From positions 58,962,001-59,026,000 of the forward strand of contig CM069135.1 of assembly GCA_035221665.1 (NCBI GenBank): 64,000 nt of DNA. The letters are read 5' to 3'. Of the stretch, positions 1-64,000 are shown one piece after another (within the stretch, counting starts at the first letter, position 1; the number at the start of each line of letters is the position of its first letter). The position numbers were made by a program, and so were the translations under genes. Under the pieces are notes generated by a model that ran no database searches, was not told the DNA's origin, and worked only from the letters and a program-made list of their open reading frames with translations. Source of the DNA: Okamejei kenojei. Taxonomy: Eukaryota.

Positions 1-177
1 ATTTCCGACATTTCCCAACTATTCCTTGACCTCATCATCTCTATTGCAGGTGATACACTCCTGACCGACATCCACTACAAACCCACTGACTCCCACAGCT
101 ACCTGGACTACACTTCCTCCCACCCTGCTTCCTGTAAGGACTCCATCCCCTATTCCCAATTCCTCCATCTACGCCGC

Positions 178-657
178 ATAGAAACAAAGAAACATAGAAA
201 TTAGGTGCAGGAGCAGGCTATTCGGTCCTTCGAGCCTGCACCGCCATTCAATATGATCATGGCTGATCATCCAACTCAGTATCCTGTACCTGCCTTCTCT
301 CCATACCCCCTCATCCCTTCAGCCACAAGGGCCACATCCAACTCCCTCTTAAATATGGCCAACGAACTGGCCTCAACTACCTTCTGTGGCAGAGAATTCC
401 ACAGATTCACCATTCTCTGTGTGAAAAACGATCTTCTCATCTCGGTCCTAAAAGACTTCCCCCTTATCCTTAAATTGTGACCCCTTGTCCTGGACTTCCC
501 CAACATCGGGAACAATCTTCCTGCATCTAGCCTGTCCAACCCCTTAAGAATTTTGTAAGTCTCTATGGGATCACCCCTCAATCTTATAAATTCCAGCGAG
601 TACAAGCCAAGTCTATCCAATCTTTCTTCATATGGCAGTCGTGCCATCCCAGGAATC
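178..657 (-). mobile_element. CR1 LINE 3' fragment inserted in the Penelope element
   Basis: ORF 276-647 (LPYEERLDRLGLYSLE..RGHNLRI..FFTQR.VNLWNSLP) and a (TTTCTATG)-type tail at 178-200; the host frame rejoins across it. Confidence 0.92.
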
Positions 658-1672
658 TACTCCCAGGATGAGGTGTTCCACACCAGGTCATCACAAATGG
701 CCTCATTCTTCAGAGAACGGGGATTCCCCTCCCCCACTATTGATGAGGCTCGCACCAGGGTCTCCTCCATACCCCGCAACACTGCCCTCTCTCCCCATTC
801 CCCCACTCGCAAACAGGGCAGAGTCCCCCTGGTCCTCACCTTTCACCCCACCAGCCGGCAAATACAACACATAGTCCTCCGCCAGTTTCGCCACCTCCAA
901 CGTGACCCCTCCACTCGCCACATCTTCCCATCTCCCCCCCGTCTGCCTTCCGCAAAGACCGCTCCCTCCGCAACTCCCTTGTCAATTCTTCCCTTCCCTC
1001 CCGCTCTACCCCTTCCCCGGGCACTTTCCCTTGCAACCGCAAGAAATGCCACACTTGTCCCTTCACCTTCCCCCTCCACTCCTTTCAGGGACCCAAGCAG
1101 TCCTTCCAGGTCCGACAGAGGTTCACCTGCACCTCCTCCAACCTCATCTACTGCATCCGCTGCTCCAGATGCCAGATGATCTATATCGGTGAGACCAAGC
1201 GGAGGCTTGGCGATCGTTTCGCCGAACACCTCCGCTCGGTCCGCAATGACCAAGCCGACCTCCCGGTGGCTCAGCACTTCAACTGCCCCTCCCATTCCGT
1301 ATCCGACCTCTCGGTCCTGGGCCTCCTCCACGGCCAGAGTGAGCAACACCGCAAGTTGGAGGAACAGCACCTCATATTCCGCTTGGGGAGTCTGCATCCT
1401 CTGGGCTTGAACATTGAATTTTCTCAATTCTGTTAACCCTTGCTGCCTCCTCCCCTTCCCACCTCTCCCTCAGCCCTCGGGCCCTGGCATTCCCTCTCTC
1501 TCTATCTCCCTCCCCCACCCTAATCGCACTAGCTTCCCATTTTCACACCACAAACAGCTTACAATGGCTTGTTCCCTTTATCATCGATACTTTTTTGCAT
1601 ATCTTTCATTCATTGTTCTTTATCTCTCCACATCACCGTCTATACCTCTCGTTTCCCTGATCCCTGACCAGT

Positions 1673-1700
1673 CTGAAGAAGGGTCTTGACCCGAAACGTC
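1673..1700 (+). ncRNA. Minimal hammerhead ribozyme motif of the Penelope 3' repeat
   Basis: CTGAAGA-A-GGGTC-tt-GACCC-GAAAC-GTC gives the CUGANGA core, stem II, GAAA and a GUC cleavage triplet. Confidence 0.7.
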
Positions 1701-2254
1701 GCCTATCTCCTTCGCTCCTTAGATGCTGCTGCACCCGCTGAGTTTCTCCAGCCTTTTGTGTACCCGGGATTATCTATTTGTTGTTTACAGTTATTTAGAG
1801 TAAAATTTATTCATGGGGCTTAAAATCAGAAAAAAGCAACAACTTCATTTATATTTATGTAGCACCATCATGGAAAGATTTTCCGGGTGCTTCAGAGGTG
1901 TAATCAAAAATAGATAGTGTGGAAAATATATGGCATATCTGACATGACCAAAAGCTTGATTAAAGTGGTGTATGAGAGCAAATTGGACAATGGTTCATGT
2001 TGAGAGTGATTTTCAGCAGAGATTTGGCTGTTATTGGAGTAAATGAAGGCAGAACACATTGGCAGCTGCAGAGAGTGTTGTAGGACTGGAGGACAATAAT
2101 GCCATGATGATTACCATTTTAAATTTGAGGTATTGGATGATGAGCGAGATACATGTGAAGAGACAAAGAGATTGGGAAAGATACATGTAATAGTCAATGG
2201 GAATTAGAAGAAAAAATGTGCCGGGAGATTGCAGACAGCTGCAGGTCAAATAAG

Positions 2255-4710
2255 GTTGTTGCAGAGGGGATTTTAACTTTCCCACTATACAATGGGAAAA
2301 TCATAGCGTGAAGAGTTCAGATGGGGTGCAATTTCACAAAAGTGTTCAAGGGAGTCTTCTTAAACAGTATGTGGAGGCCCCCACACATGAGAGGGCAACG
2401 CTGAATCTAGTATTGGGAAATTGGGATGGGCAAGTCAATGAGGTGTGTATGGAGGAGCCTTTTGGGACCAGTGACCACAGTTCGATTAGGTTTAAGATAA
2501 TTATGGATAGGGACAGAGAGGGACCACATGTTAAAATGCTCAACTGGGGTAAGGCCAACTTTGAGGGTATGAAAGAAGTTCTCACTCCAAGATGACTGGA
2601 GCAGGTTATTAGAGGGGAAAGGAACATCAGCCAAGTGGGATTTTTTTTAAAGTGTACTGAAGAAAGCTCAGGATGTGTGTGTCCACGTTAGAGTGAAGGG
2701 CAAAGGAAGCAAACGTAAGGAAGCTTGGCTGATGAGGGAAATTGAGATGTTAGTCAAAAACAAGGACGATGCATAGGGCAGGGATAGGCAGCTGGGATCA
2801 AGTGCATCCCTGAAGGAGTTTTGGGAATCAGGGAGTAAACTAAAAAAGAAAATCAGAAGTGCAAAAAGGGACCAGGAGATAGCTCTGGTGGGTAGCATTA
2901 AGGACAATCCCAAAATATGTTATAAATACATAAGGGGGAAAAGGGTAACTAGAGAGAGAGTGGGACCTCTCAGGAATCAAAGTGGTCACCTCTGTGTGGC
3001 GCCACAGATGGGCAATGACCTCAATCAGTATTTCTCCTCCGTATTTACCGAGGATAAGGACAGTAGGACGAAGGAAATCGGAGCAGTCACCAGAAGTGTC
3101 TCCAGAGCAGTCAGGGTTACTGCCGAAGAAGTACTAAAGGTACTGTCGTGTTTGAAGGTAGACAAATCTCCAGGGCCTGATCTGATATATCCAAGGACAT
3201 TGTGGGAAACTAGAGAGGAAATTGCGGGAGCCCTGCTTGAAATTTACGAGTCGTCCTTAAATACAGGAGAGGTGCCGGAAGACTGGAGGGTGGCAAGTGT
3301 GGTACCTCATTTCAAGAAGGACTGCAGGGAAAATGCTGGGAACTATAGGCCGGTGAGCTTAACATCTGTAGATGGTAAGTTACTGGAGAGTATTCTGAGG
3401 ATTAGATATACAGGCATTTGGATGGGCAAGGGCTGATTAGGGATGGTCAGCATGGTTTTGTACGTGGGAGGTCGTGTCTCACAAGACGGGACCAAAAAGG
3501 TTGATGAGGGCAGAGCTGTAGATGTTGTGTACATGGACTTCAGTTAGGCGTTCAAAAAGGTTTTGCATGGCAGGCTGTTCTGGAAGGATAGATCGCATGG
3601 GATCCAAGGAGAGATACCTGAATGGATAGTAAATTGGCTCCATGGAAGGAAGCAGAGGGTAATGGTGGAAGGTTGCTTCTCAGACTGGATGCCTGTGACT
3701 AGTGGTGTGCCTCAGGGTTCGGTGCTGGGCCCGTTACTGTTTATCATCTCCATCAATGATTTGGATGAGAACATACAGGGCAAGATTAGCAAGTTTGCTG
3801 ATGATACAAAAGTTAGCGGTTTTGCAGATAGTGAGGCTGGTTGTGAACGATTGCAGCAGGATCTGGATCGATTGGCCAGGTGGGCGGAGGAATGGTTAAT
3901 TAAATTTAATACAGAGAAGTGTGAAGTGTTGCATTTTGGGACGTCGAACAAGGGCAGGACTTACACAATAAATGGTAGGCCTCTGGGTAGTGTTGTAGAG
4001 CAAGGGGATATAGGAGTATAGGTGCATGGTTCCTTGAAGGTCGAGTCATAGTTAGATAAGGTGGTCAAGAAGGATTTTGGCACTTTAACCTTCATCAGTC
4101 AGAGTATTGAGTATAGAAATTGGGAAGTCATGTTGCAGTTGTATAAGACATTGGTGAGACCACATTTAGAATATTGTGTTCAGTTCTAGGCACCATGTTA
4201 TAGAAAATATATTGTTAAGCTTGAAAGGGTTCAGAAAAGAATTACGAGGATGTTGCCAGGACTAGAGGGTGTGAGCTCTCGGGAGAGGTTGAGTAGGCTG
4301 GGTCTCTATTCCATGGTGCACAGGAGGATGAGAGGAGATCTTATAAAGTTATACAAAATCATGAGAGGAATAGATCGGGTAGATGCACAGAGTCTCTTGC
4401 CCATTGTAGGCGAATCAAGGACCAGAGGACACAGGTTTAAGGTGAAGGGGATCTAATAGGAATTTAAGGAGTAACATTTTCACCCAAAAGGGTGGTGAGT
4501 GTATGGAACAAGCTGCCAGAGAAGGTAGCTGTGGCAGGGACTATCCCAATGTTTAAGAAGCGGTTAGACAGGTACATGGATAGGACAGGTTTGGAGGGAT
4601 ATGGACCATGCGCAGGCAGGTGGGACTAGTGTAGCTGGGATATGTTGGCTGGTGTGGGCAAGTTGGACCAAAGGCCTGTTTCTACACTTTTTCACTCTAT
4701 GATTCTATGA
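2255..4710 (+). mobile_element. CR1 LINE ORF2 remnant (end of APE endonuclease, RT, 3' UTR), degenerate
   Basis: [40 protein letters not shown] and KFADDTK motifs with stops and frameshifts; tail 'ctctatgattctatga'. Confidence 0.92.
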
Positions 4711-4714
4711 CGTG

Positions 4715-5068
4715 CATTTTGACCTCATAGCCAGCGTAGATCAGGTAGTTGCACAGAGTCTTTTGTCCAGAGTAGGGGAATCGAGGACCAGAGGACATAG
4801 GTTCAAGGTGAAGGGGAAAAGATTTAATAGGAATCCGAGGGGTAACTTTTTCCACACAAAGGGTGGTGGGTGTATGGAACAAGCTGCCAGAGGAGGTAGT
4901 TGAGGCTGGGTTTTAAGGAACAGTTAGACAGGTACATGGATAATTCAGGTTTGGAGGGATATGGACCAAGCGCAGGCAAGAGGGACTAGTGTAGCAGAGA
5001 CATTGTTGGCCGGTGTGGGCGAGTTGGGCCGAAAGGCCTGTTTCCACACTGTATCACTCTGAGTCTTT
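4715..5068 (+). mobile_element. Second CR1 3' fragment
   Basis: RVGESRTRGHRFKVKG..GNFF motif and a 3' UTR matching 4400-4710. Confidence 0.85.
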
Positions 5069-5229
5069 TGTGTACTTTGTACGCAAAAACAAATAATTTA
5101 ACTGCACCTAGCTAGGTACAAGTGACAATAAACTATCACCATCATCATCATCAGAGCGACGTGTTTTCCAAACACACTTTGCACAACAAAAATGTCAGAA
5201 TACTTACTTGACTTTTTTATTCAATGTTT

Positions 5230-5371
5230 CTTCTTCTTCTTCTTTCATGTCGCGTGCACAGCCTAAAGTTGTTGGACAACTTGTTCTATTTGATCTTCCG
5301 TTTGTGCACGTCGAGTTGATTACATTAGTCGAAACAGGGCGGACCACGTGAAGGTTGCAATCTTCCACCCC
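5230..5371 (-). mobile_element. 142-bp non-autonomous retroelement: HDV-like ribozyme head, LINE C-terminal codons and (AAG)n tail
   Basis: TSD attcaatgttt (5219-5229) / attcaatattt (5372-5382); minus strand ends ..gaaagaagaagaagaag; internal TEDQIEQVVQQL* with stop at 5263-5265. Confidence 0.8.
5318..5371 (-). ncRNA. Minimal HDV-like self-cleaving ribozyme (predicted)
   Basis: P1 GGGGTGG/CCGCCCT (G1-U wobble), P2 GATTGCA/TGTAATC, P3 ACC/GGT, L3 TTCACGT, vestigial P4 (T-TTCG-A) and J4/2 CTAA. Confidence 0.8.
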
Positions 5372-7149
5372 ATTCAATATTTAATATGTTTAGCGTAGCA
5401 ATACAAAGCAAATAAGAAAAAAAGATACTCCTTCATATAGATGTCAATTTCAACAGCCCGTCAGCAAGTTTTAAAAATTGGAAAGCTCAGAGGGTTTTGA
5501 AGTCCTAGCCATATTGGGTTGCAGTAATGATTCTCGATTACTGCTGTAAGCCTCTCTCCAAAACCTCTGTCACATTGCTTTAGATCCAGACATTTTACTT
5601 CTATTAATTATTTGTCTACTTAGTAATTTAGTAGGCAGATTGGGCAGGTACTTTCCATTTCTCTTCCTTCATTAATGGTAATAACGTAAATAATGTTTAT
5701 AATTTAGAACTCAAAATGAATAATTTGACTTCAGAAAATCTTGAGTTGAGACCTAAAGGCTATTGGCAGCCTAATGGAAATACAGCATAAATCTTCAGTC
5801 ATTACTGTTCGGCACTTTTAAATTAAATAGGCTTGGACTACAAATTGTTTTATTCTGTAAATCTTCCTACATCATTTGGACTGTAAAAAAACTCAAAAGG
5901 CCTACAACAGTACTTTTTAAGCCTTGAGATAATGTAACGAGAGGATAATATATTCCTTCATGACTTGTAGGCAGTAATTCAATTTCAGGATTGAGATGAT
6001 GCCATAATCCACACAAGGTTTCTCCCTTGCTGGAGATGGGGGGGGGTTGTTGAAAGTAAAACATGCTTGCCAATAGTTTTTGAACTAACTCTGAGGAACA
6101 TCTCTTGGTCTGGACAGCTATCAAGTAAAAGTTGTTCCATAGTGTAGCCCGAGGGAAATTTAGCAGCTGCTGAATCCATTGTGTACCAGCCCAAGCTGTG
6201 GATTTTCTATGGGGACTGGTGGGGGGTGAGCTGTCAGGTACCCCAATTGTAACCTTGTGACGTTGGTGGAAGAAGAGCTGAGGGATTGGCACTCTTGCAT
6301 GTAGGAGACTGATGTGGCATGATTAAATATAGGAATGGTTCTAATGCACCACATCCTAAAACAGTAGAATTGTTTCTCTAATATACCCAGCTCACCCCTC
6401 CCACACCTGTGTCCATAATACCGCCAATTTTATTTAAATTAAATAAGCCACACTGACACCAGATATTACAGAGAAGTGTGGAGTGGAACTCATTCTTTCC
6501 TGTACCACTAACTTTGTCCGGGAGGACCCAAGAAATATTGGTCTCAAGTTCTTCCAAATCCTCAAATTGACTTCCACCATTGCTGCAAAATGGTTTTCAT
6601 TCTTGTGGTTCCTCTGTGAAGTGGATGAGAGGAAAGCCACCAAGTCAACGTTGTTAATTATTATCAGACACGTGTACTTGGGAAAACAAGTTACAGACAC
6701 AATTGATAGGCTCAGTAATTAAGCATCCTAAAATCTAATCATGACAGCTGTAACATAAACAGCAGAGCCCAGGTACGTCAGCTACTTATTGTCGTGCTTT
6801 TATGTAAGTGATAAAGAACTGACTATTCATTGAGGAATCGACTAATCTTGCAAAATGACTGATTGCAAGATCTGTCAAGAGCAGAGACTGTGCGGATTGT
6901 TTCCATCATGTGAACCCTCTGGGACATTACCATTAAAATTAATGAATGGAAAATCCCTGGCAATGGTTCAAAATTCCACAAGATGCACTCCATGTATGCC
7001 CTATTGCTGCAGGCAGGGGTCAATTGCAGAAGCACCCTCCATGTTTCAAAGATTTTAGCATTTTGGGGAAAAGGAGTTATTAATCCACTAATCAGTAGTT
7101 GTTTTGAAAAAGGTACAGAAGTGCAACAAAGCGGTAACGAAGATGGCGG

Positions 7150-9916
7150 GTTGTGCAGTCTCAATTCTGGAGAGTTCTGACATGGCTCACAAGTCCAATT
7201 CGTGAACAGCACACTCAAGGGCAATGGGGGCAGATGAAGGTCATTGCTGGCAGCCTTCCTCCTCTCCCTGGCTTTGGTAAGTCGCTGCAGGTGGCGCTCC
7301 TCGAAGCTGCTGGTTGCTGCTGCGCGCCAGTCGTGTTTTGTCCCTGGCGCAGGCTTCCAGTTGCTTGGACGCAAGACCACAATAGTGGAGATGGTCCTTG
7401 ACGTAATCTTTGTACCGCTTCCTGGGATGCCCACGGTTCCTTTATCCCTGGGAGAGCACGCCGTAGAAGACCTGTTGAGGCATACGGGTTTCATCCATCC
7501 TGATGACATGCCCAGTCCATCGGAGCTGTGCTTTGATGATCATTGCCTCGATGCTTGTGAAGCTGGATCTGTCCAATACTTCTAGGTTGGGCACTTTGTC
7601 CTGCCAGCGAATGCCCATGATGGACCGTAACGAGCGCATATGGAACCTCAAGTTGACGGATGTGATTCCTATACAAGGTCCACGTTTTACAGCCATAGAA
7701 CAGGCTGGAAAGCACAACTGCTTTGTTGACTTTGAGTTTAGTTGACAGCTTGATGTTGTGGTGGTTCAACACTCGTGTACGCAGTCGTCCAAGTGCTTGA
7801 CTGGCTTTGCTGATTCTCGTTGAGATTTCCTTGTCCAAGGAGCCATCAGATGATATTACACTTCAAGTAATTGAAGGAGTCAACGGCTTTCAGCTGTGTG
7901 CTGTCAAGGGGCACACTTGAGGGCGGTACTGCAGTGTCTGGAGCTGGCTGGTGGATGACTTCCGTTTTGCTTAGGCTGATTGTAAGACCAAAAACCTGTG
8001 CTGCTTCCGCAAATTTGGTCACATTGAACTGGAGGTCAGACTCCTCGTGAGCCATGAGGGCGCAGTCATCCGCAAAAAGGGCTTTGGGAATGAGCCGCTC
8101 GTGTGTTTTGGTTTTGCGTTCAGTCGTCAAAGGTCAAAGAGAGATCTGTCCAGACGGTACATTAGGTACATGCCAAGGTCGAGGTCCTGGAGGGCGTGAC
8201 TCAAGACGCAGCTGAAGAAGAGTACAGGGGACAGAATGGCTACCTTGCTTCACTCCATTGGAGATGTTGAAAGGTGCAGAAGTTTTGCCGTTGACCAGAA
8301 CTGTTCCTGTCATGCCATCATGGAAGAGGTGGATGATCTGGATACATTTTCTTGGGCAGCCGAGCTTGTGAAGTATAAAATACAGAGCCTCCCGGTTAAC
8401 CGTGTCAAAGGCATTTGTCAGGTCGATGAAGACTGTGCAGAGGTCCATCTACTGCTCAATGGATTTTTCCTGTACCTGTCTCACCGTGAAGATCATATCA
8501 GCAGTGCTGCGACCAGGTCTGAAACCACACTGAGACTCCCGCAAGCTTGCTTCCATGACCTTATTGATTAGGCAGTTGAAGATGACACGGGTTAGTATCT
8601 TTCCAGTGACGGACAACAAGGAGATGCCTCGGTAGTTGCCACAATCGCTTTGCTACCTTTGTATTTGAACAAGGAGACAACAGTAGCATCCCTGAATTCA
8701 TCAGGCATACTTTCTGTCTCACAGATGCTGGACAAGATGTTGTGGAAAGTGTCTCAGGACCTGCTGCCTTGTAGAGTTCATTATGGATTCCGTCCATGCC
8801 TGATGCCTTGCTTGTGCTGGTTTGACTGGTGGCCTTCTTGATCTCTTCCAAAGATTGGTGGAGGTCAAGGTCGTCAAGTGTTGGCTTTTGTGGGATCTGG
8901 TCGAGAGCGACTGGGTCAACGGCAGAGGGTCTATTGAGTAGGTTGGCGAGGTGTTCTCGCCATCTGTCTGAGATGCTGCTTTTATCCTTGAGCAGGGTTC
9001 TGCCGTTAGCTGCAAGGAGGGGGGGGGGGAGGATATCAGCTTGGGTGGACCATACACAACCTTGATCAAGCTGAAAAACTGCTTAGAGTTGTTCGTGTCT
9101 GCGTAATGTTGAACTTTGTCAGCTTTACTCGCCCATCAGCTGTCTTGCATCTCTCGTAGCTCCTTCTGTGCCTTGCTCTGCAGGTGTTTCAAGCGATTAT
9201 TTTTAGAGTGGAGGATACGTCGTTCTGCCACTCGATGAATGCCTTGTGTTTCTCCTCCAGGAGTTTGGAAATTTCATCATTGTTTACATCAAACCAGTCC
9301 TGGTGCACTCGCTCCTTGCGTCCAAGCACATCCTTAGCTGACTGTCATCAGCTCTTTGAACTGGTTTCACTTTTCAGTTGGGTCGCCTGTCAGTGGTCCA
9401 TAAGCAGTCAGCTTGTTGACTGGTACTTCTCAGTGACGTCTGGTCGTTTGAGCATCTCAGTGTTGAATGATGCACGGAGATGCTTAGATGTCTTACGCTG
9501 TGGCAGAGGGATGTGCAGGTTGAAAATTGACCTGACCAATCTGTGATCCGTCCAACACTCAGCTCCCCGCATGGCCTTAGTTATCTTAACGTCACGGATG
9601 GTCCGCCTGCGGACAATGACATAGTCGATCAGATGCCATTGCTTGGACCTGGGATGCATCCACGTGGTCTTGTGCTTGTTGGCCATTCTGAAGAGGGTGT
9701 TGGTGAAGGTGAGGTCATTTTCAGCACACATACTCAGGGGGACTAGACCGTTTCCGTTCACCTTTCCAACGCCGTGAGGCCCCATCACCTGTTCCCAGCA
9801 CGGCTGTCACTGCCAACTCTGGCATTGATGTCCCCTAGCAGGAAGAGCTTGTCGCTGGCAGGGGTTTGCTTCACTACAGTCAAGGCCCTCATAGAACTTC
9901 TCTTTGACCTCATCAC
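7150..9916 (-). mobile_element. RTE (BovB-like) LINE, 5'-truncated and degenerate
   Basis: Endonuclease motifs GPHGVGKVNGNG, TWMHPRSKQWHLIDY, TDHRLV; RT motifs FIDLTNAFDTV, GVKQG, LFADDCAL; C-terminal QLRWTGHVIRM. Confidence 0.92.
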
Positions 9917-10017
9917 TGTGTACAATAACTACATAATATAAAACGGATTGCAACATTTGGATGTAGACAGCTAAGAATATCGGAGGTAGGATGTGCTGAA
10001 GCCGGAGAGAGTCTAGA

Positions 10018-10133
10018 AGGGTTCCCAACCTGGGGTACACCCAGGGGGTAAATGTTGCCTACCCGGGGGGTAAATTTGTTGATCCTGGATTTATACATAT
10101 TTTTTCTCATTGACTGACCGTGTTTGGTCTGGG
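10018..10133. mobile_element. Truncated hAT MITE (same family as 60122-60328)
   Basis: agggttcccaacctgggg terminus after gtctag; the internal sequence is the reverse complement of part of 60122-60328. Confidence 0.65.
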
Positions 10134-10489
10134 AACAATCACTTCTAATATCAGTACAACCAACAGCCAGTAGAACAATGCCAACGACTAACAATCCAGT
10201 GGCAGATTGGCCCTTTTAAATAGTGCGGGCGAGTCCACTTTGCAACCCATGTTCACTCCAAAATAGCTAAAAAATGTTTTAGAAATTCAATCATTTTTTA
10301 CTCACCTCGGTGAATAAAAACAGAAAATGTTGGAAATGTTCAGCCATTTAGGCAGCACCAGTAGAAAGAGAAACAGTGTTAACATTTGGGATCTGTAGAC
10401 TCTTCATCAGAATCTTCCATGCTCCAGCATTTCCCAGCAAGTTCCATCATGTTAATGTGCAAGTTACCTTTGCTCAGGAAAGTTGCACA

Positions 10490-10592
10490 AAAAAAGAAGG
10501 AACTGCAGATGCTGGAGAATCGAGGGTTACACAAAAAGCTGGAGAAACTCAGCGGGTGCAGCAGCATCTAAGGAGCGAAGGAGATAGGCGAC
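10490..10592 (-). repeat. Penelope 3'-repeat fragment
   Basis: Reverse complement of 1697-1765 and 20637-20740. Confidence 0.8.
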
Positions 10593-12199
10593 ATGCACAG
10601 AAAATGTAGTTCTGTTGCTTTGATTGTACAGTTGCCTTATATTGCCATCTAGTGAAATGCTGGGCTCCTGATTTATTAAAATCAACTTTCACAATAGGAC
10701 TATTTTATGCATGATCATTGATTTCAAAAGCTATCCTTTGCAACCCATGAACTGTCACCAATACACATTTCAGAATATCACTCTACAATGGTTCCAATTT
10801 CTTCAAAATTACGACTAAATATTGATATAAAATTAATCCATCTCGACTGTGGAAAAGCTATTCAGTAGCAGCTTGTCATCTAATCAGTAGATACAAAGCG
10901 AATTATACCTGAAAGATCCTTTTTACTGGGATCATAAAATTATATCTATACCAGGTATAAAAATGGGGACATTTTCAAACAAAATTTATAATCACAAGAT
11001 GGAATTTAACTTTAAAGTGGGGCCTTTATAGTATTTTTACAAAACAAGCTGGATAAATAGAGATAGAAAATGCTGAAAATACTCAACTGGTCAGACAGCA
11101 TCTGTGGATTAAAGAACCTTCAATTAACAAAAAAACATCAAATTGTTCCGTGATTCTATTTTTCTTGTAGAAGCACAACCTTCATATCCATATCTCTATA
11201 CTTATAAAACTATGATCTTGGATGTGTGTGTGTGTGTGCGTGCTTGCGTGTGTAAGTTATTAATGAAAATGTTCAAAAATCTGACAAAACTTTGAATTTA
11301 AAAATGACTCTTTTGCTGATGACGTCACAATGGGTCTGCATGTCTTCTTCCTCGTGCATCACCTCCCCCCCCCCCCCCCCGTTATTCAAAAGACGCGGCC
11401 GTAGATGAAATCGCGCCTGGACTGAAGACCAAAGATCATAGCTGAAGACTGCGGCGGCTCAACTCACAGTTCTTTGGTCGATGCTCGCTCGCTCGCCCCC
11501 TTGCTCGGGGTCCTCGTGTCGGCGCATGGTGGGGAGTTTGCTGCCGCTCTCTGCCTATCGCTTCCCTCTCGCTGCACTCCGCCTCTTCCTCTGTCCTTGC
11601 CCTCTGCCCTGCCCTCTGTCTGCTGCCCCTATCCTGTGCCTCTGCCCTTTGGCCCCTGCCTCTACCTGTTGCTTCTGTCCGCTACCTCTGTCCTCTGGCC
11701 CTGCCTCTTTTCCTGCCCTCTGTCCTCTGCGTGCCTCTGCCCTCACTCTCTCTACCCCCCTTCCTCTCCCTCTCTAGCCGCGCCTGCGAGCTGGGGCTAT
11801 GCGTGAGTAGATAGGATGGGGGATGGGGTAAAAGGAGCGAATTAATAATATTAATATATCAAGGGAGGTGGTTATTGTGGTAAATGGCCACCCCCCCCCC
11901 CCCCCCCCGGATCTTGGATGTATATTTATTTGTGAGTGTGTGCGTTTGTTTGTGTGTAATCACATCTTCTCGAAAAAGCGACGTGCTAATAGTAAAAAAA
12001 TTACATATTCTGGCAGAGATTTATGCTGTGAAGTCAAAAATTGCCTTATCTGAAAAATTCACGCTTTATTTCTCGAATTATTAATGAAAATGTCCAAAAA
12101 TCTGAAAAAAACGTCGAGAAATCGCTGATGATGGGTTTGCGCAATGTGTTCCGCACGCTGCGAGTGATGAACGAGCTCTCGGGGCGGGTCCGTCTCGGG

Positions 12200-12930
12200 T
12201 CCCTCTCCCCCCTCCTCCTCCTCTACCCCCCCCCCCTCTCCCACCCCCTGCTCTCCCCCTCCTCCTCCTCTCTCCTCCCCTCTCTCCCCGGCATCTCTTC
12301 TCTCTCCCCTTCTATCCCCCTCCTCCACCTCCCCCTCTTCCTCTCCCCCATCCTCCCTCCCCCCACTCCTCCCCTCTCCCACTCCCCCCTCTCCCCCCCT
12401 CCTCCTCTCTCCCCCCCAATCCCCTTCCCCTCCGGCCTCTCTCCTCTCCCCTCTCTCTCTCCCCTCTCACCCCCCTCTCTCTCCCCCCTCTCCTCTCCCC
12501 ACCACTCTCCTCTCCCCTACCCTTCTCCCCTCGCCTCTCCCCTCTCCCCCTCTCTCACCCCCCTCTCTCTCCCCCCTCCTCTCCTCTCCCTGCCACTCTC
12601 CTCTCTCCCCCCTCCTCTCCTCTCCCCTACCCTTCTCTCCCCTCACCTCTCCCCTCTCCGCCCCTCTGCCCCCATCTCTCACCCCCCCTGCCCCCCCCTC
12701 CTCTCCCCCCACTTCCCTCCCTCCACTTCTCTCCCCCCCTCCTCTCTTCTCTCCCCCGTCCTCTCCCCCCCACCTCTCTACCCCCCCTCTCCACCGCCCC
12801 ACCCTCTCTCCCCCCCGAGCCCCTCCCTCTGCCTCTGCCCCTCTCTCTCTGTCTCTGCCCCCTCTATCTGCCCTCTCTCTCTGTCTCTGCCCCCTCTATC
12901 TGCCTCTCTCTCTACCCCCCCTCCCTCTCT
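12200..12930 (+). repeat. Low-complexity C/T-rich tract
   Basis: About 730 bp almost entirely pyrimidine. Confidence 0.95.
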
Positions 12931-12944
12931 AGACGTGCCTGTGA

Positions 12945-13745
12945 GTTGTGTGGTGGGAGGGGAGGTGTGTATGTGAGCGGGAGGGGGGTGAGGAGGGATG
13001 TGGGGAACGGGGGGTGTGTGGGGGAGGGGGCGTGTGGGTGGGGTGGGGTGTGGGGGGGGAGGATGTGGGAGGGGGGGGCGGTTTGGGGAGGGGTGTGTGT
13101 GGGCGGGGGGTGTGTGTGGGCGGGGGGTGGAAAAGAATGTGTGGGCGAGGGGTTTGTGGGCAGGGGGTTATGGGCAGGCAGTTGTGGGCAGGGGGTGGTT
13201 GTGGGCAGGGGGTGTTGTGGAGGGGTTTGTTGGTTGGGGATGGGTGTGTGGGGGGGAGGGGGGAGGGTTGCGGGGGGGAGGAGAGGTTTGTGTGGGGGAG
13301 GGGAGAAAGGGGGTTGCAAGGGAGAAGGGGGTTAGTGGGGAGAGGGGGGTGAGGGGGTGGTTGTGGGGGAGAGGGGGGATTGTGGGGGAGAGGGGGGTTG
13401 TGGGGGAGAGGGGGGTTGTGGGCCTGAGGGGGTGTGTGGACGGGGGGTTGTGGGGAGAGGGGTGTGTGGGCAGGCAGTGTGGCGTTGTGGGGGGGGCGTT
13501 GTGGGAGGGACGCTGTTGGGGTTCGCTGGCGGGGGGGTGTTGAGGGAGGGGGGTTTGTGGGAGAGGGATGGGTTGTGGGAGGGAGGGCTGTGTGGGAGAG
13601 GGGCGTGTGGGAGGGGGGTTGTGGGGAGGGGTGTGTGTGGGGGAGAGGTGTGGGGGAGAGGTGTGGGGGGAGGGGTGGTAGGGGAGAGGTGTGTGGGGGG
13701 GGCGTTGTTGGGGGGAGTGGTGTGTGGGGGCAGGGGGGATGAGAG
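12945..13745 (+). repeat. Low-complexity G-rich tract
   Basis: About 800 bp of G runs (gggggttgtggggagag-like units). Confidence 0.95.
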
Positions 13746-14640
13746 CTCGTAGAAAAGATGGGGAAGAGCCATGGGGAAGGGGACCAGAGGAGAAGGGGTT
13801 GGAGGTGCGATGGGGACTCACAGCGGGCGCTGGATGCTTCGCTGGTCGTTCTCCTCCGCCGGGATAGGAGTCTCCGCTTTCCGTTTCGCAACATCAGTGC
13901 CCTCTCCGTCTCCGCGTTGGGTGAGGTCGGGCTGGGTCGGGCCATTTCCGATCCCTCCCTCCAAAAATTGTGTCCAGTTGGAGACCTCTGTCAACAATCC
14001 AGAGCCTCCCGCAGCTGCAGTAAAGACGCGATGGCGCAGGAAGAGGCGGACCGTCTCGCTGAGTGACAATAGGAGGGGCCAATCCGCGTGGTGCTGAATG
14101 GCAGGAGAGGCAATCGATCTGCGCACGTGCGGTTTTTAAGATTTTTTTAACCTCGATAACTCGTACCAGCTTCCATCGATCGGAACAAAACTCGGTGCAA
14201 TCGCAGCACAGGAGAATGGTGAGAAAGCTGGCGAAAAATCATAGCGCAAATAAAATGACCGCCAAACCGGAAGATAACAAGATCAGAGTTTTAGTTATGT
14301 ATAGATAGATATAATTTCAAGGGGGGCTCCAATGGTTAATGTGTGTATGTGTGTGTAACTTAGGGGGTGGTTAGTGTGTGTGTGAATGACCACATCTGGT
14401 CGCTTCCCCCCCCTTTCCTCCCCACAACTGTACATTGAAGGGATTCAGGGACCCAACGGGATTACATTCTTTTTTTAATCATCAATCTACACAATCCCAC
14501 AAAGTAATTTGGTCACATAGTACCCATTAAAACTTTGATCTTGGATGTATGTGTGTGTGTGTTTGTTTGTTCATGTGTATGTTTGTTCATGTTTTGTGTT
14601 TGTTCGTGCATAATCACATCTTCTCAGGAAAAAAACGATA

Positions 14641-15214
14641 TACTAAAGTACAGAAAGATCCTTGATGAAAACATACGCCACAGCGTTCTGGACCTCAGTC
14701 TGGGACGGAGGTTCACCTTCCAACAGGACAACGGCCATAAGCACACAGCCAAGACAACGCAGGAGTGGCTGCGTGACAAGTTTGTGAATGTCCTTGAGTG
14801 GGCCAGCCAGAGCCCGGACTTGAACCCAATCGAACATCTCTGGAGGGACCTGAAAATAGTTGTGCATCGATGCTCCCCATCCAACCTGGCCGAGCTTGAG
14901 AGGATCTGCAAAGAATGGGAAAAAATACACAAAGACAGGTGTGTCAAGCTTGTAGAGTCATACCCAAGAAGACATGAGGCTGTAATCGCTGCCAAAGATG
15001 CCTCAACAAAGTACTGAGTAAAGAGTCTGAATATTTATATAAATGTAATATTTCAGTTATTTCTTTTTAATTACTTTGCAAAAATGTCTAAACACCTGTT
15101 TGTGGTATGGGTATTTATGATTAAAAAAATGAATTTAATCCATTTTCAAATAAGGCTGTAACGTAACAAAATGTGGAAAATGTGAAGGGGTCCGAATACT
15201 TTCTGAATGCACGG
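14641..15214 (+). mobile_element. Tc1 transposon 3' half (DD34E transposase C-terminus and right IR/DR)
   Basis: FQQDN..KHT..LEW.SQSPDLNPIEHLW..ASTKY*; direct repeats gagtctgaatattt (~15024) and gggtccgaatactt (~15188); ends ..tgcacgg|TA. Confidence 0.9.
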
Positions 15215-15880
15215 TACACAATGAATGGTAGGACCCTAGGTGTAATGAATAGAGGATTCCAGAAAATACCAACACAAATAATTAATGTCCCAAAGGCATG
15301 CATGACGTCTTTAGATAGGGACTTAGAATATAACACACTATGGTACAGCTTTATAAAAACATTGGCTGGAATATTGTGCATTAGGGTTTGCCACTCTACA
15401 GAATGGCTGTGATTGAACTCAGAAGGGTGCACAGGAGGTTCAGCAGGACATTGCCTAAAATACAGTGTTTCAAAAATGAGAAGAGGGTGGCTAGTCTGGA
15501 AATGTTCTGCTTACAGCATAATTGGCCGGGAGCCAACCTGTTAGAGATAAACAAAATTATGAGCGACATAGATAGGATAGTTAGAAACATTTCCGCATAG
15601 CAATGGTGTTTTATACTGGTGGGGCCTGTTTATGACAGGGGATTCAAGGAGGAGGTTTTGGGAAGACTGAAGAAGACTTTTTGCGCCCAGAGAGTTGAGG
15701 GCAGAACATGGTGAGGGCGGGTACAATAATAAAATATACAAAGTACAGAGACTGCACAAATTATCAACATAGAAGGCAACAGACCAAGTTATAGTAAATG
15801 GGTATAGTGTAGATGGGTACGTCATGGTCAGCATGAACATGAATGGCCAAAGGGAATGTTTCTGTATTGCACAACTATAT
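15215..15880 (+). mobile_element. Old CR1 3' remnant
   Basis: YTMNGRTLG..; LRRVHRRFSRTLP; degenerate CR1 3' UTR. Confidence 0.7.
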
Positions 15881-16376
15881 GGATAATTCTACAATCCAAA
15901 AATCTATCTCAGCCAGGAGATGCTTAATAATTGCATCTAATACCGAATGGAATGGATAATTCCAAAGATCTATATCTGTCAGAGAGAATTATCTGAGGTT
16001 TTTACAGACTGCCCATTTATCCCGAGAGGCTGCATCCTATTTCAACATCCATCCTACTCGAAGCACCTCTAATAAGTACACTTCAACCGCTTTCAGTAAC
16101 ACCTAATTCTTCTACACTCCAAAGGATAGGGCCTCAATCTTCCCTGGAATCATCCTTAGAATCAAGCTGCTGAACCTCATCCTAGAATCAAGCTGCTGAA
16201 CCTTCCCTGTATTCCCTCTGAAGCAAGTAGGTACATTCATCCAAAATGTGCTCACAACAAAGCTCCATTTCTCTTGGAATAATGGCCAACGTTTATCTTG
16301 TCCCTTTAATTACTAACTATGCCTTCGTGGTTTCTAGTACACAAACACCTGTTTTTCTTCCACGACGACATATAAC

Positions 16377-16650
16377 AGTGTAGGAAGGGACTGCAGATGC
16401 TGGTTTAAATCGAAGATACACACAAAATGCTGGAGTAACTCAGCGGGACAGGCAGCAGTGTTTAAGAAGGAACTGCAGATGCTGGAAAATCGAAGGTAGA
16501 CAAAAGTGCTGGAGAAACTCAGCGGGTGCAGCAGCGTCTATGGAGCGAAGAAAATAGGCAACGTTTCGGGCCGAAACCCTTCTTCACACTGGCAGCATCT
16601 CTGGAAAGAAGGAATGGGTGACGACGTTTCGGATGTGACGACGCTTCACA
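16377..16650 (-). repeat. Penelope 3'-repeat fragments with a degenerate hammerhead (16559-16587)
   Basis: Minus strand tgaagaagggtttcggcccgaaacgttg; two nested copies of the 3' repeat. Confidence 0.75.
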
Positions 16651-16779
16651 ATATACAACACATATCCTGTTTCTCTATTCAGTACATGATCTAATTTTCC
16701 ACATATCATACCTCATCTACCATCTTTTTTCTTTCCCCTCTCACACTCTTTCTAAAACATGAACTATTTTCTTCTTATT

Positions 16780-17185
16780 AGTTCGTCCTCCTGTGTTGTG
16801 ATTGTTGAGCTGTGCGCCCTCTCTGTGTGGCGTGCGGCACTTCATGGTGTTGCAGGCGCACTCACTGCCGCTGTGAGTGAGTGAGAGAGTCGGTCGGTCG
16901 GTCGGTCGGTCGGTCGGACGGACGGAAGTGTCGAGCCGAGCCACTCCTTACCCCTGGTGCAGCGACGTCACTGCCGAGCGAGTGTTTTGCGATTTGAAAG
17001 GTACTGTGGCTGCGGCATTCAACCCATTATTTAATTGTAACTACGCTTTCAAACCTGCAATGGAAGCTAAAGGTTCCCCCCCCCTCCCTCGCCCCGTTCT
17101 CAACGGTCGCAGGGAAGCGTCTGCCACTTGCGTTTAGTTCTGTACATTGTGGAGGAGGCGGGTTCCTTGTTCACGCCATTTTTTT
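16780..17185 (+). promoter_or_regulatory. ZNF512: Probable ZNF512 CpG-rich promoter and non-coding exon 1 (donor AAG|gtactg at 17000/17001)
   Basis: Only non-transposon CpG-rich patch upstream of the ATG exon; ETS CGGAAGTG (16923), CRE-like CGACGTCA (16963), YY1-like CGCCATTTT (17174), (GGTC)n at 16888-16917. Confidence 0.6.
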
Positions 17186-18046
17186 TTTATTGAAGAGACT
17201 TAAAAATAAATAAATATGTGCTCCTTTGAAATATTATTTACATCGTGTGGGATCTGTGTGAGATAAGGGCTGGGTGTGGAAGAGAAATGCGATTTCTTGT
17301 TTTTTTTAATACGCTTTTCAGCCTCGAAAATGTGATTTTTTAAAAAAATTACCTCTTAGACAGCGAAGCTCTGGTTCCTTTTGATTGAAAGTTTGTATTT
17401 TTGGTAATCAGCTGCTTTTCCCCCCATAATCTGCATTGTTCCTGCGTTGTGGAGGGTGCTGTGCAGGAGCTGGGCAGACGTGTTTATCATTAATCACTTT
17501 AGCTCCTATTTGTCTGCAGCTTTGTTTTTGGAGGGTGGTATTTTTTTAAAAAACAAGCAATGTGTCCACGACCTTGGGCCTATCAAGTAGAATTTCCAAA
17601 GGACTCTTATCAAATTGTTATTTAACGTTTTGGCTAAGTGTTCCCGAAAATGAAAATATTAAAAAGTTTTGTGCTTTAACATTACATGAATAGCTTGCCA
17701 GTACCCGTTTCTGTAGCCAGATGTGGGGAACGGCTTTTAAAGCGGTTGCATATTATCCGAGGACGATGGCCTCATTTAGTTTTTACTAAATATGGGTTTC
17801 TACATTAGGTTGAGAAGAACAAGCTGATTTCTCTGCAGTAACGTTACAACAAACTATTTTGTATCAAGGCGTTTTCTTTCAGGAAATGTCACTTGTGATT
17901 TTGTCAAACCCATTAGTTGATTATTTCTCTTTCACCATCTCTACATTTGTTTGAACTCACAAAATACAAGTACCATTCTCTTGCTCTGAAAGCTAAGACA
18001 TCTTGCCAGAGATTTTTGTTATAACAGATGGTCTCCATCCAGAATG

Positions 18047-18137
18047 GGTGGCACAACTAGTAGAACTGCTGTCTTGCAGTGCTAGATACCTGAGCTGAGT
18101 CCTGCCCTTGGGTGCTGACTATATGGAGTTTTGCAGG
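18047..18137 (+). mobile_element. tRNA-derived SINE head fragment
   Basis: ggtggcacaactagtagaactgctg..gagtcctg..ggagttttgca; related copies at 23448-23670 (-), 23815-23980 and 59672-59800. Confidence 0.6.
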
Positions 18138-19701
18138 TGGTCAAAAGGTTGGTCATTAATTAAGTTTTAAGGAGTGCCAATTGATAGAAGAAATTGTCGA
18201 TGGAAGAAACATGTGAGCCCAGGATTGAAGTGGTGTAATGTTCTCGGGAAGCGTGGAAGGCTGAAAGGATCAAAACTAATCACCGGGATGAAAATTTTAT
18301 AAAGTGGTACATGAATTGGATTTGTCAGTTATAGAATCTAAATTGTTTTCTAATCATGTGTACTTGTACTGTTAAATACAAGATAGTTGAAAAGATGTTG
18401 TCATGCTACCTCATTCTGAACAAGTTCAGGCAGGAATCATTGAAATGCAAAAATAGGATTGGAATACGTATTGCTTATGCAGTAATATTAGCAGGAATGG
18501 TGCTACAATGCAATGAGAGTTCAGGTTCCACGAACTGCAAATTATTTAGTACAGTACAATTTGCATTTTGAATCCATTGCAGGAAAGAAATACTCTATTG
18601 TTGGCAAAGAAGTGACCACTCTGGTCTCAGGAAAACAATTGGAGGGCTCCCAGAAAAGAGGTGTGAGCAAGATGAAACTTAAGAATTTTTGGGAGAGAAG
18701 ATCTTTGAAACTATGCACAACAAACAAATAGGAAGAGAAACTGAATCCATTGAAAATCAATTGAATAAAAACAATACAAAAATGATTGTGTTTAGAGGAT
18801 AGTTTAACCAAACAAAAACAATAAATGTATTGGTCATTAAAGCTACAGAAAGAAGAAATTGTCTTTAAATGGTATGTTTAACACAATCCCAATGTACTTA
18901 ACAGGAACATTATCTAACAAAACCTAAATACGACCACTTGAAGAGTGAAGCTGCTAACTAAAAGCTTGGTCAAAGTAGTATGTTGAAGTTTGAGAGGCAT
19001 GATAGGTTTAGGAATTCTAGCAGTTATGGTATTTGATCTGAGGGAACTATATAGCCTGTTTAGTTCAGTTCTGTTTCTTTTTTGATTCTCCTAGAATATA
19101 GTATTGAATTTCTGTTTTCTGTTAGAGGTAGAAGGTAAATCTATTCATGCTGTTCAATAGAATTATTGTATCATAAGATCGCTAGACATGGGCGCAGAAG
19201 TAGGCAAAAAATCTTTTTTTTCCCCCATGGTAATCAGACTGTTTTGACTTAATTTGTAACTTCCAATGATTATTTCACACGCTAATAACTTTAAGGAGCA
19301 AAAATCTTTCACATTCTGTGCTTCTAGAACTGGTCCTGATCAATGGGCTTGATCAATGGTGTTTTATCATTCATGTTTTATTATTATTAATGTTTAGTGC
19401 TTTCTGAGTCATTCGTAACTGTCACTGTATGTCATGTTGTTACTTGTGGGCGGAGCACCAAGGCAAATTCCTTGTATGTGAATACTTGGCCAATAAACTT
19501 ACTTACGAAGGAGTTTCAGATCACAATGTATCACTTTTTATACTTTAGTAAAAAATCTGCATAGCTATGAACACTTGTCTTGTATCTCTTCCTCCCCCCC
19601 CTTCATTTATATTCCTTGAGCCTGAAAATGTGTCCATTTTACTTTAAGGCCCTTTAGAATTATATTCTTCTTATTTACAATACTTTTTTAAGTTTCCTGT
19701 G

Positions 19702-19786
19702 ATGGCACAAAAGAACAAGATAAGCTCTGCTGTGGAGGTTTCAAGCAAGAAATTCCAAAAATCTAAACACAAGACAAAGGCGCAAG
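19702..19786 (+). CDS. ZNF512: ZNF512 coding exon 1 (MAQKNKISSAVEVSSKKFQKSKHKTKAQ)
   Basis: Acceptor ttttttaag at 19692, ATG at 19702, donor CAAG|gtaaat; phase 1 fits the next exon. Confidence 0.6.
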
Positions 19787-20287
19787 GTAAATTGAGAATG
19801 TGATAATTATGCATTTTGTTTCATTAAAGACTGAGTTTTAAACATTTTCAAGGCAAATAACTTTGAATGTACCTTTGAACCCAGCATTGAAGCTAAATTT
19901 TGGACATGAAGTTTGGTGCAACATGTGAATGCTATTATGTTGCATGGTTGACATTAGCACTTCCTCTGCTCATAAATACTAGACCTAAAATTGTTTTCTT
20001 TAATTTGTCATCTTCTTGGAGATATTAGCATTATTAGGAATATATGACATAAAGACCCAACAGTAAAGTTTGAAACATTGAAGTAATGATTTGAACAAAT
20101 TACTCTGCTTGTCCAACTGAAAAACGGATACATTTAAAACAATGTCAGCATATCTACCTTAGAACCATATGAAAGATAAAACCTTTTACTTTTACTTTAT
20201 CTGTCTTTAGTTTTTAAATGCTTTTTGTAGTAAAGCTTAGTCAGGTGTAGTAGTGTTTCCATTTGTGAGATGAAAGCTAGTCTTTAT

Positions 20288-20740
20288 GAGCAACACCGCA
20301 AGTTGGAGGAACAGCACCACATATTCTGCTTGGGGAGTCTGCATCCTTTGGGCTTGAACATTGAATTTTCTCAATTCTGTTAACCCTTGCTGTCTCCTCC
20401 CCTTCCCAACTCTCCCTCAGCCCCTGGCATTCCCTCTCTCTCTATCTCCCTCCCCCACCCGAGTCGCACCAGCTTCTCATTTTCACACCACAAACAGCTT
20501 ACAATGGCTTGTTCCCTTTATCATTGATACTTTTTTGCATATCTTTCCTTCATTGTTCTTTATCTCTCCACATCACTGTCTATATCTCTCGTTTCCCTGA
20601 TCCCTGACCAGTCTGAAGAAGGGTCTCGACCCGAAACGTCGCCTATCTCCTTCGCTCCTTAGATGCTGCTGCACCCGCTGAGTTTCTCCAGCCTTTTGTG
20701 TACCCTCGATTCTCCAGCATCTGCAGTTCCTTCTTTAACA
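20288..20740 (+). mobile_element. Penelope 3' fragment with intact hammerhead motif (20613-20640)
   Basis: Near-copy of 1340-1765; CTGAAGAAGGGTCTCGACCCGAAACGTC. Confidence 0.88.
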
Positions 20741-20924
20741 CTTTATGCCAGACATGCAATTGATAAGATAAACAATGCTTTGAAATTTACATATTGTTGA
20801 TGGATTCAAAGCTATTTTGAGATGCGATAGCACACCATGCTATCCAACTGTGCCTGAACACTTAACAGATTTCAAGAATTCTATTATTCTAGCTTTGTGA
20901 TGTATGCAAGTTATAATGCAAACC

Positions 20925-22645
20925 AATAGCAGGCAAGGCCAGCAGCATGGTCAAGGATGAGTTGCACCCTGGCCACTCCCTCTTCTCCCCTCTCCAATCG
21001 GGCAAAAGGTATAGAAATGTATAGGTATAGATAATATATATAAGCATCTGGATAAACAGGGTCTGATCAGGAACAGTCAACATGGATTTGTGCCTGGAAG
21101 GTCATGTTTGACAAACCTTCTTGAATTTTTTGAAGCGGTAACTGGGGAAATTGATGAGGGTAAAGCAGTGGATGTTGTATACATGGATTTCAGTAAGGCC
21201 TTTGACAAGGTTCCCCATGGAAGGTTGGTTAAGAAGGTTCAATCTTTGGGTGTTAATGGCGGAGTAGCAAGATGGATTCAACAGTGGCTGAATGGGAGAT
21301 GTCAGAGAGTAATGGTGGATGGCTGTTTGTCAGGTTGGAAGCGGCGGTGACCAGTGGGGGGGGTGCCTCAGGCGGGGACGTCTGTGTTGGGTCCACTGTT
21401 GTTTGTCATGTACATCAATGATCTGGATGATGGGGTGGAAAACTGGATATCTAGTAAGTATGTAGATGATACAAGATAGGTGGTGTTGTATATGGAGTTA
21501 ATGAAGTAGATTTTCAAAGTCTGCAGAGAGATTTGGGCCATTTGGAAAAGTGGGCTGAAAGATGGCAGATGGAGTTTAATGCTGATAAGTGTGAAGTGCT
21601 ACATCTTGGCAGGACAAATCAAAATAGGACGTACATGGTAAATGGTAGGGAATTGAGGAATGCTGTGGAACAGAGGGATCTAGGAATAACTGTGCATAGT
21701 TCCCTGAAGGTGGAATCGCATGTAGATAGGGTGGTAAAGAAAGCCTTTGGTGTGCTGGCCTTTATAAATCAGAGCATTGAATATAGGAGTAGGGAAGTAA
21801 TGTTAAAATTGTACAAGGCATTGGTAAGACCAATTCTGGAGTATGGTGTACAATTTTGGTCGCCTAGTTATAGAAAGGATGTCAACAAAATAGAGAGAGT
21901 ACAGAGGAGATTTACTAGAATGTTGCCAGGGTTCCAGCAACTATGTTACAGAGAAAGGTTGAACAAGTTATCGTCTTTATTCTTTGGAGCGCAGAAGGTT
22001 AAGGGGGGACTTGATTGAGGTCTTTAAAATGATGAAAGGGATAGACAGAGTTGACGTGGATACGTTTTTCCCATTGAGGGTAGGGAAGATTCAAACAAGA
22101 GGGCATGACATGAGAATTAAGGGACAGAGGTTTTGGGGTAACGTGAGGGGGAACTTCTTTACTCAGAGGGTGGTGGCTGTGTGGAATGAGCTTCCAGCAG
22201 AAGTGGTGGAGGCAGGATCGATTTTAACATTTAAGAGTAAAGTGGATAGGTGTATGGACGTGAAGGGAATGGAGGGGTATGGTCTGAGTGCAGGTAGATG
22301 GGACTAGGGGAAAACAAATGGTCGGCACGGACTGGAAGGGCCGAGAGGGCCTGTTTCCGTGCTGTAATTGTTATATGGTTATATGTGAAAACGCACACCT
22401 CCAGATTCGGGGACAGTTTCTTCCCAGCTATTATAAGGCAATTGAACCACAAGTGGAGAGCAGTCCTAAACTACTGTCTACCTCATTGGTGATCCTTGGA
22501 CTATCTTTGATTGGACTTTACTGGCTTTATCTTGCACTAAACGTTATTCCCTTGTCAGGTATGAATGACTCGATTGTAATCATGTATTATCTTGCCACAA
22601 CAAGCAAACAACAAAAGCTTTTCACTGTATCTCAGTACGCGTGAC
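20925..22645 (+). mobile_element. Rex1/Babar-like LINE 3' end, split by CR1 (21030-22385) and by a hAT element; tail resumes at 24914-24933
   Basis: HPGHSLFSPLQSGKRYR..KTHTSRFGDSFFPAIIRQLN; tail ..cagtacgcgtgac|aataaactgaactga. Confidence 0.7.
21030..22385 (+). mobile_element. Young CR1 (TATGGTTA-tail family), 5'-truncated
   Basis: QHGFVPGRSCLTNLLEFFE, DVVYMDFSKAFDKVPH; near-identical to 32598-33671 and 43411-45114. Confidence 0.92.
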
Positions 22646-23010
22646 CAGGGCTCTCACTTAACCTTTTTCTCTGTTGCCAGCCGGGCAACCCAGGCAGCTT
22701 TTTAGGTTGCGAAATGACAGTTTAGGTGGTCATTTAAGATGGCTTGCATGACGTGTGCGATAATGTGCTTGGACGAAGTACGTAGTTACCAGTCGGAATT
22801 ATGCTCAATGAAGCATTCACATATTATTTCTGCTTCAAATAAAGTCACAAACTAAACATACTCACCAATCAAGACATGATGTATACCACAATGACATGCA
22901 GCTAAATTATAATACAGTATCTCAACTCTATTTACACGTTACAATGAATGCAATTTCTATTATTTCTTTCCACTTCCAAACAAAGATGTGGTTGGATTAC
23001 TCAGCGTATG

Positions 23011-23445
23011 ATCAACCTCGGTGAGACCAAGTGCAGGCTTGGCGATCGTTTCGCACAACACCTTCACTCAGTTCGCAATAACCAACCTGATCTTCTGATG
23101 GCTCAGCACTTCACCTCCCCCTCCCATTCCAAATCTGACCTTTCTGTCCTGGGCCTCCATGGCCAGAGTGAGGCCCACCACAAATTGGAGGAAAATGCAC
23201 CTCATTTTTCGCTTGGGTAGTTTACACCTCAGCAGTATGAACATTGGCTTCTCCAATTTCAGGTATCCTTGCGTTCTCCCTCCTTCCCCTCCCATTCCCA
23301 GCCCTCCCACAGCCTACTGTCTCCGCTTCTTCCTTTCTTTTTCCAGCCCCCCCGACATCAGTCAGAAGAAAGGTCTCGACCCGAAACGTCGCCTATTCCT
23401 TCGCTCCATAGATGCTGCCTCACTGATTTTCTCCAGCTTTTTTGC
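23011..23445 (+). mobile_element. Penelope GIY-YIG/3' fragment with mutated hammerhead (23363-23390)
   Basis: GETKCRLGDRFAQHL..; CAGAAGAAAGGTCTCGACCCGAAACGTC. Confidence 0.8.
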
Positions 23446-24114
23446 TACCATCCATTCACACAAGTTCTGTTATGCCACTTTCCTCACCCATTCCCTACAC
23501 ATTAGGGGCAATTTTACAGAGACAAGTTAACCTACAAAGCCAATGCGTCTTTGAGATGTGGGAGGAAACCCACACGCTTGCAGGGAAATTCAACACAGAC
23601 AGTGCCCGAGGACAGGATCGAACACAGTTCTCTGGTGTGTGAGGCAGCAAGTCTACCAGCTGTGCCACTATATTTTGTTTTCCAACATACAAAAAATGAT
23701 ATGTTGATAACTTTGGTTACTAAAAAAAAACTATCCATTTTCAGTCTTAAATTTCTAAGAGATGCTGTGTCCCCCTTTACAGCTACTGTATGTTTTAATT
23801 CAGTTCAAGACTATGGGGCAGTACATTAGCCATAAAGTTGCCGCCTAAAAGTGCCAGAGACACAGAATTGATCCTGAATATGGGTGCTGTCTGTATGGCG
23901 TTTGCTCCTTTTCCCTTTGATCGCATGGGTTTCCTCCGGGTGATCTTGTTTCCTTCCACATTCCAAAGGTATGCAGGAACCTTTTTCAGACCCAACCCAA
24001 AACGTAATATTTTTCTTTCTTCCCAGAGATTCTGTCCGACCTGTTGAGTTACACTAGCTTTTTGTGTCTAACTTCGGTTTAAACCAGCATCTGCAGTTAC
24101 TTCCTACACAGGCA

Positions 24115-24426
24115 ATACTCCAGAACAAGGGGTCACAGTCTAAGGATAAGGGGGAATTCCTTTAGGACCGAGATGAGGAAAACATTTTTCACACTCAGAG
24201 TGGTGAGTCTCTGGAATTATCTGCCACAGAAAGTAGTTGAGGCCAGTTCATTGGCTATATTTAAGAGGGAGTTAGATGTGGCCCTTGTGGCTGAAGGGAT
24301 CAGGGGGTATGGAGAGAAGGCAGGTACAGGATACTGAGTTGGATGATCAGCCATGATCATATTAAATGGCGGTGCAGGCTCGAAGGGCCAAATGGCCTAC
24401 TCCTGCACCTATTTTCTATGTTTCTA
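24115..24426 (+). mobile_element. CR1 3' fragment
   Basis: Reverse complement of the 178-500 family; tail ttctatgtttcta. Confidence 0.85.
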
Positions 24427-24519
24427 TATACGATAGAACTGTAAGATACGACCGTATAGCAATAGCGGCCAGATCTCCCACAATGCAAAGGGAGGGAGAA
24501 AATGCCTGGCGCCGACCAG

Positions 24520-24715
24520 TTGCCGTGACAGTGCGCGTATGCAGGGCGGCCAGTAATGTGCTGGCCGTGGTTGTGCGCATGTGCAGGAGGAGGATGTGCT
24601 GGCCGTGGTATTGTCCATGTGCAGGGGGAGGATGTGCAGGCCGTGGCAGTGTGCATGTGCAGGGCAGCCGAGGATGTGCTAGCCGTGGCAGTGTGCAAGT
24701 GCAAGGCGGCTGAGG
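24520..24715 (+). repeat. Imperfect ~34-38 bp tandem repeat inside the hAT element
   Basis: About 5 units of gtgcagg..ggatgtgctggccgtggcagtgtgcat. Confidence 0.8.
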
Positions 24716-25692
24716 AGCGGGCGGAGACCCAGTGGCCCAGACACAGGTGGCGGGCCGAGAGAGTGACGGATAGAGTGGGGGGGGGGGGGGGGGGGGCGCT
24801 CAGAGTTCAACAGTAGGTGTCCCAGGTGCTTGCCAAGCTTTTAGGTGACATGGCTTTTAGGTTGCCCGGCGGGACTTTAGGTGGCCATTGGCAACCGTTA
24901 ATTTCGAGTCCTGGTGACAATAAACTGAACTGAGGAAGCATGGATTCCTGACAACTGTGGATGACCAAGCTAAAATGAGAAAAATATAGGCCTGAACATT
25001 TAATGTTTCTCAGCCATTGTTCTGTTCCAAGAATTTCTTAAAGTGGTAATGTCACTGTGAAGGTTGCCCATGAACTCCACTTGTGTTAATTCTGAATTTC
25101 CTACTTGCATCTATCAACACCATTCAACAAATCCAAAAAAATCCTTTTTTTTTAAAGCACTGATATTATTTAACTTAGACCTAAATTTGAATGTAAAGGG
25201 CGAACACTCATTAAAATCAATTTGGTGAATAACAAAGTATGCGAAAGCTGCAAAGTAGTAATCTTTCAGATTCTGAAATGTTTTTATCATGTGCACCAGG
25301 GTGCAATGAAATACCTTGTTCACATGAAGCTCGCAGAGAAGTGTACATACAATAATGGTAAATACAGCAATCACCATTTTGATTCATGCACAAACCATTA
25401 TTGTTGCTGTCAGGACCTTCTAAGTATTTGTCCTGCATGTTTTTGTGAGAATGTAATGCAATATAATGCAGAATTTCTTTATCCACAAATATTTTGGGTA
25501 TACTGGGTATAGTTTTTTGAAGAACAATGCAGTATGTTCATATTTTTCCTTTGCTAATCATTTCTCAGATTAGCATTTCTTGTTACTTATGTCCTTTCTT
25601 ATTTTTAATACTACCAATTGTAGGTGAATTCATAATCTATTGTGCATGATATGTAGATTACTAAAACATATATTTTACTTGTTTATTGTAAG

Positions 25693-25760
25693 GAAGTAAA
25701 AAGAAGACTCGGAGTGAAGAGAAAGTGACAGCAAAAAATATTAATAATTTGGAATTTCAG
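25693..25760 (+). CDS. ZNF512: ZNF512 coding exon 2 (GSKKKTRSEEKVTAKNINNLEFQ)
   Basis: taag|..CAG|gtaaga; phase 1 in, phase 0 out. Confidence 0.65.
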
Positions 25761-26084
25761 GTAAGAATCAATTTTATCTTCATTATCAGTAACATAAGTC
25801 AATATTCCTTGCCCACGCCACCCAGATTGCAGCAACAGAGTGGGGCAATTATTCAGTGTTTCCTCTGACTTAAGATCTTACTTCTGTAATGGAGAAATCT
25901 CTAATAATAATACTCTAGAAATGATTGTCATAAATGTAGTAAGTTTTATAAGCCTGGCTTTTAAAATTTGTTTCCATTTTATTTGTAACATTTTGCATAG
26001 TTTATATTTTCACCTTGTGCATGCCAAACTCGTTTCCTGAGCTAATTATAAGCCTGAAGTCAGCTTGAATATGATTATCACTAG

Positions 26085-26620
26085 GTTAATGCCGAATTGC
26101 CATATTTATTGATGCTGCAGGTACAGTGATGAATGCAAAACAACAGGATGGTGCAAATATTGTAATGCAATCTGAAATTGTGCAAAGAATGGAATTACCA
26201 AATGTGTGGAATTGAGAGTAGAAATACATTGCGGCAACTCCAGTAATGGGTTGTGAAAGAGGTAATTGGTTCAGGGGTCCAATAGCAGTGGGGTAGAAGC
26301 TGTTCTTAAGTCTACATATCCAGGCTTTCAATATCTTGTGTCTTCTCTCAGAAATTAGAGGACAGAAAAGGGAATGTCCAGGATGGTAGGAAAACCTGAT
26401 AATACCTCCAGCTTTCCTGATGCAATGCACCATGGAGTTGGACTGGATGTAAGGGAGTGTTAACTGGATTGTGTTCACCACTCTGCAGGTTTAGGCAGAC
26501 AAGAGCAGAGCAGTTGCCATACCAGACTGAGATGCATCCTGTCAAATACTTTCTATGGCGTGTGTATAGAAGTTCAATAGTATCCTTGTGGACATGTTGA
26601 ATATTCTCAATCTTCACCAG
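26085..26620 (-). mobile_element. Old Rex1/Babar-like LINE 3' fragment
   Basis: LTGCISVWYGNCS and HPGHSLFCPL..RLKNSFYPTAIGPLN. Confidence 0.7.
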
Positions 26621-26737
26621 TTCTCCTTTCCTCTACTGATGCCCTTTTTAAATATGCAATTGCTGCAGTATTTGTAGCTTTGCAACACCAACAAACCACG
26701 CAAATGTTTTTTTATTATAAAGAGTCAAGAAGCCTCT

Positions 26738-27066
26738 TAAAGAGATGTTCAAAATCATGAGAGGAATTGATTGGGTAAATGCAGAGTCTTTTGCGCAGAG
26801 TAGGGGAATCGAGAACCATGGGGCATAGGTTTAAGGTAAGGGGGGAAAGACATATTTAGAACCTGAGGGGAACTTTTTTTTACACAAAGGGTGGTGGTGT
26901 ATGGAAAGTGCTGTCGACGTTTAAGAAACATTTGAACAGGTACATGGATAGGACATGTATAGAGGTATATGGGCCAAAAGCAGGCAGGTGGGATTAATAT
27001 AGATAGGGCATATTGGTTGACGTGGGCACGTTTTGCTTGAAGGGCCTATTTCCACGCTGTATGACT
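26738..27066 (+). mobile_element. Old CR1 3' fragment
   Basis: Similar to 4340-4710. Confidence 0.75.
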
Positions 27067-27628
27067 AAGTTAAATTGTGAAAACATTAATTTGTGCAATG
27101 AGGTATAAAGGAACAGGATTGTGTGAAGAAGTAATTTGTTTTAAGACATGTTTTCCAGTTGCTGAATTAAAAAAATGATTTATTAATAATTCATAGAAGA
27201 TCACTTTTAACTTCCCCAATTGGGAGATGTGCTGTTGAATTAGTTTCCTGCCCGATATAAAATTTGACCCATTTTCATTAAAAAAAATTAGGCAAGAGAC
27301 TCTTCATCAGTACGTAGGGAAATCTGCTATTTTTCAATATTTCAGTTTCCAGTAATAATGTCAGGATACGGAACTTGGAACTTCTTTAAGCACAGTATAT
27401 GTTATGGGTAGTGAAAAGTTAATTTTACTTCGGAGTCACGTGAATGACTACGTGAAGAACCCGCCAGCATGCATGCGCGTCAAATCGTCGAACGCATGGC
27501 GCAGCAATTGGCCGGCTGGCGTGGCTCCAGCGGTAAGTTTAAAAATGACCCACAGGTAAGTTCTTACCTATTCTGAGGTAGTTTTTTGTTCTAGTAAATT
27601 GCTTTACAGAACTGTGCGTTCCAGTATA

Positions 27629-29170
27629 ATGGATAAGTCGAGGGCCAAGCCCAAACGGACCGCGACAAAACAGGCTGCGGACCGCGGAAGTACAAGCAGA
27701 GGCCGTATTCATCTCCCGGGTCGCTGGTAGCTGAGCCGGTGACCTCCGACTTGGCCCCTCCAGAATCCGCAGTGGTTCCCCAGAAAGGGGGTAAAGCTAA
27801 GCGTAAGTCGGATAGGCCCGTGGAAGATTAGTCAGGCTAGGAAGATTCACCTGCGATGGATAGCGCCCTAGGGTGTATGTCTCGCATGGAGCGTTTGATG
27901 GAGTAATTGCTCCAACGAGACATGCTCCAGCAGACGGAGCTTTGTCAGCGTGTCTCCTCGGACACCCACAACAGCATCTGGTACAGGGCTGCATAGTATC
28001 TCCTCCTCGGAGGGGAGCATACGGAGTCAGTACTGGGCTGACTCTGAAGTCGGGGATTTGGCTGAAGGTACGTCTAGTGTGCTGGTGGTGCATGAAGCTC
28101 AGAAATCATTGCCTTTGATCTCCAAATGCGCGATACGCTCGCTAACTGGGGAACCATTACAAGAACAGCTGGCGGCTAGTATTGATTACTTCATATCCCA
28201 CCAGCTGCAGGAGCAAGTTATAACGGATACAGCTGCCAAGTACTTGGCACCTGCAAACTGTACTTCCCTAACTGTTCCTGCGGTGAACAATTCAATTTGG
28301 GGCCACTTTGGTGGGGGCATCAGAGCCCAAGACGTAAAATTCCAAAACGTAGAAACGTAGAAAATAGGTGCAGGAGTAGGCCATTCGGCCCTTCGAGCCT
28401 GCACTCAATATGATCATGGCTGATCCAACTCGGTATCCTGTACCTGCCTTCTCTCCATACCCCCTGATTCCTTTGGCCACAAGGGCCACATTTAACTCCC
28501 TCTTAAATATCGCCAACGAACTGGCCTCAACTACCTTCTGTGGCAGAGAATTCCACAGATTCACTACTCTCTGTGTGAAAAATGATTTTCTCATCTCGGT
28601 CCTAAAAGACTTCCCCCTTATCCTTAAACTGTGAACCCTTGTCCTGGACTTCCCCAACATCGGGAACAATCTTCCTGCATCTAGCCTGTCCAACCCCTTA
28701 AGAATGTTGTAAGTCTCAATGACATCCCCCCTCAATCTTCTAAATTCCAGCGAGTACAAACCGAGTCTATCCAGTCTTTCTTCATATGGAAATCCTGCCA
28801 TCCTAGGAATCAGTCTGGCGAACCTTCTCTGTACTCCCTCTATGGCAAGAATGTCTTTCCTCAGATTAGGAGACCAAAACTGGACGCAATACTCCAGGTA
28901 TGGCCTCACCAAGACCCTGTACAACTGCAGTAGAACCTCACCGGTCTTGTACTCAAATCCTTTTGCTATGAATGCCAACATATCATTCGTTTTCTTCACA
29001 AAAGGTCCTCAAATTGCTGGCGTCGGGCATTACGGCGTTTGCCAGGTCTATAGATGGAACATCGCTATCGGATGAGCAGGAGGATGCCCTGGCACTGGTA
29101 TGCAGTGCTCGGAGATCAATTGCTTCAGGAAAAGTGCCATCCGACCTGCCCTGAACCCTAAATTTGCGGG
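27629..29170 (+). pseudogene. DIRS gag (ORF1), frameshifted and split by CR1
   Basis: MDKSRAKPK..PANCTSLTVPAVNNSIW..DVKFQ|KVLKLL..RKSAIRPALNPKFAGLCK. Confidence 0.75.
28348..28998 (-). mobile_element. CR1 3' fragment in DIRS gag
   Basis: Open ORF2 C-terminus (LYRVLVRPYLEYCVQFWSP); TSD CAAAA at 28343-28347 and 28999-29003; removal restores FQKVL. Confidence 0.93.
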
Positions 29171-30641
29171 GTTATGCAAAACCAGCTTGAAGGCCGTGTT
29201 TTCTGGACAAAGGTCTTTTTTAGGCCAAGGCCCAGAATGGCCTTCTTGGAAAATGCGCCAATCCCACATCCCAGCACCCCTAACCCCAGGACTCGGGGAC
29301 GGAAGAAGTAAATACAAACCCATCGGTAACCATGGAGGTAGGTGGGCCTGGCTTCTTCCGGGACTTTAGAGGTAAAAACGATTCACTGGTTGGTGGTAGG
29401 TTACACTTGTTTTGGAGTGCATGGAGTTCCATAACGTCTGACCCTTTTATACGGCACAGTATTCAAGGTTATAAAATTGAGTTACTTCACAATTCATTTC
29501 CACCCACACAGCATGCACCTAAACGGACGTTTGTGCTCTCACAACAAGAAGGTTTAGATGTGCATACAGAAATTTTGAGGTTACATTCGAAAGGGATATT
29601 TGAGAAATCCCAGCATGCCTCTCATGAATTTGTATCTAATATATTTACAAGGAAAAAGAAAGATGGCGGTTGCCGCATCATCATTGATTTAACACAGCTT
29701 AATACTTTTGTGCATTACAAACATTTTAAAATTGAAACATTTGTTACTGCCAAACACTTGATTTCCAAAGGATACTTTATGGCTTGCATCAATCTTAAGG
29801 ATGCATACTATTCCGTACCCATATACAAGGATCACAGAAGGTATTTGAAATTTAACTGGATGGGGCAACTGTGGCAGTTTAAGGCTTTGCCTAATGGGTT
29901 AACATCAGCCCCCAGATTGTTTACTAAAATCGTAAAACCAGCACTTGCGCTTCTCAGAGCGCAGAAATATATTGCCATGGCATATCTGGATGATATCTTA
30001 ATTATTGGGAAAACTCTGGAATCAGCTAAATTAGCGGTTGCAGCCACCAAACTTATTTGAGAAATTGGGGTTTCTCATCCATCCAGATAAATCCAAATTA
30101 ATACCTTCCACGGTTATGGATTATTTAGGATATTCTGTTAACTCTGCTCACATGTCTGTGACTGCCTGGGGGCAAGGCCACAAAATTAGTAGAGGCCTGT
30201 CACAGCCTTATTGTCGTTAAGCAACCCTCGATTCGACAAGTAGCTAGGGTGATTGGCGAGCTAGTGGCGGCATTTCCAGCCACACAGTTTAGACCTTTTT
30301 TCAATTATCAAAATTTACAGAGGGCGGACTTCCGGTGGCCCCATGTTATCTTAACAGACGCTGACATAGCTCCACTCCCTAAAATTCACGATTTTTCGCG
30401 TTAAAAGTGGATGTACAGGTCGGGACCAATTTTAAAAAACTTATCGGAGTCTCTGCTTGATTTGCTGATAACATCATCAGTAACAGCTGTGAATTTAACA
30501 GAGGCTTAAAGCACTTTAAATGAAAAATTCTATCCTGGGTAAGAGCACTCAGAAGACAGTTACAAAACTCTCCTGGGGAAGCCAGACGAAGCATGCAGAT
30601 TTATTTTTTAAGTTGCTTCCGAAGAAAAGGTGCTTTTCGAT

Positions 30642-31598
30642 ATGGCTACAAGACTCAAAGCAGACTTGGCCAAGGACAAAGAATTTGAAGAATTAAAGCT
30701 TTCGGTAAGTGAACTGAAAGATGTAAAGGTGGATGGAAAAAAGATGGAACACATGTTGGGAGTTATGATGGAAAAGATAGAAAAGCTGACGCTAAATATG
30801 ACTTCTTGTAATCAGAATGTTATTGAGTCTGTGAAGGATTCAATTGCTACTATCAATAAATGAATTGATGATGTGAGAGATGAACTATCGGAGAGAATTG
30901 ATACGGGTGAAGAAGACACCACGAAGAAGTTCGGTGCTGTGCTAGACACTGTATCAACCTGTATGTTAACAATGCACGAGATGGAGGATGAGATGGCAAG
31001 AATGGTGGAGGAGATGAAGAAGGTGAGGTCAGAACAAGACCTTGCTACACGCCGGATGGCGACTCAGCTGGCTAAAGTTTCATACAAATGTCTGGACCTC
31101 GAGGCTCGTTCGAGATGTCATAACCTAAGATTAGTTGGTGTACCAGACGGAGCCGAGAGAGATAACACTTGCGAGTTCGTTGCGGGATTAATTAAAGAGG
31201 CTCTTAAGCTCCCTAACCTACCAAAAATTGAAGCAGCACACCGGGTTCCTAGATTCAAACACAAATCTCAGGATGGCTCAGAATGTACACAACAGATTAT
31301 TGTGAAATTCCGGGACTTTGCTGACGTGGAAGAGGTTATGAGGAATATCAAATATGGCGTGCCTCTGATATATGGTGTAACTACTTTTAAAATTTTCAGA
31401 GACTACCCTTATGAAATCATGCAAAAACGAAATCAATTATCTAAGGCAAAGCAGGCTCTCCAAGGATATAAGGAGGTCAGATATGGTGTTTACTACCCAG
31501 CTAGAATGCGCATTTCCTACAAAGAACAGCAAAAATCGTTCACAAATCCCGAGGAGGCATACAAATATGCTCTAACCATCGTGGAACAGAAGGACTAG
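30642..31598 (+). pseudogene. L1 ORF1 (coiled coil, RRM, CTD) with one in-frame stop at 30861
   Basis: DLEARSRCHNLRLVGVPDGAE, IEAAHRV, IIVKF, YPARMRI, SFTNPEEA. Confidence 0.88.
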
Positions 31599-31705
31599 CT
31601 GTAACATAGTTGCTGGAACCCTGGCAACATTCTAGTAAATCTCTGTACTCTCTCTATTTTGTTGACACCTTCCTATAACTAGGCGACCAAAATTGTACAC
31701 CATAC
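31599..31705 (-). mobile_element. 107-bp inverted internal CR1 fragment at the L1 deletion junction
   Basis: Reverse complement matches CR1 at 33124-33237 and 21841-21951. Confidence 0.85.
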
Positions 31706-32597
31706 GGTGATAATGAATGTTATTTGCCCTCATAATTGAACCCCTAGCGGAAAGAATCAGAACGCATCCGAATATACATGGATATAAAACTAAATATTCT
31801 AATAATAAAATATCACTATACGCTGACGACGTACTATTGTACATCACAAAACCTCATATTACTATACCAAATATTTTAAAATTAATAGAGGACTTCGGAT
31901 CATTCTCAGGATATAGAATAAATTGGAATAAAAGTGAAATCATGTCAATAAAACCGAAAGACTACGCATCTTTCACCGTTTAGTGTGCAACATCTTTTAT
32001 GATAGCACTGGGTATTACACACACCTTTACATTTTCTACGTTTCCTTTCAAAATAGCTACGGAAAAATTTAAATACTTGGGCATCGAAATTACTAGAAGA
32101 TATCAAGATATGTTTGACGAAAATTATAACCCTCTACTTAAGAAACTATGCAACTTGATTAAATTTTGGAAAATGCTTCCGATGTCCTTAATAGGCCGAA
32201 TTAATGCCATAAAAATGATTTTTCTACCACAAATCTTATACCTGTTCCAATCTATCCCAATATATTTACCCAAAAAGGTAAAAAAAAACTGGACTCAGAT
32301 ATCACAAATTTTATTCGGGATTATAAATCCCACAGAATACAAAGAGCTAGTAGGGGGATTAGCACTCCCCAACTTTATGTATTACTACTGGTCTGTAAAT
32401 ATCAGAAACATGATCCAATTGCTGGATAACTCTCCCCAACAACCGGGTTGGACGATTATGGAGAGAGAGGATTGCTCTCCTTATAATATTGGAGCAATCC
32501 TTCTCTCTCCAATATCGATGAATAATATAAATTACAACAATAATCATATTATGTACAGTACAATCAGAATTTGGAAACAAATAAAACACAATCTAAA

Positions 32598-33671
32598 GGA
32601 GATGTCAGAGAGTAATGGTGGATGGCTGTTTGTCAGGTTGGAAGCCGGTGACCAGTGGGGTGCCTCAGGGATCTGTGTTGGGTCCACTGTTGTTCGTCAT
32701 GTACATCAATGATCTGGATGATGGGGTGGAAAATTGGATAAGTAAGTATGCAGATGATACCAAGATAGGTGGTGTTGTGGATAATGAAGTAAATTTTCAA
32801 AGTCTACAGAGAGATTTGGGCCATTTGGAAAAGTGGGCTGAAAGATGGTAGATGGAGTTTAATGCTGTTAAGTGTGAAGTGCTACATCTTGGCAGGACAA
32901 ATCAAAATAGGACGTACATGGTAAATGGTAGGGAATTGAGGAATGCTGTGGAACAGAGGGATCTAGGAATAACTGTGCATAGTTCCCTGAAGGTGGAATC
33001 GCATGTAGATAGGGTGGTAAAGAAAGCCTTTGGTGTGCTGGCCTTTATAAATCAGAGCATTGAATATAGGAGTTAGGGAAGTAATGTTAAAATTGTACAA
33101 GGCATTGGTAAGACCAATTCTGGAGTATGGTGTACAATTTTGGGTCGCCTAGTTATAGGAAGGATGTCAACAAAATAGAGAGAGTACAGAGGAGATTTAC
33201 TAGAATGTTGCCAGGATTCCAGCAACTATGTTACAGAGAAAGGTTGAACAAGTTAGGTCTTTATTCTTTGGAGCGCAGAAGGTTAAGGGGGGACTTGATT
33301 GAGGTCTTTAAAATGATGAAAGGGATAGACAGAGTTAACGTGGATACGTTTTTCCCATTGAGGGTAGGGAAAATTCAAACAAGAGGGCATGACATGAGAA
33401 TTAAGGGACAGAAGTTTCGGGATAACATGAGGGGGGACTTCTTTACTCAAAGGGTGGTGGCTGTGTGGAATGAGCTTCCAGCAGAAGTGGTGGAGGCAGG
33501 ATCGATTTTAACATTTAAGAGTAAAGTGGATAGGTGTATGGACGTGAAGGGAATGGAGGGGTATGGTCTGAGTGCAGGTAGATGGGACTAGGGGAAAACA
33601 AATGGTCGGCACGGACTGGAAGGGCCGAGAGGGCCTGTTCCCGTGCTGTAATTGTTATATGGTTATATGGT
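32598..33671 (+). mobile_element. Young CR1 inserted in L1 ORF2
   Basis: [20 protein letters not shown]; TATGGTTA tail; short TAAA duplication; L1 frame KHNL|KLRNVSLLSPI rejoins. Confidence 0.92.
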
Positions 33672-33943
33672 TAAAATTAAGAAATGTATCTCTTTTATCT
33701 CCTATCGGTAAAACCCCCTCATTTAAACCTTCAACTATAGATAAAGCATTCATACAATGGGAAAGAGCTGGAATTAAAATCTTCGGAGATGTGTATGAAT
33801 CGGGAAAACTATTATCATTTAAACAAATACAACTAAAATACAATTTGGGAAACAATCAGTATTTTAAATATTTCCAAATCTGTGACTATCTGAAAAAATA
33901 CGCACAAAATTATCACAATATGCCTCCAGACTTACTGGAAGAA

Positions 33944-34102
33944 NNNNNNNNNNNNNNNNNNNNNNNNNNNNNNNNNNNNNNNNNNNNNNNNNNNNNNNNN
34001 NNNNNNNNNNNNNNNNNNNNNNNNNNNNNNNNNNNNNNNNNNNNNNNNNNNNNNNNNNNNNNNNNNNNNNNNNNNNNNNNNNNNNNNNNNNNNNNNNNNN
34101 NN
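33944..34102. other. Assembly gap (159 N)
   Basis: Run of N. Confidence 1.
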
Positions 34103-35998
34103 AACAACAGATGGTATCAGGAGAGACTGGGAAAAAAAGAATTAAGTATAAAAATTCCCAAAGAAAGATGGGAAGAATATTTATTAAACGTGCATAAATG
34201 TTCAATTAATGTAAGACACATCTTAACACAATTTAAAATTTTACACAGATTATACTATTCAAAAACTAAAATAAGTAAACTTTTTCCCAACGTCTCACCT
34301 ATATGTGATAAATGTCAATGTCAAGAAGCTAATATGGCACACTCACTTGTCTTTTGTACAATGAAATTTTCACAAAAATATTTAAAATAAAACTGACCCC
34401 GGAAGCAGACAGGATAATCTTTGGGATATCGGAAGATTGCCCTGAACTAAATGTGTTTCAAAAGACTATTTGAATATGGCTTAATAACTGGAAAAAAGCT
34501 AATCTTAAAATTCTGGAAAAATTATCCGGTACCCACAGTCAATATGTGAATTTCAACTATGTTCGAAACACTACACTTGGAAGATTTTAGACTCCGACTA
34601 GCAGGAAAATCAGACTGTTTCTATAAGACGTGGTCTGCATTTATAAATCTATTGCAAGGATAAGGTGCAAGAATACCTCAAAAAAGTACCGGTGTCGGGT
34701 CTTGATAAAGAGGGCAGAAAAACTGTCAATTTGGTATATTCTTTTTGCGAGATGTTTATAATAAAGTAACTGGCTTTTCATTTTTCTTTCTCTATTTTTC
34801 CCTTTTTCTTTTTTTTTCTCCAGGGTCTATCTCTTAATTCCCGTTTCTAACTCTTCAAGGGTTTCCTTTCCCTCTGTCACGCTTTTGCACTTTCACATCT
34901 TTTTTTTCACTTTTCTACTTTCTATGCTGCTATTTTTCTCTCTTTTCTAAAGCCTTTAAAAAAATTAAGGGGTACAATGACTGTAATACATTACAAGGGA
35001 TGTACACTGATGTAACTAATAAATAAAGATATAAAAAAAAATTAAAAAATTACAGAGGGCAAAGGTACAAGCACTCAAAATTCATGCTGGTCACTTTGAC
35101 AGACCTATGTGGTTACCAGCCAATGCTATTACTGAATTGCAATGGTGGATATTAAACATTCGGCATTGTTCTAATATCATTGTAGTCAGTAGTCCTTCAG
35201 TTGCTTTACAGACTGATGCTAGCGCTCTAGGTTGGGGTGCTACTGATACCTTCTCTAGTTGTGGTGGCAGATGGGACATGCATGAGTCTTCTTTGCTTCA
35301 ATCACATGGTATTAATTGTTTAGAATTGTTGGGTGTGTTCTATGGCCTAAGAGCCTACTGCACAGACATGCATCATCTGCATGTCTGACTTCAGGTTGAC
35401 AACACCACTGCGGTGGCTTATATCACTCACATGGGTGGAATTAAATCGATACCCTGTGATTATTTGGCTAACCTTATTTGGCACTGGTGCATCAAGAGAA
35501 ATAGTTGGGTATCAGCTACTTACCTTCCAGGTAAGCTTAATACAGTGGCGGACATCAGGTTACGACTATTTAATGACAACACCAAATGGATGTTGGACCA
35601 CAAAGTGTTTGCCGACATTGTAGCTCGGTATGGAACACCGGATATCGACCTGTTCGATTCCAGGCTCAATCACCAATTGCCAACATATGTTGCTTGGGAG
35701 CCAGACCCTGAGGCAGTGGCGATGGATGCTTTCTCGCTGCATTGGGGAGGACTGTTTTTCTATGCATTTCCTCCCTTCTGCCTCATCAGTCAGGTCTTGC
35801 AAAAAAATCCAACACGGCTCCAAGTCGGGTATTTTGGTAGTACCCGACTGGCCTACTCAGCCATGGTTCCCTGTGGTTCTGGGTATGGTATCAGAACCTT
35901 GTATGGCCATTCCCAAAAATCATAGTTTATTGGTTCATCCTGTTAGTGAGAGTCACCCGTGCCATGACCGGTTACATTTGTTAATTTGCAGAGTCTGA

Positions 35999-37219
35999 GG
36001 AGACCTTTCTTGGGGCTCGGACTGGCGGATCGAACATTGGATATGATCACAGAGATAACATGGAGAGATTCTACCAAAAAACAATATCCCCTATATTAAA
36101 AAATGGGAGATGTTTTGTGCACGAACTGATATCACGTATAACTCGGCATGTGTGACTGATGTATTAGAATTCTTGTCCAGTCGTTACTTTGATGAACATC
36201 TGTCCTACAGTGCCATTAACTGTGCCAGAAGTGCACTGTTGTCCTACTTATGGCGAGGGTCGAGACACCACGCTATCGGGTCTCACCCTCTAGTGTCGAG
36301 ACTTTTGAAGGGCATTTTTAATACCAATCCCCCCAGGCCTAGGTACTCCCACATTTGGGATGTTAGCACTGTCCTGACACTGCTTAGGGAATGGGCTCCA
36401 GCTACGTCCCTGTCTCTGACCAAGCTAACTTATAAAGTGAAACGAGAGATATACACGGTGATGTGGAGAGATCCCTTCACCTCCCCCCTCCACTCCTTTC
36501 AGGGACCCAAGCAGTCCTTCTAGGTCCGACAGAGGTTCACCTGCACCTCCTCCAACCTCATCTACTGCATCCGCTGCTTTAGATGCCAGCTGATCTATAT
36601 CGTTGAGACCAAGCGGAGGCTTGGCGATCGTTTCGCCGAACACCTCCGCTCGGTCTGCAATAACCAACCCGACCTCCCGGTGGCTCAGCACTTCAACTCC
36701 CCCTCCCATTCCGTATCTGACCTCTCGCTTGTGCCTCCTCCATGGCCAGAGTGAGCAGCACCGCAAGTTGGAACTGCCAATAAAATAACATTCTACATAT
36801 TCGAATTAATTAAACAGGATAGACCAGGGGCATCTGGTCATAAATTGGAATTCGTAGCTTATCCCATGGACCATCATTTATGCATAGTCACCCATTTATT
36901 TCAATATGTCAGGGTCACAAAAAACCTTAGGGACTCTGAAATGGCTTTATTTGTCAGTCATAAAAAACCCTCACAAAAGGGTGTCTATGCAGACCATCTA
37001 AGACACATTTTGGCTTTGGCATGTGTCGATACTGATGTTTTTAAATCTCATTCCACCAGGGCTGCATCGACTTCCGCAGCAAAACGGTTGGAAGTTCCTA
37101 TGGACCACATCCTTGCGACGGCAGGATGGTCTAGTGAAAGAACTTTTCAAACATTTTATAAAAAACCCATTGCCAGGACAGGGTTGTTTGCAGAGTCGAT
37201 TTTAAACTCTGTATTATAA
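35999..37219 (+). pseudogene. DIRS tyrosine recombinase, disrupted by a Penelope insert and a deletion
   Basis: LSYSAINCARSAL, HPLVSRLLKGIFN..PRYSHIWDV; FKSHSTRAASTS..AGWSSERTFQTFY (H-x-x-R, W, Y). Confidence 0.9.
36437..36772 (+). mobile_element. Penelope fragment with a short inverted 3'-repeat piece (36437-36472) inside DIRS YR
   Basis: 36473-36772 matches 1059-1360; 36437-36472 is the reverse complement of 1622-1655. Confidence 0.85.
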
Positions 37220-37780
37220 TTTGCCCCGAGTGTAAGGGGGTCATTGTTATTTTTTGTTAATAAAGCATCAGCATGTTCAAATGACCATGTCATGTCTGAA
37301 TGCATTCTACAGTTACTCCTCCTTGGTCAGTTATTACAGTGTATGACGCATGGACTCGTTCCACGGCATGAAATCACATAGCTTTGAAATCTTCATATAA
37401 TCACTCGCGTAACTCCGAAGTAAAATAGTAAGATTAAACGAGAACTTACTAGTTTGAAGTTTGACCTTTATTTTATGAGGAGTTACATTGAGGGATTACG
37501 TGCCCTCCACTCCCAACCCTCTATCATAAAGGTCAGCTGGTATGCTAGTTCTCTAATCTTACTATATTCAGTTCACCAACTGTCATCTGTGATTTCACAC
37601 CGCTGCTTTGAAGATTGACGCGCATGCGTGCTGGCGGGTTCTTCACGTAATCCCTCAACGTAACTCCTCATAAAATAAAGATCAAGCTTCAAACTGGTAA
37701 ATTCTCATTTAATCTTACTACTAAAACCAACTATTGTATTTGGTGTGATGAACATGACTGACCTGATGTACTAAATACTT

Positions 37781-37845
37781 CAGTCTGAAGAAGGGTCTCG
37801 ACCCGAAACCTCCTTTGCTCCATAGATGCTGTCTGACCCGCTGGT
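37781..37845 (+). repeat. Penelope 3'-repeat fragment with hammerhead core lacking GTC
   Basis: cttcagtCTGAAGAAGGGTCTCGACCCGAAAC. Confidence 0.7.
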
Positions 37846-37972
37846 GGAGTTCAAATATTTTTTTCTGAAGTATTATGCAATTTGTAATGGAGAGTGAATA
37901 GCCAATGTTATTCTAATTTTTACAGGGTATTATAACTGTGCAATGATAACAATTTGAAGCTTTTCTTTTCAG

Positions 37973-38043
37973 AGTACTGAACCTCCTGAAAAAGACTTGG
38001 AACCAAGAATTCAAAAGATAAAGATCACTTTGGGCGATGAGAA
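37973..38043 (+). CDS. ZNF512: ZNF512 coding exon 3 (STEPPEKDLEPRIQKIKITLGDE)
   Basis: ttttcttttcag| acceptor and AA|gtgtgt donor; phase 0 in, phase 2 out. Confidence 0.65.
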
Positions 38044-38393
38044 GTGTGTGCAACTTAAATTGAATAATCTGTTTTTGGTTAAATACTGAAGTAGGAAGTT
38101 TTATATTTGTCTTTTGATAATATTTGTTCTTATTTTGTTAATTAGCTGTCTTGCCGATTATTTGCATTTGCAGTGAATGTTGGCAACAGAATCAGAAGTG
38201 ACTTTAATTTTTTTTTAAATAAGTGTGTTTTTATCATGACTGCATTTCCTGAAACGATGGTGGAAACATTTGAACTAGTAAGATTGAAAATAGTAGCAAA
38301 ATTAGATCGTTTAGAAAACTCAACTAAACAGCAGGTGCAGGCAAGATAAGGTGATAACGTTCCCTACTTAAAAACAGACACCACACAATGGGT

Positions 38394-38607
38394 TATAGAC
38401 AATAGGTGCAGGAGTAGGTCATTCGACCCTTCGAGCCAGCACCGCCATTCAATGTGATCATGGTTGATCATCCCCAATCAGTACCCAGTTCCTGCCTTCT
38501 CCCCATATCCCCTGAATCCGTTATCTTTAAGAGCCCTATCTAGCACTCTCTTGAAAGTATCCAGAGAAACGGCCTCCACCGCCCTCCGAGGCAGAGAATT
38601 CCACAGA
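38394..38607 (-). mobile_element. CR1 3' fragment followed by a Helitron-end remnant (cacttggtctag, 38610-38621)
   Basis: tagacaataggtgcaggagtagg.. CR1 3' UTR. Confidence 0.75.
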
Positions 38608-39111
38608 CACACTTGGTCTAGTAATAAATAAATATCTTGCACTTTTATGATCCCGTTTTAAGAAAAAAAAACACCAAGTATATAGGACATAGAAATAGAC
38701 CTGAACTCAATATGGATTTTTGCAGTTGTTTACTTCTGACCCCATCAGTATGTCCACAAATGCCATTTTCTCACGTCATCAGCTGCACCCACCCCCCTAA
38801 ATTGCAACAATATTTTTTTACTCACTGCTTATAATAGTGAATTGCCTTTCTAACTATCATCCAGTCAAAAACATGTCTCATTCATTCCCTATTTGATTTA
38901 ACAAGTTTTGTTATTCACCCTATTTTTGATTTTGCCCAGCAAAGGTCAATCTCATTTTAAAATATATTGTGAGGAACCAGTGATGTTTAATTGAGATTCG
39001 CCCCCCTCCACTCCATAACTATTAGTCATCTCTTTTGTACTTGTGTGCGGTATTTTAATGATGGTTGAATCACAAACAAATCACACAGTTTACTCACACT
39101 TTTTCTACTAG

Positions 39112-39305
39112 GGACAAACAATACAAAAGCAACTTTGTCTCCAAGGACAGCAATGAGGAATCTTTCAGTGATGTTTCATCTTCAACATCAGAAGACAAGG
39201 TCAATGGCGAGGATGATGGTCAGTTGTCAATTCGAAAGCCAAGATACTGGTTAGAGATGAAGGGAATGGAGGCTGATGTGGAAAGTTGCAAGCATAAAGG
39301 GAAAG
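39112..39305 (+). CDS. ZNF512: ZNF512 coding exon 4 (..NEESFSDVSSSTS..SIRKPRYWLEMK..)
   Basis: ctag|..AAAG|gtaaat; phase 2 in, phase 1 out; resembles the Ser-rich/RKSTYWMKM segment of human ZNF512 as I recall it. Confidence 0.8.
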
Positions 39306-39362
39306 GTAAATTGTGTAGTTTGTAGATAGCTTATAACTGATCGCATACTCCAAAAATAGGTA

Positions 39363-39947
39363 CCATATTTCCCGGCAATGAAGACGCACCTGCGTCGAAG
39401 ACGCATGCCCAATTTAAGTTGCTAAATTTTGGAAAAAAAGGATGGCGGGACAGGATCAAGGGTTTGGTTTGATCCAGGGGTTGGCAACATCGCCTGCATG
39501 CCCCGATATTAGCTGCAGTTTCCAGATCCCTCGCGTCCCCGGCCGAAGGACACCGTGGCTGGCGGGCCAGCAGAAGGCGTTGGGGTCGCTGCTGGTTCCG
39601 CTGTCCGGTCTCGGCGGCCACTTGCAACCACCCGAGCTACTTCCCTCCCCGGGCCAGACTCCCCACACACTGTGAAAGGAACTCTTTCCTCACCCCCTCC
39701 CTCCCCCCCCCCCCCCCCCCCCATCGGCGCTGTCCTTTTACAGCCGCTTCCCATCAGCTGCCAGCAATGAGGGATAGACTTGGCTATCCCTCAGTACAGC
39801 AACATTGTTCTTGATATTGCTGTACTGAGGGATAGCCAAGTCTACCTTTCGTGGCTAACAACCTAACCTTCGGCCTCCGAGACACAGGTAAATTATTGTG
39901 CCTTATTTAAGGGTAAAAAATAGCGTTTTCGTTGCCGGGAAATACGG
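39363..39947. mobile_element. pogo/Tc1-mariner-type MITE
   Basis: TA|CCATATTTCCCGGCAATGAAGACGC ... GCGTTTTCGTTGCCGGGAAATACGG|TA. Confidence 0.88.
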
Positions 39948-40419
39948 TAAGTTAATATGAAGGATTGGAATTGTGAAAGTTATGGTGCATGCAATGAGTA
40001 GCCATGACATCAAATTGACTTTATGCTAAACTGCATAATCTTAACGACAGAAAAACATATTCAATTTTATCATCAGCATTCTTAATTATCAAACTATGAT
40101 TTAGGTACAATTGGAGGTTTTTTCATAGCAGGTAATTGTTGCTTCATTTAATACATGTCTAATGTTTTCTTATGTAATTGTTTGTTGATTTGTTACTCTG
40201 CAGACAATTCCTTTTATACCAAACGTGAGTAATAACAAAGCGGATATTATATTATTTTCCCAGGACCTGTTGGTTCTGACTATACATTGTACACGAACAG
40301 AAAATAGAGTTGCATGTATATTTTTGAATTTTGTAGTTTTCTTTTAGCAACTCAATAGATTTATATATTTCTAAAATAAAGATAACCTTCAAATGTTAAA
40401 CTAGTTATCTTTATAATAG

Positions 40420-40512
40420 GACGTAAAGCTACGCAGAAGAAAAGAAAGATGAATAGTGTTGATACTGATGAAGAAAATTATGAATCTTCTCGTAAAGGAA
40501 GAAAGCTTGCAG
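40420..40512 (+). CDS. ZNF512: ZNF512 coding exon 5 (GRKATQKKRKMNSVDTDEENYESSRKGRKLA)
   Basis: atag|..CAG|gtatga; phase 1-1; basic NLS-like KKRK. Confidence 0.8.
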
Positions 40513-42027
40513 GTATGAAAAATGTGCATCAGAAATATTTTGAAATGTTCCCATAACAGTTATTTCTGGTGCTTTGTTCATGCTTAATTAAGCCTTGACA
40601 TATGTGCATTTGCAAAGGATTGTTCTTTAGATTTATACATTAATTTTGAAGTTTAGATTCGCTATCACTGGCATCTGATCTAGATTATGACCCTCCAGAG
40701 GATGTATGTAACATATGAGTGGTTCAAGCAAAAGCAAAGCTATTTAACACTTCAAGTTGAAGAACTTAATTAAATCGTGTAGAATAAGCTAGGAAATGGT
40801 AAAATAATAGTTTAGAAAGTGGAAATGATTTGAGGAATAAAACAAGCAGTTGACAGAAAAATTAAAATTTAAAAAAAAAAATTTAAATCTCTTACACGGA
40901 TTGAAGTTCTGAAGAAATTAGACCACCTTGTAAAAATTATATTTTCAATTCCAAAAAGGTATTCAGTTCAATTAAATACGCCACTATACATTTGCCTGCT
41001 GTGACAATATCCATGTAATTTATGCATATGAGCTGTATTCATTCTCGCACATGCTCAGTAATTCAGTCAGTGACCTTTGACTTGAAAATAAATCATTCCT
41101 GCTTTTGATCCGAACACGAGTATGTGTGGAGCCATCTTTCTCCGTCTAATAGGTGCTAGTTTTACCTATTTCGTAAATAGACACAAATCAAAACATGGTG
41201 GCAGCGGTGAAAGTGAAGATTTGTGAATCAAATAGACTCTATGATGATTTGCAAAAATGCTTTGAAAAGCTTTCAGGAATCTGTGTTTCAATGCTCAGCG
41301 ACCGGACTAGCTGCATGCATGAGTGGAATGGTATGCAGGTCAGTGAGCACACAAAGATAAGATGCTGTGTGTAAATCAGTGCTGTGGGAGTCGAGGCTTG
41401 AAACGACGTGCGGTGGGAGACTGCTTAAAGATAACATAAGCAATTAAGAGCAAGGGGATTCGCTGTTATTTCAAAATGACGCAGGCCAGTCCATCTTTCC
41501 ACGTGGCTCCACCACCTAATCTAGGTGGAAGAGTGAAAAAAGTTTAAACAAATGTATGAAAATTATGCAGTGTTAACAGAACTGGATAAGAAGGAGAAAC
41601 AGTATCAAAAAGCAGTATTCCTGCATACTGTTGGACCGGAAGGACTGCGAATCTTCAATACCCTGACGTTCAAAACGGTAGCAGATGAGACAGATGTGAA
41701 AGTGATCAACGACAAGATGTCTACCGTCATCACAGAAGAGACGAATGAAACGTATGAAAGATTCATTTTCAATAAACGAAACCAGAAATCAGGGAAAAGC
41801 ATTGAATCGTATGTTGCAGAGCTGAAGGAGCTTGCTAAGACATGCAACTTCTGTGATATTTTGCCTGAAAGAAAGCCTCATTCGAGATTGTATCGTCATT
41901 GGTATTGCAGACCAGTCAACTAGGAAGACCCTAGGAAGACCCTCCTTCAAAAGAGGAATCTTACACTGCAGGAGACTGTGGACATATGTAGATCCTCAGA
42001 GGTAACAGCGATGAGAATGCAGGTCAT

Positions 42028-42423
42028 AGAAACATAGAAATTAGGTGCAGGAGGAGGCCATTCGACCCTTTGAGCCAGCACCGCCATTCATAGTGATCAT
42101 GGCTGATCGTCCCCTAACAATAACCCGTGCCTGCCTCCTCCCCATGCCCCTTGACTCCATTAGCCCCTAGAGCTCTATCTAACTCTCTCTTAAATCCATC
42201 CAGTGACTTGGGTTCCACTGCCCTCTGTGGCAGGGAATTCCATAAATTCACAACTCTCTGGGAGAAAACGTTTTTTCTCACCTCAGTCTTAAATGACCTC
42301 CCCTATATTCTAAGACTGTGGCCCCTGGTTCTGGACTCGCCCAACATTGGGAAAAGATTTCCTGCATCTAGCTTGTCCAGTCCATTAATAATTTTATATG
42401 TTTCCATAAGATCCCCCCATCCT
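42028..42423 (-). mobile_element. CR1 3' fragment in Gypsy gag
   Basis: TSD GGTCAT at 42022-42027 and 42424-42429; agaaacatagaaa tail. Confidence 0.9.
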
Positions 42424-43410
42424 GGTCATCGGCAAAGAGCCGACAATACACAAGGTGGAATGATTCAAACCGAGGGAAAAGATGGTTGGTTTTCCTTCGA
42501 AGAAGGCGAATCAGGGACGAGTCAAGTGCAAATTCTGTGCAAGGATGCACAAGGGCATGAAGGAGGAATGCCCAGTGTATGGGAAGGATAGCAACAGATG
42601 CGGACGATAAAACCACTTCGCCTGCTGCTGCAAGCAGAGGAAGGAGAGCATGCAGAAACGGGGTCTGCACAAGGTGTTAGTCATCTGACACACCGTCCAT
42701 TTCCGACACAGAGTCTGTGAGTTGCATTGAGGTCAATGCAGCTGGAAACAATTCCTCTTCAGGCCTATTCGCTGAGATGCAGGTCGCACAGAAGCCATCA
42801 AGTTTCAGATTGACTCTGGTACCAGTGTTAATGTGATTAATCTTGTACCCAACAAAGAGCACATTAGACGAGAGAAAATCGTCTTAAAGATGTAAAACGG
42901 ATCCAACCTGTTGGCGGAAGGTAGGACGAAAATCATAATCCGGAACAAGATGAACAACAAGAAGTACCGTGTTCACTTCATAGTGGTAGGCTAAGGCTGG
43001 CTCACAGCACTCCCGAGCGGCAGAGCTGCACGACAGATGAAACTCTTCACGGTTCACTACGAGAACATCAAGAGCCTGAATGCTGTTAGCGAGGCTGATT
43101 CATTACTCAAGACCTACAATGATGTGTTTGATGATGAAAGACCGGAGAGACTACCAGGCAAGGTCAAGTTGGTAACTAGGATGGAGAATGAGACCCCATC
43201 ACAGTGTCCTGCAAAGCCGGTACCTGTAGCCATGAAAGGGAAGGTCAAGAATAGTCTCATGAAGCAGAACATCTTGACTAAAGTCGAACAACCAACTGAG
43301 TGGTGTAGCAGGCTGGTCGTTACAGAGAAAAAGGTCAGCACAGAGTTGAGGTTCTGCATAGACCCTAGACCCCTCAACAAAGTCCTCAAAAGGGAGAAAT
43401 TGAACTATTT

Positions 43411-45114
43411 ATTTTCTTTGGTATTCACCAAGGAGGAGGATATTGAACTCTGTGAGGTAAGGGAAAAAAGTAGAGTAGCTATGGAAACTATGAGATTCAA
43501 AGAGGAGGAAGTACTGACACTTTTGAAAAATATAAAAGTGGATACGTCTCCAGGTCCTGACAGGATATTCCCTAGGACATTGAGGGAAGTTAGTGTAGAA
43601 ATAGCAGGAGCTATGACAGAAATATTTCAAATTTCATTAGAAATGGGAATAGAGCCGGAGGATTGGCGTACTGCGCATGTTGTTCCATTGTTTAAAAAGG
43701 GTTCAAAGAATAAACCTAGCAATTATAGACCTATTAGTTTGACGTCAGTGGTGGGCAAATTAATGGAAAGGATACTTAGAGATCATATATATAAGCATCT
43801 GGATAAACAGGGTCTGATCAGGAACAGTCAACATGGATTTGTGCCTGGAAGGTCATGTTTGACAAACCTTCTTGAATTTTTTGAAGCGGTAACTAGGGAA
43901 AATTGATGAGGGTAAAGCAGTGGATGTTGTCTATATGGATTTCAGTAAGGCCTTTGACAAGGTTCCCCATGGAAGTTGGTTCAGAAGGTTCAATCTTTGG
44001 GTGTTAATGGCGGAGTAGCAAGATGGATTCAACAGAGGCTGAATGGAGATGTCAGAGAGTAATGGTGGATGGCTGTGTCAGGTTGGAAGCCGGTGACCAG
44101 TGGGGTGCCTCAGGGATCTGTGTTGGGTCCACTGTTGTTTGTCATGTACATCAATGATCTGGATGATGGGGTGGAAAATTGGATAAGTATGCAGATGATA
44201 CTAAGATAGGGGGTGTTGTGGATAATGAAGTAGATTTTCAAAGTCTACAGAGAGATTTGGGCCATTTGTAAAAGTGGGCTGAAAGATGGCAGATGGAGTT
44301 TAATGCTGATAAGTGTGAAGTGCTACATCTTAGCAGGACAAATCAAAATAGGACGTACATGGTAAATGGTAGGGAATTGAGGAATGCTTGTGGAAACAGA
44401 GGGATCTAGGAATAACTGTGCCATAGTTCCCTGAAGGTGGAATCGCATGTAGATAGGGTGTAAAGAAAGCCTTTGGTGTGCTGGCCTTTATAAATCAGAG
44501 CATTGAATATAGGAGTAGGGAAGTAATGTTAAAATTGTACAAGGCATTGGTAAGACCAATTCTGGAGTATGGTGTACAATTTTGGTCGCCTAATTATAAG
44601 AAGGATGTCAACAAAATAGAGAGAGTACAGAGGAGATTTACTAGAATGTTGCCAGGGTTCCAGCAACTATGTTACAGAGAAAGGGTTGAACAAGTTAGGT
44701 CTTTATTCTTTGGAGCGCAGAAGGTTAAGGGGGGATTTGATTGAGGTCTTTAAAATGATGAAAGGGATAGACAGAGTTGACGTGGATAAGCTTTCCCCAT
44801 TGAGGGTAGGGAAGATTCAAACAAGAGGGCATGACATGAGAATTAAGGGACAGAAGTTTAGGGGTAACGTGAGGGGGAACTTCTTTATTCAGAGGGTGGT
44901 GGCTGTGTGGAATGAGCTTCCAGCAGAAGTGGTGGAGGCAGGATCGATTTTAACATTTAAGAGTAAAGTGGATAGGTATATGGACATGAAGGGAATGGAG
45001 GGGTATGGTCTGAGTGCAGGTAGATGGGACTAGGGGAAAACAAATGGTCGGCACGGACTGGAAGGGCCGAGAGGGCCTGTTTTCCGTGCTGTAATTGTTA
45101 TATGGTTATATGGT
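43411..45114 (+). mobile_element. Young CR1 in Gypsy RT
   Basis: SPGPDRIFPR, NYRPISLTS, QHGFVPGRSC; TATGGTTA tail; probable TATTTA duplication. Confidence 0.92.
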
Positions 45115-48100
45115 TATTTAGATCCACAGAGTACCAGTCATAGAGGACGTACTCCCCGAGCTGTTCAAGGCGAAGATTTTCTCCAAATTCGATCTGAAGT
45201 AAGGATCCCTCCACTGATAATTAAATGAGGAAAGCAGTTTCCTAACAACCATGAACACCCCCTTTGGGAGATATCGCTGGAAGAGGTTGCCATTTGGACT
45301 GAAAGTAAATACAGAAATATTCCAGAAGAAGCTACAACAAGCCCTAGATGGATTAAAGGGAGTGGAATGTGTTGCAGATGACATCATCCTATTCGGAGTA
45401 GGGGACACCAGAGAAGATACAGAAAGGAATCATAATGCAAGACTGCAAGATCTTCCTCAGCGATGCAGTGACAAAGGCATCAAGCTGAACCAGAAGAAGT
45501 CGGTAGTGAAAACTGCTTGTATCACATTTCTAGGACATATAGTTACAGATCGTGGCCTGAAACCGGATCTGAAGAAGATCCAAGCTATCCTCGATGCCCA
45601 ATCCAACAGAAATCCAAAGATTACAACGAAGTGTAAACTACTTGGCAAGATTCCTGCCAATGTTGTCGGTCACATTCCAGCCTTTGAGTAGATTGACCCA
45701 CAAGGAAGCAGAGTGGGAATGATCATCAGAACTTGACATGGCAATGTCAAAGGCCAAGGAGCTATTGACAACGGGACCTATCCTGGCGTACCACACAGAT
45801 GAACAGCTGACCATACAATGTGATGCAAGCAAGGCAGGTCTAGGTGCAACACTAATGCTGAAAGGCCAACCACTGTCGTATGTGACTCGAGCATTGACGC
45901 CAACCGAGCAGAGATATGTTCAGATTGAGAAGGAGGCACTAGCAATAGTGTTTGCCCTCAAGTGCTTTCATCAGTACACCTATGGACAGAGAGTGATCGT
46001 TGAGAGTGACCACAAGACATTGGAAGTCATAGTCAAAAAGCCTCTGCATAGAGCACCAAGGTGTCTTCAGGGCATGATGATGAGGATGCTACACTATGAC
46101 ATCAAGATAAAATGGGTAAAGGGAAAAGACATGCATCTAGCAGTTATGCTCACCCGAGCATACCTCCCGGACACCACAGGATCGACCAGATTCGCTGATG
46201 TCAACGTAGTTGAGTCCTTGAGCATGGGAGAGGACAAGGTCAAACGCATCCAAGCCCATACCAGGCAAGACAAAACACTGCAAACAGCTAAGAAAGTAAT
46301 ACAATATGGATGGCCAGATCACAAAGCAGAAGTCCCAGAGGCAGCACAACCGTACTTCAACGTCAGAGACGAGTTGAGTGTGCAAGACGGCCTAGTATTC
46401 AGATGAGAGAGAGTTGTAATACCTGTCACTCTACGCAATGATATGAACCTCTCACCTCTCACCTAGGAGTGGAAAAAACCCTCAGACGTGCTAGAGAATG
46501 CATTTTCTGGCCCAGAATGAACTCTGATGTGAAGCAGTTCATTTCAAACTGTGAAACCTGCAGGACATACGAACAACAGAATCGGAAAGAAACTCTGATG
46601 CCCCATGACATCCCAGATCGCCCATGGGAGAAAGTGGGAACCAATATGTTTGAACTTGCGGGAAAGCATTATTTAGTCAAAGTTGACTATCTAATTTCTG
46701 GAAAATAGACAGACTGTATGACCTGAGGAGCAGGAGAATCATTGTGAAACTCAAGAACATCTTCGCAAGATATGAAATTCCCAGCACTGTGGTAAGGGAC
46801 AACGGGACACAATTCTCATCAGAGGAGTTTGCCAAATTTACCAGGAAATGGGAATTTGATCACTGTACAATTTCTCCAAGACAGCTAACGGTAAGGTGGA
46901 ATCAGCAGTCAAGGCAGCTAAGCGAGTATTGAAGAAAACCACTCATTCCAAGACAGATACCTACTTGGCAATACTGGAATTGTGCTACACCCCTGCGCAA
47001 GGAGTGAACAGTAATCCTGCACAAAGACTACATGGAAGGAGAACAAGAACGACCCTTCCAACTACATCAAACCTCCTCAAACCACGTGGTGCTGAGATAC
47101 TCACGGAAGAGAGGAAAAAGATGAAGGATTTACAAGGAAAGCAGTCAAAGATCTACAACCAACATGCCAAGGATCTGCCAATCCTGGAAGAAGGTGATGT
47201 CGTGAGACTCAAACCTTATAAACTAGGAGATACCAGATGGCAGAGAGCAACAGTTCAGATACGACTGCATGAGAGATCATACCGAGTTAGGACTTTTAAC
47301 CCAATGTAATCGAGTGGATCTGAAGAAGACCGGAGAACTACCCCCACACATAACTCCAGAGAAACAACCAGACATGGAGAAGACTGGGACACTTTTGCAA
47401 CCTCAGCTGACACAGGAAAAACCAACACAACATGCATCACCAGAAAAAGATGCAACTCGTGAAAAGAGAAAACTAAACAAAAACAGTGACACAAGAGAAG
47501 AAACTAGAAGTGATGCACAGAATGTACACACTGAAAAGAAAGACACTTCTGAAAGAAACACTATCATAAAGACACGGACAGGAAGAGTTGTCAGCCCGTC
47601 TGAAAGGTACGGCGAGTATGTCAAGAAGTAATGTGTTTTGTTGTGATGTACCAACATGCTTATGAGAAGAAAAGCATATGAACATTATTTTGTGTTATTG
47701 AAATGTCACAAGTGTGGCTTTCGTTGAAATTGTTGACAAAATAGTTGTTTTATTCTATTAAGTTAAACCATATTACTATGGTATAATATGAAAAGTGTTT
47801 TGGTTTGCTTGTTTTTGATCGTTGGAAATGTAATCCCAAAATGTCAAAAAGGAAAGGATGTGACAATATCCATGTAATTTATGTACTCATTCTCGCACAT
47901 GCTCAGTAAATCAGTCAGTGACCTTTGACTTGGAAATAAATCATTCCTGCTTTTGATCCCAACACGAGTGTGTGTGAAGCCATCTTTCTCCATTTAATAA
48001 GTGTCTATGTAAATAGACACATATCAAAACACCTGCCGAAAAGCACCAGCCTCTAGCTCTTTTTGGAGTATTTAATTTGTAAGTATTGTGGGAGTTAGTC

Positions 48101-48857
48101 ACTTTCTGTGCCTCTTAATTCACTGGCTTATTAAACATATGGAAGGAAGCTACGTAGAGAACTATACAAGTCAAAAAATAGAACTCCAACTGTAAACATG
48201 GTTACATATGTCCAGTGTAATCTAATAGTATGGTTGCCCATTTTTCTTGCACATGTACAAACATTTATTTAATACACCTGACAAATCGAAGATGTGGCCC
48301 TGGGCAGTATCTCATCATAAAAAACCCTCCCTTTTGATTCTGTTTATTTCACATCCCTCAGGAGGCCATTTGTACTCATCAGCCCTGTTATTTGTAGTCA
48401 TATTTGCTCTGCTGACTATTTGTATTGGCTAACCTATCATCTTTCCCTAATTCCTGTTGAGGTAAAATGTGATGAGTAAGCCTATGGCCCCTTTATCTTT
48501 TCTTGGTTCTGTAGCTATTCCAACCCTACCTATCTGAGGCCAGTGGGTTGGCTAAGTCTATCCTATATATCTACATTTGCATTGTCTTGTTTAACCTATC
48601 CTTGTGGTGACCCACATTTTGCCATGAATATTACTGCAAAGGCTGCTACAACACTGTCTTGCTTTGCTTCTGGAAAATATTCCAATTGACTGTTTATTAC
48701 TTGCTATTTTATTTCCAAATGGTAACCAATAATAGTCACTGGGGTGGGCATTTATTATACTACAACAGGTTTAGAGGGATATGAGCCAAAAGCAGGCAGG
48801 TGGGACTGGTGTAGATGTTTTATGTTGGCCGGTGTCGGCAAGTTGAGTCGAAGGGCA

Positions 48858-49269
48858 TGTAGTGGCCATTTGGCCTGTTTTGCATGTCATTGATGATGGC
48901 ATGTGACTTTAAATTTTAGACTGCCCGTTATATTGTGGGTGGGATTTATGACGTGGAGAAGGTCAATCCTTCGACCATGTCAGTGTTACGGAGACACGAG
49001 GAGTTTTCTAATGTCTAAAGTAATAAGCTGGAGTTTGAAGAAGATTGCCGTAACGAGTCGGAAGAAACTTGGATGTATCTTACTGTTTTCTATCAACAAT
49101 AAAGCATTTATTCATCAAAAGACTGTTTGGAATTCATAACTGAGAAGAAGCTCTGAAGGTCTCTGTGAGTGAGCTTGCATGCATTTAGAAGACACCCCTT
49201 TCAACCATTCGCATCCAAATGGTGGCTAGGGTGCTAATTACCTGAAAGATATGAAAATCTGCCGCTACA
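48858..49269 (+). mobile_element. Solo LTR (412 bp) inserted in a CR1 3' UTR remnant (48765-49300)
   Basis: TGTAGTGGC..GCCGCTACA termini; TSD GGGCA at 48853-48857 and 49270-49274; AATAAA at 49098. Confidence 0.85.
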
Positions 49270-49593
49270 GGGCATATTTCCACGCTGTAAGACTGACTCT
49301 AACATACTTTATAAAGTAGCATCGGCTCTCAAGTGTCAAAAAAAATGTTCATTGTTTTGTTACCCTACAATAAGGCAGGAATAAATGTGAGAATTGTTAG
49401 CAACCATAGGCCATCCAGAGTGTCATTAAAATCCACTAGAATGAAAGTTATTGTTGTAATAATGGATATACAATAGCCAGTCCGTGCATGGTAAAATCAC
49501 AAACAGCAATGAGATGAAGAATTGTGTTAATGGTCTGATTGAAAGTTAAATTGTATACACTGGTAACATCCCCTGTCACTACAAAGAGTAGTG

Positions 49594-49836
49594 ATAGAAA
49601 CAGAAAATAGGTGCAGGAGTAGGCTATTCGGCCCTTCGAGCCTGCACCGCCATTCAATATGATCATGGCTGATCATCCAACTCAGTATCCTGTACCTGCC
49701 TTCTCTCCATACCCCCTGATCCCTTTAGCCACAAGGGCCAAATGTAACACCCTCTTAAATATAGCCAATGAACTGGCCTCAACTGCCTTCTGTGGCAGAG
49801 AATTCCACAGACTCACCACTCTCTGTGTGAAAAATG
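49594..49836 (-). mobile_element. CR1 3' fragment
   Basis: Near-copy of 195-428. Confidence 0.88.
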
Positions 49837-50501
49837 TGAGCTCTTTTATACCCATTTGGGAAAACAGACAAATCACTTTTTTTGCTTTAATTTCAATGGT
49901 GAATCATCAGGAAATTTTGAATTATAGACCATTCGCAGAAGAGCATGTTAACTTGGGCAGGAATTTGTTGATTTGTTAAAATTGTGCATGTGTAAGTTCT
50001 GCAAGTTGCTGTCTGATTATATTTTTATATAAATGTTAAGTACTGTTATTCTTTCTGGTATTTTGATGCAAAACCTAGGCCTTTGTAAACTATGTTCATG
50101 TTACACGATGGAATTGTTTAATGAAATAATAAGCTGACCTGTTTTTCAGTGGTGCGCCATTAATGTCATATTATTAATGCATTTAGAGCTTTGTATATAG
50201 CACCTGTGTGGATTTGCTCTATGTCTATGAAACTGATGCATTACAATGCTGAGAACTATATCTGGACTCTATATTCTCTTTTGCTGTACCTATTGTACTT
50301 GCGTTTGACTTGATTGTATTTATTTATTTACTTGATTGTATTTATGCACAGTATATCTGTTCTGTTTGGATAGCACGAAAAATAAAACTTTTCACTGTGC
50401 ATGTGACAATAATAAACCTCAATCAATAACTATTTGTGGTGGTGTTAGAATATTAAGCCTGAAGTAGGTCGCTTTTCAATTGATACTCTTTCTATTTACA
50501 G

Positions 50502-50618
50502 TAACAAGCACGTATTGTAAAAAACAAAGGTCCTTTAAAATCAATGCCAAAGTGCAACGTTCAAAAACTGGTAATCGTTCTCGGCATGTGAGAAAGGAAC
50601 CTCCTTCGTATCCAGCAG
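50502..50618 (+). CDS. ZNF512: ZNF512 coding exon 6 (..RHVRKEPPSYPA)
   Basis: ttacag|..CAG|gtatga; RKEPP.Y.AG motif of ZNF512; phase 1-1. Confidence 0.88.
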
Positions 50619-51284
50619 GTATGAGGTAAATGCTGCTGTGTTGAAATTGACATAGTTGCAGGACTTTCTCTTGTACTTTTAGATTGCCTTTAGGACCTTA
50701 TATTAAAAAGTTTTGGAAGATGGGCTGGGAAGTACTCTAATAATGACAAGGCGACAGATTTGATCATTCTGTATTGGATAAACAAATGCAAAATGTTTTT
50801 CAGCGGGAATGACCTGTTTTCCAATTAGTAATATATATTTTTGTCACTAGTATTATTTGATCCGCAGAATCCTGACAAATCAAAAAACATCTATCAATGT
50901 ATCTATCCATATATTAAAACTCTGTGTGTGGGTGTATGTCACATTCCATTTTTTTTTCAGATAAGATTTTTGGCCTTTGATTTCATGGTTCGCCGAAACC
51001 AGACCCTCAAATGCTGCACTTTTTCCATTTTGCTAGACATTACATTTTTATATTCACTAATGCACTCCTCATTACATTTAGACATTTTTATGTACATATT
51101 TTTAAATAAAATTACCTCCCCCCCCCCCCCCCCCCCCCCGCCCCCAAATCTTCAAAATGTTTAAAAAAAAAATCAAACAGCTCTCACCCATAGAATGTTG
51201 GTGAACGTTCCATTGTGTGATGTCACAATGCCCAATGCTCACAGATGTCCAATCGGAATGGATCTCATTTACATGCCTTTGCCC

Positions 51285-52722
51285 CAGCCCCAGCCCCCCC
51301 TCCCACTCTACCCGCCACATTCTTTCCCCTCTCTCTCACCCCCCACCCCTCCCACCACACTCTTCCCCCTTCCTCCCTACCCCATCTCCCTCCCCATCCT
51401 TCCCCCTACCCCTTCCCCATCCCTCTCGCCTCCCCTTCTCCATCCCTCTCTCCTCCCCATCCCTCCTCCCCCTCTCCATCTCCCTCCTCACCCCTCTCCC
51501 TCTCCCCCTTCCTCCTCCCACCCCATCCCTCTCTCCCCCTCACCCATCCCCGCTCTCTTACCCATCCCTCACCACCTCTTCCCCCTCTCCCCCACACTCT
51601 TCCTCCCTCTCTCCCCTACCCCATCTCCCTCCACCCCTCCCACCCCCCTCCCCCATACCTCTCTCTCCCCCTCCCCCTCACCTCCCCTCCCCCACCCCTC
51701 TTTCATCTCCCTCTCCCCCTCCTCCTCCCACCCCATCCCCTCCCCCCCTTCCCTCTATCCCCCTCCCCTTCCCCCTCTCTCCCCGCCCCCTTCCACCTAC
51801 CCCTTTGTCCCTCTTCCATCACTCCCCCTACACCTCTCCCCCTCCCACCACTCTTCCACTTTTCTCCCCTTCCCCACCTTCTCTCTCTCCCCCCACCCCT
51901 TTTTCCCTACCCCTCCTTCCACTTCCACCACTCCCCCTACCCCTCTCTCCTCTCCTCTCCTCCACTTTTTCCACCCCCCCTTCTCTCCCCCACCCTTCTC
52001 TCCCCACCCTCTCTCCTCCCCCCCATCTCTCTCCCTCCCTCCCTCTCCCCATCCCTTTTCCCTACCCCTCTCCCTCCTCTCTTCACTCCCCCCTCCCCTC
52101 CCCTCTCCCACTTCACCACTCCTCCCTTCCCCTCCCTCACTCTTCTCTCCCACCCCTCCCTCTCCTCCTCCACTCCCCACTCTTCCCTACCTCTCCTCCG
52201 CTCTCCTCCCTCCCCCCCCTTTCCCCCTCCCCTCCCCCCCTACCACTCTCCCCCTCCCTACACACTCTCTTCCCCACTCTCTCCCTATCCCCCTCTCCCC
52301 CTCTCCCTCCCGTCCCCTCCTCTCCCCTTCCCCACACCCCTCTCCTCTCTCCCCCTCTCCCCCACCCCTCTCTCACCCCCTCCCCACTCCTTCCCCTCCC
52401 CACCTCTCTCCCTCTCCTTTCTCACTCCTCTACCCCCTCCCTCCTCCTCTCTCGCCTCCTTTCTCCCCCGCCCCTCTCCTTCACCTCCTCCCCCTTACCC
52501 TCCCTGCCCTCTCCCCATCCTCATCTCCGTCTCTCCTCTCTCCCCCTCCCTCTCCTCCCCTTCCCCACTCTCTCCCCATCCCCCCTCCCCACTCTCTCCC
52601 CATCTCCCCTCCCCCTCCCCACTCTCTCCCCATCTCCCTCTCCCCAGCCTCACCCACCCATCCTCCCCTCCACCCCCCTCTCCCTCTATTGCCCTTCTGT
52701 CTCTGCCCCTCTCTCTGTCTCT
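51285..52722 (+). repeat. Polypyrimidine (C/T) tract, about 1.4 kb
   Basis: Almost G-free C-run sequence. Confidence 0.95.
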
Positions 52723-53154
52723 CTGTGTGTGTGTGTCGGCGGTGTGTGTATGTCACATTCCATTTTGTTTTTCAGATAAGATTTTTGCCCTTTGAATCCA
52801 TGGTCCACCAAAACCAGATGCTCAAACGCCGCCTTTTTTTTCCATTTTGCTAGACATTACACTTTTACATTCACTAATGCACTCCTCATTACATTAGGCA
52901 TTGTAAATAAGATCCTTCCCCCCGCCGCCCCCCCCCCCCCCCAATATTTCAAAATGTTAAAAAAAATCAAACTGCTCTCACCCATAGAATGTTGGTGAAC
53001 GTTCCATTGTGTGATGTCACAATGCCCAATCGGAATGGATCTCATTTACATCTGCCTTTGCTCCAGCCCCACCCCCCGCAGCCTGTTTTGAAGCGCGTGA
53101 CCACATGCGTGGGGATAGAGAAAGGGGATTGGGGAGTGGGGAATAGATGGACTG

Positions 53155-54408
53155 CCCCTCCCCCTCCCACTCTACCCCCCACTCTTTCCCCTCTCTCCCC
53201 CCCCATCCCTCTCCCTCCTCCCCCTCACCCTCCCTCTCTACCACTTCCACCACTCCCCCTACCCCTCTCCCCTCCCTTCCCCACTCTCCACTTCTCTCCC
53301 CCTTCCCCCCACCCTCCCTCCCCACACTCTCTCCCTCCCCCACCCTCTCTCCCCCCCCTCCCTCCCTATCTCCCCCCTTTTCCCCTACCCCTCTCTTCCT
53401 CTTCCAACACCACCACTCCCCCCTCCCCTCCCTCTCCACTTCAACTACTCCCCCCCTACACTCTCCCCCTCCTCCCACTCTTCCACTTCTCTCTCCCCAT
53501 CCCTCACCCTCCCCATCTCCCTCTCCCTCCCCACTCTTCCCCCTCTCTCCGCTCTCCCCCTCCCTCCCCACTCTTCCCCCCCTCCCCCTACCACTCTCCT
53601 CCCTACCTCCACACTCTTCCTTCTCTCTCCCCTACCCCTTACCCCCTCCCTCCACACTCTTCCCCCCCTCTCTCACCCCACCCCCTCATGCTCCCCTTCC
53701 CCCCCTCTCTCCCCATCTCCATCCCTCCCCTCCCACCCCCCCCGCTCGCGCCCCCCTCACTCCCTCTTCACCCCCATCCCCCCCCCCTCTCTTGCACCAC
53801 TCCCTGCGCATACCCATCTCCCCCTCACTCCTCACTCTTCCCCTCCCCCGTCCCCGCTCCCCGCACTCTAGCACCTCTCTCCCTCCCCTTTCTCTCCCAT
53901 CCTCTCTGTCCCCCTCCTCTTTCTCCCCTTTCCTCTCTCCCCCTCCCCCCTCCACTCTCCTCCCTCTCCCCTTCCCCTCTTCCTCCCCCTCTTTCCTCGT
54001 CCTTTCGTCCCTTCTTCTCCCCCACACCTCGCCTCTCCTCCACTCACCTCCCCCTCGGTCCCCTCCCCTCCCCTTTACCCCCACCCCTCTCTAACCCTCC
54101 TCACCCACCCCTTCCCCTCTACCATCCCCCTTCCCCTACCCCTGTCTACCCTCCCGCTCTCCTCCCCTTTTTCCCATCCCCCTCCCCTCACCTCCCCCTC
54201 CCCCATCTATATCACTCTCATCCCCATCTTCCCCCCCCTCCCCACTCTCTAACCCCATCTCCCGCTCTCCCTCTCCCTCTCACCACCCATCCTCTCCTCC
54301 TCCCCTCCACCCCACTCTCCCTCTGTTTCTTGCCCTTCTGCCTCTGCCCCTCTTTCTCTGTCTCTCCCCACTCTCTGCCCTCACTCTCTAACCCCCCCCC
54401 CCCCCCCC
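53155..54408 (+). repeat. Polypyrimidine (C/T) tract, about 1.25 kb
   Basis: Almost G-free C-run sequence. Confidence 0.95.
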
Positions 54409-55615
54409 AGACGCGCCTGTGAGTTGGGGGATATGCGTCAGTGGATAGGGCGGTTATGGGGTAAAATGAGCAAATTAATAATATTAATATAATATCAAGG
54501 AGGGTAGTTAGCGTGTGTGTGGGGTGGTAGTTAGTGTGTGTGATGCCACATGCTGCCCTACCCCCGCAACCGCACGTTGGGGAAACAGACCCAACGGGTC
54601 TGCACTTGGTCTAGTATACTTTTAAAACTCTGGGTGTGTTTGTGTGTGTTATGTCTGTCAGATGTTTGCCCTTTGATTCCATGGTCCGCCAAAACCACAT
54701 GCTCAAACTCCGAAATTATTTCCATTTCGCTAGACATTGCACTTTTACATTCACTAATGCACTCCTCATTACATTTAGACATTTTTATGTACACATTTTT
54801 AATAAATTTCCCCCCCCCCCCCCCCCCCCCCCCCAATATTTCAAAATGTTAAAATCAAACAGCTCTCACCCATAGAATGTTGTGAATATTCCATTGTGTG
54901 ATGTCACAATGCCCAATGCTCACAGATGTCTAATCTCGCAGACGTCGACATGCCTGCGAGTTGGGGGCTATACGTCAGTGGCTAGGGTGGTTATGGGGTA
55001 AAAGGATCTAATTAATAATATTAATATCAAGGGGGTAGTTAGTGTGCGTGACGTAGCATCCCCCCCCCCCCCCCCCCCCCCCCCCGCAAACGCGCTTTGG
55101 GGGAACAGACCCAATGGGTCTGTACTTGGTCTAGTATACATTTAAAACTCTGTGTGTGTGTGGGTGTACGGCATTTTGCCTTTGATTCGTTACTCCGAGA
55201 AAACCAGATGCAAAAACGCCGAGATTTGTACCATTTCGCTAGTGATTTAACTTTTACATTCGCATATCCACTCATTAAATTTGGTCCTTTTTCTGTACAC
55301 ATTTTCAATAAAACACTTACTGTTTTCTTTAAATCAGCAGCTGCGTACGTCACAATGCCCTTGAGCTCGCTGCACCGCCACCCGCTCTCAATTGAAGCAG
55401 ACGCTGTTATCGCACTTTCAATCCCTCCCGCCCACTCAGTCCTGGACTAATTGTTCAACATTAACATTTATTTTCAAAGAGCCGCTGCCCAGCTGCAGAC
55501 GTCACAATGCCCTTGCGCTCGCCGCCACTCCTCCCGCAGCTGGACTCCCACGCCCGCCCGCTCACTCCAACCCCCACCCCTCCCCCGTTCTCAAAACGCA
55601 GGTTACAGCCGGTTA

Positions 55616-55838
55616 TTTAGTTTTCAGCTTCTGGCTACAAATGGCAACAAACCAATCAAAGGTGAAAGTAACGGTGAACCAGACAGAACAGTCTGTAGCT
55701 GCGTACCTCAGTACATCGATAACACTGCACACAGGGGTGATGGACAGGAAACTCAAATAAAAGTAATGATATCGGAGATGATACAAAATGACCTCGGTGA
55801 TGGGGACCAGTAGATCGGCCACTGCCATGGCCACCAGG
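55616..55838 (-). pseudogene. Class A GPCR fragment (TM2-TM3), GPR139/GPR142-like
   Basis: LVAMAVADLLV..TEVIL..SFLSITPVCSVI.VL.YAATDCSVWFTVTFTFDWFVAICSQKLKTK: TM2 AxADL, TM3 Cys and a D(R>W)FVAIC motif. Confidence 0.85.
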
Positions 55839-56734
55839 CTCGACTTTCAGCTAAATATCAGGAGTGTTGGAGTCGGTGCACGGCCTCTGCAAGTTTAACA
55901 ATGTCAGAGCTGACTCCAACTGTACCCGACCGACCTGCTTTAAGGGAGAAGAGATAAGGCCACAGGCGGGCGTGGTAAAGGCCGGGATGTGAGGGAATGA
56001 GCAGCCACCCGCTACAATAGGCGCAATGGTCATTCCTATAGTGAACCCAGCTGCTGCTCACAGTCTCTGATGGGACCGCTTTCACAGATTTAACAGTGAG
56101 CGGCCCCCGCGTTTAACCAGGGCTCTGGGAACTCGGCATCCGAGTCTGGTTTTCTCGGAGTAACGAATCAACCCCTCCTCTCCCCCCCCCTCCACTCCCC
56201 CATTCCCCCCCTCTCTCCCCCCGTCTCTACCCCTCCTCTCTCCCCCACTCCTCTCCCCCCCACCTCTCCCCCCCCCTCCCCTCACCCCCACCTCTCCCCT
56301 CCTCCTCTACCACCCTCTTCTCTCTTGAATATAAAGCTTGAATATAATTTAAAGTTCCCAGAGCTCATATTATCACTTGCAATTGGACCAACTAATACTT
56401 TTGTGGTTTGAGCGCGTGAACCTACTAATTTACTTGGGAGATATCAGAATATTTTTGTGAAAATGTAATTATAAAATAAGCTTATATCATTTAAAACTCC
56501 CAGAGCTCATATTATCAACTAATACTTTTGTGGTTTTTAAAACTATTTGGATATGAGCGCTCATACCTCTATCCTAAGAATTTAGATTTTATAATAGTGT
56601 AAATATGATTAAGAAGGAAGGGAACTTAAAATATATTATACTGCACCTGAAGTTGATTTTAATTTTAAATATGAAATTTCCATGTTTTATCTTACTCAAA
56701 TAACAAATTTTATATGATTGGATTTAATTGGCAG

Positions 56735-56859
56735 GAAGTCAGGAGGAACACTGGTATCTGGAAATTCTGGAAAGGGGCAAGATTACGTGCCCAACATGTA
56801 AGGCTGTTATGAGGAAGACTGTGGAAGGGCTGAAAAAACATATGGCAAACTGCAAAGAG
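56735..56859 (+). CDS. ZNF512: ZNF512 coding exon 7 ([42 protein letters not shown])
   Basis: C2HC finger; strong similarity to ZNF512 GSLEEQWYLEI..CPTC..RKTIEGLKKHMENC as I recall it. Confidence 0.93.
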
Positions 56860-57922
56860 GTGCCTATTAGTTTTACTATGTTACATGAACCCTTGGGGGT
56901 GAGGGTGGGAGAGGGAGAGTTACATTTATTTTGCAACAGACTACTCAAATAATTCAACCTTTAATTGATGGATCCTAAATAATAGAATACAATTGCAGGC
57001 ATTTTGTCTGGTTTGGTAAATGTAGTAACTACCATTTGGAGCTAATAGTGTTTACAAAGGTTGAAATTTAGTTGAAATTTTCATAAGATAGCAAAATAAA
57101 ATTATAACATTTGTCTTTTGCACAGTTCAACCATTGATGTTTTATTTTTTCTCTTTAATACTCTTCCCCTAATTTTTCCAACATCCGTCATAACAATATT
57201 GGAACCAGTATTTAATATAAAAATGATATGACAATGGTATCATTAGCTGCATAAACTTTCAGGGTGATAGTGGTATTGCTTCCACTTGCACTGCATGAGG
57301 CGAACAAGGGGAACGACCATGTTGTGAAATCACCGTTTCTCCATTTCCAAACCTCTCCATTCCCTACTTGTCCTGAAACTATTCCATTTTCCTCTCGTTT
57401 TGGTGTCTATTGGAAACTCGAGTGTTGTGGCAAACTATCCATAAAACTATATCAGTTTCCTTCTGGAGTGAATGGTGCTAATCTGAGGGGAAACTACTTT
57501 CCACACAGAGTGGTAGGTAAGTGGAGCGAGCTGCCAGAGGAAGTGATAGAGTGGATGCAATTAAAACATTTAAAAGACAAGGTACATGGATAGGAAAGGC
57601 GTAGAAGGCCATGGGCCAAATTCATGCAAATGTGATTCTCGGGTAGGCTAATGTAATCTCTGTAATAGTGTAGAACAGAGAGAGATCACACTAAAAATAT
57701 AAAAACTAATCAACAAATTGCCTTTTGTGCTGACTCATGGTTAAAATCTGTTTTGTCTGCTTAGCATTTGACAAATGCTATTGCTTAAAGTATTGAGAAG
57801 TTCTCTCTTTAAATGGAGATTTGAAAAGTTATTTGCACAAAGGAAAACTATTTGCATAATTTACGATGAACTAATGTAACACATCTGAGGATCCATTCTA
57901 AGATAGACTCCTTTTCTTTCAG

Positions 57923-58009
57923 GAACCCTTTGTATGCCAACACTGTGGAAAACAGTTAAAGTCTTTAGCTGGGCTCAAATATCATTTAATGGCAGACCAT
58001 AATAACATG
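57923..58009 (+). CDS. ZNF512: ZNF512 coding exon 8 ([29 protein letters not shown])
   Basis: C2H2 finger; canonical splice sites; phase 0. Confidence 0.95.
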
Positions 58010-58459
58010 GTAAGAGTTACAATCTAAGATGAACTCTCTTTGTTTTGACAACACCGCTCAGAACTAGAAGGCTTTCCTATTAATTTTTCTCTGAAATCAA
58101 ATTGTATTTGAGGGTTATGTTATGTTGCTGGACGTTCAGAAGGGCACATCGTCAAACTACCTTAGTTCATATTCTGGATGTTGATCTGTTGGCAGGTGAT
58201 TCATTTAAAACCTTTAATGCAAAGAAACAACAGCCTTTGAAAATGTGTGCAATTTTGCCAAATATGTAATTTTTGGCTAAACTGCGAGGCACAGTTGGGG
58301 AGGGTTGCCATGACTCACGTCACAACGGGAAACTGTCAGCCACGTCTGCGCAGTTAGGGGCTATGGGTGAGTGGTGGAATATTGTGTTGGGGGAACGGGT
58401 TGCGTTGGAACGGGTCAATGGTGCAATATTGTGTTGGGGGAGTGGGACTGCTGCAAAAA

Positions 58460-58727
58460 AGCAGCATCTCATATTTCGCTTGGGTAGTTTATACCCCAGC
58501 GGTATGAACATTGACTTCTCCATTTTCAGGTAATCCTTGCTTTTTCCCTCCCTCCCCTCCCCTTCCCAGCTCTCCCACAGCCCGCTGTCTCCGCCTCGAC
58601 TTTTCTTCCGCGCCCCCCCCACCCCCACATCTGTCTGAAGAACGGTCTAGACCGAAACTTCACCTATTACTTTGCTCCATAGATGCTGCCTCACCTGCTG
58701 AATTTCTCCAGCATTTTTGTCTACCTT
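58460..58727 (+). mobile_element. Penelope 3' fragment with degenerate hammerhead (58635-58661)
   Basis: QHLIFRLGSLYPSGMNIDFS; CTGAAGAACGGTCTAGACCGAAACTTC. Confidence 0.8.
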
Positions 58728-58804
58728 CCTGGATTATTGATCAGTATCAACAAAGTTTGCAAATATAAATATAAAAATTAAATAATATTTCATTTATTTT
58801 TTAG

Positions 58805-58903
58805 CCAATTTTGAAAGATGGTGATATAGTTGATGAGCAGACTAATAGAGAAAGACTTCGTAAAGTTCTGAGGAGAATGGGAAGATTGAAGTGTCTCGGT
58901 GAG
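58805..58903 (+). CDS. ZNF512: ZNF512 coding exon 9 ([33 protein letters not shown])
   Basis: Canonical splice sites; RERLR.VL+R.G+L+C motif. Confidence 0.95.
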
Positions 58904-59094
58904 GTAAGGGTAGAAAATATTGAATGCATTTATTGCTATTGACTTGTTAAAAGTCTAAGGAGTAAATGTAAGTACATTGAAAGGTTTACTCGAGGAATTA
59001 CATTTGTATCAAATAATATGAATTGTATGAAAGCAATGTTGTGATACAGTGGTTTAACTTTACGAATGGTCTTTTCCAATGTTAAAATACTTAA

Positions 59095-59262
59095 GGATAG
59101 GTGACATTTCAGTTGGAATCCTTCTTCAAACTGAAGAAGTGTCCCGACACAAAATGTCACCGATGCTTTTTCTCTAGGGATGCTACCTGACCTACTGAGT
59201 TACTCCAGCACTTTGCATCGATCTTTGGTATAAGCCATCATCCACAGCTCTTTGTTTCTACA
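59095..59262. repeat. Inverted (back-to-back) Penelope 3' repeats with two degenerate hammerheads
   Basis: ggtgacattt..cttcttca-aac-tgaagaag..aaatgtcacc at 59100-59161. Confidence 0.7.
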
Positions 59263-59811
59263 TTTTAGCTAAAATACTTCATCTCAGTTTCTCTGCAATT
59301 AATATACCTTCTTTCTCCTCCCCATAAATGTTCATGGTATGATTTTGTTTTAATGAGTGGAGCGACTGGCTTTGCCTAATATTTAATTTAAAGCACTTGC
59401 AATTCTTGAGGCAAGCTAATGAAATACATCATCTGTTCTTGAACCTCAGCTCAAAGGTCGTGTTATTAGTTAGGGAATGCATTGTGCATGCATTCTGTTC
59501 CATGTTTGTATAGGCTGTTTCTTGGCCACTTCAGCTCTCAATATCTTCAGGCAGGATGGCTCATCATTGTCAGGTCTATGTCAGGCCTTTCCTCTGGTGT
59601 GTGTGTTACTGGATTAGTATGCTATCTAGTAGAAATATTATCGCATGGGTAATTTAAGTTTAACCAAATTTAAGGGCAGCACAGTGACACAGCAGTTGAA
59701 TTGTTGCTTCTCGGCACCAGAGACCCAGATTTGATCCTGACTATTGGTGGTGTCAGTGCGGAGTTTGCACGTTCTCCCTGTGACTGCGTAGGTTGTCTCT
59801 GACTGCTCCAA

Positions 59812-60515
59812 TAGACAATAGGTGCAGGAGTAGGCCATTTGGTCCTTCGAGTCGGCACCGCCATTCACGGTGATCATGGCTGATCATCCTCCCCCGTTCC
59901 TGCCTTCTCCCCTTATTCCGTGATTCCACTAACTTTAAGTGCTCTATCTAACTCTCTTGAAAGCATCCATAGAATTGGCCTCCACTGCCTCCTGACACAC
60001 AAATTCACAACTCTCTGGGCGAAAAAGTTTTTCCTCAGCTCTGTTCTAAATGGCATACCCCTTATTCTTAAACTGTGGCTCCTGGTTCTGGACTACCCCA
60101 ACATTGGGAACATGTTTCCTGCAGGGGTTCCCAACCTTTATCATCCCGCTTACCCCTGGCAACGTTAATAGCACATAACAATGTTATTTCACTTATTTAT
60201 GAACAACTAATGATGAACAGATACCAGAACCAAACACAGTCAGTCAATGAGAAAAAATATGTACAAATCCAGAATCAACAAATTTACCCCTGGGGTAGGC
60301 AAAATTTACCCCAGGTTGGGAACCCTTGCTCTAGTGTGTCCAATCCCTTAATAATTTAATATGTTTCAATAAGATCCCCACATCCTTCTAAACTCCAGTG
60401 TATCCAAGCCCAGTCGCTCCATTCTTTCAACATATGACAGTCCTGCCATCCCTGGAATTAACCTCGTGAACCTACGCTGCCCTCCCTTAATAGCAAGAAT
60501 GCCCTTCCTCAAATT
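59812..60515 (-). mobile_element. CR1 3' fragment interrupted by a hAT MITE
   Basis: tagacaataggtgcagg tail; CR1 sequence rejoins across 60122-60328. Confidence 0.82.
60122..60328. mobile_element. hAT (Charlie-like) MITE
   Basis: TIRs CAGGGGTTCCCAACCT / AGGTTGGGAACCCTTG; target ctctagtg on the right (left TSD copy absent). Confidence 0.8.
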
Positions 60516-60632
60516 TCTTCACTGTAAATACAGACTGTATATATTTGTTCAGGACCTTGCTCATTTACACTGAAAATATTTGTTTTCAACCCTTTTTCTA
60601 CCCCGCCCCCCCCCCCCCACTCTTTTTTTCAG

Positions 60633-60800
60633 GACTGTTCTGCTAGCTTTACTAGTATAATGGGCTACCTCTATCATTTGAAAAAGTGTGGCAAGGAAGA
60701 ATCGGAACTTTTGAAACAATTATTTAAATGCCAACACTGTGGAAAGCTGTACAAGTCAAAGGCAGGCCTGGATTATCATTTGAAATCAGAACATGCACCG
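60633..60800 (+). CDS. ZNF512: ZNF512 coding exon 10 ([45 protein letters not shown])
   Basis: C2HC and C2H2 fingers; canonical splice sites. Confidence 0.95.
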
Positions 60801-61323
60801 GTAACTAAGTTTCCACACAATTTATTCTCGGTCATGTATATTTGCCAGTTTTGAACTTTAGTCTTGCATTGTTAATGTCTCTCTTGCAATTATATTTTTG
60901 ATACTAAATATGTTTCATATATACTTAACCATTATCTCAATGATTGTTTAGAATATTAGTGATTAATAAAGTTTATTTTAGTTGTTTTTCTCTCGTTTTC
61001 TTCCTGGGTATTGGTTTTAGTGCATTGGTAGCACGGGATATCGCAAGTGCATAATTAATGCTGTGATGTAACACGTTTCCAGCTTCACCTGGACTGTTTG
61101 ATGTTGAAAATGCTAAGGAGCAACACTCCTTTCATGCCTCCCATTATTGTTGCCTACTTAGTTTAGCAATGAGCAAAGATAACAGAGACTAATTTGCTTC
61201 ATATTGTTGATATTAAGTCCAACTGCTGGCAGCTTTGATTTCTTTGCTACATTGTGATTATTGCAACTGTTAGAATCCAGAATTTTTGGTCAACCTTTGC
61301 ATGATTTGCATCTTGTTCACCAG

Positions 61324-61518
61324 TCTCCAGAAACTTCAGAAGATGAGGCTGCTGATAAAGAAAGTGAACCAGAAGTGGAAAGAACATCCAGTGGAAGAGT
61401 GCGAAGGAGCTCTGCAAAGTTGGCTGCCTACCACCTACATGAAATAGTAGCCGATGAACTTGCTCGGGAATCGCCTCGGAGGAAAATCCAACGTGACCTG
61501 GTACCGGATGATGACAAG
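61324..61518 (+). CDS. ZNF512: ZNF512 coding exon 11 (..SGRVRRSSAKLAAYHLHEI..QRDLVPDDDK)
   Basis: accag|..AAG|gtgaaa; conserved linker motif. Confidence 0.9.
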
Positions 61519-62265
61519 GTGAAACGACAAGGCGTAGGGAAATGCCATCCTTGCAGCTACTCTGTCATGCTGTCTAAAAATTTAGAATGTGTCATTTTAC
61601 CAAAATATGTCATCCCTCTTGGGAATTATATTCACAGATCTCCAGAATATTTGCTCTTTGTGCCACATGACTGTTCTGTAACTCTGGAATGTGTGTGTTG
61701 ACAAGCTACTGGTAAAATAATGGAATTGGACAACCACTATGAACTCTGAGCTGCAGTCAGATAAATAAATAATATTTCACTTTTATAACCCATCAGATCA
61801 TGACCAATTCAATTATGTTTTGAAATGAATGGGCATGATTTTATGGGGGTAGAAAGTTTGTCTATAAATGTTCCCTGTTTTATACGCATGTTCCAAAATT
61901 TCAAGTAACATCGATACATTCAATGTACTCGTGTTTTAACTGTCATGCTTTCATAATCGGTGAAATTTCTGAGCGCAAAATTATACATGCTGTCTCCTGA
62001 AGTTGGTCTATTCACAATTTTTTTTTTTTCCCCAGTTATTTTTGTTAGAACAAAATTCTGATGAAAATATGAGAGAGAAGTTCATGGTCAGGCTCTTTGC
62101 ATTAGAGATGTGTTATATATTTATTAAAATTATGAAATGTTGCTCCTTTGCAAACAGGAAAATAATTTAATCATCAAAACAAAGCATGCATCAGATATTT
62201 CATATTTAAAATGTGTGACTAAAAGATTTTTACACCTACTTTTTAAACTTTTGTCTTTTTTTTAG

Positions 62266-62367
62266 TTAAAGTACACGAGGCCTGGTTTGCCTACGTTCAG
62301 TCATGAAGTGCTTTGCAAGTGGAAGAATGAAATGAAAACATATAAAAGAGTGCAATGTCCGAACAAG
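62266..62367 (+). CDS. ZNF512: ZNF512 coding exon 12 ([34 protein letters not shown])
   Basis: [11 protein letters not shown] motif; canonical splice sites. Confidence 0.95.
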
Positions 62368-63845
62368 GTAATACAGTAGCTACTTGTACATTTTAGTGTT
62401 GTGAAATTTTGAAGAAATCCCTTCCTGGTTTCATCACTCTGGAGAAATTTAATCACCTTCGCTCTCTCACATCATTTCCAGCAGACAAAACGCTCTGCCT
62501 CTCATTTCAATTAATCTTACTTATTTTGGTAACATAAAATAATGTTACCAAGACATACTCAACAATTATTTATTTCACAAAGTTTACGCAGTCATCTTGC
62601 CTTCGTTGAACAACACATTCTGATTTAATGTTTTAAATCGGAATGAGTTACTATTCAAAATTAGAGCATACAAATAAAAGTTTAAATACATATGGAATTA
62701 TTATGAGCCATGCCTACACAAGAGCTGCTTCATCGAGCAGTTCCTCAAACTAAATTACTTATTTTTCCTGGTAATTGTTTTATTTATAATTGAGCATTAG
62801 TCATTTATTTTATGCAATTAAGTTATAAAGTTACATGCTTTCTAACTACAAGTAAAATGAATGTTATTTGTAATATTTCATGACAAACAAATAATGCAAT
62901 ATTAGGTCAAAATGGATTCTGCTGCAAAGAGCTGCCTCGGTAAGTTTGTTTGTTTTGTGCTCTGATTTAATAATGGAATAAACTTGCATTGAATGCAATT
63001 TAATGTTCCTATTATTTTTGTGCCCTTTTGCAGTATTTATTATGGCATAAGGCAATGCTGATCCACAGCTCCTTCTCGATAATGAATGATCTTGGCAATA
63101 TTGAGTGTGAATAAGTGCCAACACCTCTTTGAGTAACCAGCTCCAATTATGTGGCATCATATTTATGTCTATTTCGTAGATCTGGTCTGCCATTGAGAAT
63201 TTTAACATTCATTCTAATTTGAGAGAAATGTTATATGAAAACCTTTCACCCCTACCTTTTCTGATAAGAAATTTAAAAACCTCTTGGATATAACATAGCA
63301 TTATAATTTAGTTTTTAGTAATTCATTCGTGTTGGGTGCTAGCTGTCCTGGAAAAAGGCAAGCTGCTTCAATTTACAGAATATTATGTAAATTCCATATA
63401 TTTGAAGTTCAATGCAATGCACTAAGAATATATGAAAAAAAAATAATATATTTAGTTGGTGTCCTTTGTGACTTCTCAGAGAAGTGGAGAGGAAGGGACT
63501 GAGGAGAAATGTGGTTAAACTTTATAATTGTTTTATCACCATCTAGTGACATGGAACATGGAAAGAGATTTTGTGATTAAATAATCCCTTTACACAATCA
63601 CCTAATACAGTGAGAAAAAAAACGAAGCCGAAAAATAGCATCACAGATGCTAAATTTCTGGATTGAACGTTGTGTGTAGGTTAAGAATTTAATGCAGTCT
63701 GAAATTTATATATAATGTTTGTAATTTTTGGGCACACTCTATATTGCCTGTTTATTTTAATCTCAACATTTATATTCTGTGGAACTGAAATGATTAAACC
63801 AGCAACATCACTTGTAATTGTATTTAACAGCTAATCTCTCTTTAG

Positions 63846-63908
63846 GATTGTGCTTCTAATTATACCAGCGTATCAGGACTGAAAGCTCATCTTGGTTCTT
63901 GTACACGG
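63846..63908 (+). CDS. ZNF512: ZNF512 coding exon 13 (DCASNYTSVSGLKAHLGSCTR); gene continues beyond the window
   Basis: tttag|..CGG|gtaagt; SVSGLKAHLGSC motif. Confidence 0.95.
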
Positions 63909-64000
63909 GTAAGTATAACTTTTACAAAAATAAGTTTTGGGCATTTAACCTTTTCGGATAGATGATCACTTCTCAAAAAGATAAAGTGGAATACAGTCGA

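Follow-up and report, generated by a model that had tools for sequence, protein, structure and literature searches.

What kind of element is the 142-bp repeat on the minus strand of the 64-kb stretch of Okamejei kenojei DNA analysed here (the window), from which parent does it descend, and how might its RNA acquire a fixed 5' end? An earlier note on this DNA had taken it for a promoter-less, SINE-like family that is headed by a minimal HDV-like ribozyme and moved by a borrowed reverse transcriptase (RT). The rest of the window is dense in what we take to be CR1/L2-, RTE-, Tc1-, DIRS- and gypsy-like fragments, and a plus-strand reading frame at 61258-61701 includes an exon-like stretch that may resemble ZNF512/ZNF512B. 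The boundaries of the element and the parts of its head are as follows.

5230..5371, minus: whole non-autonomous element, 142 bp, with boundaries common to copies that have unrelated flanks
5372..5382: target-site duplication copy adjoining G1, 11 bp, 1 mismatch against its partner copy
5219..5229: target-site duplication copy adjoining the tail, 11 bp, 1 mismatch against its partner copy
5318..5371, minus: predicted 54-nt P4-less HDV-like ribozyme, from descriptor and shuffles, covariation and a sub-threshold Rfam match
5365-5371/5336-5342, minus: P1, 7 bp, with a G1-U36 wobble
5363-5364, minus: J1/2, 2 nt
5356-5362/5318-5324, minus: P2, 7 bp, with P2' ending at 5318
5353-5355/5343-5345, minus: P3, 3 bp
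5346-5352, minus: L3, 7 nt
5350/5335, minus: P1.1, the single pair C22-G37, added here to the earlier parse
5329..5334, minus: short linker in place of P4, with no hairpin predicted
5328, minus: C44, candidate catalytic cytosine and first base of J4/2, a C in 79 of the 86 sampled copies described below

That the element starts exactly at G1, directly against an 11-bp target-site duplication (TSD) with one mismatch, was borne out in the window copy. In the 2.76-Gb genome, we found 9766 exact matches to a 3' anchor and 9563 to a 5' anchor, and from the overlap of the two (44/92 in the first 15 Mb of contig 1) we estimate ~20,000-22,000 copies, which is likely a lower bound; the family is dispersed, as had been supposed. 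Among 759 candidates, the best 40 are 97-100% identical to the element, and the 30 of these that we fetched all start at the G1 position, with unrelated flanks. For a closer view of heads and TSDs, we used the first 90 of 100 listed 3'-anchor places, a sample biased towards young copies, wherein the head is present in 86, truncated internally in 2 and missing in 2. In the 86 head-bearing copies, the TSD (mostly 11-12 bp long) adjoins G1 in 51, ends 1-4 nt before G1 in 17 and runs into the element in 3; none was found in the other 15. There are at least two subfamilies, told apart by nt 8, by a J4/2 of either CUAA or CGAA and by a 2-nt difference in mid-element. Moreover, contigs from four sequencing runs, of four organisms, span the element and diverge in sequence at the G1 boundary, which means that the family extends beyond this assembly.

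With regard to the head, the HDV double-pseudoknot parse proposed earlier for the minus strand, with its G1-U wobble and its C at 5328, was recovered with 18/18 pairs and a 7-nt linker ahead of J4/2, and a strict HDV descriptor gave a single match in the window, at this site, and 0 matches in 100 dinucleotide shuffles. The parse displays a nested double pseudoknot (P1/P2/P3/P1.1), G1 at the 5' boundary, U20 and G25 in L3, and a C that opens a C-N-R-A J4/2, as befits an HDV-like ribozyme. By analogy with C75 of HDV and C57 of CPEB3, as described in PMC4836649, C44 may have the catalytic role, and a C occupies the equivalent place in all four parsed LINE families. The best Rfam match, HDV-F-prausnitzii, covers exactly 5318-5371 at 16.3 bits (E 9.3), and because this is far under the gathering score (16.3 and 14.4 bits versus 44), Rfam alone would not call a ribozyme here; the Rfam model contains a P4 region that is missing from the element. 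All 18 pairs and the core bases are kept in 36 of the 86 sampled copies. The U50 in P2' of the window copy is rare, and since C is found there in 82/86 copies, the family normally has a G14-C50 pair. The 2-nt J1/2 is short, yet it is common to all four LINE families; for the Agam-2-1 ribozyme, PMC4908430 describes little activity with a 1-nt spacer, with a 2-nt J1/2 near the lower limit there. From this structural model, the head is predicted to self-cleave just 5' of G1.

We next turn to the parent. An autonomous-type LINE that shares both ends with the element was indeed found in the same genome (copies L211, L214 and L224). This partner LINE is ~3.04 kb in length, with a single ORF that encodes an APE endonuclease and an RT and is without an RNase H. 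In copy L211 (G000:C7, about 50578296-50581337, minus), a GGGGTGG start is followed by APE, RT and the same tail as in the element, with an 8-bp TSD, and L214 and L224 are similar near-complete copies. Among 20 close copies examined, the ORF is broken in all. The route to the partner ran from a tail pattern that excluded the head to locus L110, then to 5'-truncated copies, a database relative and the near-complete copies; it was the older-tail pattern that led to the partner, whereas neither the young-subfamily-tail pattern (27 matches) nor the head pattern (2280 matches) retrieved a long partner. A search with PF14529, with the best 30 loci considered, was rejected as a source, as it led to an unrelated two-ORF LINE with no match to the element (L129/L150, G000:C2, about 28.22-28.23 Mb, with a 1276-aa open frame that is possibly intact).

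As to the clade, the closest intact database relative (P0004) is a 1019-aa APE and RT protein with no RNase H, whose RT region is 77.5% identical to that of copy L214, and many relatives are ~1000-aa APE and RT proteins, likewise without RNase H, on 3.2-3.4-kb contigs. This is the architecture by which Vingi is defined in PMC13708176, namely a compact single ORF with APE and RT, no RNase H and a length of about 3 kb, and the partner LINE shares it. In a quick RT tree, whose row labels were assigned by us and in which a named Vingi reference is absent, the partner groups with P0004 (support 99) inside a 58-row clade (SH-aLRT 96), apart from the RNase-H-bearing, CR1-like and RTE-like rows. Searches of the PDB, cluster names and Atlas yielded no named Vingi protein. 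Hence, of the 'Ingi/Vingi- or RTE-type' RT previously suggested, we would keep Vingi-like, a clade name that rests on architecture, and drop RTE, from which the position in the RT tree is far off. Separately, loci L181-L183 give ~80% protein identity between the partner LINE and a sequence annotated from the teleost Synaphobranchus kaupii (P0002), a likeness for which horizontal transfer is a possible explanation.

Aligned to this LINE, the element divides as follows.

5301..5371, minus: segment derived from the partner LINE's 5' end (5' UTR), 67/72 nt being the same as in LINE copy L226
5280..5300, minus: deletion junction, enlarged by short duplications of a CAAATAGA-like unit, from alignment to the LINE ends and L095
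5230..5279, minus: LINE 3'-end segment with the last codons, stop, short 3' UTR and tail, 83-89% identical to LINE 3' ends (copies L211, L213, L214, L224 and L230)
5263-5265, minus: stop codon of the LINE-derived 3' segment
5230-5244, minus: (AAG)5 tail
5253..5310, minus: predicted 8-bp stem of the 5' module (5303-5310) with the 3' UTR (5253-5260), from an MFE fold

Because its ends are common with those of a 3-kb LINE, the element is, judged by sequence, a bipartite internal-deletion derivative that comprises the first ~71 and the last ~50 nt of the partner; the ~20 nt in between are short duplications at the junction, a reading for which older short forms of the element, such as L095, were also used. 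It has multiplied as one unit, complete with TSDs and a simple-repeat tail, and it shares its ends with an autonomous-type LINE whose ORF it has lost by deletion, both of which characterise a bipartite non-autonomous LINE (SIDE). Thus, while the 'SINE-like family' of the earlier note is upheld as a dispersed short family, it is not a new sort of SINE and belongs to a category already described (PMC5786205). Separate deletion products, independent of the 142-bp element, are L096 and L110, with the latter (~430 bp) joining the same head to 112 codons of the LINE C-terminus and the same tail, flanked by an 11-bp TSD. The terminal peptide TEDQIEQVVQQL* is readable as had been reported, though its frame has an internal stop in 29 of 86 sampled copies, and as a true ORF remnant we reject it as mostly accident: only the last few codons and the stop correspond to the LINE ORF end. 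The 8-bp stem, which joins nt 62-69 to the 3' UTR and has both arms also present in the full LINE, may have a function; MFE folding of the whole element is otherwise unremarkable (z = -1.4), albeit plain MFE cannot represent a pseudoknot.

Several side observations concern these same segments. An ATG at nt 47-49, where J4/2 meets P2' (window 5263-5325, minus), is in frame with the LINE ORF in L224 and, in the young subfamily, starts a 20-codon frame that closes with the LINE stop. In the window copy, a stop codon follows the ATG directly, and in the older subfamily the ATG is not in frame; it is probably incidental. L230 is a copy of the parent LINE with a young short element inserted in its 5' part. 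In 7 of the 50 LINE-bearing loci that we examined, the body is preceded by an inverted 5'-proximal segment, either the ribozyme head or a nearby 5' segment (L155, L161, L217, L225 and also L170, L175 and L216). The inversion begins at nt 72-76 in 4/7 of these, >2 kb is skipped in 4/7, and in L155, L170 and L175 the inverted segment and body lie inside one TSD with >2 kb missing. Small as the numbers are, such inversions hint at a 5' module kept close to the target site.

The proposed pairing is further upheld by covariation in related LINEs. We scanned 13 own-genome and 80 metagenome loci, for which clear parses were obtained only with L199, L204, L208 and L266; L198 and L202 did not parse as an HDV fold, and most of the other scanned loci are without a 5' end. 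In L199 and L204 (both from the same genome) and L266 (a metagenome contig), an HDV fold with 18/18 pairs lies just upstream of the ORF, and relative to L226 there are two-sided, compensatory changes at 6, 8 and 6 pairs, respectively, including P1.1 C-G to U-A. Swapping strands between families leaves 12-15/18 pairs, and 0/1000 shuffled windows reached the family fold score. These cross-family pairs were counted from descriptor parses, as MAFFT misaligned J4/2 and P2'. Among copies within one family there is almost no covariation, with U5-A32 in the LINE against U5-G32 in most short copies. The L199, L204 and L266 families all keep a long P4 (25-42-nt segments with hairpins), and the loss of P4 is consequently special to the lineage of the element. 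The L199 and L204 families start at or near G1, with unrelated flanks, and these two sister families in the genome have 17 and 10 exact core matches, nearly all continuing into LINE sequence; no mass short derivative of either was seen in this genome. These two (loci L199, L204 and L431-L457) are further Vingi-like families, of low copy number, each headed by a P4-containing HDV-like fold of its own.

The explanation we favour, with a probability of about 0.75, is a fusion of LINE ends in ~20,000 copies whose head self-cleaves and which the LINE protein inserts in trans. Transcription would occur by read-through or from a Pol II promoter near the head, and Mg2+-dependent cleavage 5' of G1, with C44 as general acid, would then free a unit-length RNA from the longer transcript, with the fold perhaps shielding its uncapped 5' end. 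The LINE protein would recognise the 3' UTR/(AAG)n tail, and probably the 5' module as well, and likely insert the RNA in trans by target-primed reverse transcription from the (AAG)n tail. For the cleavage and release steps, we infer from the HDV-like ribozymes of L1Tc/NARTc, SIDERs and R2; in vitro cleavage has been reported for the equivalent heads of NARTc and SIDERs (PMC3185411, PMC4035085), and activity for minimal ribozymes that lack P4 (bioRxiv 2023.06.13.544163). A uniform start at G1 would, however, follow from an internal promoter too, and herein lies the main rival, by analogy with Pr77: given the same origin, the 5' end might be set mainly by an internal Pol II promoter at G1, with the pseudoknot being protein-binding or protective and cleavage slow or dispensable. 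In line with this are the 77-nt L1Tc head, described as both promoter and ribozyme (PMC3383444), the view that bipartite LINEs are Pol II transcribed (PMC5786205), the inverted heads from nt 72-76, which suggest a 5' module held near the target, and a U29C sub-lineage (8/86 copies) that spread nonetheless with its first P3 pair broken. Still, we regard this rival as unlikely, given that the J4/2 C, U20, G25 and P1.1, which serve catalysis and not shape alone, are kept in four divergent families.

Conceivably, the ribozyme is real in the related LINEs and crippled here by the loss of P4, such that the head is passive and full length merely reflects a short template. Short templates rarely truncate anyway, and the CpG in L3 is no better conserved than the downstream-stem CpG outside the ribozyme (4 versus 8 changes, p 0.25); it does decay less than the linker CpG (4 versus 22, p 0.0002), with the copies not being independent. 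Yet if the head were passive, the TSDs would enclose upstream host sequence of varying extent, whereas they in fact adjoin G1, and the partner LINE is itself P4-less with 18/18 pairs, so that we consider a crippled head quite improbable. Least credible of all, to the point of being nearly negligible, is the view that the element is an ordinary Pol III SINE or parasitises an RTE element, in favour of which the short length, the simple-repeat tail and a B-box-like TTCGA motif could be cited. A Pol III SINE has a small-RNA-derived head with A and B boxes, and here the head is the 5' UTR of the partner LINE itself, ARAGORN finds no tRNA in the element, in agreement with the tRNA-less head noted before, and the A/B-box matches are at chance level (1564/2000 shuffles are as good), on which basis a Pol III promoter was rejected. 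For the RTE variant, the partner RT is far in the tree from the element of the window that we take to be RTE-like.

Set beside known systems, the closest in origin are the hedgehog Vingi-1_EE derivatives, included among the bipartite non-autonomous LINEs of PMC5786205, which likewise consist of the 5' and 3' ends of a compact single-ORF, RNase-H-less LINE and likewise include several independent deletion products. NARTc, RIME and SIDER (PMC3185411, PMC4035085) are also short and dispersed with an HDV-like head from nt +1, and release from co-transcripts and effects on host mRNAs have been proposed for them, as here. In contrast, theirs is a 77-nt Pr77 head with P4, their partners have an RNase H, their hosts are trypanosomatids and their cleavage has been demonstrated, while that of our element is predicted from sequence. 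The R2 SIDEs (PMC3414825) similarly fuse a 5' ribozyme to a LINE 3' end via internal deletion, although they are rare and rDNA site-specific, with an RLE-type partner and a much longer ribozyme. Minimal P4-less HDV-like and theta ribozymes share the missing P4 and a very compact double pseudoknot, but are described almost only from gut phages, beside tRNAs (bioRxiv 2023.06.13.544163), and not from a retrotransposon in a 2.76-Gb genome. The core numbering of CPEB3 (G1-U36, U20, C22, A23 and G25) equals that of the element, as does a P1.1 of one G-C pair beside U-U (PMC4836649); CPEB3 differs in having a P4 hairpin and a single intronic locus.

The design of a ribozyme head with a LINE tail is known from trypanosomes and flies, and the element is a compact version of it and no new class. 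What appears new is the presence, in very many copies, of a minimal ribozyme, with cleavage predicted from its model, in a genome of vertebrate size. Our literature searches gave no description of a Vingi ribozyme or of this family; since Vingi-1_EE was first named Ingi-1_EE, the Vingi-ribozyme link may already be published under 'Ingi' or in supplementary material. PMC5786205 leaves open whether ribozyme heads are the reason that bipartite elements are made by RTE, Ingi, Vingi and R2 only, and of these four Vingi alone has no ribozyme listed therein. Our findings, supported by covariation, add a Vingi-like clade to those with HDV-like ribozymes at the 5' end. Going further, one might suppose, though tentatively and with the odds against it, that ~4,000-8,000 structurally intact, active P4-less ribozymes, dispersed by a Vingi-like parasite of 140 bp, cut host pre-mRNAs in which they lie in sense, and that ribozyme and 5'-3' pairing together make a minimal template of ~120 nt gripped at both ends; a LINE protein with such a grip would explain the recurrent internal deletions and the inverted heads. 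The ~20,000 natural variants of a P4-less ribozyme make it possible to ask whether ribozymes on the sense strand of introns are purged or are tolerated. Vingi-1 already serves for inserting genes by way of RNA, from templates that carry both a 5' and a 3' UTR (PMC13708176), and the family described here represents the smallest natural cis set.

Follow-up and report, generated by a model that had tools for sequence, protein, structure and literature searches.

The window, by which we mean the whole stretch of 64,000 nucleotides of Okamejei kenojei that was analyzed (assembly GCA_035221665.1, contig CM069135.1, positions 58,962,001 to 59,026,000), contains a 225-nt fragment of a GPR139-like receptor gene as one module of a patchwork. 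The patchwork probably arose in a one-off repair (single or very low-copy) within a non-autonomous Helitron1 copy that resides in an intron of ZNF512. Its modules follow one another as Helitron head, 17-nt filler, receptor piece, 304-nt piece of an abundant repeat, 6-nt fold-back, inverted copy of the element's own head and C tract. The limits of the modules, the parents of three of them, the features of the junctions, the missing 3' end of the element and the disabling changes are observed; that one repair event accounts for all joints, that the patchwork exists as a single copy and that it lacks a function is what we infer. The observation is real, and what it represents is most likely an ordinary scar, an aged repair patchwork in a dead transposon. 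Neither templated repair scars nor the association of a gene scrap with a vertebrate Helitron is new in kind.

The receptor fragment and its family

The receptor fragment occupies positions 55614 to 55838 on the minus strand and, judged from its sequence and its relatives, runs from TM2 over ECL1 and TM3 to the start of ICL2. A first-pass annotation had described an abruptly ending, stop-free antisense TM2-TM3 segment of about 74 codons, which is borne out by the translation, the relatives, the limits of the HSPs and the contigs. The frame of 74 codons without a stop indeed lies at 55616-55837, although the start given as 55838 is one base out of frame. The Pfam 7tm_1 profile is matched over positions 23-89 of 260 with an E-value of 0.0019, which is below the curated cut-off, and among the solved structures human GPR139 is the best match (E=0.0033). 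In the protein search 737 of the 768 longer candidates matched the fragment with E<=0.001. The ends are abrupt: when 120 listed receptors were compared by tblastn, 101 of the 125 HSPs at this place covered exactly 55616-55837, and the relatives read on with TTRY before and YCT[G/E]K after the fragment. The fragment comprises 74 of around 325 receptor residues and has no start, and of the characteristics of a functional class A GPCR it shows neither the seven helices nor an intact D/E-R-Y/F motif. When short proteins broken at the same place were sought, one candidate came up, which was judged to be an unrelated paralogue fragment, and scans of metagenome and viral contigs for receptor relatives were empty.

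The proposed strong expansion of the family in sharks, rays and skates is supported by the names of the relatives, as 116 of the 120 listed carry a chondrichthyan name (the other four are unnamed) and most are labelled 'probable G-protein coupled receptor 139'. The closest among them is a 'putative GPR139' of Rhinoraja longicauda (86% identity, 64/74). In a tree of the matching stretches with 36 rows, made up of the fragment and 35 of the 120 relatives chosen by taxon, the fragment came out near Rhinoraja paralogues, a weak grouping with an unstarred support of 83/80. The donor is identifiable as GPR139-like, an assignment at the level of the family and not of one gene. The resemblance of the family to human GPR139 is remote (43 bits, E=2e-10 for the full-length member P0006), so 'GPR139' should be taken as a best-hit label. 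Hundreds of 'probable GPR139' receptors are found in elasmobranchs, an expansion that seems little described in searchable papers and may merit a study of its own. A literature search, with supplements, subscription papers and repeat databases outside its scope, listed no paper on the expansion of the family or on skate Helitron cargo, and term searches in the main text of PMC10620051, PMC10115646, PMC8455134 and 10.1101/2025.06.08.657570 found no account of either there.

Several positions indicate that the fragment is decaying. The arginine of the DRF motif is replaced by tryptophan (DWF), a residue present in none of the 120 relatives, 118 of which have the arginine; position 12, within TM2, is a proline, likewise found in none; and a conserved cysteine is replaced by serine, which occurs in one. 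At six sites the letter of the window is contradicted by no less than 82% of the depth in each of the sequencing runs aligned (see below); these are six of the 19 rows that the listing, with 40 of 197 rows, contains for the fragment. Four of these are replacements and two are silent, a ratio that is compatible with neutral drift, on very few sites. Among the pieces listed, the smallest differences to the window are 2/144 (Helitron head, run X6) and 5/184 (repeat), which makes the patchwork neither very recent nor ancient. The suggestion that the fragment contributed to the expansion of the family is unsupported: less than a quarter of the receptor is represented, with disabling changes, and a fragment that is about quarter-length, promoterless and motif-broken cannot add to the intact receptor set.

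The Helitron array and its host gene

The surroundings of the fragment are Helitron-derived, as had been proposed, with Helitron1-like ends and heads on the plus strand. Unit 1 (50902-54614) has a TC head, a head-like restart at 52742, long C/T tracts, a hairpin at 54585-54603 and a CTAG end. Unit 2 (54615-55134) is a short, non-autonomous element of 520 nt with a head without TC and with a hairpin and CTAG at 55131-55134. Unit 3 (55135-55598) consists of a head and internal sequence and belongs to another subfamily (75% identity to unit 2 over 392 columns); it contains an internal direct repeat of 48 nt (55338-55385 and 55490-55537), and listed pieces of its family reach 142/144 identity in run X6. 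The array starts as A|TC at 50901/50902, and its two 3' ends (54611-54614 and 55131-55134) consist of a hairpin and CTAG before a T, all of which is typical of Helitron1. The hairpin of unit 2 has a predicted energy of -7.7 kcal/mol, which was equalled in 4 of 200 shuffles. After the CTAG-T at 55135 the contigs split into unlike flanks (36 in run X5, with an agreement of 0.44, and 9 in X6), pointing to dispersed copies with precise ends, as expected of a dispersed element. A RepHel gene was not seen, and the Helitron end pattern had no matches in viral and metagenome contigs.

Further heads start directly after each CTAG end, and the units join as CTAG|TATAC without a TC start (54611-54630 and 55131-55150). 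This arrangement fits repeated insertion of Helitrons at the A|T within each other's TCTA-TA heads, which would yield head-to-tail nesting and not rolling-circle concatemers. The 5' edge of the array (50890-50909, plus strand) shows five TCTA-like tetramers, which would then be what remains of such insertions into 5' ends, again at the A|T. Among the titles returned by the literature search nothing was obviously about such nesting. Related Helitron-like elements form another cluster at 11170-14330, which has one head per strand and long tracts of C and of G, and a subterminal block in common with 54373-54510 (78%).

The fragment had been placed behind the third Helitron head and before its C tract, and this position is correct, but it does not lie between two termini. 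The C-rich tract (56172-56324, plus strand) ends abruptly and is not followed by a hairpin with CTAG; no such structure was found for unit 3 between 55140 and 57900, and the next CTAG, at 58064, is located beyond two ZNF512 exons. Unit 3 is thus without a 3' terminus and its 5' TC is detached by two upstream units, whereas captured fragments are defined by their location between both termini of one element. Just past the truncated unit there is an imperfect local duplication (56334-56409 and 56478-56536, 74%), which holds a short Helitron-head-like word.

The location in a ZNF512 intron and the antisense orientation were also correctly predicted. An exon at 56735-56859, around 410 nt past the truncated unit, matches PDB 2CTD (56737-56859) with E=3.7e-18 and another at 57926-58009 matches the Pfam domain ZNF512_zf-C2H2 with E=4.9e-14; the presumed upstream exon around 50504-50620 had no match. 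Because both matching exons are on the plus strand, the fragment is antisense to ZNF512 and inside its intron. Provided that this intron is transcribed, the ZNF512 pre-mRNA must contain the 225 nt in antisense. A stable or small antisense RNA from the fragment is not supported, and no evidence for a regulatory role was found. Silencing of donor genes by captured fragments is described in a review on plants (PMC13317346) and serves here as a lead only.

Modules and junctions of the insert

A word search of sequencing runs listed 23 runs, 20 of which contain a part of the patchwork; none contains half of its words and the best share is 0.32. No RNA run was among the holders, which says nothing on expression. 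From these 23, four public runs (X1, X5, X6 and X9) were chosen, and their contigs were aligned at 85% likeness to 55090-56171, a stretch that excludes flanks and C tracts. Out of 883 loose-end rows, 46 joints and 8,890 pieces, the statements below cover the 24, 15 and 32 that were listed, respectively.

Every module reads on into its own parent in other contigs. At the left limit of the receptor piece, 55614, receptor contigs depart from the window into receptor coding sequence (11 in X5, 2 in X6), and they do the same at 55838 (10, 1 and 15 in X1, X6 and X9, respectively). Downstream of the receptor piece, the GC-rich sequence at 55840-56165, formerly called unexplained, resolves into a 304-nt internal piece of an abundant, CpG-rich repeat (55837-56140, delimited by the loose ends of contigs) and a 27-nt inverted copy of the head of unit 3. 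Repeat contigs leave the window at 55837 (9, 9 and 19 in X1, X5 and X9) and at 56140 (25, 22 and 22), in both cases into the repeat's own sequence. None of the 32 of 8,890 pieces listed bridges 55614, 55838 or 56140. Contigs can attest presence only. At position 55941 the letter of the window is absent from all aligned depth in the four runs, and none of the four covers the last bin (56163-56171), so these runs probably lack the locus and the absence of bridging pieces tells nothing about copy number. The ratios of receptor to head depth and repeat to head depth vary together across the four runs, where depth is not to be equated with copy number.

The repeat piece has 15 CpG in 304 nt. The repeat is very abundant, is present in all four runs (from two organisms according to the run codes) and occurs with 3-nt indel variants. 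As to its identity, nothing was found in Pfam, Rfam, ESM Atlas, viral contigs or the protein search (0 of 36 candidates), and none of the 40 other rows listed (of 71) from the tblastn with the 120 receptors falls on it. Its one HMMER match, to a bacterial-type repeat protein, was judged spurious. A frame on the plus strand, in which three of six stops fall on letters private to the window, was dropped because other copies keep two stops (loose end at 56107). One X9 contig (depth 61) passes from unit-3-like sequence at 55572 over 34 letters to the repeat at 55944, skipping the receptor piece altogether. The shorter side of this joint is 21 letters long, a class that is often unreliable, and the 34 letters match 55584-55598 with two mismatches. 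Going by this contig, the repeat may travel with this Helitron family elsewhere, as an internal part or as earlier cargo. The 10-mer that opens the continuation of the repeat past 56140 is also found exactly inside the receptor piece, at 55798-55807, where it is the window-private change at 55803 that renders the match exact, with 0.19 matches expected in the whole window; it is either due to chance or the trace of a pairing between two templates.

All three joints show marks of the kind left by repair, namely filler, a 2-nt overlap and a fold-back. The left junction consists of 17 nt (55597-55613) in receptor-derived patches, as counted by eye against a loose end in X5. Words of 5-7 nt, taken exactly from the 30 nt with which the receptor family reads on, cover 14 of the 17 nt (P=0.0017 against shuffled sequence, in a test that was chosen after looking and that used the family consensus instead of the true donor). 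Either synthesis stuttered on a template here or the receptor patch is longer and carries small indels. The receptor and repeat pieces share two nucleotides (GG) at their join. The right junction holds a perfect 6-bp fold-back (56131-56145, with the arms 56131-56136 and 56140-56145), of a kind found at 30 of 3000 shuffled positions (1%). Next to it, at 56145-56171 on the minus strand, lies the exact inverted copy of 27 nt from the head of unit 3 (55182-55208). Compared with five further stretches of the window that are heads or Helitron-like, this copy matches over 9 nt at most and, as it fits the head of this unit only, the template must have been this element or its direct parent. Neither a poly(A) nor a target-site duplication was found at the fragment (the longest shared words are 2-7 nt, C-rich or due to chance).

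Origin of the patchwork and comparison with known systems

Considering the way in which all modules read on into their parents and the repair-type marks at every joint, we favor the explanation that a break in a Helitron1 copy was repaired by template switching. Synthesis on the plus strand would have left the Helitron around 55598, stuttered, and copied around 225 nt of a GPR139-like gene; it would then have switched over the 2-nt overlap to the abundant repeat, of which 304 nt were copied, and, following the 6-nt fold-back, have copied 27 nt of the element's own head in reverse before rejoining the C tract. The 3' end of the element would have been lost during the repair or later, and the receptor piece would have decayed after the insertion. 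The enzymes involved may have been those of Pol theta/SD-MMEJ or of an MMBIR-like process. The SD-MMEJ account includes snap-back inverted repeats and complex insertions made of overlapping nearby copies (PMC2943611). A family of this size makes a large target, which would explain why a receptor piece was taken, and, since both foreign templates are abundant, no special targeting would be needed. Against this explanation, the frame is still stop-free across 74 codons, the X9 contig hints at a link between the repeat and the Helitron family elsewhere, and the same scars would be inherited by all copies if the patchwork had arisen in a parent element that then transposed, with a later loss of the 3' end.

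The filler-DNA model as summarized in PMC6544945, with repair of internal breaks and short homologies at the joints, would make such an event the first step of Helitron capture, amplification being a second step that was not seen. Of the capture proposed by the first-pass annotation, the acquisition is hence compatible with the junctions, but a spread by Helitrons is unsupported, with the 3' terminus missing and the TC detached. Mobilisation from this site seems unlikely, given that the left end is essential for transposition of Helraiser (according to PMC4778049), that the TC of unit 3 is detached and that two terminators separate the piece from the intact head of the array.

The possibility that the patchwork is true Helitron cargo, formed in a parent element and then transposed, so that the window would hold a 3'-truncated member of a subfamily with head, receptor and repeat, is the best of the alternatives but rather doubtful. 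It would account for the position of the fragment directly behind a Helitron head, and there are precedents in Xenopus laevis, whose Helitrons multiply coding fragments (19 fragments in 64 insertions, as reported in PMC12001565), and in moths, with stepwise acquisition followed by amplification (as outlined in PMC6544945). The single X9 contig that joins unit-3-like sequence to the same repeat can be read in this way too, but its joint is without the receptor piece. In X1, up to 17% of the depth at 55803 differs from the family letter, so that copies with the letter of the window could be among it. The absence of a 3' terminus in unit 3 argues against cargo, and so does the orientation, which is opposite to that of the Helitron while captured fragments are mostly co-oriented (as reported in PMC12001565). 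An extended version, in which a skate Helitron subfamily took the GPR139-like piece by template switching and was copied to many introns, where host-driven antisense could act on the family, must be considered a long shot.

It is equally improbable that the receptor and repeat transcripts were reverse-copied into the resident Helitron, either by the LINE machinery or during break repair. The fragment does fall within one coding stretch, LINEs are abundant in the window (reverse-transcriptase-like matches) and dominate the repeat content of the little skate (as stated in PMC10115646), and for other species a capture into Helitrons with the aid of LINEs is mentioned (in PMC12001565). Set against this, a poly(A) and a target-site duplication are absent and both ends are internal, while DNA templates are indicated by the fold-back and by the local head that was copied in inverse orientation. 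An assembly chimera, stitched from reads of different repeats beside long C tracts, is very improbable: kilobase low-complexity tracts flank the region and every module is highly repetitive, but mis-joins by overlap need long shared sequence whereas these joints share 2-7 nt and bear templated scars, and each module has private changes, as in an aged insertion. A processed retrocopy is ruled out by the lack of a poly(A) and a target-site duplication. Helentrons or Helitron2 elements (HINE, DINE-1) are characterized by family-wide subterminal inverted repeats, insertion into TT and the lack of a CTRR end; this class is ruled out by the CTAG ends of the family and by the 27-nt inverted repeat, which is confined to unit 3.

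With the repair patchwork as the preferred reading, the locus is of modest value, as a worked example of how filler-DNA capture might start in a vertebrate Helitron, with junction marks that can still be read. It would matter more if the same joints occurred at many loci, as neither Helitron cargo in cartilaginous fishes nor the expanded GPR139-like family is discussed in the papers that the literature search reached. In the case of an amplified subfamily, the window would keep the scars of the capture event and provide a direct vertebrate example of the filler-DNA route, and there would be dispersed receptor pseudo-fragments, from which host-driven antisense could act on a large, unstudied receptor family.

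The likeness to known systems is partial in each case. Like the Helitron1 elements of the Helraiser/Helibat1 type, the array has a 5' TC after A, CTAG before T and a hairpin around 11-12 nt from the end (features as given in PMC4778049), but no RepHel was seen and unit 3 is without a 3' end; units 2 and 3 start without TC, so that the array differs from a plain CTAG|TC concatemer. The elasmobranch 'probable GPR139' family is matched with 86% identity, by a fragment that is short, has no start and has a broken DRF motif. SD-MMEJ/polymerase theta insertions likewise combine a snap-back inverted repeat with overlapping short local copies at the junctions (as described in PMC2943611). Such insertions are short and local, whereas the patches found here measure 225 and 304 nt and come from distant loci. 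Patches of this size would need longer synthesis, of an MMBIR- or SDSA-like kind. With the Helitrons of Xenopus laevis (Heli1Xen1), bats and maize the patchwork has in common a partial coding fragment of around 200 nt, associated with a vertebrate Helitron1. The fragments in those elements are enclosed by both termini, and they are often present in multiple copies and in the orientation of the Helitron (according to PMC12001565); none of these three features is seen here. Finally, the Sfru_Hel1A series, an example of the filler-DNA model (as presented in PMC6544945), likewise contains foreign DNA from multiple sources within the element and short homologies at the joints, but its derived forms are amplified families, while the patchwork described here is known from one, truncated locus.
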